Counted from the first letter of the stretch, positions 1 through 64,000 are shown. The stretch: DNA of 64,000 nt from Podarcis filfolensis (GCA_964270895.1 OZ185437.1); one strand, 5' to 3'. Notes: a model not told the origin generated them from the sequence alone. Numbers and translations are program-made.

Positions 1-1094
1 TGCCTCTTGCTTGTCTAGATAGTGGACAGGGCAGTCCGTGTGTGTGGAATTGTACTACACAAAACTATATTATACTTTTGCCTCTGGCCCTGCCCACCAC
101 TGGCACATGGTCTCGAGAAGGTTGCCCAGAGGGAAATGAGGTGAAAAAATGTTCTCCACCCCTATTTTGAAGCAAGTTTGGTTATAAAAATTTGAGGGCT
201 TTGTAATAGCATCCCATGAGTTGTGTGAGGCTGCTGTCGGGAGGGAAAAGACCATCCGCTTACCAGCATACATGGCAATTTTGTGGACTCCTACAAGCTT
301 CTTTCTATCCTGGATTATTTATTTCAGCCAATTCAGTTTAACAAGTGGTCTACGTTTTCCTTTTAACACAAAGGGTTGTGAATCATACTCAGGGGTAGAG
401 GCATTGGAATTAATGGGCATGGATTTACTCTGAGTAGAACTATGATGACTTACAAACCAAGGTGAATAGCTGTCCCCATTTGGGGGGGACAGACCAAAAA
501 GCAATAATATTTGGGGTAATGGCCTCTTGAAATTGCTTTCTTCCACGTTATTAAAGGTAGTTTGAAGTGCATTGAGTGCTAAGAGATGCATTCCAAAAAT
601 TCCCACTGAGTAGGTAATTCAAATGTAGCACCCTTCCCCCCCCCCCCGAATTTTTGCTACCAGAGAACACTATTATTGTATTGCACAGCAATAGCTCAAA
701 TCAATTTTCACATCCCAGTCCAAGTTGTTACTCAGGATTATTATGAAATCTAAGCCACTTTAGTTTCTCATATCATAAAACACTAAGTTGTCTTGCAACT
801 TGAAACAAAATTGTAAAACTGAAGAGGCTGGGTAATTAATATTTCCCATGTTGATAATTAACAGGATTTCCATCCAGAGAGTATTGTATATGTTCTTGAG
901 AACTCAAGAGACTTTTTGGCTAAAATGATAACATCTGCAAAAATCAAGACAGAGCCATTTATTCAGAGAATTTCCTGAAGATACCTTGCCAATTACTTTT
1001 TACTAGTAGGTGATGATTAATCATAACTTGTCTGGCTTTAAGCAGGTAAATCCAGTTTCTTTAACAGAGAAAAATGGCTCCCCTTTATTACATA

Positions 1095-1520
1095 CACAGC
1101 CCAACAAGACAGCAACAAGAATCCACCAACAGCATACAAATCAATATGGCTAACCTGATCCAAAAACACCCACCCACCCCACTCACACACGAAAACAAAG
1201 TTCACCACAGCCAATCACAAACGAACAACCACACCCTAGGCCAACCCCAACCTGCCTCACCACCAAAGGAAAACAAGCGAACAGCAATGAGAACCTGCAC
1301 AAACGATGCTGACACAAAACCCCAAACATACATTAAGTAAAATAGAAACATCGCCATCCAACTCCACCCCACTCACCATGGCTCCCTCCACCTCTTCCCC
1401 CCTATTCTTCCTAATGTAACACTAATGTCTCAACAAATGAAACTGATCTGTAGAAAGAAGAGACATTGCACATACTTTTGTAAACCAAGAAATCTTTAAT
1501 AAAAAAATGTTTTTAAAAAA
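1095..1520 (+). mobile_element. Probable LINE (L1/Tx1-like) 3' end
   Basis: A/C-rich, T-poor tract ending in tttAATAAA plus an A-rich tail, like the L1 tail at 60200-60243. No clear TSD; boundaries approximate. Confidence 0.45.
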
Positions 1521-1949
1521 CAGAAAAGTGCTACATGTAAAACATGTAAAAGTAAATGTAAACATCTAAAAGTAAATGTTGGGCAGGATATAGGAATCTG
1601 AACACTGTTTTGACATACTTTGTTTGTGCAAATGGAAGGACAGTAGTTTGCATGAATTGTTTGTGGTTACTTTGTTTTGCTTGATGACAAGACTATCATC
1701 CAGGAAAGGGCTATATTAATTTTCAGTGGTGTTGTTGCATGTAACTTTGATGGCGGGACAGAGTTAATATTTTTCTTTGGTTCTGTGCAGTAGATTTAGA
1801 GGAGGCTCATTAGAATTCATGGACATGACTAACAAGTACATTGTTTTCATTGGGCCTACTCTGAGTGTAACTTAGTTGAAAATAACTCCTTAAGTAAGTT
1901 CTAGCATTCGTTTGCTACCGATTCTGTTCACCAATACAAAGATGTCACC

Positions 1950-3520
1950 AATGTATCACCACCATATTAGCAGCTTGTTGGTGGGCTCTTTAAGGATGAC
2001 TTAGTTAAGTTTGCTCCTGGGCATCTGCATGGCTCCATTTTATGTCAATTTATTTTTGAGAAGCCTGAACAAGTCATAGTTAAGGAGCCCACCAACAAGC
2101 TGCTCATTTGTTGGCGATGCATTTATGACATCCTTTGTCATCTGGACCACGAGCAACAAAAGTTTGGAACAATTTAAGAATGATACTAACCATCCATCCC
2201 ACCATCAAATGTGCACTTAATAGAATCATTACAAATCATATGGGATGTTCTTCTTGTCACATAAAAAACAAGATAGTCACAGATCTTTACAATCAACCCA
2301 CTGATGCTCACATTCATTTAAAATGGAATTCCTCCAGATCACGCACAAAAACATCATCTGCAGATTGAAATGTTTTTGCAACTTCAATGAAAACTACCTC
2401 AGGTCTGAAGTGGGTGGTTTAAGCAAATGAAGGAACACCCAGTTCAGACCCCATAAGCATATATATGAAGTTAGGGTGTCTCGCTCCAGTGTGCATAACT
2501 TTACACTTGCTTACACTGAATCACATTGGCCATTCACCTATTTTGGAAAGCTCCTTTTGGAGCCCCTCACAATCTTCTTTTGTTTTCACCATCCTGAACA
2601 ATAAGCAAACTCATTATCACCTCATTACTGCTCCCCTCTGCCAATCAGGTCATTTAACTGCAATTAAGGAAGCAGAGATCCCAATACTGAGCTCTTGTGG
2701 CAAATCCTTCCATTGTGATAAATGTGCTTTTTGGTTTTTAACCTGTTACCAATCAATAAGAGGACCTGCTCCTTCATCTCACGACTGCTTTTAGCTTTTG
2801 AAAGCTTTTGAAAATTTAAGAACACAACATATACTCCTGTCCATATCCTTGTTGACACTCTCATAGAACTCCAAAAGGTTAGGCAGGTTATCTTTTTGGA
2901 AAGCCTAGAATTTTCTCTCTCTTTGCTACTATTTGCCTTAGTTCCTCAGACTCCCTTCCTGAGAAAATTAGTTAAGACACAGAGGCTTGTAGGTGTTGTT
3001 GGATTACAATTCCCATCATCCCTGACCATGCTGGCTTGGGCATATGGGAGTTATGGTTCAAAACACCTGGACAATACCGGGTTGGGGAATACGGCTCCAG
3101 ACCTACACAAACTAAGAACTGAAGTAATACTAGGGCAACCAGCTCCTTAAGAAACAGAATGACTAACCAGCCTCAGTACATTAAACAGAAGATCACCTGC
3201 AAAGCCAGCAGTGTAGTGTTTGTAGAATGCAAATTCCCTGGATGCCACATGAAGTATGTAAGGAAAGCAACTACAGGCCTTAGTACACATTTGAGAAATC
3301 ATGTCAAAAGCAAATAAGGAGTGGGCAGCCGCAATAAAAATAGCCACTTCTAAGTCAGAAACCACAAAGAACTGATGGCTAAAATTCCCAACACATTTCA
3401 ACACATGTCTATTATCAGGCAAGCAAATATCCGTAGACAATAAATAAAATCAGTATGAAAGCAGAAATCTATAAAAGCCCGGAATAACATAAGCGTACCA
3501 TCTGTGCACAAAATAAATAG
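1950..3520 (+). mobile_element. Degraded Penelope-like element (RT and GIY-YIG fragments)
   Basis: Frameshifted motifs GICMAPFYVNLF (~2020-2060), HPTIK...IVTDLYNQPTDAH (~2190-2330) and YIKQKITCKASSVVFVECKFPGCHMKYV (~3180-3260). Boundaries approximate. Confidence 0.7.
2985..3100. mobile_element. Degenerate palindromic MITE inside the Penelope fossil
   Basis: ggattacaattcccatcatccc...atgggagtta...aaaacacctgg resembles the arms of the hAT MITEs at 10108 and 27582. Confidence 0.5.
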
Positions 3521-4340
3521 CTAGTCTGAAAATTAGTAACGTGCAATCCATAAATACCTTAAGAATAACATGAAGGTGGCATATGGAATCCTTTTGGAAG
3601 GACTACTAACAAGTTTTATAAAATGATGAACCTTCTTCTCTTACACATATGTATAGAGAGACGATGCGTTCTGTGACCCATGAGAGCAGTGTAATAACTG
3701 AAACAGGGCAGCAGTGATGGGTGAAATCAGGTTGAAACTTTAATGACTACAGCAGGTAAGCAGGGTTGGCATGGCAGTAAGGCAAGGATTGTTGCCTCAT
3801 TCCAGTCAGCCCATGCTGGTGGAATGGCAGAGCATGGCACCCCACCCTTATCCCATCCGTGGTGATCACCCAGCGTTGAACCCAGGTGTGGTGCAAGCCA
3901 GGCATCCAGGTTCTCACTGGGTGGTCAGGGTGAAAAATTCCAGCCAGGTAGCATGCCTTAGTCAAACCTTTCCTCAGGCCCCTTTTGGGAGCCCCTTTAC
4001 TATGCCCTTTTTGCCCCACAAAAGTACAGAATTATCTCAGCACCTAATGTAAGCAAAGCTTTATGTCACTGAGGGAAAGGCTGTAAAAACTCCAACTGAG
4101 GGCCAACTCAATTTGGGAAGGAAAAAACTTCTTTCTCGCCTTGTAAAGCAGTGACCCGGGTAGTTAGTTCAGTGAGGCTCTAGCACCAAGAGCAGGTGGG
4201 TGGGAAGCTTGTAGGGCAAAATGGCCACAAATCCTCATGGGTGAGGCCTTTTAAGGTCTCGGCTCCTCTTGCACCTCCCAAAATCGTGCAGGATGCCCAG
4301 CATTCTGCGAGATCTCACAAGAGTTGCAAAGAGATACAGC

Positions 4341-4343
<3 letters not shown>

Positions 4344-4375
<32 letters not shown>
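4344..4375. repeat. (AC)16 microsatellite
   Basis: Read directly. Confidence 0.95.
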
Positions 4376-4378
<3 letters not shown>

Positions 4379-6439
4379 TTTCCGGGCCCCATGCTGCTGG
4401 GCAAAGTCACCCCACACACATGTTGCCCTCAGAACAAGGCTTAAAAGTCTAATGGTTTTGAATTACAATCCCTAGGTCTGCTCAGAGTAGTCAAACCCAC
4501 TACACAATGAGATAGCTCTGCAATTCAAGCTATGAAAAGGCCAACACACAACATTCAAACTAACTGTGACTTTTCCAGTAGTTTGTGTGAAAAATAGTAG
4601 TTAAAATTGTGGGGTAAATTCAGAGCCCAGAAGGATGAAAAGCCTGTTTAATGCTGGTTTAAAATCTTGTTTAACTTTTTTTTATATTAAAAAAGAAAAT
4701 CGTAAATACAACTGTGCAATTGACAACGAAACTGAAACGTAAACAATTCAAAGTCTATCTGTATTTTGCTTGTCAATTTTTTACATACGCACACAAATCA
4801 CGGGTTGTGTATAACGAAGTCATTGGACTCATGGAATGACTTCCAACTGCACAATGGAATTTTGTGTCCTGCTCCTTCCCTTTCCATATCTGCCCTAGTG
4901 GTTCTCCCAGGCATTCAGAGCTTTTGGGGGGGGGGGGGTTGCTGGGAGAGGAGAGGGAGGGGAGGTTCTATTCCACATGTGGAATTTATTCCGTGAGGAC
5001 AATAACCTCATCTACAAGCACATCAGTGTATGACTATCTGCATTGAAAGGTTATTTGGAACAAATTTTACCACCTCTGCTCCCATTGAATTTGATCTTTA
5101 TCTAGAAACAGCATTGAATTTTGCCCCCCCCCCAAAAAAAACCCCAGCCACTTTTAGTGTGTCAGGACATGCGAAAGCTCTAAATTTAATCTAAACGCCA
5201 GTTTCTGAAAGGTGCAAAATGCTTTCAACACTCATCCATCTCAGACCTTTGATGTACTGAGGGTTGTATTTCAAGAGTTGGCTGCCATCTCCCATGACAG
5301 TGAGAAGGTTATTAGAGCAATGTGACTCCTGCTTTGGTAACCTCTGAATTATGGAATCACTTGGGATAAGTGGATCTTGCGGGAAATTCCAGAATTGGCA
5401 CAGGGAAAGGTAGCTTACCTCAGAAAACATTCCCATTTCAGGGCTTCATTAAGAACATGATTAAATAGTCCCATAGATATTTTTTTTTTGGGGGGGAGCA
5501 GCTACAATAGGGCAAGCAGCTACAATAAGGGAGCTACAATAAAGCATCTGAAACTCAGGACATGGCAATAACAGGTCCATTGCCCTGCCTATAAGATAAC
5601 AAAACAGGTAGCTTTTTCATTATCAACACTTTGCTTGGGGAAAGGTGCAAATGATTTGAAATGTGGCTAGAACAGGGAAGTAAGCTCCATGGAAGTAAGC
5701 TCCATGGACATATATTAAATCAGATAGCTCCACTGGTCCATTATAACAAATTCATAACGTCAGTAAAATATTAAATTTATTAGTATCAACAAATAGTCAT
5801 GTGGCAGTTCATCTAGTCTGAAATAGAATACTGTGAACTCAAAAGCTCACATGCTGCATTGTAAACATTAGTTTATCCCAATAAATACAGTATTTTGCTT
5901 CCCAATATGACACTGGCAAATCTTAAAACACTTAGTAGGAAGTAAACCCTATTGTGCATTGTGGGACTTATTTCTGAGTAGATTAAGCTGTCACTCCCAT
6001 GTCAGTGGGTTTAGATTGAGACTGGAATAGATGCTAATCTAATGGAAAGTAAAATGATTCAAATATATAAGCAAAGTGTGCTATACACCCTTTCCTGGAC
6101 TTTCAAATTTCAGATAAAGGAATTGTACCTTCCTACATAAAAGCTTTGCCAATGAAAAGCTAGTATGTCAGCAGAATGCTAATCTAATACAAGAACTGCT
6201 GCTATAAATTTATTGCATCAGCATGATGATTCCATCCCTGTGGTGCATTTTCAGTTATTATCACTGCTCCCGATTATTCTCAGTGAAGGGGTAGCCAAAG
6301 GGGGCAAATGTGTTGCTAACAATTCCATCTATTAACAGGAGCAGAAAAGGGTGGGCTCTTCCAATTAAATAGCTACTCTTCAAATTATTACAATTTGACT
6401 GGTTGCCAATTATTTTGCGATTCATGGATGCTTCCACCA

Positions 6440-6828
6440 ATACCAACCTGCCTGTGTATTGAGATTTGCAGGGGAGGCCCCATTTGTGATCCCATTGCTG
6501 AGTGAGGTTCAAAGCATGGGGGTACATGGGAGGGCCTTCTCTGCTCTGGCACCACACTTATGGAATTATGTCCCCTTCGAGGTGTGCCCAGCTTCAACAT
6601 TATTGTGCCGATTAGTGAAGATGTACCTGTTTCAACCAATGGAGTGGGGTAAAGTACATTGTGGATGGAGTGTGCTTTACTTTATTCCTGATGGTGGTGG
6701 TGTTTACTGGGCAATCTATTATTTACTCTCATTTCAAATATTGCTAATTATGGTTTTTAAGGTAAATGAATCTTCTGTCCTGGCACATTTGGGTGAAGGG
6801 TAACTTATAAATAAATAAATAAATAAAA
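6440..6828 (+). mobile_element. L2 LINE 3' fragment
   Basis: gggagggccttctctgctctggcaccacacttatggaatt (RAFSALAPHLWN, an L2 ORF2 C-terminal motif) and a (TAAA)n tail. Confidence 0.7.
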
Positions 6829-7349
6829 CATACATACATACACGTTTGCAAGTTAAAAACCAACCAACCCATAGATCAGAACAAAAAATTAAGCATTGTT
6901 GAAAACTCCCTTAATGTTCCCAATACTAGGTATGTGAGCTACATAGAACTTTTAGTGAGAGATACTTATATTAGATCCTTTTCAGTTAAAAGTTTGGTCC
7001 CATGAAATTGGCACACACAAATTAGATGAGGACGGTAGAGCACATGCCTGAAATAACTGGAGGCTGTCTAAGAACTTGGGTTAGATGATTGTGTATTACT
7101 GGTATGTATTCTTGTAAAGTGTGTATTTTTGTAAATTGAGTAAAGGGGCATTTCTTTTGATAGAACTTAGCACTGGTCAATGCAACATTTTATAGTATTG
7201 TATTTTTTGCATTTATAGGGATGTTGTTGTTACAATTCACTTTCTTTCAGCATAAAGACTGTTAAAGAATATTCTTAACATACAAAGCCATCCAATTCAC
7301 CCAGCATATGACAATATGCTATCAAGCTATTACTGGTCCATATGCGTAA

Positions 7350-7586
<237 letters not shown>

Positions 7587-7924
7587 TGAATTTTGTCAGT
7601 CATTCATGCATGTATTTCATGCTAAAAAAAGAAAGAAAAGGAAATACAGAATCCTGTAGCAGTGGTTTTTGTTCTGCATCGACCATTCACATTTGTGTGT
7701 ATATCTCGGTTAGGGACCCTTCACCTCACCATGGGGTCAGATATAACCTGTGACGCCATTTCTCAAAAACCACCTGCTAATGAACTGGTGCCACTGATGG
7801 AGGCTGATGTCAGCTGATGGGTGGGGGTTCCATTCTACAATGGCTGCGCCAAGTTGCCCTGCTAGGAATTGGCCCACAGCGCCAAAGTAGCCCTGCTCAT
7901 TTTGGCTGTGTGCTTCCATTCCCA

Positions 7925-8265
7925 TGCTGGAACATGTTGCTCACCAGGGCAAGGAGGACTGAGCATATTACACCAATTCTGGCCCGACTGCACTGGCTGC
8001 CAACTAATTTCTGGGCCCAATACAAAGTGCTGGTTCTGACCCTGCAATCATAATCTGAGGCCCTTCTTCATGTGCCTCCTCCACAAGAGGTCCAGAGGGT
8101 AACAACATGAGAGCGAGCCTTTTCTGTGGTAGCCACCCTCTTGTGGAATGCTATCCCCAAGGATGCACACCTGGTGCCTTCATTACGTATCTTTAGGCAC
8201 CAGGCAAAAGCATTCCTCTTCCCACAGGCCTTTGGCTAACTAAACAATCCATGGCTCTTTAAACT
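7925..8265 (+). mobile_element. L2 LINE fragment
   Basis: Encodes EHITPILARLHWLPTNFWAQYKVLVLT (L2 ITPxLxxLHWLP motif) followed by typical 3' sequence. Confidence 0.8.
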
Positions 8266-9594
8266 ATACTGGGGGGTGGGGTCTAAAGAACAGCACAGGA
8301 ATACTTGCAAGAGGTCTTTCAAACAGCCCAGCAATGCTCTCTAAACCTCTGAAAACCCTAACCCTGGGGTGCTCTTTGACTTTCAGTTTTTGACAGGCTT
8401 AAGAGCAACATGGGGCTGCTTGCAAAAGGGCTTTCTAACAGTCCATGTTACACTTTGAGGTCCCCGTATTCATATTGACAACAGATAACTGACAGGTGAG
8501 AAGGCCTGCCTACCTTTCAAATTTGGCCTGGCAACATTTTGATTGGGATTGCAAATATAAAACTGTGATACATCAGTATGGCTAACAAAATGGATGCACA
8601 ACTAACACTCAAAGATACAAGTCAAATATAAGTAAGCAATAAGGGCTGGAGAGATATTAATCTGACTTCCTTGCCAGAAAACATTCACTACCCTGGTATG
8701 TGTGAATAGCTGACCTATGCAAAGTGTTCCCAATCAATGAGAAAAAAGGAACAGTTCAGCTTATCACAGCCTCTCTGATTTATCAATTTCCACAGTAATA
8801 GTGGTGTCAGTATGTTGCAGCAAAAACTACACAGAGTTTTATGGCACCTAACAAACCTGTGACATAAGCTTTTCTCATTTATTATTACCATTTTCTTAAT
8901 TTATGAATCACCTTCCACATGAATCTCCAGGTAATTAAAAACTACTGGAAAAAAACATGGCAGCATTGACTTGTCCGCTGTTGCAATTAGAGATACCATC
9001 TGATCCAAAAACATTAGAGAAAACATATGGATATATAAACAACACCCCATGCCCTTGTCCTAGAATATAATACTTCAAATCACTTACCTACAGCAGATGC
9101 CACACCTCTGAACGTTGCCATCTTGGCTACAGCCCCCTTTGACACTGGAGCAGAGGAAGCTGAAACATTTTACTTTTAAGACTTCAGTATCTCTGCTCTG
9201 TTAATCACTGTTACGTAGTCATAATCCAAAGAACCATGCAACCCATTCTGCTTCTCCAGAGGGCCTTTGGTCCCTTGTTTCTTGAACAGCAAAGCCAAGT
9301 TGCATAGCAAGCATCTTGAGATGGAGGAGAACTTTTAAAAAGTTTGTGATGACATGGAGGTCTGCCAAGCACATCCAACCTCTTAGGCTTATCTCAAGAA
9401 GCAAATTGCATCTTGGCCCTGAAACAGTATTATACATTGTAATGTATAAGGAGAATTTGCGTACAAGGAATTTTTTTGTATGTAACTAATAAAGTAACTA
9501 CAGAATATGCAAGTACAAATATTCCAATAAATGGTATTGGTACAGATAGGTTGTCAAAATACTTGTTTTTAATACTCTTTTTTTTATCCTATAG

Positions 9595-9720
9595 GAATTA
9601 ATCACCGCCTGGTACATAGGATTTTTAGTATTGATTTTTTCATCTTTCCTCGTCTACCTGGTTGAAAAAGATACAAATGCTCAATTTTCTACATATGCAG
9701 ATGCTCTGTGGTGGGGCACA
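9595..9720 (+). CDS. KCNQ5: KCNQ5 exon 5 (S5, turret, pore helix start)
   Basis: cctatag|GAA...ACA|gtaagt; 126 nt; [42 protein letters not shown]; the retigabine-site Trp (TGG 9610-9612) is retained. Confidence 0.98.
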
Positions 9721-10107
9721 GTAAGTACAGAATCAACTGAACTACATGATTTAGACTATGCAATATTTAAAAACCATGACCTAGCATGAAAGTGCTCCCA
9801 TGCAGGCTCGTGGAAAGGAGATTCTGGCCACTGTGCTCTTGCCCTGTCATTCTGCGGCTATGCAGTCATGGTTTGGCTTGGTGTATCATCCAGTCCAGGG
9901 CTTGTGATTTAACTCCCCCAAACAAACATGAGCTGTAAACCATAGGACAAATCTTGATTACCGCTCATTATTACTTTGTAAGTCAGGTTCAGATAGCATG
10001 CTTAGGCCAGCTGTGACTTAGCTCAGTGCAGCACAGAAGCAGAATGACCAGGAAGGAGCAAAGGGGCAGGGAGCTCCTTTCCTGGAGCCTATGATTTATC
10101 TCTAAGC

Positions 10108-10243
10108 CAAGCATAGGCAAACTCCGGCCCTCCAGATGTTTGGGACTACAGTTCCCATGATCCCAGACCACTGGTCCTGTTAGCTAGGGATGATGGGAAT
10201 TGTAGTCCCAAAGATCTGGAGGGCTGGCGTTTGCCTATGCCTG
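10108..10243. mobile_element. hAT-type palindromic MITE
   Basis: TIRs CAAGCATAGGCAAAC...GTTTGCCTATGCCTG; arms ~57 bp complementary; same family as 27582. Confidence 0.8.
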
Positions 10244-13200
10244 CAGTCTAAGCCATGGTTTGGCTTAGCGTGATATGCAAACCAGTTCATAATCAGAGAA
10301 GAAGGCCTTAAGTCATATTGGCAGCAGCTGAATTGTGTTGGTATTTGAAGCTTTGAAGCATATTAGTCCCACATGACAGAATGATCTGTGGATAAAAATG
10401 ATAAGTGTCCCTTTGGTATGGTTAATTAAGATTTCAGATTTCACTAATTAGAGCAGCTGTATTATAATAAAAAGACACTCATCACTTAACCACATTTGAT
10501 TAATTTTTGGATTGTTTGCTTAATTAACAGTTAACCGTAGTGTACTGAAATAAATTTTGCTGCATTAAATAACATACCTAGGGAATTAAGAGCCTTTTGA
10601 TATTATCATAATTTGGATATACCAGTTCCAGACCTTTTCGAAGTTGTTTCTGTTACTGAAGATCATAACAAAAGGAATTTTAAATTCTCTAGAATAGAAA
10701 CTTAGGGCTAAAGAGAGAGAGAGAGCGAGATTTTTTTGCTTATTCCAGATCATAGCCCTTTAATTGTTTTGTCATAGCTGCCGAAAGCATTTATACAAAA
10801 TTAAGGTACATTTTGTAAACTGCTTTGCAGGTTGGTTGGGTTTTTTTACAATCAAGCAGTATATAAATTTTATGAAATAAAGAAAGATAAGCATGAGTTC
10901 TTGTTCACACAGCAAGGTAAATGATGAAGTTCTCAATAACATAAGGCTGTGTACGCACTAACCCACACACAAATCAACCTGGAATCGTACATACTTCACT
11001 TCAAAATGTTGCTTTCAGTCTTGATTGATTCTAGTTTCTGTCATCCACAGGGGTAGGGTGACCATGTGTATTTGAAAATCCTCCCTTTGATTAGATTATC
11101 CTAGCATTCTCCTCCCTGTGCATGCCCCAGGTGAATGCAGAAGGAAGTCCTGATCTTGATATATGCCAGTTTACAAGATCATTGAGCAGGTGTGGATACA
11201 CCCCCCTCTCACACCTCATTGCCGTGACTGCATACATCTGTTTTCAAATAGACACACTGAGAGGTTATACACAATCAATCTGTAATGAATTTTTTTTCCA
11301 GAATGAAACCAGTTCTTCAAGAAGTGCTTTTCATGGGCAAAGAATATGCAATAGGTATAGAATGTGGGCTACATAGGGGAAAAACAATAACTCAATCTAC
11401 ACTGATTCTAGGATAAAATGTAGTAGTAGTAGTATTTTGTTACCCACCCTTCACCCTAAGGTTCCAGCAACTAAAAGAAAATGTTAAAAACAGCTTAAAA
11501 CAGCTTACAATCTCAAACATAAAAGTTTCCTGGCACTGTTGCATGTATGCAGCCTTAATTACAGTTACTTAGATTCTAGCCATATGTTACTCAAATGGTC
11601 TGTGACATATACTGCAATGTTTTTCTGGGAACCATAATAATAACAATTCATTATTTATAACCATTTCATTCATGGATGCCTATACATTTGCAACCAGGAG
11701 TAATACAGGTTATGCATGAGAGATCATTCATTCAGTCTTTAGGCATTTGATTAAGAAACATGTGAAAAGAAATGAAGGTGTGAAACATGGGCAGCCAGAT
11801 CAGATCCCTCCTGCAGTTGCTGCAGCAGTTCCAGCACAAGTGTCTCCTTTCACAGCAAGAGCTCCAGTGGCATCCTCTTTGAAGCAAGTGAGACCATCTG
11901 CCCAGCTTTGCTCAATTGACTTTTATAAAGACCACCTACCATTCTCAGCTGGCAGTGGCGATTGCAGGCCAATCAGGGCTCTCGCTCGGGCAGCGGACCT
12001 GTCAGAGCCAGGCTTCTGTCAGGTCTGCTGCCGGGTTTAAAAGCTGAATGCGCTGCAAATGGGCAATGCCGTCAAAACCAGATGTCCCACCCACCCATTC
12101 ATTGGCCCTGCCTGGAGGTACACAAGCAGTGCATGCATATGGCCTTGCTGTGGAATTAATCCGTCACCGTATTTGTGGCCAGGGAGAACTTTGCCTGCAA
12201 AAAAACTGCGCCTGTCTGAGGGTTTGCCTTCCTCATAGTAACTGGCACAACTTTTGACAGAGAAAACGCATTGGGTATGGATCCTTAGCCTAAGCTAGTG
12301 CAAGGGATGGGTGCCCCTTCCACTGCTTCAGGGTCAAATTCAGGGTAGCCTGGTAAAAGGGTCCAGGGCTTGGGTTCTGCCTGAAAGCCCAGATGGGAGG
12401 CCAATGGGCCACAGAACACCCCAGGTGGCATCGTGGTGGGATCTCCCCATAGATCTGCATGATGGTGGGATCCTGATCAATCCTGATGGAATATCAGCCA
12501 GGTTGACTGGGTCAGGATACATACCAAATGCCTATGCCAAAGCCTACTTACACCCGTAATCAATGATGCTGTGGCCATTCCAATCCCAAGTCGGTGTCTT
12601 CAATCTTTGCTGTTTTGTCTCTTCCTACCGCAGCCTCCAGCCTGCTGTGCATGGGCCTGCAAATTCTCTCCTTCCCAATTAGCCAGGGCAAGTTGGTGCT
12701 GCTGCTCAGTGTAGGTGAGACCCTGGGACCAGGCCTTCTGTCCTGCTGCACCCTTCCCCATAGCTCCTAAGGATACAAATGTTTTATCACTCTTGCCCAT
12801 TTCCCCCCTCCCAATTTGTCATCGGTCCCAGGTTTATATGCACTGCCAACAAACACACCTGTTTAAAATATAAAGTTAAGATTGCTGTTGTGGAAAACAA
12901 GTTAGTTAGACTGTTTCCAAGTTGAGGAAAATATATATATATTTTCATCGTTACTATTGTTTTTTATTTATATTGCACCATCGGTGTACTTTGTGCTTCA
13001 GAGAATTATAAGCAAAGGCTCTGCCCTAAGGATGTTAGAACCTACATTAGTTCACAATCTGAATGTCTTCTGAATCACACTATTGCAGTGTTGAGGCAAA
13101 AACAAGTCCGCTGTTGAGAAGTAGACTTGTGAAGATGTGACATCTCTTTATCGCTCAAGAACCACCCTGCAGCAGGGCTCAAAGGAGGCAAGGAGTCTCT

Positions 13201-13286
13201 GATACACTTAAAAGGTGTAATGTACTTGTCAGGGGGCTTCAGAACCTGTTGAGCGTGTGAAAGAACAGGCTGGATGCTGTTCAGAA

Positions 13287-13306
13287 AGAGAGAGAGAGAG
13301 AGAGAG
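13287..13306. repeat. (AG)10 microsatellite
   Basis: Read directly. Confidence 0.95.
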
Positions 13307-14399
13307 AAGTGCTGCTGTTCTTTCTTTCTAAGGGCTTGCAATTATATAAAGATCTACAGGACCCATGGTATATCAATCTGCTGCGGAGACTGTGAGCCAG
13401 CAGTGTCATTAAAGATAGATGACAGCTGGCTCTATCCTTTTCATAAGCTCCTCTTCTTTTCTTCAAATGTAGCTTGGAAACATCTCTCTATTCTCCAGTG
13501 TCTGGCAGTGATAGCAACCTGGATGAAGGCCAGATTATTCAGGTCCATTCCTGATAAAACAGGTTGATGCTGATTTGCTGAGGAAAGAACTTTGTGGAAC
13601 TGGCAAGGCCATCAAGGAATGGAAAGATATTTGTTAGTCCTCTGTTAACATTTCAGGTCTTTGCTATCACTACATTTATTTTGGAAATATAATTTATTTT
13701 TATTAAGCCAATCAAGAGATAAATTCATGGGACTTGGTTGTAATTTTTTTGGGGGGGGGGAGAGGGTTAATTCAAAGCTATGGATTGACCCCTTTTTACC
13801 TATGCAAAGCAGCAGTCAATGAAAGATTCTGAATGCAGAAGCAAAATAAGAGGTCTCAGATGGGACTGAAAGATAAAACTTTATTAATAGTAATTATAGC
13901 TTACAAAACAGTAAAATGACAGCCCTTCCTCAGGGACACAGCTATGGATGATATCCAACTAAGTTGTTCTGCAAGTGCAAGGATTTGTGCTTTCAAAATA
14001 GAAGTCCCCTCTTCCTGCCCTTTGCACCCCCTAAGACTGTTCAGGGGGTTCCCCTAACCCTCCAGACCAGATTTTATCCTGTGAAATTGGGGAGGGGCAC
14101 TGGATGCACAATGACAGAGGAGAGGGAAAGTTCTATTGCACAAGCATAAGTCCTTGCACTGATGAAACAAGATAGAATCCAACCTCTGGCTTAGACCTTT
14201 TTTACCAAACAAAGCAGCATTGTTTTGCAAATTTGCATGTGGAACAGCATGCAATCTGGTTGCCTAGGTGTGGCCATTCAAGCTCTGTGCAGATGTAGTT
14301 AATGGTAAATGAAATCAGGGCACTGTATCCATATCAGAGGAATAGAGGAAGGGGTGTGTAAGATACCATTCTGTCTTGTCATCAGTCATGGTAGCACAG

Positions 14400-14694
14400 T
14401 GTTATGTACTGAGTTGAATAGAATCCAAAATGCAGCAGTCTGATTGGTCCTAGAACAATAGAATCCAAAATGCAGCAGTCTGATTGGTCCGCAGGAGCCA
14501 CCCAACCCAACTCTAGGTGGAAGTGAACCCGCAACCAGATTGGCCTACAGGTGAATCCTGGAATTAGCCAATCACGTGGGGCCCATTGTGTAAATAATGT
14601 ATATAAAACAGACATTTCAGGGGAGCTCTCATTCCTCATTACTATGAGCTGAATAAAGAGCATGAAATCCACACTCGACTCCGAGTATCTTTCA
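14400..14694 (+). mobile_element. Solo LTR (LTR retrotransposon/ERV)
   Basis: TG...CA termini; 5-bp TSD CACAG (14395-14399 and 14695-14699); 34-bp direct repeat (14417-14450, 14457-14490); TATATAAAA 14600-14608; AATAAA 14652-14657. Confidence 0.85.
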
Positions 14695-15933
14695 CACAGG
14701 ATCTGCACAATATGTGCCCATGATAGTTATACAGTTGAGTTTCACACAGCAGTATTGACAGCAGGGAAAGCTCTACTGTTATTTAAAGAGTAAAAACAAA
14801 TTGCAGCTTAAGAGAGGAGTTCCCTCCCCAAGGGGTCCTGCAAATAAAAGGGTTGATGACGTAGGTTCCTCGCAATAAAAAAGTCAAGTCATTGTTTCTC
14901 CTCTAAAAGAAGATTCTTAAAAAAATATTATGCTAAACTGTCTCTATAATAGGGTCTCCAGTAGTATGTACTTCTGAATTTGTTGCCATTCTTAAAATCT
15001 ACAGTGATGGGCATGGTTTAATGGTTAAAATACCTTCCAAATGAACTTCATTGAATGGCCTTGTATACACACTTTATGGTATTTTCTTAAAACCTAATTG
15101 AGGGTTTTCCTGGTCTTTTAAACTTCTCTGGTGTCTCTCATTTGAGAATATATTTCAACTAATCTACTTGTTTAGACACCCAGATTAATCCTGAACTAAA
15201 TCTCTCTGTTATCTCAGGGTTCATATGCAGTTGCTTCAAGGGAATCCGATTCTGCTATTTAACAAATTGGCATGCTGCATGTGCAAGTGTAGATTCTTAG
15301 ATCTAGTTGCTGAAGTGTGGGAGGCCTTTGCAAGCAAAAATCAGCCACCAGGAGGGGAGTTAACCCTTTCTATGCCCACTCATTCACCGCAACAACACCC
15401 CCAGGCCACTTCCCAACTGCAGGCAGGCTTACATCCAGTTTCTGAGAAGGGGGGAAATATCAAAAACAGCTTGAAGCATTTGAAGCTGGTCTATGATTAA
15501 AGCAACGGAGGCAGCTCCAGCAGTCTCATTCTGCCCTTAGCCTGGCTGCCTTCTTATTTACAAGCAGTCCATGGGACGGTACTGCCTGTCAACTTCCTCC
15601 TTAGGTTCAATGTTGCCTTTGTAGAACTCAACAGGGATGAGGAGGAAGACAAAATGGGAATTGGTTGGCTCTGGCCTCCCTTGCTATTAGTCTCCCTGCC
15701 TTCCCAATCCTACCAGTCCCAGTGGACACCAATTTGTTCCAGAGGTCCGTACTTAACTACTAATTTGAGGAATGAGGTGGTTTTTTGTGAGCAAGCCCCA
15801 TTCAAATCACTACGTATGGACCAGGAAAATTTCATATTTTGGTTACTCTTTTATCATTTTGCCATTGTGAATATTGCCCAGTTAATGTTAAAATTATCAA
15901 CATCTGTGCCACCCACTTTTTTTCTCACAGTGA

Positions 15934-16197
<264 letters not shown>

Positions 16198-17479
16198 TAA
16201 AAGCTCATTTATTGTCCTGTGATAACTGTAAAATCTATCTGATAAGTCCCAGAATTTATTTTGGTAATATTGTACCCATATATCGTTCCATAAGCAGTAG
16301 GCAGCTTTTTATGTGAGGCATGTTAGTGAGGCTTATTGGGAATGGGACATTCAGCCCCCACTATCCATAAATGACAAGATTTAGTCCACCCTAGTTCCCC
16401 ATCTATCTACATGGTTGATGTGGGCAGGATCTGAAGTGGCTAAAGAAACTGCTTCCTGCCATCAATACAGATATCCCCAGTGGAAAATATATCTGCCTCG
16501 TCCAAAAACACACGTCATTGTGTGGTTATGTGATCTGCAGTGAAGATTTAGTAATTAATATATCACTGTGATTTTCATGCAGATCCAGTCAGGGCTTTTT
16601 TTGGCAAATGTAATGATATTATCCTTGTAATGTTTTTTGGATTGTCAAAAAGCATCCAGAAGAAATTTTACTCGTCTTGCAGGAGGTTAGGGAACACACT
16701 GTTCTATCCTCTTGAGCTTCTTAGTATAATTATGAATATTCTCAACCTATTTCAGCTGAGATGCAAAAAAATAATAATGGTGATATAATTAACCAAATTG
16801 TTTCCATGCCTTGTAGGCATGCTGTGTTATATTAATAATTAAAGTGAAGGATTTACCTTAGAGTTTATAAGTCAGAAATGTTATTTCTGATCCAGCTGCT
16901 AACTACTGGTCTTGAAGGAAGGAAACTGTGTAATCTGTGCTGAAATTCTTGTGAACCTAGATAAGCTTGCCTGCCTGCTGACACTGACACCTAGCTGTGA
17001 GTTTTAGTAACATGTTTTGGAATATTTTCCATGTTCCCTTTAAATGATCATTGTATACAGTACTTCTAAAAAGTTTGCTTCTATAAATAAATAACCCAAA
17101 CACCCCTGGGGCCCAATACAAGTCTTTTATTCAGAAGTATAGAGTGATATGCACTGAGTAAGGTGATATAGCACAGTGGTTAAAAACGTGTGCTATTACC
17201 TAGAGGTCACTGGTTTAACTATTAAATCACCCTATGCTCACTTAGTTTTAGGCAAGCCACTATTTTTCAGTCTCAACCTTTCAAATGGAATGTGAGAAAA
17301 ATACTACTACATTATGTGGCATAATTGTGATGCTTCCTTAAGACATATGTTTGGTGGAAGTAAACGAAAGTGCTGCTGAATTTGCAGGTTTCCTGTCTTC
17401 ACACTTAAGTCCAGTTTAAAGGAATCCCAGTTGAGCTCTTTCAGTTATTTCACTGATATTTAGGGCTAAACCATACATT

Positions 17480-17640
17480 GTGTTGAAGCTCCCAATATGG
17501 TTTTCATTTCATGTTTAGGGAAGCTTTTAATGTTTAATAGATTATTGTATTTTACAGTTTTGTTGGAAGCCGCCCAGAGTGGCTGGGGAAACCCAGCCAG
17601 ATGGGTGGGGTATAAATATATTAGTAGTAGTAGTAGTAAA
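17480..17640 (+). mobile_element. L2-type 3' tail (LINE or derived SINE)
   Basis: ggaagccgcccagagtggctggggaaacccagccagatgggtggggtataaat followed by an (AGT)n tail; family call from memory. Confidence 0.6.
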
Positions 17641-18622
17641 AACAGTCACAGCATTCCATGCACTTGTATTGGGGCTGCAGCATGGGGCAGAGGTTTCTCC
17701 TCCTTTTACTCAGCTATTTCACATTTTTAAACTAACCCCTGGTTTTCTACAAAGGGGCACTGGAGCTGAGTGATTTGCAGGTAAGAGCTCACAGATGAGC
17801 TCTGTCATTTGCACCTTGCAATTTCCATTTGCCATTGCCCTTTCTACATTGTTCCATACACATATTGGAAAATGACTGGAATACATGTGGGGGTGGGGGG
17901 TGTACATATTGGGGCGGGGGGTGTAGGAGAAAAGGAGTAGGCAAAAAAAGGTTAATCACTCTCCTCTCACCTGTCATTTTTTTCCTGCCAAATCATCCCT
18001 TCTTTACAATGGAAAACTTGTGAAAACACAAGTTGGCAACATAGCATGCACTTCTGGGCATAGAGCCAAACTGAGCAGTGAGGTGTAAATGGTAAACATG
18101 GTGATGGTAGATTCTTTCTGAATTGCTTTAAAACTGGACTGGGACAATTCAAAACACAGGCTGTAGATAGGAGAGGGTTAGTGAACACCTCTTCTGCCTG
18201 CACTTTCCCCCAAAAACTGCCTGTCCTCATTTTGCTCCTGGCTGGGCACCAAGACTTTTGAGTCCCTTTTGAGATAGAAAAACCTGAAGAAATGTTGTTC
18301 AGGGGAAATGTATGAGCAAGGGAAAGCTTCAACAGCTTTCCTTCCACCAACCACTACTGTGCTTTAAATTGCTCTGCTCCCTATATTGTAGAGAATGGGC
18401 ACAACCCTGTATTGTCTGGCCACTAAACACACTTGATTTGCTCCAGATTGTGTCCAATGTGTTATTTCAAGTATCCAAAGAGTGGAGGAGCCATGCTTAC
18501 TATGGCAGGTGCTACTTGTATGTGTAACACTTCTAGATGATTTTAAAGATTGTATGCTCTTAACCCCTTACCAAAACGACTATCCTAACCATGAATATTT
18601 GTCATACTGTACTGCACTCCAG

Positions 18623-18718
18623 GGCATTCTTGGGTCAGGATTTGCATTAAAAGTACAGGAACAGCATCGTCAGAAACATTTTGAAAAAAGAAGGAATCCC
18701 GCTGCCAGTTTAATTCAA
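18623..18718 (+). CDS. KCNQ5: KCNQ5 exon 7 (end of S6, start of helix A)
   Basis: ctccag|GGC...CAA|gtaagt; 96 nt; [32 protein letters not shown]; ends in phase 0. Confidence 0.98.
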
Positions 18719-19135
18719 GTAAGTGCCAAATGAATCAGATTTTTTGAAAAGTTTTCGTTCAGGGATATTATAATCCGTATCATGCAAAGTTGTAAAAGAA
18801 ATGCAAACATTATCCAGATTATTTGCCATGGTGCAGCATGTTGCAGTAAATATCTTCCTCCCATCTAGCTAGGAACCATGCACATATGGAACTGGACTTC
18901 TGCACACACAATCCAAACTGGATGGGAAATCATGCACAAAAACTGATGCACAAAAACTGTGATTCATCAAGTTGCAGGGGTGCTTCACATGTATTTCTTT
19001 TTAAAACCTGAAATCAAGCCAATCTGCAGCTCAAGGGTAGGGGCTAGATTATGTCCCTCATGTGCCTGCCTTCCTACTAAATGGCTGAATGGCACTATTT
19101 CAGATTTTTTTAAAGAGGGCTACATGCACACATGT

Positions 19136-19503
19136 GGGGACGCGGGTGGCGCTGTGGGTAAAACCTCAGCGCCTAGGACTTGCCGATCGCATGGTCGGCG
19201 GTTCGAATCCCCGCGGGGGGTGAGCTCCCGTCATTTGGTCCCAGCTCCAGCCCACCTAGCAGTTCGAAAGCACCCTTAAGTGCAAGTAGATAAATAGGTA
19301 CCGCTTTATAGCGGGAAGGTAAACGGCGTTTCCGTGTGCTGCTCTGGTGCCGGTTCGCCAGAGCAGCTTCGTCACGCTGGCCACGTGACCCAGAAGTGTC
19401 TGCGGACAGCGCTGGCTCCCGGCCTCTAGAGTGAGATGAGCGCACAACCCTAGAGTCTGTCAAGACTGGCCCGTATTGGCAGGGGTACCTTTACCTTTAC
19501 CTT
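19136..19503 (+). mobile_element. Full-length Sauria SINE
   Basis: GGGGACGCGGGTGGCGCTGTGG head with A box, B box GGTTCGAATCC, (ACCTTT)n tail; 12-bp TSD TACATGCACACA (19121-19132 and 19504-19515). Confidence 0.95.
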
Positions 19504-22475
19504 TACATGCACACAACCAGTATGTTCTCTGTTAAACTCTTGGCTACAATCCACCACTTACTGCTGAATTCCTGTTGATGTCAATAGATGCTGTTTGTGC
19601 TTGACATGTCTCATGTTCAGTGCTTGCATAACACACTGTATGTAGTGTTTTCAAGAAATAATCACTCCAGAAGACCTAGAAAGATACATACTGTGTGATA
19701 TTTTGCATGACACAGTTTACAATATAGTTTTCTATAAAAAGCCAGAACTGATAAATAAATGTCAGATTAAATTATGGCACAGCACCATCGCCCACATTCA
19801 ATTAATTATTAGTAGTGGGTCTCTGACACTGTGCCAGGGGGTAAATGCATTCAGTTTGAAGGAAGAGACCTCTGTCCAAACAATTCACTACAACAGTTTG
19901 AATGATTGATCACAATAGCTGTTGGCCTAAAATTATGGGCACCTTCCCAGTGGTGGCATTGATGTGTAGAAGGAATCAAACAAAGTAAATCGAAATGTTA
20001 GCATATTTGATGTTTTAAACAGCTGCTTCATTTAATTACATTTCCTTTTAGTGCAATAGATTTCACTTCGTTGCTGTTTTGAATACTGCATGTTGTGTTG
20101 CTTGGCTTTTTTCACACCCAGTTAAATCAAGGTTTATATCCAAAGCGATTGTCTAGTATGCTGCCTGAGCTATTATTTAAGAGCCTAGAATCAATTCTCC
20201 ATTCTTTGTGTGTGTGTGCGCGCACACACATTATTCCTTTGAAAACCAGATTTGAAAACCTCTGAAAAACTTTGGCAGAACTGATTCCTGAATTATGCTG
20301 GATCATGCCCACAGAGTACAACTGCCAAATGTCTCTTTGGGGATCAGTAAGTCATTTCCTCAGCTTGTCATTTATGCTTGCCTTGGAAGTTGAGGTCTGA
20401 GCAATCACAGAGCATTCCCGCTCCCCAAACAGAATGATAGCTGGGAGGAAAGGGAACCTATCAAAGCTGTTATGCTGACATGACCACTGGACAAGTTCCA
20501 GGCTGTGCACAGTTCCTGGCAAGCATGGGAGCCTCCTTTATACATGGTTTGTAACAACATGGGAGGGATGCATATTGCTGTCAAAACCTCAACAGGGTTA
20601 ATATTAAAATGTGTGGAGGGAATGTGTGAAGGAGGGAAGAGATAGGAATTCACTTTCTATATTTGCTGAATTGCAGCTATATACTGTTATGAGCCAGCAA
20701 CTGTCAATTAAGAGCCTGCATGAATATGGACTTTACAAACTGCAGGTTCATCCCCACACTTGAGAATGGCAGCCCAAGCAGTGACGGTGAGCCGCCATCT
20801 CACTTTCTGCCAGGGTTAACTAGTAGTGTCAATTTAGCCCAGGATTCACACCTGATGAACTCAAGACAGAGTAGTTACAGACAGCCTCCTCTGCCTGAAG
20901 TCTCTGCTCCCCAAGGACCAGTGCAGAAATACCACAAAGGGCTTTTAATGGTATCAGACATGGCCTAAAGATAAGAAGACACCACCACCCCCATCCCACA
21001 TACAGAAACTTACCAGACTGGCAGCTGAATCTTAAACCAACACTAACTCCACCACACCTGAGGGGAACAGGCAACGTAGGGGGAGCAAGGCATATAGAGT
21101 TCTGCCCTTCAACACTTCACCACCATATCACTCACTACTCTTGCCTGAGACCTTGGTGCCACCCAGTCAAACAAATGCTGCAATGCAGTAGCACTATCTT
21201 GCATCCCATGAGCAGAGCAACACATGGCATATATCTGATGCCGGCTGGAGTGCATAGCCTGAGCTGCCGGCTCGTACATTGGGAGAGGGCAACTAAATGA
21301 AAGAGCCATGCCAACCAAAAAGCAAGGATTGTTCTGCCAATGCACCAGGTCCTAATAGGAGCGGCAGAGGGGTGAAGAGGGACTGCCAGACACAGCCTCA
21401 TGGTACTGGAAGACCTGGCCATATTGATTGGGGCTCAACTTTGTCTTAGAATTGCATAAGGCATCCAATGATGAAGGCCGTTATTTTTTGCACAGATCTA
21501 AATCTCTTGATTTGTACTAAAATGAATAGTAAGAATGTGAAATTTGAAAAATTGGGACTAGAAACCACTATCCTAGAAATATAACCTGTTCATACGATAT
21601 ATTATTAGCTTTATGATATGCTTAGTAGTGTACAGACATAGTGTCGTGGTTGAAAGTGTGAGCAGGGAGCTTCCTAGTTCAAAATCTTACCTCAGCCATG
21701 AATTTACAACATGGCCTCAGTATTACTGAGAATAATGTATGCAAAATACCATATAAAGTTTATCATCACACTAAAAGATGTGTTCTCCAAGATAATTGTA
21801 TTTGGTATTAATCTTATTTATTGTAATATTTTCAAATGCTGATTACCAGGATAAACAACTAACAGTTGTTGCTAAATACCTCCAGGTTTATGAGAATGCA
21901 ACTTGATATTGACTATAATGCACTGTTAAAATCATTTGAGATAAATGTCAAATGCACACACACACAGAGAGAGAGCAGCAAAATAGTTTCTTAAAGTTGT
22001 GGTAGATAAGTCCTTCTATTTTATTGAGCAACCCAAGCTACTGTAGGATTGAATACAGAACTCTGCTTGGCAGCCCCTAGCACGACCTTCCAAAAGGTTG
22101 GGAGACCCTCTGTAACATCATGGGAGGTGGGTTGGGGGCTGCAAGGGAATGGAGGGAAATCAAGTGAAAACTGCCCCCACCCCTTCTCTTCCTTCAGCAG
22201 GAAACCTTTGCTGGATTCCAGTTTCTCCACAAATGAAGGGAGCCCTTCCATTGAAATTGTGACTTTCTTGTGTACAGTTTTCTTGTGAATTTTAATACCT
22301 AACCAAATCTTCACTGCACTCTGCAAGCATAACCATACGGAACTAATTATTTAAGCCAAAGTAACAGGTATTGGTTCCAGCTTGAACAAAATGCAGATTT
22401 TCCATAGCGATAACAATGCTTTCATTTCATATACTGTTGGCTCCTTTGTGCTTTCTGTTGTTTCCTTTTCACAAG

Positions 22476-22564
22476 GCTGCTTGGTGGTTTTATGCTACTG
22501 ATTGCAGACGAACAAACCTGACAGCCACTTGGCGATATTATGAAAGTATTCTTCCACCCCTTAG
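22476..22564 (+). CDS. KCNQ5: Candidate alternative KCNQ5 exon 8a (KCNQ2/3/4-type helix-A exon), probably mutually exclusive with 8b
   Basis: tttccttttcacaag|GCT...CTTAG|gcatgt; 89 nt, phase 0 to 2, open frame AAWWFYATDCRRTNLTATWRYYESILPPL(R). 19/30 identical to the human KCNQ4 segment as recalled ([30 protein letters not shown]). Needs a GC donor; no transcript evidence available. Confidence 0.8.
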
Positions 22565-22704
22565 GCATGTATCAGTGCTACAAATGACACAAAAAAGCCA
22601 TGACTTGTATTGGTATACTAATATGCTTTTCTTTTCTTTTTTGTTTCATCCCCTGCTCCCTCTTGCCTTTATTTCCCTTTCTTCATCATATATCCTACAT
22701 GTAG

Positions 22705-22800
<96 letters not shown>

Positions 22801-23847
22801 TAGGTAAAAATTTGGCAGCTGGTGCTGTACTTGATGTCTGTTTTGAGCTTATAAAAATCAGTGTGTGGTTTTGTCTTGTTGTCCCCCCCCCCCTTTTAAT
22901 GCCATTCATTAAGGAACTTAGGTAGCAAACTGAGACAATTACACATCCTCCAAACATAATGACAAATCGGATTCCCATTTTCTTTTGTTTCTGAGCCATT
23001 ATTACAACAAAGCAATAGAAGACTTTTTCTGCCACCAGGCCCTCAAAACCCTGCTGGAAGTTAATCTTCTAATAGCATCTAGGCAAAATATTACCTGTGT
23101 TGGACTCAGTTAATGCTAATTCATCCTACTTCACATGGTTGGTGATATATTATTCCAATCTCTAGGGCACCACACTGGCTACCCCTGCATTATTTATTGT
23201 CGATTTCTAGCAGCTTAGACCTGCTGACTTCCATTGGTTTCTCTCAATCTAATTGTGCTTAGAGTTAGAAGAAAAAGCAGGCGTAAAAACAGCATGTAGG
23301 TCAAAGGACCACACTAATTTATACCAGCAGAGGTTTTGTCTTGTTACTATTCAGATTAGGAAAAGACTGAATGAAACCCAACCAACTGGTTAATTCACCA
23401 CAAACAATTTGCTGCTTCTTTCAGTTTGCAGTACTGTGCTTTTTGCATAAAGCTGCTGTGTTTTTCTTTTTCTTTGTAATAAACAGAAGCTTAAATGTCA
23501 CCATGTTATCCTTACTGTCAATTACATTCCACATGTTTCCTCTTCCTGTGAGAAACCTGTGTAGGAGGGTGTTAGTAATAAAACTGATACGGCTGTTCTT
23601 CATTCCCATTAGATGGGTCATACTGATATGAATCCTGGGAAACATCTATTTTCAGTGGGAGAGAAATGCGTAGCTTTCTACTTCTATGTGTAATGGAAAT
23701 GCAGATAACAATATCATTTCATCATATATGTTCCTTGTTAGATAATCATAGTTAACAAAGAAATAGTCCCTATTCATTTGAGGGCAGAATTTGGTTGAGA
23801 GAAACATGCCTATTGCAGAAATTCCATATTAAAGAATAATCAAAATA

Positions 23848-24072
23848 CAGTGGTACCTCTGGTTGTGAACGGGATCCGTTCCGGAGGCCTGTTTGCAACC
23901 TGAAAAGAACGCAGCCCGTGTCTGCGCGGGTCGCGATTCGCCACTTCTGCGCATGCACATGACATCATTTTGCGCATCTGCGCAAGCGGCAAAACCCAGA
24001 AGTAACCTGTTCCTGTACTTCCGGGTCGCCGCAGTAAGCAACCTGAAGCAAACGTAACATGAGGTATGACTG
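23848..24072. mobile_element. Tc1/mariner-pogo (Tigger-like) MITE
   Basis: TA|CAGTGGTACCTC...GAGGTATGACTG|TA; TA target duplication. Confidence 0.85.
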
Positions 24073-25269
24073 TACTGCTTTTTAATTACAAACACACACA
24101 CAACAATATCAATTGGGCATCCTTCTAGGAATTATGACAACAAAATCATGCTTGTATTATCTACATTAGAAAGTGTTTTCCAGAAGAAAGTTCTAGAAGT
24201 TTGGAATGGATTTTAGCATGTTTTCATATGGCACAGCAATTCTTGTTATTTCTTTTGCTTTAAAAACTGTCACCAAACCATTTTGAGCTGTAAGAATAAG
24301 TGAAGATGGAAAACAAATAGATTCTGAACAAGAATCCTATACACTCCTAAATTCCTTACTCTCTCTTCTAGAGCTGAGACTTTGGTGTGTACTACCTTTC
24401 TTACAGAAGGGAACTGAAAGTTATGTGGAGTTCTCAAGACCCATTTGTTGTGGCTAAACTATAATTGTTACTGCTATTTTGCCTAACAACAATAAAATAT
24501 GGGGAGACATGCAACTGTTTAAAAAGACAAAGGGTGGCAGAGAAAGATTATGTTTCCGTCTAGTTTGTCTTCTCTTCCATTTTCCCCACTTGGATGGGCA
24601 CAGAAAGCTGATTTGTAAATTTCATCTAATTGGCAGGCACAAAGCTCATGATTGCTCCACTGGAACTCCTAAAAGCTTCAAAATAAAAATATTTTGTTCT
24701 CAGAGGCCAGAAATGTTGGTTTTAATTGTGTTTTAGACAATCACTGTTTAGACTTAAGAGTTATCTAAGTTATGTAAACAGTTAAGTCATAGTCTGACTA
24801 AATATATTACAGTACACTTCTGGCCAAGGAAAAATATTATCTGACATCAGTCCTCTGTGTGAAATCTCAGGTCCCAGTTATTAAGTCAAATGTGCTCCAT
24901 TAAAACAGATATCTGCATCTAATAATAAGCCTACAGCTTTCTGTTATCTGTATATCAGCACCTGCATTTTGCCTAAATAAGTGCTTTGCCAACTCATTCA
25001 ATAATGGTATGTACTAAGTGCATTTAGCATGCCTTGAGGTGCCGTTCAAATATTTTTTCTGATGTCACGGTAGTTATATTAGTCCCTGCTTGAATGTTTT
25101 GTGTTTGCTTTATAAAATGTTATTATTAAATGTATTAATTTGATTAACACAGCCAGCTGTGATATAGCGTTTATCTAATAATGTTTGTAACCACATCATA
25201 ATCGGTACTGCCAGCATAACAAATTTCTTTCTTCCCAAACTTTCTCTCTTCCGTTATTGACACCTGAAG

Positions 25270-25296
25270 GAAAGAACAAGGGGAAGCATCTAGCAG
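25270..25296 (+). CDS. KCNQ5: KCNQ5 27-nt cassette microexon (exon 9)
   Basis: cacctgaag|GAAAGAACAAGGGGAAGCATCTAGCAG|gtttgt; (K)KEQGEASS(S), phase 2 to 2; matches the known KKEQGEASS insert. Confidence 0.93.
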
Positions 25297-27581
25297 GTTT
25301 GTGGTGTTTCTATGCATATAGTTTTAAAAATAAAAAACGTTGTTTGAGAATGGGTGCAGATCTCTGTGAATGCGGGGTCCAAATATATTGGCACAGTATT
25401 GACTAAAAAAGCTCATGCTCAGATCCAGTAATGGGAAGGATTTAAGTACAGAATTCTAATTTTTCTAGACAAAATAATATTGTGAGAACGGAATACTGCT
25501 CAGTATTATCCACAGATGCCTAGCAACATTTGCATATTTAATAATGGATTCTGCAGGAGTATGAACCTAGCACTATACTTCAATGGATAACAGAATGATT
25601 GATCAAGACTTGAAAGACATTTGTCTCTTACTATCCAGGATAATGAATTAGGGCTAGATGAATCATCCCTTGTGACACATGAAAACACCTCTTAGAAACG
25701 TCAGTAATTAAGTGGTTTATAAATAACTGAAATACCTAAACAAACAAGCAAACAGTCTGAGGAAGGAGGGTGATGTCTTGTATATGATGGTTTTCCCCAG
25801 TACAACTTTTTAAATTGACACTTCTGTATATAAATTCAAAACTAATTTAATTACTTAATAATTTAAATCACCAACTGACATAACTTTTAACTAAATAGTG
25901 TAGTTGTGATCGATTGAAAATACTACATATATGACTAAAACCTGAATAGTGGATGAACATTTTCACACACTTTGAGTTATGTCATTGTCATAACCTCCAG
26001 ATCCATGCCTTCTGCATATTCACTCCTATTGCTGTCTAAACTCACAGAAGCAAACATCATTTGACAATCCTAACAACCACACAATCTGACTGCCTAGAGA
26101 GAGTGGGACCATGCTGGGTAGGCTGCTGTCATTTCAAATTTCCCTGCAGGTGAACATGCCACTATTCTATATTATAAGAAAATAGTCATCTGGTTTTGAG
26201 GATGAAAAGGGAATTTTGAAGGATCCCATTATATGAAGCAGGATAAACACTGTCAGGCATTTATGCACTGGCAGGATTTCTGATGTAAGTAGGGTCCACA
26301 TAATAAAAATCGAAGGCCAAGGTCCATCTAGTCCAGTATCCTATTTTCAACAGTGACTGGACAAGTATCTCTGGAAGATCACAATCACAGCATGAAGGTA
26401 TTCCTTTTGCTCCTTACATGTGGTAATCAAAAGTATGTTGCCTCTGAACATGGTTCCATTTAACTATCATGCTTAATAGCCAGAGATGTACCTATTTTTA
26501 TACATAAATTTGTATGATTTTTTTAAAGCATCTAAGGCAATTCATAAAGCACAATGGAATCTCTTTCACTGTGATTCAATTCCACACTGGTCTAGTAACG
26601 TTTGTATGTCAGAAATACATAAGCAAGGTGAATGGCCCTTCTCACATGGACCTCATCCACCTTGAGATCCCAAGATCTCTATTCCAAGACATAAGAGACA
26701 AGTTAGAACCTCTTTGTTTTACTTTTGGGCTTGCACTTTTCCTCTTTTTTCAACATGGCCAATGATTGGGATAATGGGAATTGTAGTCACAACATCTTGA
26801 GGGCCATAGGGTCTGCACCCCTCCTCTATTTCTTAAAGCAATTTTAGTCATCTACGGCTCTTAATGTACTGGTAAGGTATACTGCAAATACAAGATCAAA
26901 GTTTCCTTGGATACATTACTCCAAATGTGAAATGCATTACTTAAAAAGGAGGCTATGGACCATCAAAGGGAAACTGCATATGCAGTCAGAGCTTTCCCAC
27001 TGCTGATTAGAGAAAGGAAATGTTCTCCTTTTGTGTAGGAGTTGGTTGTTTCATCACCAGCAACAGGAATCCTGTTATACTCTGGATCCCAGTCAGAAAT
27101 TTCAAGATTGGGTGAGAGCCACTTCTCCTAACAGCTGCCAGAACCAATTTCATATTGTTCTCTTTCACATGTCCTCCTAGTGGTGCAGCAATAAAACTGC
27201 TAGCACATTTGCAAAGTTTAGCAGGGTTCAGTATGGTTTCAAGTTGGATAAGGGAACACTTGTTGAGATTCCTCCATTGCAAGCAGATGGATTTAGTTGA
27301 TCCTTGGGGTCACTTCCAAATGTACAATTCCATGATTCTATGTATATAATTAGCCTGACTGCTAATGCACATTTAATCCATTGTCTAGAAGTAAGTAAAA
27401 CTGATATATAAACAAAACTTGGTCAGCACTGTTGCCACACTCAAGTTACTACCATAACTATTAAAAACTAAAACAGTGTTTTAAGATATTCCAAAAGGCC
27501 TGTGGAATTTACTCACAAACCTCCCACTAACTTTCATGGAGCTAATATTTAAGATATTTCAAGATCTTGAAGCATCTTTGC

Positions 27582-27718
27582 CAGGCTTCCTCAACCTCGG
27601 CCCTCCAGATGTTTTTTGGCCTACAACTCCCATGATCCCTAGCTAGGAGGACCAGTGGTCATGGATGATGGGAATTGTAGTCTGAAAACATCTGGAGGGC
27701 TGGGGTTGAGGAAACCTG
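27582..27718. mobile_element. hAT MITE with perfect 8-bp TSD
   Basis: ATCTTTGC at 27574-27581 and 27719-27726; TIRs CAGGCTTCCTCAACC...GGTTGAGGAAACCTG. Confidence 0.92.
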
Positions 27719-30092
27719 ATCTTTGCTATGACTAGACCCAGCTCAACAAATCATATAAACTTAATTTTCTTCATTCACATTCATATAAACATATACACTT
27801 GAAAAATAAGAAATACAAGACTACTGTAGAGATAAGAGACATTCATAAGAAAATAAGGTTTAATAAAAGGCATCACTGTTCTTAGTTTGTAGTAGCTATC
27901 ATACTTTAGGTACAGGGGTAGATAACCTTTTTGCTGTTGAAGACTGCAGTCCCTCGGGGGTAAGGAACTGCATACCACAAGCCACGGGTAAGGCCAGAGT
28001 TGGTTAGGTGAGGCTCCCACCCTTTCCTTTCCTGACACCCATTTTACCCCCATTTCCTCCCTACTTACCACCTGCATGAAATTAGGCCAAGAGACACAGA
28101 GGTGGCCCACGTCTGCTTTAAGACCAATGTAACAACCATATATCTATTGTAAATATGACTTCAGCATTTTAAAAACAACATACTCTTCAGTTGGCATCCC
28201 AGGCTGAGTATTATTTATTTTCTGTATTACATATTTCAATATACAATATTTTCTCATTTAACTGACAACATACCCATGTTAAAGGCTCAGAAATTGTTGA
28301 TCACCCAAAGCCACCAAGTAAGCATAATGGGACTTAAGCTCCCAAGCCAGTGATCCACAGAGGGTGGGGGCTAGCTATGCCTTCTTGTGGTGAATCAGTA
28401 GCCCATATTTCCTAGCAGCTATTAAAGTGTGGCCTACATATATCAGCCTACATCACTTATAATCTGATACTTTGCATTAACTGATAGTATAATTGCAACA
28501 TACTGTGGTGCATTTTCAGCTACTGAAAGTTAAATTCCCAGTTCAAATTTTCTTCATGGGAGCTGCTCTGTTTAGCAATTCTTATATGGGTTGAGCAGCT
28601 GCTGAATATTCCTGATTTAGAGTGTAGAAACAGATCATGTAGTGGGGATATTCTTATGGTAAGCATATGTGACTTGCTTTGTGGTACTTAATGGTGCCAG
28701 TGTCACTTGAGTAGCCATGTCTTGAGATGCTGTTCTCAGCCAGTGTGCAGGAATATCTATGTCCAAGGACAAGGTACCATTTTTAACCGAAGGGCCATGT
28801 TTGCTCATGGACAACCATGAGCCAGTGGTGTTTAGGACAAGAAAAAAGTAAGTGGAGTAATGTATGTGTCTCTTCTTACCTTTGTAGGATACATTCCAGC
28901 CACACAAAATTCAGAGGCATTACCTCAGTTCAAGGACACATTCCAGGCAGGCAAAAACACTCAAAGGGAGACATGAAGCAGGGCAGATGAGGTGTGGCTT
29001 GGGGAGAGCAGGTATGGTCTAGCAATGGGATGTGCTCTGAGAAGAGTCCTGAGAGCCAGACAGGGGGACCTGCAGGGCCACATTCAGCTTCTATGCCTCT
29101 GGTTCCTCACCTATGATGTACAGAGTTTAGTCTTTTAATAAACAAAGCAGCATTAATATTAACAGGCACAAAAATATTAAATAAGTAACAAGGCAGTAAT
29201 ATTGATATTATGGGCTGTATCCAATGGTTTCCCATGCAGCCCCCTAAATCTGCTTTAGGGGAGTAAGGGCCTCTCCAGAGCAGATTTGGGAGTGGTGCAG
29301 CGGGGAAGGGAAACAGATGAAAATGGCTTCCTTCCAGTACTGCGGACAGAAGCTTTATCATCAAGCAACACCAATGGATACAACCTTAGTAATGTTAACA
29401 CTTAACTGATGTGTTTTAAATTCTATTTTTAAATAAACAATATTTTAGATTTTCTGTTTTGCTAGGTGTTGCATATTTATGACTGTGACTATCAAATAGG
29501 TTTCCCTTTTAATGGAAAAACTGCACAAACTATTGAGCATAACATACATTGTCAGTTGAACTTCAGTTTACTCTTTTTGGAAACTGAGGTGAAGGACAAT
29601 ATATTTTGTACTGACCATGGGTAAACCACAATTTCTACACATTCCAGTTAAAATTTGTTGTTCACAAGAAGCTTTGCTTAAAGGATAGCTTGACATATAA
29701 CCTACATAAGATTGCTGAAAGCTTAAATAGGTTATCAATTACTGAGGGCTGTCAACAGAGAAATGAATTTTACTCCATTAGGAAGATGGGCTTTTACTAT
29801 TCTGTTATATTGTAGTAATATATTCTGATCCTGAACCTGTCTTTGGATATACATTGCAGGAGTTTTGTCTTAGATGAATGTTCAGGACTTTTGACTGTCA
29901 TTTCTGGATACATTTCGTTATAATCACAATTCTGACTTCTGTTTGACACAGCAATCTTACATTTTACAATTGGCTTGTAAATTTTAATAAACAAAAACGG
30001 TAGTGGTCTGACTTGCCTTACACAGAAAACCTAACCCCTTTCCTCACATGGAATGCTTAGTAATATGATCCTCTATTTCCCCTCACTCCTAG

Positions 30093-30149
30093 TAAGCTTT
30101 ATAGTAATAAACAGAAGCTCTTCAGGATGTACACCTCTCGGAAACATAG
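30093..30149 (+). CDS. KCNQ5: KCNQ5 57-nt cassette exon
   Basis: ctcctag|TAAG...CATAG|gtatcc; KLYSNKQKLFRMYTSRKH(S), phase 2 to 2; orthologous to the human KFCSNKQKLFRMYTSRKQS insert. Confidence 0.92.
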
Positions 30150-31620
30150 GTATCCAGCATCCTGTCTATTCACATGATATTTGGGAATGCCAACTAACAT
30201 CAGGTGCATGAAGAGTTTATTTCCCCTTCTTAATGCTTTACAGTTTTTACTCTTCAAAGGGTTCTTCATTATTTGGCTGGGTCGCCCACTACAATTGCTT
30301 GTAATTTTCCTTGTTGCTTGCTGCCTGCAATTATATACCAAAATAGCCACGCACAAAGAAATTGCCTCTTATGATTTGTGTAGCAATAATCTAAATACTC
30401 CACACAATGGGACAAGTGTGATGTTGCAGTGCCTTAGTTTAAGACTATTTGTGCTCTTCCGTCTGATATGCTTGAGCTAAGAAATAGCTATGAATGATTC
30501 TAATAACTAAGTTTTCCTGAATCCAATATAATTTTTGCAATAGTGGTGTTTGATGTTTCCACATTGTTTGGTTGTAAAGTTAGGCAGCTATAATCACAGA
30601 CCACTTGCAAAGCAATTACAGTAGTAGATGTTTTGCACTTCTGAAGAGTCATTGTGGCCTAGCTTGTGGGGACTGTGGTAGGTGAAGTGCAGTGTACAGT
30701 GTGCAGAACTGCATGTTCAAACAGTTGTTTACTCCAGCTGGAATCTCTTGACCTCTTTGCCATTTAACCAAAAATAGTAATTACTATTTTTGGATCTCAA
30801 GGGGGAAATCCCCCTGTTCCCTGCCAAAGGGGGGGGGGAGTACATCAAGTTTCCAAGAAGTAATATCAAATAAAAATGATTCTTGATTTTTAAAAAAACC
30901 AATAAAGGAAGAATTCATTGTTGGCATGTGTCTGTCTCAGGAGATAATGGAAGAATGCCTTCGGGGGTGAAGTCAAACTGTTGGAGAGTTCTAGCGCCTG
31001 CTGTGGCTGTTGAGAATGATACAGGAGAGACATGTTTTATTGCTAGTGGGGCAGAAGAAGGCACCTGGTTTTGCACATGCAAATTGCTTATAGCAGTTAT
31101 AAATCTATGAGAAGGCAATGACTGGGAACAAAATTTGATCAAGGTCATTCTTCTGTAGAACTTGGAAATGCACTTTGTGCATGATAACTGCTTCATGGAT
31201 TTGGTCCTAAGGCCTAATTCATACACTGAATGAGTGGCAGAGCAGGTGCTTTAAAACATATCATTGTGGATACTGCTCCACATGCACAGCGAACCGTTTA
31301 TGTAAATAAAACCCTATGTAGTCCTAGGAGGTTTTCATCACACCATTGCAGCCCCTCATTTTTGTGGTTTCCGGTTATGTGTTTAAAAGTTGGTGGAACA
31401 ACAGAGCAACTTCTACATAGCTGCATTTTCAGTGTGTGAATCAGGTCTGAGCCTACTTACATCTTCTATCCCACAAATGTTGACGATAATTCAGCAAAAT
31501 TATTGTTATTATTAGCAGTACTAGTAGTTTTTAAATTTATTACCCGCCCTTCACCCTAAGGTCCCAGGGTGGATTACAGCAACTAAAATATGTTAAAAAC
31601 AGCTTACAATCACATACAAA

Positions 31621-31650
31621 TATCTATCTATCTATCTATCTATCTATCTA
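31621..31650. repeat. (TATC)n microsatellite
   Basis: Read directly. Confidence 0.95.
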
Positions 31651-34600
31651 ATCGGCAGTTTTCCTGTGTAGCTCTGCTATGATACCACAGCGACCTCTAG
31701 TGTTGCCTACAGATATAGGAGAAAGCAGAAAAATACAGAACTCACAAAAACATGGCAGTGTGTAGATACAGGAGTAAAATATAACAAAAGAAAAAAGCAG
31801 TCAAGGCATTTGGAAGGGAAAAAGAGCTAGATCTAGTGACTTGAAACAATATTCAGAGTAATATCCAGACCTATCAACTGTTCTACTTTTTTTGTAGGAG
31901 ATACCCAGTTATGTTGATCTGCCTTCATTGGTTTGTAGTTATAGCTTATCGACTTGACCTCATAAAATCAGCTATGAACCTTAATGAACTTCAAATAATG
32001 TCATTTGCAAGCTAGCTGTAAGCAGATTCCCTAGATTATGATTATTTTACTCAGTGAGAACAAAACAGAATAATTCTTCAGTTTACTCTTCAACCTTAAA
32101 AAATACAAGAGTAACTTTTGCTTTTAGCAGCCATTTAAGAATGTAATCCAAATGAAGGCAAGTATTAAATTATCTACAGAAGTTTCCTCATCTTTATTTC
32201 TATTAGGCAGAGGACCATACTAGGTCCTAAGTAATACTTCTGTATGAGAGACAATTGCTTACGTGATGGAACTTTTCTTTCTTGCACACTGCTCTTTTTT
32301 ATGTTTACCATCTGAATTTCCTGGAAGATAGCTTGCAGATAGCCTAGAGGGTTGTTCCACATCTGGAGCTGTATGTAGTTTTACCATCTCTCATTTCGAG
32401 GGTGAAAATATTGCTTTATCCTGGCTGTTTCTATTGGCATTCCTATAGTGAGTATAAGTTGTGCTCTGGCCTTGCATTCATTGCAATGGGGCAGGGGGAT
32501 TTGGAGGTGGGCCTTCATAGCACATCTCCACAATTCCATATGCTAAATCATATGAAGTCTTATATTTATGTGTTTCTGATTGCCATTTATGTTTGCATAA
32601 CTCTCTACCACAGTCATAGTTCAGTCTCCAGCTTTCAATAAATATTTATTATAATTATACCTATCAAGTATATCCTTGGGGCAGTTGGAGGGGGGGAAAT
32701 AAAACAAAGTATATAACCTGAGCTATATGTAGGCAGCAGTGTTTTGGAAAAAAGAAGAAACAGAGTATAAACACAAAAAAATACAATAGGCTAATGACCC
32801 GCAGGATCCCTTCCAACTGTACAATTCTATTATTGTTCCATCAAGACAAACATTTGGGTTTCCCTCACTGAGCATTCCTCCCCCCGTGTCCAATTCTGGG
32901 GGTTCTCCTGACACCCTCAGAGCCAACATGGGGGGGGGAGAGGAAAGCTTCATTGAACAAATGGATATCCTTGTGTAGAGTTTCTGCTGATGGAATTCTT
33001 TAGTTGACTCTTGCCCAATAGTTAAGGGGAATGACATGTTATAAGAACCAAAGGGATTTAAAAATGGACACTTTTATGGTTAAGCAGGGAGATTAGATTA
33101 AGACAGTTCTGGAAACAGGTACTCTCTCAGCAACTAAGAACTTTTTTATACTATGTTTCTAATATTAAATTGTGGTAATATGATTTTAGTACTCCCTCCA
33201 TTTGTCCAGCATGTGCTTGATTTGTTGCATATGATCTCCTGCCTGATCTCTGCTTGCACTGCGGATAAGATGTACTAAGTTGCATGTGCAATTTTTATTA
33301 TTATCTATAAACATCATAACAATGGTGCCTCATAATTTCATTTTATATTCTCATACAGAACATTTCCTTTTTAGATTGGAGCTAGGCATAGGGAACAGTA
33401 CGTTGTAAAGTTTCTCGGTAATTCTAGAACACACTTCCATTTACAATGTTTTGTATTGTCATGCTGCAGTAAGATGCAAGGACCATGACATAAGTGGAAC
33501 AGACAGGACCTCAACTTGATTAGCAGCTATAGCAACAGGCAGACAATCTCTGCCACATGTATCTTGATGGCCCCTAAGGATTTGCTTCTACAAGAACTCT
33601 GTGTTCTTACTGCAGAAAACAGTAAAATCTGGTCGAGTTCTAGAGATTTTTCCACTTGCAACTGCCCATTCAAGAAGCAAAGAGCAATGGCAGAGCTAAA
33701 TCTATGAACCCCAGCACCATTCCACATCTCTTCCAACGTGGAACCTCCATTTGTGTCTTACTGATGTACAGTGACTGGTTACAACCCTAGACACACATAC
33801 TAGAGAGTGTCCTATTTAATTTAGACATACCTCTGAGTAAATTTTTTTAAGGATTGCACTATGCAAACATTACTAGTGTTCAGTTGAGAGTAATGTATAT
33901 ATTTCACATGAAAATGTGAACTAAGATTACTCTGCAACTTCTAATTTCTAAATGCCCTTTTTTTTTGCAAGTAAACAAGAGAATCATTCAATAATAAGCA
34001 GCCTGCATCTTTGATGTTTTTGTTTAGATGTGAAATCTGAAGCTATAGAGCACCTTTGATCTGCTAACAGTTGACTGATTTTCCAACCCCAGTTCATTAG
34101 TGTGCTTTGGGGCTATCAGCTGCAAGAAATTCACCAGTGTATGTCACACTCTTGTGAAATACTCATTTCATTGATAATACTTATTAGATATTTTGTTAAT
34201 TTTCTTAATGTTTGTTTTTGTCTTGTCCAAATGAGTGTTGTAATACGGAATTTGAAATGTAATGTTTGCTAATAATGTTTGTGGAGTATTAAAGTCTTGT
34301 TTTGGGGGGGAAATGCATGTATAACAAAAATAATCTTGCTTGCTGTAAGTCTTAACAAATGGCATGCAAAAAAGCACTTGACAATATTATTCCTAGATTA
34401 TTCGAAATGCACTGACTTATGCTATGCTACTTTAAGACATAGTTACAACTGTCTAAAGGTTTAAAACTGAAGCTTTGCTATGACATTTGATAAGCTTTTA
34501 TATTTATTTTACTTTATTTCATTTTTTATAATATAGGACGTAAACAATATGTTTTTTACTCATTAGATAACACAAAATGATTATAATCCCTAGTATATTG

Positions 34601-35114
34601 AAAATGAAATGAAAATAAAATTATACAGAAAATAGGAATTGTACATGCACCCATTGTCCCTTATTTGAGGGGAATATTTATATATATATACAGTTCCCTA
34701 GCAGAAACATTTTAGAGTGAAGGGCTAGCCACGCCAAAACCTATGAGAGCCACTGCAAAGGGGAGGAAGGCCACAATTCTTCCTCCTCCTGAGATCCCTC
34801 CACAAGACTGGAGTATGCACCTGAGGATCTTTGCCTTATTACCCCAAACCAGCAATATGATCCAAGTGGGAGGGTTCATGCACTGGCATGAAATTATCTC
34901 TCTTTCCAGAACAGCTTTCCCATTCATTTCAGTGAAGGGAGCTGTTTTACACAGCCATTCCTTTGAAATGAAAGGTGACTCCCCCTCCACACATATAATA
35001 GATTCATATAACCATCTGAGTGCACCCTGTTCAGTAGACTGGGACATATATGTACATCTATTCAGCACTGTACAACAATTACAGTGAGTTGGAATGAAGT
35101 ATGAAGTAAAATAA

Positions 35115-35372
<258 letters not shown>

Positions 35373-35699
35373 TAAAGTACCAAGTGTGTTACTCATTGTA
35401 GTTATCCATCTTACAACCACAAATTTGATTTTCATCATAGTAAAGCCGCACAGACATTTAGGAGGTTCTGTGCTTTGATCCTAATCTTGCTGAAGCCATG
35501 CTTCTCCTACTGCTGCTTAATTTAAAGGTACTTTATGTGTCTGTACCTTCACATATACGGGACAGTCCAAAGATTGTATGGGCTCTCTCCTATCCAACTG
35601 TATCTGGTCATTAACAGGCAGGCTCCAAACCCTATTGTACCCGTGTACAACGGAGGGATGAAATCCTTCTGGTGATAGTCTCTCATACTACCTGGGATA

Positions 35700-35885
35700 T
35701 AGTACGCTCTGGCACTCATCACGATGTCTCATTATGACAGAAGGGGTTTAGTCGTGCTGGCCACATGACCCGAACAACTGTCTGTGGACAAATGCCAGCT
35801 CCTTTGGCCTGAAAAGCAAGATGAGCACCACACTCCATAGTCAACCTTGGTTGGACTTAACTGTTCAGGAGTCCTTTACCTTTTA
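35700..35885 (+). mobile_element. Old Sauria SINE 3' half
   Basis: ttagtcgtgctggccacatgacccg...agatgagcacc...cctttacctttt. Confidence 0.7.
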
Positions 35886-38360
35886 CAAACTGGAAAGGGT
35901 GCCACCAAGTCCAAGAGGACACCAAAGTAGTTTACAAGCAGAGTCAAGGAAGTTTCTTTCAGAAAATGGAAGTCTTACCCAAATGAGACACATACATACA
36001 CATGCAGAGAGAGAACTTCGACAAAAGAAATGAAAGTAGACAATAAGCAATGTGGGGAAAAATGTAAAGAGCATATTGCTTTAAAAAAGACCCATTCTGC
36101 CTAATTATTATTATTAATAAATAATAATAATAATACAGTCAGAACCAGGAAGCCAACTACAGAGCTGGTTGGATAACAAAAGAGTTAAGGTATTTCTTAA
36201 AAGAGATTGCAGAAAAGCTGGATGAATTCTGTGTGGCTTTTTGCACTACAGAAGATTCCTAATATTTTAGGAGGGAGATCTGACAAACTGAGCCAAATAG
36301 AACGTTCTAGGCCTTTTGGATTAATTCAAAATAAACAAACCTCCTTGGTCTGCTTGACCAACTCATCTGGAAGTCGAAAAGTGTCACCCCCCCAAAAAAA
36401 AGTTTTGCCTACTTTTAGTTCTCTTTATTACTGTGAACAGTACCTACATTTAAAGCTACTTTTGTTACGTGCTGGTAGTAGGCCATGTTCTAAACCTATT
36501 CAGTTTGAATTTGTGGTTTTTCCTAAAGGAATCTATTTAATCTGTATCCAAACCATTTAATCTTTCCAGCCCGTTATATGAGATAATTAGTATTCAATAT
36601 ATCTTGAAGGGGTGGTGCAACTTACTAACCCATCAAAGTGTTCCATCATGAGAAAGTGCACAGACATTTCACGTTATTAATTAAAAAGAACTCTACAAGG
36701 ATGCATTTGATTTCCATTCCTATTTTTGTAAGCTCACATGAATTCTGCCCTTTCATTGCCTTCAGTGTGATTTTGCAGTCATCAGGGTTAGAAACTTGTT
36801 TTTAAAAATGGAAACACTGTTATGGCATCCTCAATTTACTTCTTCCCTTGTCCTTTTATATTATTTATGTCTTTTTAATGACTATTTTCCTTTGTACACA
36901 AACACTTTCTTCTCAGTTGAACTGTCTTGCTCTCTGGTCAGCCTCTATTCAGTTCCTTAGTGGTTTACAATGAATAATTTTCATATATAATACACTTTCC
37001 TGATAGATCTGCATGGTTTACAAGACATATAGTAAGAATGACAGGTGTCTGTTTAATGAGTGTTGCCTACCTAGGCTTGCCAGCTTTTTTGCAGCTGATG
37101 CATCATTGCATCTCCATAACACATAGTGTTTCAGCAGCTGAAGTTTTTGCTTTTCTGAGTTAAAAAGCAAAAAGGGGGTGACAATCCTATGGCCATCCCT
37201 TCCCCATCATAGTCAGATCTGTGAAGTACACAGGACATTGGAATAAGTATGATTGGTACCCTCCGGTGAATCAACCGCAGTGCCTGAGTTCAAAGCATTG
37301 TATGAGAAACTACCCAGAGTTAAGGAAGATAAAGCAAAGAAAGCCACAGTATGGTGACTATAGCCTACTGTTTCATGATGGAATCATTAAGTTACAGTTA
37401 AAATGTGGTTATCATTTTAACCATGTAACTATTGCTCTTATGGCTTTTAAAACATCTTGCAATTCTGCATAATTATTTGAAACAGAAGGATTTTGTTTTA
37501 ATTAAATAAAAAAGCTTTATGTGCCAAAGGCTTTCAGAAATTAGTATTTAATTCTCAGATAAATATTAGTAAGAAATCCAATGTGGGGTGCTGAGTATGT
37601 GGCTAAAATTTGGCAGCCCTAGTTTACCCTGCTGCAGTTGAGTTATATTCAGAAACATAGTGCCTCTGACCTAAGAGGTAGTATTTAGCCATCATGACTA
37701 GTGGTCATTAATAGACAGCTTTAAAAGACAAATTCATGAAGGATAAGGCTAACAGTGTGATCCCAAACTCCAATCTGCTGTTCTGGAATAAGCAGGATTT
37801 TGATGGAGTGGAAGTGCCACTGCCCAATAATCTGTCAATAGGCAAATATATCTGCCTGTAATAATTCTGAGCCCCAAAATTAATAAAATTGCCTCTGAAA
37901 ACAGGACTCCCGAAAAACCTATTTGGAATATGCATCTGTTTTTGGCCTCAAAGAGTTAAGCTGTTGAAATGGGACTTGACTTTGGTCATTCTTTCAGCAC
38001 ATCAGCAGAACTTAGAAGAGAGGATTTTAGACCTTGATCAATGCTTGATTACTGCCAGCATTTGACAGTTCTCACAAAACAAGCAAATAGGATGATAAAA
38101 GTGTTTCTATTTTGTTGAGTAGGCAGATATACCTTGGCTGTTGCTCACTCTAAGAACAGCACTCTAAGGAAAAAATGAAAGCTGCATTTATAGTTCCACT
38201 CTCGCCAAGGTAAACCACAAAAAATATTGCTGAAACTTACACTATCTTACAGAACTAAAGCCCTAATCAGCCCTGGTGAGAGGTCAGATGAAGTGGAGTT
38301 GTCCCTCTGCCCAGCCCTGTCCAGCTACCCCATCCTTTGCCATTTGAGGGGCTCTGCTGT

Positions 38361-38632
38361 TTTCTCTTGCTCTGGAAGCTAGGACCCAAACCAATGGATT
38401 CAAATTACAAAAAAGGAGATTCCAGCTAAACATCAGGAATAATTTTCTGACAATAAAAGCTGTTTGACAGTGGGACAGTCTTCCTCAGGAGGTGGTGTAC
38501 TCTCCACTGGAAGTTTTTCAGCAGAAGTTGGATGGTCATCTGTAATGGATGCTTTCATTGAAATTCCTGCATTGTAGGGGGTTGGAAAATATGACCTTCA
38601 GGGTCCCTTCCAACTCTACAATTCTATGATTC
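38361..38632 (+). mobile_element. CR1 LINE 3' end
   Basis: Ends gggtcccttccaactctacaattctatgattc, the CR1 terminal motif. Confidence 0.9.
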
Positions 38633-39262
38633 AAGTAGGCATATGCTATCCAAATGTCCTGGCAGATAATCCAAATAAAACTGACATTTATAAGCAATGC
38701 ATTCAGTTCTAGCAAGTGCAGCAAGGCCATTGGACCACTGCTATTTGTCCTTCCAGTTTTGAAGGATAAATCTGGCAAACATAAAGGCTCACAAAATACA
38801 CTTTTTTTGTCCTGCTGTTAGTCTTTATATCATAGGAGTGGAATTTAAATGGACATCTGCAACTATCAGGGATTTCTCCAATTCCACTTCCAGCATCCAT
38901 CTGTATGAGTGACTTCCTATAAAGACACTGGGAAGCCCAATATACCCAAAACATCATTTTTTGCTGAATAAATTAAGTCTAATGAAATGTTCCATATAGA
39001 GTCTAACAGAATTTTCAATTATTTGAGCTGTATAGCACACTCTATTCTATTCTTTTCTAAGCTTCTGCATGCCTACTTTACAGAATTCCAGTAAGCATTT
39101 GTAAACAGTTACAGGTTTGATTTTCTGTAAAGACCAATTATTCCCTCCAGTAAGATTATTTTGAGTTTGACAGCTTTTAGAATATTTGACCTTTTCATAC
39201 TTTAATTGACCCTTGCATTCTCTATAGGTATGCATATCATTTATGCGGAATTTCTCTTGCAG

Positions 39263-39371
39263 CTGAAGCCAGTATTGCTACAGATGATGTATATGATGAA
39301 AGAGGATGCCAGTGTGATGTCTCAGTAGAAGATCTCACCCCTGCACTTAAAACAGTAATCAGAGCTATCAG
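39263..39371 (+). CDS. KCNQ5: KCNQ5 exon 11 (start of helix B)
   Basis: cttgcag|CT...AG|gtaggt; 109 nt; (T)[35 protein letters not shown](R). Confidence 0.97.
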
Positions 39372-41624
39372 GTAGGTGGCAAATACATTAACAAGAGAAA
39401 ACACATCAAACTTCACAGATGTACCTAGAAGAAATACTATCACAACAAATTGTAGGGACACTGTACTTTGATTGAATCGAAGTCCAGCTGCACTTCAGAT
39501 TACACAGTCATCTGTTAACTGAGATGGAAGAGGGAAATTTAGGCCACTTCTTTCTACCTTGCCTATTGGGTTTTCAGGGCAGCAGGTGCCTGTAACATAA
39601 CTATACTTAATGTACAGTATATATGAAAAAGAACTTGCACCATACTCAGATTAAATGCTGAAAATTAGAACACATGTAGTCCAAGACAAGTAGGTTACTA
39701 GAATAGTGCTTTGAAAAACTGAGTGGTTTATTTGCTTTGCCTCTTGCAAATAAAATAGTTCTGGCAACAGTATGTCAGTGCTCTCTATCTGATGTACCAT
39801 TCTAATTCAACTAAGAATCTTGAGGCACTTTAATTACTAACGTATTTATTGTGTCATAAGATTATGTGGACTAGAGTCTGCTTTGTCACAGGCATCTCGA
39901 GCAAATTTTTTTCCACTCTCAGTTCTATGATCCAAATAGTATGTTATGAAGCGTACAGAGGAAATTTCGGTTTATCTAAATCTAACATTACTTGGAAGTA
40001 TAGGCTCTGCTGAACATATCCATCAACATGTTGTATTGAAAATGATGCAAATTGCCATCTGTAAGGAATAGTTCAGTTGACCAATACTTATGTCAGAAAA
40101 GTGCTTTTTAATCTTTTGAACTGATGACAAATTATGTAGTGTTTTCATAAATTGTGTTGGAAAATATGTCAGAATAAAATAGCATTAGAAATAAGCCAGC
40201 AGCAAAGTACTTCTTCCCTGATTACTAAGAGAAAAACATATATTTTATAATTGATTTCTACTTGCCTCATTTCATCATAATCAAAACTATCTAGCCTCCC
40301 AAAGTTGCTGAAGCTTGACAACTTTTATTGGAATGATGAATTGGAGTTATGAAAGAAAGGTTCTAGTGGAGGAGGTAGACCCTCAGCGAATGTGTTCTAG
40401 GATTGGGTTTAAAACAGAAACAACCAAAAGCAATTAAATGAATAAGCTGCTGGTCTAACTCAAATAAACAGTAACAATTTAATAATTAATGAGAAGCAAA
40501 ATGAATACACAAAGTTTCCTTTTGCAAAATGAAAATTTAAGCACCTTTTATAACACACAAGAAAATCTTTGGAACAATTTCCATGTGATAGTGTAATATA
40601 GTAAATGTACAGTACAGCTGGGGCCATAACTGTGACGGAGGTACACTGAAAACACAGGTCCATTTGAGGAATATAATGAAGTGATTTGGGATGGAGTTAT
40701 TTCTTGGCATTAGTGAAAACAATCTCGCTTTTACATTCGCATAAAGCTGCACAAGTTTCTCTCAGTCTATGGAAAGTGCTTATCCTTCAGTATAGGCATG
40801 ATATTGGGACAGTTGATATCAAGAGTGGAACATGTTCTCCAACCCAAGAACCACATTTTCTTGGGGCCAACCTTCTGGCAACTGCATGCCTGTAGTTTGT
40901 GGGCTCATGGCCAAAACAGGGTGAGACAGTGGCTATAACTCTTACAGTAGTTTGCAATAGTTGACCACATTAGTCGTGCAGAAGCCAGGGGTTTCTGCAC
41001 ACACCCACATACCATGCAGCATCCTGTATCTTGGCAAGCAAGAGGCACTGTCCCAGTTCCAGGCAAAGGCAGTTAAAGGTGCGAAGTAGGCCAGTGAGGA
41101 GTGTAGCAAGAAAGGGGTTATGGCATTGGGAAGGGGGGAAGTTACGAGAGCCAGATAGAAGGCCATGTTTGACCCACTGCCTGGAGGTTCCCCACTTCTT
41201 GTTTATATTTTCATTTATCATAGTACAGTAGAAATAATGGGTTGTAGTGCTAAGGGAAGTGTTACATCAGCACAAGAATTTTTCTCCATCTCCTTCCTCC
41301 TTGTGTCCCTTAAATGTGTTCTGAGGTTTTCCCCAACACTTCAGAATATATTTAGAAATAGTGCAGGTCATGTACAAAGCAAAGGGGCAGGGATGAGTTC
41401 CATTGCACTAGCACTAATATTTAGTTGAATACTAGCACAAATATTTAGTTGAATACTACCCCATGGAATGGAGCTTCTTAAGCACATTTAATTTCCTAAA
41501 TAGTTCTCAGTAAAAATATTATCATCCTTAGCCTATCTAGAATTGCTGATTATTTTGTGTGAGCTTATTGATTGGCCACTTTCATGGCCTTGTTTTGATG
41601 TATAAAGTGCATATGGATAATTAA

Positions 41625-41780
<156 letters not shown>

Positions 41781-42080
41781 TAAGGGATGGAAATCCTTTT
41801 ACAAATAAGTTCCTTCATATAAACTGCCTTTTATCTTTAGCTTGGCAAAAACCAAGCTTTGTGTTTTAACACTACTGTGTCTCCTTGATACTAATTTTCC
41901 TTGAGCTTTTGCAGATTGTGCCCACAAGTTCATTTGTGTCTGAAATAAAAAATCAGATTTAAAAACAATAGCGGACAACTGTCTACAGATATTTGTGCAT
42001 TAACCACTAAACAGATAGTTGTCACTCTCGACAACTCTGATCAGTGTTCTGACAGGTAGCAAACTAATTCTAGGCAACTA

Positions 42081-42298
42081 CAGTGGTACTTTGGGTTAAG
42101 TACTTAATTCGTTCCGGAGGTCTGTTCTTAACCTGAAGCTGTTTTTAACCTGAAGCACCACTTTAGCTAATGGGGCCTCCTGCTGCCGCCGGAGCACGAT
42201 TTCTGTTCTCATCCTGAAGCAAAGTTCTTAACCCGAGGTACTATTTCTGGGTTAGCGGAGTCTGTAACCTGAAGCGTCTGTAACCCGAGGTACCACTG
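42081..42298. mobile_element. Tc1/mariner-pogo MITE
   Basis: TA|CAGTGGTAC...GAGGTACCACTG|TA. Confidence 0.88.
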
Positions 42299-42545
42299 TA
42301 CTTCCCTTTTCCCCCCATAGTTAATTGGCCAACTCAAAAGATAAAATTGACAGTCATTTGTTTGAAAGGAGAAATCACTGTGTGCAGTAGAAACAAAAAA
42401 GCCCTTCATCGTAGCCAGAATCTATACCCATTTTTTTAGAATGCACCTTCATTCCAAAATGAAAATTCTGCTTGTAGGGTCAAAATGAAAGTACTCTTAC
42501 CTGTTGAAGTGATCTTGCACACGTGTATATTTAACTACCTTGCAG

Positions 42546-42672
42546 GGTTGACCAGATTCTTGGAAGGGGACAAATTGCCTCTGATAAAAGAAGTCGAGAG
42601 AAAAATACTGCAGAGAATGAGACAGCTGATGACCTTAGCATGCTAGGACGCGTAGTCAAGGTGGAAAAACAG
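42546..42672 (+). CDS. KCNQ5: KCNQ5 exon 13 (C-D linker, start of helix D)
   Basis: cttgcag|G GTT...CAG|gtaaca; 127 nt; [42 protein letters not shown]. Confidence 0.98.
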
Positions 42673-43039
42673 GTAACATGACTCTCAAAGATCACGAGTC
42701 CCATTTTATTTCATTGATCACTATTTCAGTAATTTAAAACATGTTTGATATATGGAAAGTAAAATAATTTCCTCTGGTATCTACACCAAAGTCATTTCGT
42801 GTGCAAAATTATTCTTCTAAGGTGTCAGTGGCTTTTTGTACTTTTATTCTTCTTTGTTGTGTCAGTGGGACTGTGCCAGTTTTAAGTGAATAGAACTGGC
42901 CTAGAAAACTGTAGTCACAGCATAAGTGCTGTACAGAAATATTTCCACAAGTTCCATACATTTGGGTAAAATTTCACTGGAGCTACTTGAATGGATTCAT
43001 TTTTCACCAAAATTTAACTAGCCTTTCTTTGCAGATATT

Positions 43040-43143
43040 ATGGTTGGCCATCTGTCATGGATGTTTTTAGCTGAGCTTCTTGCATTGCAGGGGGCTGGAG
43101 TAGATGACCCTTGGGTCCCTTCCAACTCTAATATTCTATGATT
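43040..43143 (+). mobile_element. CR1 3' tip just upstream of KCNQ5 exon 14
   Basis: ggttggccatctgtcatggatg...gggtcccttccaactctaatattctatgatt. Confidence 0.85.
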
Positions 43144-43208
43144 ATTTATATGTATGCTTGGTTTATAATATTTGGTATTCATAGACAATTTTCTTCTTCC
43201 ACCACCAG

Positions 43209-44159
43209 GTTCAATCCATAGAGTCAAAATTAGACTCACTGCTAGATATCTACCAACAGGTCTTGAAGAAAGGATCTGTATCTGCACTGACTTTGGCTTC
43301 ATTTCAAATGCCAACTTTTGAATGTGATCAAACTTCTGATTATCAAAGCCCTGTAGATAGTAAAGATTTGTCTAGCTCTGCCCAGACCAGTGGATGTGTA
43401 TCCAGATCAGCCAGTGTCAACATGCCATGTGGCCTACAGCTTATACTGACACCAAATGAATTTAACCCTCAAGCTTACTATGCGTTTAGTCCAACTATGC
43501 ATAGTCAAGCCACACAGGTGCCAAATGATGGACCTGCAACTCTATCAGCTAATAATGCACTAAACCAAATACACCAGACATCTAAGCCAACAACACCTAC
43601 AACGTTACAGATACCACCTTTTTCATCAGTAAAGCATAACAATAGGCTGGAGCCTATACATGTTATTCCCGTGAGCACACAGGAAAATACTTCTGATGTC
43701 ACCGCTTGCCTTGTTGCTTCAAATGATAATGGAAAAATTGCACAGTCCAGTGTGACAAAGGATCTCTCATGGAGAAAAAGCCTTGATACAGAAGGGGAAC
43801 CCTTGGTCTCAGTGAAACCAATAGTACAAATGGATATAGGGAAATCGCTATCTGTTCAAAACCTTATACAGTCAACAGCTGAAGAACTGAATGTACAGAT
43901 TTCTGGTAGTGACACCAGTAGCTCAAGAGGTAGTCAAGAATTATACAGCAGATGGAGGGAATCAAAATTATTTATAACTGATGAAGAATTGGAAGCAGAG
44001 AGAGAAAATGAGACTTTCGAAGGCATTTCCCACCCATTAGTGGAAACGACTCTCTCTACAGACTCTCTAAGGACTGGAATGTCAAGATCATCTCAAAGCA
44101 TTTGCAAGCCAGGGGATGGTGCAGATGCTCTCAGCCTGCCTCATGTCAAACTTAAATAG
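43209..44159 (+). CDS. KCNQ5: KCNQ5 terminal coding exon 14 (rest of helix D, distal C-terminus)
   Basis: ccaccag|GTT; 316 codons + TAG; begins [23 protein letters not shown], ends [11 protein letters not shown]; includes the ankyrin-G-binding-like SKLFITDEE segment. Confidence 0.98.
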
Positions 44160-47100
44160 CATTTTGTGGATTTTGTTCACATGCTGAGTAATCCTTTCAG
44201 TCATACATATCAGAGCATGGACTATTTTGAAAGCCCTTTTAATGATTTTTTAAAAAATTAAATTAATCAGAAAGAAAGGCAGTTGTATGAGTCCATATCT
44301 TTTAGTTGCATGAAAATGCATGTTTAGGAGATGGAAAAATTCAATTTATATCTGCAGTACATTGGTTCTTTCATTTAGTACAGTAGGTATAAATGAGTAA
44401 TCTACAAAACTAATGCTAGAGGTTTATTAAACAACAGATCTGAACATGTAGAAACCATGTTTCTAAAGTACGCAAGTAAAATTCTCAAGATAATAAAAGC
44501 ACTTTGCTTTTGGTTAAAATAAATATTTGCCCTGAATTAGACCACTTATGTTTGCAACAAAAACTACTATATGCAGCTGCTAACGAAGGAACACCCATAA
44601 TAAAAGATTAGAAATGGCTGCTAGTTGCAAGCTTCCTTAGTGTCTGTATCTCTTTGGAGATATAAGACTGAGACAAAGTATTTTGCACAGCACTTTTTTT
44701 AGGTTAGGACTGACCTTTTTCCCCTTTTGCTATGAAATGTACACAATTCCAAGTTATCAGGGATGACCTTCAATGTGAATTTTTCTCTTGTCTCAAACTT
44801 TCTGAACATATTGATGGTCCTCTTGTGAATCTGAAGAATTTTGGCAGAAATCTCTACAAGGGAGAAACAGAAGCTTGCTTCAGATGTAATATCTTCTCCT
44901 TTTATGATGTAGTCAGTCCTCCAGTTCTGAGGCTGAGTGATAGCACAAGCAAAGATTGGGGAGAATAGAAGTACTGTATGAGGTTGGAGAGATAAAAGAA
45001 AAACAGTGGAAAGTAGAACAGGGAGAAAATAGAATAATTATTTTTCAAGAGTTAAGGAAAAAAATAAAAAGAGTATGCACAAGCACAGGTAAAAAAAATA
45101 TGTAGATAGAAAGAAGGAATGAAGGGTTAATCATTTGTCCTCCCCACAAAGACTAAGGAAATACAACTCATCTGACAGTGAAGACTACCTGTCAGATCCT
45201 CCAAGTATTTGTTCTTGGAAGGTGTGCTGGGAAGAAAGAAAGGTTTACAGAACTGCCCGTAGAGGTTTTAACAATGGGAACCTAGAAACGGGTGTGACTT
45301 TCGAATAGATGTTTCAGAACAGTCTTTGTCCCCAAACTCTATCCACAGAGGTTTGTGATTCACAGCTTCCAGGAAATTGAAGTTTCTCCCCCCTCCCCCA
45401 AAAAATGTATTTTACTTCCCAAATTTTATTAAGACTAATGTGAAGCAACAATACTAGTAAATATTTACAATGTCATACCTAAGCTTTGCCACAGAAATCT
45501 TTTAAAAGCCTATAAGCACATTCCAATCTCACTTCCCATTGGTAACAAATATTTCTATTTATTATATCCCCCCCTCCGAAATATACATTCTGTGTATGCT
45601 CATGAGCAGGATGTCCTGTGCTCAACCTTCTCTAGTGATTCCAAAGGCATTCCACAAACTGAAGGATGCCACTACTAGCTCACTCAGAGCATGTGATCGT
45701 TTACAAGCCAGCCCTGCTGAGAATGATGTTATACATAAAAATGTCACAAGAGTCTTAATCATGGTTAAATGCTGCAGATTGTACTGCAAACAATTTGAAC
45801 TGTTTACTCTACATCTGTTGTAGTTTCTGCCTCCATTGTTCTTTTATACAAAATAAATTTCTTGATGTTTCCTCTTAATCTTATGTGAAAGTACAAACAA
45901 ATTGTAAATTGTTTATACTGTGCCATTCATATGATACCTGCAGATGATTAATGCTGTTCTGCAGCTTTTGCTTGGTCAAAGCTCATGGTAAATACAAAGA
46001 GAAGGCACACTGAAGCACATGGCTGTCTTTCACTTCCCACGTAATTTTCTACAGTTTACCATTACAATTTGCTGTATAATTTTTGCTGAAAGTTGATGGC
46101 TGTAAAATGTTTATGTGAACAAAAACAGATTTTCCAGAATATTTACAAGGAGTCACCTAAGCAAAATATATTTACAAGGAGGCAACTGGAGGTGCCTAAA
46201 CAAAATTTGTCCTCCCAACAGATCATTTCTGCCCATCTACTTGTCAAAAGCAGAGCAAAAAGAGGTGTGTTGATGAGTTGCATCTGTTGCAAACTATGGG
46301 GGGAAGGGAGAGGAGCATATAGTTTATGCCTGTCACTCCTTCCTCTGTTATATAAAATATACTTCTGTCAAAACAAGTTCCGAGACAAGAGTTTAAATAC
46401 TTCCTTATTTAGATATCTGCAGTTTATCCAGCCAAAGCTATTTTTCCCTATTAAAAAAAATAGAATACAGACAATAGACCTTTATTTTATGTACTGAATG
46501 TTTAATAGTGCCTTTTTGTGCTTTATGTGAAATCTAGCTTAACAAAGGAGCTAGAGCAAAGGCACAAGGCAAGCAACACGTGTACAAATAATTAGACCTG
46601 CTTCCCATTTTAAATAGATGAACATGCAATATCATTCCATTACGTCTATGGAGACAACAGCATCTAAATGGAGCTCCATTTCAGCTATGGGTTAGAGAGG
46701 GTTGCTACTACAAGGCAACTATGGTTGTCTTGGCTTAGATGATTCACCTACCAGAAATTGCTATTTTTGCCTTAATCAGAGGACATGCTTGAGTCCTCCT
46801 TGTTTTAATTATGCACATAATTTGAAAGTTGGCTACTTTCAAAATACATACAAATCAGGAATACCTTTGCAAAGTTACAGCTAACAATTCGTATTCTCAC
46901 TCCATCCCCAGCACACACACACACCCCTTTGCACTGGCAGGATTTGCAAATGCTATTCTAAATGTACATGGTCTTTTTTCTACTGTTACACTGATTACAC
47001 TGGTACATTTTAAAAAACAATTATGTGAAGGTTTTGCTTTTTAATATGAATGTTCAAGTGTGGATTTCATATATCATCAATGGGAGTTCCTACATGCACA

Positions 47101-47500
47101 ACATAGCATGTGGGTCATCTTTCCTCCTGCTGAAATAATTACCAAATTTTCATGTTGAATACTACTGAACTCACCACAATGATAATGAAGTGTAGGAGCA
47201 GGGACAGAATGAACTTCTCCATTGTTATTCATTGAAGAGCTGTCAATCTCCCTGTGTATTAGAGCATATGAAAGCTGTAAAAACAACAAAACAGGAGGGA
47301 ATAATTTGATCCTTCCGAACGATTTGAGGATTACAATGTAAACGATTAATTTTATTTTGATAGGCATGTCACATGTTCCAAGTTGAAGAAAGAACTGAAC
47401 ATAATAATAATTCTGATGATAGTATCTAAAATATATATTTTCTTCTTGCTCATATGATATAGTTTTATTTAAATAAAGATAACAGTGTTCAAACTTAGAA
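44160..47500 (+). other. KCNQ5: Putative KCNQ5 3'UTR
   Basis: AU-rich, no recognisable TE seen, several AATAAA hexamers and miRNA seed matches. The 3' end is inferred from AATAAA at 47472-47477 and is not proven. Confidence 0.55.
47472..47477 (+). terminator. Candidate distal polyadenylation signal of KCNQ5
   Basis: AATAAA in ttttatttAAATAAAgataacagtgttc with U-rich upstream context. Confidence 0.45.
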
Positions 47501-50500
47501 TTCAGTATATCACACTAACCACAGTAAATGTGTATGAGATATTCATACCTAAACAGACTGCTGTCATTAAATACAATGGCACTTGCTTCTGTCCATCTGA
47601 CCAGACAAATCAATCCAAAACACTTTATAAAACTGTACTGCCCATGAGTTTCTATATGTAGTTCTGAACTATTCAAAAATTCTGTTAGCTTACCTCAACA
47701 AGTGTTGTCAAGGTTAAGAAAATGCAGGTTTGAGCTCCAAGTTTTCCTAAGCATCTGTTTAAAGTGTGAATGACATTGTTCCAATTATTTCCTGAGGAAA
47801 ATAATACTTCCCTAAATTAATCCAGATGTCATGTTGACTCTAAAAATTAATGCACAAATAGTAACAGAAAGCAGATAAATAAAAGTGTTATGCTAAAGCA
47901 CAGTAAAATTTAGCAAAAAGAAAAATGAAATATATAAGCAAAAGCAAGCTGAAGCATGGTGTATAAGTGCTGTATTCAATGGGAATTATTTCTATTAAGG
48001 GCCAAATTACATCACACAAAGGTGTATATGATAGCTTGCTGCCCTTGTTCTCTACAAGATGTACTGGAATGTATAATTGAGCAGAAAAATGAATGTGATG
48101 TGGGGAGGCAGTGCTTAACTCTTTCTGCCTGGTATTTCGACATTCTCAATAATTCCCTCATGAGGCGGCTTATTAAAGAGGGAAACGAACAAAGAGATAC
48201 TGGGCTAATGTGTATGTAATGTGTAGTTTGGCCCTAAAGTTACAATCTTTTATACACTTACATTGGAGTAAGCCCTGTTGAACTCATTCACCAAAGCATG
48301 CCTAAACATGAATGTGTGGGCATCCTGATACAGCAAAGACCGTAACAATTTTGCTTCCCCCATCCCACAATTGTCCTGCTGTTGTGCTACCCAGAGCAAA
48401 GCCATGTTGACTTGGCATTATGCCAAAACCCAGGCTCATGGTTTGTCTCACCCCGTGCAGACCATGAGCTGTAGCTAAGGTTTGTTCTTGGCTTATCTTC
48501 TGAGGTTTGTAAGAGACAAACCAACAGCCCGGATTTGGACATGCTGTATTGCTAAGCCAAACTATGACTTAGTTCCGAGCAGCAGCAGCAGGACTGAAAT
48601 AACTGATTTTTACTGTGAATATCTACGCACTCACTCTTTCATGCTTGGCCATGGTTTGGCTTAGTTTTATGTTTGAACTGGGCCAGGGGGACTTACTTGC
48701 TTCTGAATGCATAAGACTGCAATGCATAAGATTTTGTTGTGAATGTGCTTAGAATCACAGCCTTAGTCCATCCTAAATATATGAACATTTCACACACAAG
48801 AATGTTTTGTTTTCGTTTTTAGAATTGGGGCCTTAATAAATAACCATAAGAAGACCAATTTTGACCTGGTGTGATTCTGTTAACTTCATTGGCTTTATTT
48901 GCAGAATAATTAGATTTGCCTTTCTGAGCTTCAGCACCCTTCTTTACCACAAAATTGTTTTAATATTGTTCAAATTGACTGCAACATCAAAAATTGTTAT
49001 GCCTATTTAAATTGTTTCCTAGGTTTTCATAAAATTTCCAGTAATTCAAACAGATATGGAATACTTCCACAAACAAAACCTTTGGCCATTGGGTGTGTTA
49101 TGAGAAACTAAAACTGGCTAAAATATGAGGGGAAAGTGCCTAAAGATTGGTTGTATGACAGTAATGGAAAAATATAAGGGACATTTCCACTGATGCTAAA
49201 ATGGCTTAAGCCATTATATTAGAATACAATGTTAATTGTAATTTCATGATAAACTGAATCCATATTGTTGTTAATAAAACAGGTTAAAATAACTATAATG
49301 TATATGCTTTTTTCTTTAACTTAAATAAATGCTAGTGGAACACGTCACATAAGTTCGTTATGTCTGAGTCTTCAACCTCTGGTTAGCCACGATGCAGTCA
49401 AAGCTAAGGAATCAGCATAGCAGGTATTGTATGCCATTTGATTCTCCGTTAATCAGTACTGGGGTGTTCTCCTTGGCCTTAGAAGCCTCCTATTACATTG
49501 CTTCCTTTTATATTCCTCCTATTCCATGTTCTATCCCCTCTTCTGACATCGTCTCAGTATTGCCTCCTAATTCCCTGAGGTCCTGTGAACTCAATAGACT
49601 CCCAAGTCATTCTGTGCTGCTCAGCAACCTCACTGCACTATGCACATTGAATGTGAATATTTTAGTCATCAGATGCACCTAAAGATCTCCACAGGTGCTA
49701 GGGTTAAACCACCAGATGTATACTCCCACACAGTAACAGATTACCTACCCATATTAGAAATGCTAACATATTACTGTCTTTATGCACCTGTTTCAACTAA
49801 ACAATATTGCTTACAAATGCACTTTCAACTAAACTCTGTCATAGTGTTTGTCATCCACAGTAGCAGGCGGTGCTTGATGGGATATGTTTGAACTCTCTGT
49901 TGCTTTTCCCACCCCACAATTAGTACTTTCTGAACCCAAGGTCCATTGCAGGCATGAGTGCAAGCATTTGTTTACCTGCCTATGGCCTTTTTTCCATTTT
50001 AGAGTTACAAGTTTTACAATCTGCCAGACTTAAACAAAACTGGGATAAAGTGTGTGTGCACACGTGCCCCACCTGCTGTAGCACATCCTCTCCAAGTTCT
50101 GGAAACCTGAGGTCTATTATGGGCATGCATGCAGATATTGGTTTACATTTGTGCCTGACCAATTTTTAAAAAATATTTCTGAGATACAAGTTTTCCAACA
50201 TACCAGACTTGCACAAAACAGATTAATTTAAAAACAAAAATGATTTTTTGCCATTCTCAGCCTCAGCACTGAGAAGTGCCTCACTAACAACAGTAGAGGG
50301 TGATAGCGCACCCAGAAAAATATTGTCACACATTTTTTTTTTTAAAAAAAAGGCCACCAATGAACTAAGTGCACTAAGGCACTTATGTCCACAGTTATGT
50401 GACTTCCTCGCCTTATAATTCCTCATAATAAATTAAATGGGGAGAATTATGGACTGCCACTTGGGTCCCATCAGTGAAGAGACAAGGGGCCTCCAAACAA

Positions 50501-50775
50501 CTCTCAGCAACCTTAAACTATAGGTCCCAAGATTCTTTGGGGGAAGCCATGTTTCAAATGGTATGATACAACTTTTAATGTACAGGGCAGACGGAGCCTT
50601 GGATGAGGACGCCCTATGGACAACGCAAAAGCACGCACACATGGAATGCAAGAAATAAACTGCCCCGTGTATACAGCACAATTCCCAGCTAAATAGTGGT
50701 ACAATCATAAACGCCCCAAGAGGAGAGCTTTTCTAGAAACTGAGGCAGCAGAGAAGAAAAGCAAGTTTACATGTA

Positions 50776-51002
50776 CAATGGTACCTCTGGTTGCACATGC
50801 TGTGGGTTATGAGCTCCGGTAACCCGGAAGTAGCCGCTCCCAGTTGCGAAACTTGCCCTGGGATGTGAGTGGAAATCATGCACCCAGAGGCGCGTGTGCA
50901 GCGAGAGGTGCACTTTCACTAATGGCTCCTCAGGTTACGAGCGGTTTCCGGTGACGAACAGACCTCCAGAACGGATTCAATTTGTAATCAGAGGTACCAC
51001 TG
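50776..51002. mobile_element. Tc1/mariner-pogo MITE (opposite orientation to 23848)
   Basis: TA|CAATGGTACCTC...GAGGTACCACTG|TA. Confidence 0.85.
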
Positions 51003-51179
51003 TACTGCATGTAGTAACTATGCTTTACTAGATATTTCAGTTAAAAAACTTAATTAGTAGTTAAGACTTACTTAATAAGGTAATATTGGGGCTGGTGCCA
51101 TCATGAGGCCAATTAGGCAGGTATCTAGAGTACAGAACTCAGAGGGGCACAGTATTGACCTTTGAGTTATCTAAACAGG

Positions 51180-51640
51180 AATGTTTTTAGCAGGTACTGA
51201 AAAGTACAGCAAAGCCACCTACTTGATCACAGGTAAACTGGTCCAAAATTGTTAAGGGCTTAATATGCTAACAGTAACACCTTGAATTTGGCCCAGCAGC
51301 AAACCGGCAACCAGTGCAGATCTCTGAGCACAGGTGTTATATGCTGACTAGGACTCAATCCTGTCAGCAATCATGCTGCAGCACTCTGCATTAACTGCAG
51401 CTTCTGCAAGGGAAGCCCCGCATTACAGTGCATTGCAGTAATGCAGTCTTGAAGTAGCCAATGTATGAACTACTGTGGCAAGCTTTTCCCAGTCCAAAAT
51501 AGCCACAGCTGTTGAACCAGTTGGTAAAAGGCACTTCTTGTCACTGAGGCTACCTGAGCATCCAGTAACAGAGCTGGATCCAGAAGCAACCCCAAACTGC
51601 AAACCTGCTCCTTCAGGGAGAGTGCAACCCCATTCAAGGT
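51180..51640 (-). mobile_element. L2 fragment nested in the hAT fossil
   Basis: Minus strand reads VVHTLATSRLHYCNAL (L2 SRLDYCN motif); boundaries approximate. Confidence 0.7.
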
Positions 51641-51642
51641 TG

Positions 51643-51906
51643 TAAAAGGTAAAGGTAAAGGACCCCTGACAGTTAAGTCCAGTCGCGAACGACTCTGGGG
51701 TTGCGGTGCTCATCTCGCTTTACTGGCCGAGGGTGACGTTTGTCCGCAGACAGATTTTCCAGGTCACGTGGCCAGCATGACTAAGCCGCTTCTGGCGAAA
51801 CCAGAGCAGCACACAGAAACGCCATTTACCTTCCCGCCGGAGCAGTACCTTGCTTTCAAACTGCTAGTTTGGCAGGAGCTGGGACTGAACAACATACAAC
51901 GGGAGC
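51643..51906 (-). mobile_element. 5'-truncated Sauria SINE
   Basis: (AAAGGT)n followed by the reverse complement of the Sauria SINE body, with a small internal deletion. Confidence 0.9.
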
Positions 51907-52139
51907 ATTTCTTGGGATTTCTTCCACTAAAGAGGCTACAGGCCCCTTTATGACAGAAACTCTTCTTGGACAGCTTAGCAAGTGGGATTACCATTTGAGA
52001 ATCTGCATGGCCAAGGTTGTGATAATGGGAGTAACATGAAAGGCAAAGAAAATAGCATACAAAATAGAGTCCTAGATATAAACTCATATGCCTTTTTTGT
52101 TCCCTACAAGGCACACTCTTTAAACTTGGTAGTCAATGG

Positions 52140-52295
52140 CTGATTGATTGATTGATTGATTGATTTCATAAAATTTATACACAGCTTGATTGTATTTTTT
52201 TAAACAAACCTCAAAGCAGTAAACAAAAACATAAAAGACAAAGAAAAAAATCACAATCATACTTTAAAACATACAAAAGTTAAGATTAAAATTAC
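52140..52295 (-). mobile_element. (TGAT)n tail plus probable L2-type 3' end interrupting the hAT transposase
   Basis: The hAT frame stops at LVVN(G) and resumes near 52295 (AQCCLEATIFF); the intervening sequence resembles a reversed LINE tail. Confidence 0.55.
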
Positions 52296-52499
52296 TGCTC
52301 AGTGTTGTCTGGAAGCAACTATTTTCTTCAGTTTGGTTCAACAGATCTATAATTATTTCTCTGCATCAACTCAGAGCCGGCAAATTCTAGCTGGCCATGT
52401 ATCAGACTTGGGCATGATTGCTAAGCCATTGAGGGAAACAAGGTGGGAGAGTCGGGCTGATGCTTTGAAACAAATGAAATATCATCTTGGTAGTATATA

Positions 52500-52680
52500 C
52501 AGTGGTACCTCGGGTTAAGAACTTAATTTGTTCTGGATGTCTTTTCTTAACCTGAAACTGTTCTTAACCTGAGGTACCACTTTAGCTAATGGGGCCTCCT
52601 GCTGCCACTGCCGCACAATTTCTATTCTCATCCTGAAGCAAGGTTCTTAACCTGAGGTACTATTTCTGGGTTCGTGGAGT
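52500..52680. mobile_element. One-ended Tc1/mariner-pogo MITE inserted in the hAT transposase
   Basis: TA|CAGTGGTACCTCGGGTTAAG; colinear with the 42081 copy but lacks the far TIR. Confidence 0.8.
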
Positions 52681-53899
52681 AAAGATTTATCTGGCAATAC
52701 TTCTAGAATTGCAGCTAAGGCCCTTGCTGTTGCAATTTGAAAGTTACATGATACAACACCCTTTTTGAAGTCAATATTACAGGCAAGCTACTACACAATA
52801 AGTAAGCCAATTTAAATTCAGCTACAAGCCAATTGCAAATGACCAATAATTACCCTGTGGGCTGCCAGTGTAAAGCCAGTGAGATTGCAAAAGAGCTAGG
52901 ACTACTACCAGACTTTGAGACAAAACAAGTTAGAAAATAATAAACACCAATTGGAGTATGAGGCCCAGAGACACCACAAGATCCAAAGCAGAAATTCAAA
53001 GTAGGTTTCTACTATGCTGTCTTAAACATGGTCATACAATCTGTTGAAGAAGAGGTTCCAACAGCTGAGACAATTTAATTCTCTAGTTGGCTTCCCATAT
53101 GATATATATACAGTCTTAAGATGTATTTAAGGCCTGCAATAATTTAGAAAAACCGTTGATGCATAAATGGGCACAAAGATATTGATGCTGAAGATCTGTG
53201 CTGTGAACTTACAGGAATAACTTGAAGACTTCCAAAGTCTATGCTGCCATAAGGATTACTTCTCTTCATAGTACAACAAAAACGCATCTTCTCACACTGC
53301 CAGTGTCAGTAGCAAATGGTGAATGCGGTTTCTTAAAGATCAACCTTATAAAAACTTGCATACGCTGAAAAGTGTTGCAAAAGGGGCTTGGCAACTATAC
53401 CAACTGAACATCCTCAAGCACTTGAGCTAAAGGAATTGGTGGCAGATTTTGCAAAGGAAAAGTGAGGTGTTGATGTGCCTGAAATTGAAACTTTTACCAG
53501 ACTTAACTTTTAACATCGCAGTTCACAAGATTATTCACAATGATTTGTGTGCTAAAGCATTTTCTTTTGCATTTGAAAAAATAAAGATTGTTGCATTGCT
53601 TATCCTTGCCATTTAAAATAAATTTAGCAGTTTCACGTTTTTCATTCCCCCCCCCCTCCCGCCCCACCAAGACATCTCTTTTTGAAAATTGGAATTAGCA
53701 ATGGGCTGGGTGGGTGGGGCAAGTAGTTAGCCTTCCCTGAAGCGCAAAATAGTCTGACACCAGGATTAGGTAATACTTAAGACTTATGAAGCACACCTAC
53801 TCGAGATTTACTTTCCACTCAACATGATCCCGTTGGCGGGATTTCTGACCAGCACCCGCCCAGCACCACAGTATTTACCCTGTGGAGAAATAAATTGCC

Positions 53900-54720
53900 T
53901 CAGCATTGCTTACAAAGAGTGTGCGTAAAACTCGCGCGCGACGAAAAAGCCGGACCACTCTCTCTTCGAGGCACTTAAGAAGAAGCTTCTCCAACAACTC
54001 CCCACCTCCTGGACCATTTGGCAAGCTGAGGGGAACTGTCCTACCAGCGACATTTTGGAGGGAATTGCGCTCTGCTACCTATTAACAAGCCTCCGCCTTA
54101 AGCCCCTCCCTCTCGCACGCGAGCCACGAGGGCGCTTGCCCGCGCTGTCAATCACACGCGAGGAATTTAGAAGCGCTCCAGCCAATCCGAGCCGCCGCCT
54201 AAATCCGGCGGTTTATTGGGGCACGCGGAGAGGCGGGGCGAGGCGACGGTTTGGTGGCGCGAGGGCGGCGTTGACAACCGCTGCTCGGGTGGCTCCTTCC
54301 CTTCCTCTCACGGCAGTACCGTCCCTGTTGGCTCCCCTCTCCCGCCATGTCCGACTGGGAGGCGGAAAGTGAGGAGGACGAGGCCCGCCAAGCTTCCGCC
54401 AAACCCTCTCTGGCCGAGTGGCGCCCGGTGACGGCGAGGGCTAGTGGGAAACGTGGCTCCGCGGGCAAAGACGACGAGGAGGAAAGAGGCGGTGGCGGGA
54501 GGAAATGGGGTTCGCGGCCGGCGCCTTTCCGCGAGCCGTGGCAGTCGGGGCCCTTGGAGTACCGGGCCCGAGCCCCCTTCCGAGGGGCGGGCAGGGAGCG
54601 TGCCGGGTCGCCGCCGCTGTGCTTCCACCTGGATAACTCCCTCGTGGGCACCCTCATAGGTAGCGGTGGCTGTCCGTGAGGGGAAACTTGGAGTGATCTC
54701 TTTTTGGGGGGCGGGTGGAG
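53900..54720 (+). promoter_or_regulatory. DDX43: DDX43 CpG-island promoter / exon 1 region
   Basis: Abrupt CpG/GC enrichment against a CpG-poor background; CCAAT 54182-54186, GC boxes 54232-54240 and 54263-54268; Kozak-like cccgccATG at 54347. Confidence 0.88.
54347..54659 (+). CDS. DDX43: DDX43 exon 1 coding part (disordered N-terminus, start of KH domain)
   Basis: MSDWEAESEEDE...PPLCFHLDNSLVGTLI(G); donor ATAG|gtagcg; 313 nt, phase 1. Confidence 0.92.
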
Positions 54721-56343
54721 AGAAGTCCCCTCTTCCCCCAAACTATATATATATAATATATATACACACACACACACACACAAAAGCGCAAACGGGGGGG
54801 GGCGCCCTTCCTTCCCTGGCAAAGCGGGTTGTTGCTGTGAACAATCCTAAGGCTTCTGACTCCCGTGTCGTTCAGTGTTGGACTTGACTCCCTTGCTGAT
54901 TGCAGTAGACAGCGTGTTGAATTTGGACTGCCTCCTGGATAGTAAATTGTATAATACCACATTGTTTATGAGACTGGGTTATATACCACTTAACAGTGCA
55001 CACTCTATGTAGAAAAAGTGGCTGGGTAAACAAATAGGCTCCTCTCCCAGAAAATAAATAGCACCCTCTAACGTCGCAGGGCTGTTTTTAAGGTCAACTC
55101 AATAGAGCACCCTGTGAATTCACGAGTGTATGCCTTTTGCTTGCTACATTTGTACAGTGTTTTCCTGCTAGTGCAGAGGTGGAGTTATATGTTTGTGCAC
55201 TATGACAGGGGAAAGGGCCAGGGAGGGAAGATAGATTTATTAGCTAAAAAGTTATCAAGACCACAGTCCTAACCCCACTTACCTGGGAGAAAGGCCCCAT
55301 AAATTCAGTAGGACTTAATTCTGAGTAGACCCACTGTTGGATTTGCACTGTAAGGCTGCAAATGTATACATACTTACCTGGGAATAAGTATTGGACTCAG
55401 TGGATCTTGAGTCTGAGTAGACATGAACAGGATTGCACTGTTAAGGATGTCCAGAAATAAGAACTTTATAGTGTTGAAAAGAACTGTCAGGGGTCTTTTA
55501 CCATTACTATGGTGTACTTAGTTTCTCTTTAAAAGAGAAAGAGCGCTGACTTTATAGTCATTAGCACTTTTGCAACATAAGTGATGTCAAATCTGAATGA
55601 ACTGTCACTGGAGATAGAGAAATGGAAAGGAAACTCATGCCTGCAATTCCCTGTGCAAAATGGTGCAGCCCTAATATTTTCCTTTTCGTGAATTGGGTGG
55701 CCAATAAAAAGGAAAAGCAGCAGCAGAATTTTGTTCATTGTGGACATGGAACAGTAAGCCTAGGAAATGCATATGTATCAAGGCCCAAAAGAGGATTGAC
55801 AGAGGGAGGCGGTCAAAGGTACAGAGAGTGTCTAAGGGACCTCCATGATTCTTAAGACTATCTGTTTTAGCCCCATGCAAAAATCCCTTTCTGTAATTGA
55901 GTTGGACCCAAATCTCTAATACTATATGATCATGTTTACAAACTTTGGTGTTCTTTAAATGGTTTAGTTTAGCTTTGTACATAGGGAAAAGCGTGTTCAC
56001 TGAAATATGTGAAAGTTGCATAAATATTACCACTATTATACTGGTGTTCTTATGTCATAAGTTCATTGTGTCATTTTGCAACAAAATATTGGTTAACATA
56101 GGGATAGGAATTGTTCATCTGGGGAAAACCTAAGAATTGCTCAGCTTCACTTCTGAGTGTTTTTATGTAAAAATTTGCACCCTCTTTAGATGCCTTCAGA
56201 CTCTTGCCCTTGTTTCCTTTACTTGTGATAGAAATAATGTTTGCATTTTGCCAGTAGCAGTATGCATTGTTCTATTTTTGAAAACATTTAGCTAAAATAG
56301 GAATGTGGCCAAATTTTGCGAATGTATTTTAATTTTGCAACAG

Positions 56344-56399
56344 GTCGAAGTGGAAGTAAAATAAAAGAGCTTCAGGAATCATCAGGTTGTAAAATACAG
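56344..56399 (+). CDS. DDX43: DDX43 exon 2 (KH GxxG loop)
   Basis: caacag|GT...CAG|gtgagg; 56 nt; (G)RSGSKIKELQESSGCKIQ. Confidence 0.95.
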
Positions 56400-58356
56400 G
56401 TGAGGCACTATTTTTTTTAAGTGTTTGTTTAAAAAAACCCAGTCTTTACTCAAAAGACTGGTTGTTGCATTGCAAAATAACTGCTTTTCTTTGCAAAGAG
56501 TGGGGTCATGTGTATATTTGTGATCACGAAGCAATTAACAAAGGAATTGGGGAGAAAATGTCTAGTGTGTAGTACTTTATGTACTTGAATCAGTTTAGTA
56601 GTGCTTAACTGAACTTAAATTGGGGGGGGATGCTGCTATACTGTTTTTAAACCCCAAGCATTTCCCCCAAACAAGTAAAACCTCAGTACTATTTATGATT
56701 GTACATTATGTTAGTGCAACATTTGGTAAGCATCATCAAAAACACATGGATTGTGCCAGCAGATGGGTAAGGAGTGACTTCCAATGAAGAACAAAGGTTC
56801 TGCTGAAAACCACTGGGACTATTGGCCGATGATGCAGATTTTCTGGAAAATTTACCAGAGTCCTAAATCTATTTTGTTTTTATTTAGGCCACAGTTCTAT
56901 ACCAGCTTCCCTGGGAGCAAGCCCCACTAAACTTAATGAGACTTGCTTTTGAATCAAATTACACAGGCAGCTTGTTAGACATATATTAATAAACATTATT
57001 AAAATTGTTAATTTAACATACTCTATAAATAGCTTAGAAGTTTTTCCTACAGCTAAAGATTTTTCAACTGAAATTATTTAGTAAGGAAAAAAATTAATAA
57101 AGCAAACATAATGTAGATGGATACATTATTCATATCAGTTCAAAAATTATATCCAATATTATTCATGTTTGGAGTAGACCCACTGAAATTAATGGGCATA
57201 GCTAACTTAGATACATTTCAGTGAGTCTAGTTTGAGTAGAACTTGGATGCAGCTCACAGCTTTTTTTACTAGAGTATTTGAAAATATTTTAGGAGATGAC
57301 AAATCGTTAGCACACTCTCACCTTATATTGTTTGGATTTTAAAGAAAGGGCTGAATATGAGTTATAAAATATTCCCTGGGTATATACCCTTTTTCATATT
57401 TTATGCACACTCTAGTTAATCTAGTTAATACATTGAATGAGAGCATGGTCATATCTTCTGGCCCTGTCTTCTGTGGAAGTGAGTGGATTCTTCATGGATC
57501 CAGGTGTGTGTGGGTGTGTGCACATGTTTGTAATTACAAATTCTGGTTGTGCCAGGGTTCCTAATCACATACTACCTATCCACATATAGATTGCTCACAC
57601 ATAACACTAAACTGTGGTTTAGTGCTATATGCACAAGCTGGAGTGAGCCCCAACTTGCTTCCTTTCCTGTGTGGCCAGAACTGGACTTTGGCATCATTTA
57701 GTTTTGCTTTCTCCTAATCTTGGATTGTTATTGCAGCTTCAGATTAAGTGATAGTTTCTGTAGGTTGGTTGTTAAACTAAACCAGACTTGGTTATAAACT
57801 GCAATCTCTGGTTCACAAGCAAAGATGATCTGAGAAGAAACTGAAACTTAATGCCATCAAAGTCATCCCAGTCATGTGGTAGGGTATGTGTATTCATTCA
57901 TATGACACTATAATTTAGTACTATATGTAAACTGGCCGCAGAGTGTTCTCACTTTTTGCTGACTGCACAGAGGTTAGTGCCAGCTGGTGCACAAAGGGTG
58001 GGGGAAGTAATGACAATCCTGCTGTCCCCACACCTTGATAGAATGTATGGACGAAATATGAGAAGACTGCTTTAATTTTCTGATAAAAGTTAATGTAACT
58101 TTGAAACTGCCTAAGGTACTAGACTCCTATCTATTATGTTACTTTTTCTCATTGTAATGAAGCAAGGCATATTTAGAAATGGAAAACTTTCAGCCTAATA
58201 TATTGCTTCTGACTGCAAGATATCCAAGTGGTTTAGGAAATCTTACTTGTACTTATCAAATAACTTTTTAGTACCCAGAAAGACAATTTTAGAGTGGTAT
58301 ATTGCAGGAATCTAATATCTGATTCTTCTACTAAGTAAAAAAAACCTTACATTTAG

Positions 58357-58489
58357 GTTGTAAAGGGCAATTATGAAGCTGAAATAAAGATATTTGGTGG
58401 TAATGATAAGCAAGCAAAAGCCAAAATGATGATTGATGATCTTATTGAGAGGTGCAGCCAAAGCAACGCAGGAGAAAGGTATGTTAAAG
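58357..58489 (+). CDS. DDX43: DDX43 exon 3 (end of KH domain)
   Basis: atttag|GTT...AAA G|gtaaga; 133 nt, phase 0 to 1; VVKGNYEAEIKIFGGNDKQAKAKMMIDDLIERCSQSNAGERYVK. This donor is the one that keeps exon 4 in frame. Confidence 0.88.
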
Positions 58490-58844
58490 GTAAGAATTTA
58501 AAACTTGATATGTGTTTTATATTTAAGCTTTCTCTGCAGACTGCTCTGCTTGTATAAAACCCAGATTAGAGTTATCCACTCTGTTGAAGAGACATTTATA
58601 AACTGAAAGCTAGTAGTGTAGGGAGTGTAGGAATATCCAGAGGAGTTCATAAAGCTGGCCTTGTGATGCATCCAAAAATAAAACATGGTATTGGTTCACA
58701 TAGTTTGTCTTTAGATTGCAGGGAAATGAAACTGTTCTGTGGTTCATAATTAAACTTTTTATCTGAATTCCCAAGAACTAATTTAAGCTGCATAATCTGA
58801 TAGGTTCTGATTTGGTTAAACATTTTCTAATTTTGTTTTAACAG

Positions 58845-58994
58845 ATGGCTTTAAACACCAAGATTTTGGAACCACTCGTTATGAAGAAAGTCATTCCGGT
58901 GCTTTGAAGTCAGGATACAGTAATCCAAAGCAATCCATTAACTGGGCCTCCCTTCGAGAAAATAAAGCTAAATATGAAGCTATGAAGTGGGCTG
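58845..58994 (+). CDS. DDX43: DDX43 exon 4
   Basis: ttaacag|AT...G|gttagt; 150 nt; (D)GFKHQDFGTTRYEESHSGALKSGYSNPKQSINWASLRENKAKYEAMKWA. Confidence 0.92.
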
Positions 58995-59531
58995 GTTAGT
59001 GTAACATATTTTTTTTAAGGAATTGTAGGTGGTCATCCTTCAATATAAATGCTTTATTAGCTGTGAAAATCATCTACTTTGATATGTAAAAAATTCTAAG
59101 AAATTCTGAGAACATTTGATCATCTATTGATTTTGTTATATTTATTAAAAACTGCCTGGTATGTGGTCACGGTTGAACGCAAAAATCAGATAAGATTTGG
59201 TGTAAAGGCCATAGTGTTAGTGCAGTATTTTAAGTGTCATATCACACTGAGGTAGCACCTTGGTACAAAAAAAGCCTTTCAATTAGATATAAAAGGTTGT
59301 GCTAACACAATATACTATATTGACCACACTTCATGCACTAATTTAATGCCACTACAAAACATGGGTGCCAGTGTCCATAGGCATACTTACCCACAGAGTT
59401 AGGCATATAATATATGGACAAGTCTACAGCACTATAGGGCATACCAGTCGTTCACACTAATGTGATTGGTCACTCAGGCAGACCTGGATGGATGTACTGT
59501 TCTCATGTTACTCAGAAGTAACAGTGAAACC

Positions 59532-60243
59532 TGTTACTGGGAGATGATATATAATGAAATGAAAAAGGTATTTAAATAGACCTTCTTGAAGAAACCAGAG
59601 GCCTTTCTCCTGGGCATGGTCGGCCAATTGGTGTTAAAGAAGGATAGAACTTTTTTTATGTACGCTACAACAGCAGCAAGAATACTTATTGCAAAGTATT
59701 GGAAGACACAAGATTTACCCACCCTGGAAGAATGGCAGATGAAAGTGATGGACTATATGGAATTGGCGGAAATGACTGGCAGAATCCGAGACCAGGGAGA
59801 AGAGTCGGTGGAAGAAGATTGGAAGAAATTTAAGGACTATTTACAGAAACACTGCAAAATTAATGAATGTTAAAATGATGTCGGAATGAAATGAAGCGGT
59901 TTTAGTAACAATGTTAAAAAGGAGTATGTAAAAATGGTTTGTTAATAGATTAAAATATAAGGCTATAATATGTTAAGATAAAGAACTAAGATAAAACAAA
60001 GAGGGAAAGGATTTGCTGAATTAACCATTTGAAATGGAATACAAAAAAGGGAGGTGTGAGGAGGTCAGGGAAACAAGTAAATGAAAGGCAAGACATTGAA
60101 AGATGGACTTATTTTTAACCGTTTTTTTCTTCTTCTTTTTCTATTCTGTATTCTGTATTTTTTGTTTTCTTTTTTCTATTTTCTTATCATCTTTGTAACC
60201 TTTTTTTGAAACTTTAATAAAATATCATTTTTTAAAAAAAAAA
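59532..60243 (+). mobile_element. Young 5'-truncated L1-clade LINE in DDX43 intron 4
   Basis: ORF2 C-terminus ...AARILIAKYWKTQDLPTLEEW...KINEC*, 3'UTR, AATAAA 60216-60221, A tail; 19-bp TSD CAGAAGTAACAGTGAAACC (59513-59531 and 60244-60262). Confidence 0.93.
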
Positions 60244-60792
60244 CAGAAGTAACAGTGAAACCAGGGTACTGAATTCAAAATGTCTTGCTGTGCCTGTAGA
60301 GATTTAAAAATTAATCCCTGAATACAAAGCTGGGAAGAAGTAGTATCTTGATATACAAGACTGCCCATCATCCACATCTCAGTTTACAGATCAGTACTGA
60401 CTGTGGTACAAACTTTTTAAAAAGAAAGCTCAAAAATTGTTTTTGTGGTTGGGTGTTCTTATTTTTTAATCTAGTGAAACTTTGTGATTATGGAAAAATG
60501 AATTTCCATACTCATGCTATGGTTTCTAGTAAACGAAAAGTGTTCAAGGGCTTATTGATAGCCCTTCTTTATGTGATAAATATATTTGGTGTAGTTTCTT
60601 ATCGGCATTTCTTTGCAAGCCATGTTGAATTGTGTGTCTGCTCAATAGAACTACCTGTAAAAATGAGGAATAGGCTGGCATGGGAATAGAGTTCAGGGTT
60701 GTTGTTTTTAATGAAGATGGTGTTCTTTTCTATTCTGAGTAGTTTGAGAAGTTACTTTTTAAAATAACCCATTTTCTCTTTAATTTTATTAG

Positions 60793-60874
60793 ATTTGCCT
60801 CCAATTGAAAAATGTTTTTACAAAGAATCTCTAAAGGTTGCTTCAATGTCACAAGAAGAAGCTGATAGGTGGAG
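60793..60874 (+). CDS. DDX43: DDX43 exon 5
   Basis: ttattag|AT...AG|gtaata; 82 nt; (D)LPPIEKCFYKESLKVASMSQEEADRW(R). Confidence 0.95.
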
Positions 60875-61612
60875 GTAATAATTTAAATTGGAAAGTTGTA
60901 TGGCCTATTGGAAAGTTGGGTTGATTTTTAAATGGATTATAGTTTTAAGAAGATGAAGGCAATGTCTGCAAAGTAGTAGGTAATACTGAGTTTAGATGCA
61001 CACCATAAGACTAGGCTGTGTGCATATTTCACACAGGATAGGTCTTACGTGCCATTTTGGGGGGGGGTTAGGATTGAAACGCATAAGCTCATTGTATAGC
61101 TTGTAAGGTTTGAAAGCTGATGCCATCAGCCATAGAACATTTCCAGAGGTATGCACTTTAAAATGTCTTACATGAATGAAACATGCATCTATAATCAGAG
61201 AGCCTGGTTTGATTGCAGCTCTTGGACAAGTGTACATTCACTACAAACCCTGGCTTTCTATTATGTAATAGTTTGAAAGAACCTTAATTATTCTTTAATC
61301 ATGTTTATGATTTGCACTAAATCATAAAACTCCTTGCATGCAGTGGGACTTAGTTGTCATCATAGCTTCTGTTGGCAAAGGTCATGTTTTGTTTTTAATA
61401 GCAGCCTCTACCACTGGCTTTGATTATGTTTAGTGTATAATAATGTTAAGCAACTTTTATCTAGTTGTTCACATAAGCTAATTATGGAAATGATAACAAA
61501 GTGGAAACTACATGATTTTTTGCTCTAGATATTTAGTACTTTGTCTGGAATTGATAAATAAACCATTTTGTCTGCTATCAGTATAATATTATCTCTTTAT
61601 GTTGTCTTTTAA

Positions 61613-61777
<165 letters not shown>

Positions 61778-61859
61778 TAGTTTTCTTTATTTCTGAATAG
61801 TGTAGAAACTGTGCTGTTTAAATAGTAGGCCCTATGTAATAATATACTGTTTATTTTAG

Positions 61860-61979
<120 letters not shown>

Positions 61980-62603
61980 TAAGAAGTAACTGGAATAAGA
62001 TTTGATTTATTCTGTGCCTGGTGGGTTGTTTTTGTTAATCAAGTTAATAAGATTTAACACAATCTTGGTCACAAGAGCTGTGTGTGAAACTACTGTCATG
62101 CTTTTTGTCATCCAGCCCTGTTGCACTATCAGTTGCCATTCTTTTCTCTTGCATACATACAGTAGTCCATAAACTGGAAAGAGATTCAGCAATGTATTCT
62201 TTTTAATGCTTATAGAGTTTGCAACAGTTAAGGTTGCTGTTATTTTTTTAAATCAATGCTATCATAAACAAGTCAATATAAACATTGTTGTGCTCTACAC
62301 AGGAAGACGTCCCACCCCTGCTTTACCCCTTAATTCTCAAAGCAGGCTTCTGTCAACATTGGGAGGCGGACTGCAGCTCTGTGATTTCCTTAAGAGATGG
62401 AACATTTCAGATGGGATATAAAAAGCAAACTCTCCAACCTCATAATCCCAGCTATGAATTACTATCTATATTTACATGATAGCCACCATGATGCTATGGC
62501 TATGGAGTCCCAGTGATGTGTACATTTCTCTTGCTCAGGGATGCCAAGTTAGCAGGTGCTAACCAGTCTAGGTTATTTTACACCTCCCTAAGTTACAGCT
62601 TAA

Positions 62604-62955
62604 GGGACACTGGTGGCGCTGTGGGTTAAACCACAGAGCCTAGGACTTGCCAATCGGAAGGTCGAGGGTTCGAATCCCCGCGACAGGGTGAGCTCCCATT
62701 GCTCGGTCCCTGCTCCTGCCAACCTAGCAGTTCAAAAGCACGTCAAAGTGCAAGTAGATAAATAGGTACCGCTCTGGCAGGAAGGTAAATGGCGTTTCCG
62801 TGCGCTGCTCTGGTTCTCCAGAAGCGGCTTAGTCATGCTGGCCACATGACCCAGAAGCTGTACGCCGGCTCCCTCGGCCAATAAAGTGAGATGAGCGCCG
62901 CAACCCCAGAGTCGGTCATGACTGGACCTAATGGTCAGGGGTCCCTTTAGCTTTA
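62604..62955 (+). mobile_element. Full-length Sauria SINE in DDX43 intron 7
   Basis: A and B boxes present; 14-bp TSD AAGTTACAGCTTAA (62590-62603 and 62956-62969). Confidence 0.95.
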
Positions 62956-63311
62956 AAGTTACAGCTTAACCCAGCAGCCCTGCCTTTTCTCTTTATTCTT
63001 TCCCAAGCATCTGGGCATCGTGATGCACAAATATCCATTCTTCCTACTCCCATGAAACCAAGTTACTTGGTTTGCATTGCCATAGTATTTAGGCAGCTAA
63101 TGTCATAAAAGTGTTTTTGTAAGTGATGTGTGCTTTTGAACTTACTTCCAGGTAATTATGCTTTGAAATGTGGGCTTAATTAATTTTAACCAAAGTTAAA
63201 TGATACTTGTATGGAAGCCAAACAGCATAGTTAGCCTGTCTGCTAGGTTTTCCTCTGTTCTCTTCTTAAAATATTGCCTTTCGTATTTTTTATGTATAAC
63301 TGTACATCTAA

Positions 63312-63464
<153 letters not shown>

Positions 63465-64000
63465 TAATATTTACATCATCTTCATTACTTTGGCAGTGGT
63501 ACTGCAATGTGTCACAATATCTCTGAAAGACGCCACTGTGAAACACTTCAAGTAGTATTTTTATGTTTACAGTCTTTTGATGGATTTATTAGTATTTAAC
63601 ATCTACAAATTCCCAATAGTATGCCAAATACTGTATGGACTGCAGTAGAGATTATAATTTCTATCTAGAAATTTTACAGTCTTCAACTGCCACCTTCTAG
63701 CTTTCTTATGATCATGTTTAAAACTTTTCATTCCTACATCTGACTAAAATAAGCATTCCTAAGTCCCTCCAGATGTTTAGGAGAAACATCAACATAGTTC
63801 AATAACGACATATATTTAAACAACTTTCTCAGCATTTCTAAAGAGTTGTTCAAATATTATTCCTGCTACTAAAACAGGGCAATCCCACAGTAATCCAGAG
63901 GACAGCTGCCACTTACCAAGAGGGTCAAAAGGCCTGGTGCATGTGCAGCAGTGGAGCCAATCGAGTACTCCTGCTGCTTCACCCATCTGCACTGGGTTCC

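Follow-up and report, generated by a model that had tools for sequence, protein, structure and literature searches.

The window analyzed here, a 64,000-nucleotide stretch of DNA from Podarcis filfolensis, is identified by six-frame reading as the KCNQ5 (Kv7.5) gene on the + strand, and its exons and splicing signals are collected in Table 1. Exon 7 is the upstream partner for either of two adjacent homologous exons, termed here 8a and 8b, which have the same phases and share the W-R-x-Y ... A-T-W pattern in the helix A that each specifies; by this reading they are tandem-duplicated exons for the calmodulin-binding helix A of Kv7.5. The product of 8a is AAWWFYATDCRRTNLTATWRYYESILPPL followed by the AG of an Arg codon, and the product of 8b is 31 residues followed by the AA of a Lys codon, the latter being the canonical KCNQ5 helix A. 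The helix A encoded by 8a is KCNQ2/3/4-like and resembles other Kv7 proteins, and the 8a type is the only one present in representative matches having a KCNQ4-like context and in lamprey "member 4-like" proteins. In local alignment the 8a/8b block is ∼81% identical to the locus of the skink Lerista over 857 nt, and the intron around this island is either 69–71% identical to Lerista or unalignable. This divergence, together with base composition, indicates a squamate-like reptile.

Table 1. Positions of KCNQ5 exons and of the splicing signals between and around exons 8a and 8b, numbered from the first nucleotide of the window. A slash marks an exon-intron boundary here and in the text.
Feature	Position	Strand	Remarks
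KCNQ5 pore exons	near 9.7 and 16.0 kb	+	six-frame reading
KCNQ5 exon 7 (32 residues)	18623–18718	+	ends ...NPAASLIQ, phase 0, donor GTAAGT
8a acceptor region	22440–22475	+	compact pyrimidine tract; ends CACAAG, ACCAG in relatives
Exon 8a	22476–22564	+	89 nt, phase 0 to 2, 3' end ...CTTAG
8a 5' splice site, GC type, AG/GCAUGUAU	22565–22572	+	GCAUG at 22565–22569
8a-8b spacer	22565–22704	+	140 nt; begins GCATGTAT, ends TGTAG
AG-free zone, 105 nt	22598–22702	+	pyrimidine tract 22623–22702
Predicted distal branch-point sequence UACUAAU	22616–22622	+	branch A 22621, for 8b acceptor
8b 3' splice-site AG	22703–22704	+	first AG 3' of predicted branch point
Exon 8b	22705–22799	+	95 nt, phase 0 to 2, donor GTAGGT at 22800
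Conserved intron block 3' of 8b	22800–22850	+	GTAGGTA...TGGCAGCTGGTG; 71% invariant columns (squamates)
Exon 9, 27 nt	near 25.27 kb, inside 25260–25303	+	six-frame reading
Exon 10	from 35133	+	six-frame reading
Last KCNQ5 exon	43263–44159	+	six-frame reading

To collect relatives, proteins were searched with the open reading frame spanning 8a and the spacer; the matches comprise one GenBank model, from Lerista edwardsae, and three ORFs that are read-through translations of genomic sequence. The comparison set consists of the window, four other squamate-like loci, and four teleosts (Gouania, Aplochiton, Albula, and Caranx). Exon 8a is 89 nt long with an intact frame in eight of the nine species, the exception being Caranx with 88 nt. 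Among the five squamate-like loci the proportion of invariant columns is highest in 8b (96%), followed by 8a (80%), the spacer (62%), and the sequence immediately 5' of 8a (54%). The 8b protein is the same in all five loci, and the exon is almost frozen, with pN/pS values of 0–0.11; values for 8a are 0.17–0.54 among squamates and 0.12–0.40 in deeper comparisons, and changes in its second half are mostly synonymous (pS 0.17 vs pN 0.04).

Synonymous divergence of 8b between fish and squamates is also low, with pS of 0.25–0.40 against 0.6–0.9 for 8a, and the intron directly 3' of 8b is recognizable as far as Albula and Caranx, suggesting nucleotide-level constraint beyond coding. In the window itself, 8a reads AAWWFYATDC where the four relatives read A[ST]WRFYSTD[TAS][SR] (differences at 22485–22487 and 22494–22508), a change in which Trp (TGG) replaces the Arg (CGG) of the IQ-type W-R-x-Y motif. 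This replacement could indicate weaker calmodulin binding or relaxed constraint in this species.

An exhaustive representative search recovers teleost KCNQ5 proteins in which KEQG... comes immediately after a helix A of the 8a type, and a full-length search gives more than 100 teleost KCNQ5 entries with the 8a-type helix A. Many teleost RefSeq proteins that come from the KCNQ5 locus and contain the 8a-type exon bear the name "subfamily KQT member 4", and in Poecilia reticulata "member 4" isoforms and a "member 5 isoform X5" lie on one contig; the name "member 4" seems to have been prompted by the KCNQ4-like helix A.

Splice signals of the spacer in squamates and teleosts

A preliminary description of this DNA placed a GC donor at the end of 8a, with the pentamer GCATG as the first five bases of the intron, and both assignments are borne out at the same coordinates: the exon ends in AG, and GCATG opens the spacer. 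That description also called the site the only phase-compatible donor for 8a. The GC site is indeed phase-compatible, but it is not the only one, as three GTs (22607, 22613, and 22643) likewise leave the frame open and end the exon in phase 2; these are poor donor matches, and an exon ending at any of them would depart from the conserved length of 89 nt. A further GT at 22569–22570, nested four bases into the spacer, fits 8b in phase but not exon 9.

As in U2-type GC-AG introns, GC stands at +1/+2 where the reading frame needs the exon to end. Teleost proteins read ...LR/KEQG across AG/GC, and because the junction ...R/KEQG in Gouania and Aplochiton needs an exon end at AG/GC, the annotated models use the GC donor. 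Cross-species conservation of the GC donor, which the preliminary description had named as a check, extends from teleosts to squamates, with AGGCATGTATC invariant in nine of nine species (five squamate-like and four teleost loci).

Having C at +2 and U at +4, the 8a donor is by its sequence weak and non-canonical. It matches U1 at -2, -1, +1, +3, and +5 to +8, and these matches would compensate in part for C at +2 and U at +4; judging from the known 5' end of U1, pairing with U1 could by itself explain conservation of the donor through +8. The U at +4 is invariant in all nine species, although A would pair better with U1, and as the sole sign of extra constraint on the donor it may be taken as a hint. 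GC-AG introns are associated with alternative splicing, and GC donors usually keep the consensus A at +4. The 8a donor resembles U2-type GC-AG introns in its GC at +1/+2 and its otherwise U1-complementary positions, but differs from the usual GC donor in the U at +4, which creates GCAUG.

A U12-type donor at the nested GTATC, as in the JNK-type mechanism of U2/U12 incompatibility, was considered and rejected: GTATC begins only after the first 4 nt of the intron and does not fit exon 9 in phase, squamates read GTATCA rather than RTATCCTT, and the 8b acceptor has a long pyrimidine tract and lacks the U12-type branch site TCCTTAAC. In the lamprey Petromyzon marinus, two RefSeq generations of the "member 4-like" protein (P0031/P0158 vs P0159/P0160) read ...PTLRHEQGD and ...PTLRKEQGD, respectively, which hints that the single helix-A exon of the lamprey may have a similarly ambiguous donor.

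On the acceptor side, the branch-point motif, AG-free zone, and U/C tract with UCUU motifs described earlier are likewise present. The A of TACTAAT at 22621 is separated from the donor by 56 nt and from the final base of the intron by 83 nt, AG occurs in the spacer only at 22574, 22596, and 22703, and the tract from 22623 to 22702 is 82% pyrimidine, with four TCTT motifs in the AG-free tract. There are six AG-free runs of at least 100 nt in the 64-kb window, making up 1.1% of its bases, and the chance expectation for TACTAAY is 0.015 per 140 nt. Within the AG-free zone TACTAAT is the only heptamer that matches TACTAAC at five or more of seven positions; reading by eye finds weaker yUnAy matches nearer the 8b acceptor, where the pyrimidine run is poor (65% in the last 20 nt). 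The motif had also been put forward for cross-species comparison, and ACTAAT is invariant in eight of the nine species, with the variant motifs TACTAAA and CACTAAC in Gouania. The AG-free length is 101–105 nt in squamates, 79 nt in Gouania, and 165 nt in Caranx, and by reading Aplochiton and Albula also have a long AG-free stretch. An AG-free zone of 100 nt or more is a sign of a distant branch point and of an alternative exon, and the distant-branch-point class is enriched for alternative and mutually exclusive exons and has regulatory sequence between branch point and exon (PMC1431707). With its AG-free tract, a sole strong branch motif at the upstream edge of that tract, a poor pyrimidine run at the acceptor, and the first AG downstream as the splice site, the predicted 3' splice-site region of 8b fits this class, and UACUAAU presumably serves as its branch point.

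In all five squamate-like loci 8a is 89 nt long and open, GCATGTAT and TACTAAT are invariant, the branch A lies 55–57 nt from the donor and 79–83 nt from the acceptor, and the spacer is free of AG from about intron position 33 to the acceptor. Spacer length is 135–140 nt in squamates and 135–1281 nt over all nine species. The four teleosts all have the tandem pair with AG/GCATGTATC, and in each an ACTAAT-type motif stands at the upstream edge of an AG-free tract of 79–165 nt. Gouania has an 89-nt 8a, the donor CAG/GCATGTATCA, and a spacer of 1281 nt with TACTAAA at -83 and CACTAAC at -60. The GC donor is followed by a spacer of 236 nt in Aplochiton (8a 89 nt, TACTAAT 100 nt from the donor), 199 nt in Albula (8a 89 nt, TACTAAT 60 nt from the donor), and 240 nt in Caranx (8a 88 nt, CACTAAT 68 nt from the donor). 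Insertions between donor and branch motif consist of a (CCCT)n microsatellite in Aplochiton (L009 44360–44425) and ∼1.1 kb of AT-rich repeats in Gouania (L008 46480–47560); despite these upstream insertions, the segment from branch point to acceptor is free of AG in all species. In the eight-species alignment A2 the mean column identity is 51%, and three blocks of the spacer are invariant, namely AGGCATGTATC at the donor, ACTAAT, and the acceptor. The squamates and Albula further share GACTTGTATTG...TTACTAAT.TGCTTTTCAATTTTTT. The invariance of the donor and of ACTAAT amid a drifting spacer is strong comparative evidence that both features are functional.

In Caranx melampygus (L007 3960–4060) the 88-nt 8a puts the conserved GC donor out of frame, and use of the nested GT four bases on gives a 92-nt exon and restores the frame with exon 9; the GenBank model for this locus continues into the intron. 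Conserved RNA structure, whether of the selector/docking type or as a donor-branch hairpin, was considered and rejected. In RNAalifold the sequences flanking the branch motif pair with the donor, but this pairing has no compensatory change and contains pair-breaking substitutions, and the donor-branch hairpin has single-sequence z values of -0.5 to -0.9 and is absent in one species. A strong local hairpin formed by CAGGCAUG and CAUGCCUG over the donor is found in Caranx only (z -3.5).

Probable exclusive use of 8a and 8b and its possible control

The spacer probably separates alternatively used helix-A exons and carries two splicing devices. In the first, the opening bases of the spacer would act as a GC donor, so that 8a is joined to exon 9 and 8b is removed within the intron. 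In the second, UACUAAU (A22621), the ∼80 nt of pyrimidine-rich AG-free sequence, and the AG at 22703–22704 would serve to join exon 7 to 8b, and 8a would be removed. Products with both exons or with neither would be eliminated by nonsense-mediated decay (NMD), and the donor-branch spacing of 55–57 nt would add at most partial hindrance to the joining of 8a to 8b. Exon 8a is presumably expressed in this species.

The proposal that 8a and 8b are mutually exclusive agrees with annotated teleost isoforms, which use one or the other. In the RefSeq set of Gouania willdenowi, isoforms X1 and X3 carry 8b and isoforms X2 and X4 carry 8a at the same position, each followed by KEQGD. Because the lengths of 8a and 8b are both 2 mod 3, each productive mRNA takes one exon: inclusion of both (184 nt) shifts the frame and brings a TGA into frame inside 8b (...CTC ATT TGA by direct reading), and skipping of both shifts the frame as well. 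Comparison among species thus lends good support to the GC donor, to the predicted distal branch point, and to a mutually exclusive layout, and frame incompatibility (89 + 95 nt) accounts for exclusivity in every species. Of human mutually exclusive clusters, 60% are frame-incompatible (PMC5740500).

The preliminary description had looked to steric exclusion, for which it called 56 nt borderline, and had proposed that PTBP1 could silence 8b and RBFOX could silence 8a, giving a tissue or developmental switch. In such a scheme exclusivity would be enforced because U1 and U2 complexes have no room to assemble together; as a whole it is unlikely. The steric criterion used for human mutually exclusive exons is <50 nt (PMC5740500), and the threshold for OGDH is ∼50 nt (PMC7969005). 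Spacing is just above this threshold in seven of the nine species, being 55–57 nt in the five squamate-like loci, 60 nt in Albula, and 68 nt in Caranx, and the squamate spacer is short and size-stable (135–140 nt), resembling OGDH intron 4a (PMC7969005), all of which would suit a steric contribution. Nevertheless, every measured spacing exceeds ∼50 nt, and the distances of 100 nt in Aplochiton and ∼1200 nt in Gouania show that insertions between donor and branch point are tolerated. Since these two lineages have broken the spacing and kept the pair, with Gouania isoforms still exclusive, steric hindrance is not the general enforcer, and the claim does not stand in that form; it could be a partial, lineage-specific addition.

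Nor do the regulators named in that scheme find conserved sites of their own. TCTT counts in the tract are 4, 2, 2, 0, 1, 5, and 0 by species, and CTCTCT occurs in no species' tract, so that a conserved PTB platform is not evident. The QKI core ACUAAU is present and conserved, but it also matches the optimal SF1/U2 branch consensus, and direct reading of the window finds no second UAAY half-site within 20 nt of it. In favor of RBFOX, the GCAUG at the donor is invariant in nine of nine species and is the only conserved GCATG in the whole region; the base before it is G, not the U of UGCAUG, and because it coincides with donor positions +1 to +5 its conservation is confounded by donor function and is not assignable to RBFOX. 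Inclusion of an exon is usually favored by a GCAUG in the intron that follows it, and by this positional rule RBFOX bound between the two exons would favor 8a and repress 8b, the opposite of the earlier proposal. In Albula (L010 5561–5570) and Caranx (L007 4278–4287) UGCAUG occupies positions -8 to -3 of the 8b acceptor, CTGCATGCAG/TGTG, and the other species have CTGCACGTAG, CTACATGTAG, or CTGCACATAG at this site, as if an RBFOX-type site had decayed.

A bolder use of the same pentamer, and one we regard as quite doubtful, is that the invariant GCAUG has been a dual-purpose weak 5' splice site for >400 million years, which RBFOX can occlude or assist, and that together with the distal branch point and pyrimidine tract of 8b it makes a compact two-signal switch of helix A between types of excitable tissue. 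Spacing of 55–68 nt (seven of nine species) would then partly block an in-frame product of a 93-nt 8a with 8b, which would escape NMD.

Two further explanations bear on the status of 8a itself. Exon 8a might be an unspliced relic in this lineage, the spacer being kept solely as the extended 3' splice-site region of a constitutive 8b. Consistent with this, protein word searches yield no spliced tetrapod 8a fragment among their matches, and the best 120 matches of the full-length search are all teleost, with no tetrapod isoform containing 8a, although tetrapod isoforms may hide inside 90% or 50% clusters, which makes this blank weak. The replacements in the window (AAWW in place of A[ST]WR, DC in place of D[TAS][SR]) point the same way, as do squamate pN/pS values for 8a only moderately below 1, and KCNQ5 is missing from the supplements searched (Hatje 2017) and the main text (Abascal 2015) of catalogues of human mutually exclusive exons. 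A branch-point region alone, however, would need neither donor nor frame to be kept, and in each of the five squamate-like loci 8a retains its 89 nt with the frame open, the acceptor intact, and the GC donor unchanged, with the mostly synonymous change in its second half noted above. In a search of sequencing runs, none recorded as RNA matched the 8a-8b stretch; some contig sets labeled "RNA?" hold 0.26–0.37 of the sampled words of 22440–22830, where one exon can account for ∼0.18, which is suggestive only. Loss of 8a from splicing is considered improbable.

The other explanation, that a 93-nt 8a is joined in frame to 8b through the nested GT at 22569 to give two tandem helix-A segments, is very unlikely indeed. 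It draws on the Lerista edwardsae GenBank model lerEdw1_001320 (P0004; L006 16596–16920), the only tetrapod gene model found, which reads ...ILPSLRH-CVWRSY..., as well as on the GT at +5/+6, which is invariant because it belongs to GCATGT, and on Caranx, where use of the nested GT brings exon 9 back into frame. The Lerista model, however, is a truncated computational prediction of 138 aa, whose 93-nt 8a is probably an annotation artefact of the GC donor. In addition, the nested site CAT/GTATCA lacks G at -1 and G at +5, the branch A is merely 51–53 nt from it, and teleost RefSeq isoforms are exclusive. Alternative use of the two helix-A exons through the GC donor and the predicted distal branch point remains the preferred reading, and the preliminary description is partly supported: its architecture holds, as does exclusivity in teleost annotation, its steric mechanism does not, and the roles of its named regulators are conjectural.

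Relation to known exon pairs and significance

The literature search found no paper describing the KCNQ5 helix-A exon pair, and its closest counterparts are OGDH 4a/4b and the tropomyosin and actinin pairs. Like KCNQ5, OGDH 4a/4b (PMC7969005) are ancient tandem-duplicated mutually exclusive exons with a short intron between them, and in both genes the downstream exon has a very long pyrimidine tract, an AG-free zone, and, by prediction in KCNQ5, a distant branch point or points near the upstream donor; in both, too, amniotes have a short intron of stable size, and some anamniotes a longer one. The two differ in that OGDH branch points have been mapped, at 25–41 nt from the donor (30–46 nt in frog and fish), whereas those of KCNQ5 are predicted, at 55–57 nt (60 to ∼1200 nt in teleosts), and in that the upstream donor is GC in KCNQ5 and GT in OGDH.

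Alpha-tropomyosin exons 2/3 and the alpha-actinin NM/SM exons share with KCNQ5 a long pyrimidine tract at the downstream exon and a distant branch point, predicted in KCNQ5. For these pairs, experiments have demonstrated that closeness to the upstream donor prevents the two exons from being joined (Smith & Nadal-Ginard 1989; Southby et al. 1999; both as cited in PMC1431707); repression by PTB is known, and regulatory sequence lies between branch point and exon. KCNQ5 differs from them in its larger distance, at which any such block would be hypothetical, and in UCUU-type PTB motifs that are not conserved. Exons with AG-exclusion zones (Gooding et al. 2006, PMC1431707) resemble 8b in having the best branch motif at the upstream end of the zone and in being alternative; the 105-nt AG-free zone of 8b, known here from sequence, is at the low end of that class. 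Also close are teleost KCNQ5 isoform pairs such as those of Gouania, database models from the same gene with 89/95-nt exons, a GC donor, and exclusive use. Teleost spacers are 199–1281 nt long as against 140 nt in the window, and no comparable annotated tetrapod isoform is among the matches.

Because the pair and its GC donor are already implicit in teleost RefSeq entries, and because the layout matches known cases, the advance is incremental. KCNQ5 adds a further deeply conserved mutually exclusive pair with a predicted distant branch point, and the case is instructive in that its spacing lies just above the steric threshold and two fish lineages broke the spacing and kept the pair. The GC donor, the U at +4, the branch A, and the spacer length provide cis signals that can be mutated to force one isoform. 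Helix A is an IQ-type calmodulin-binding segment that governs the assembly and gating of Kv7 channels, and a swap of the helix A exon would yield, from one gene, two Kv7.5 channels differing in calmodulin behavior.
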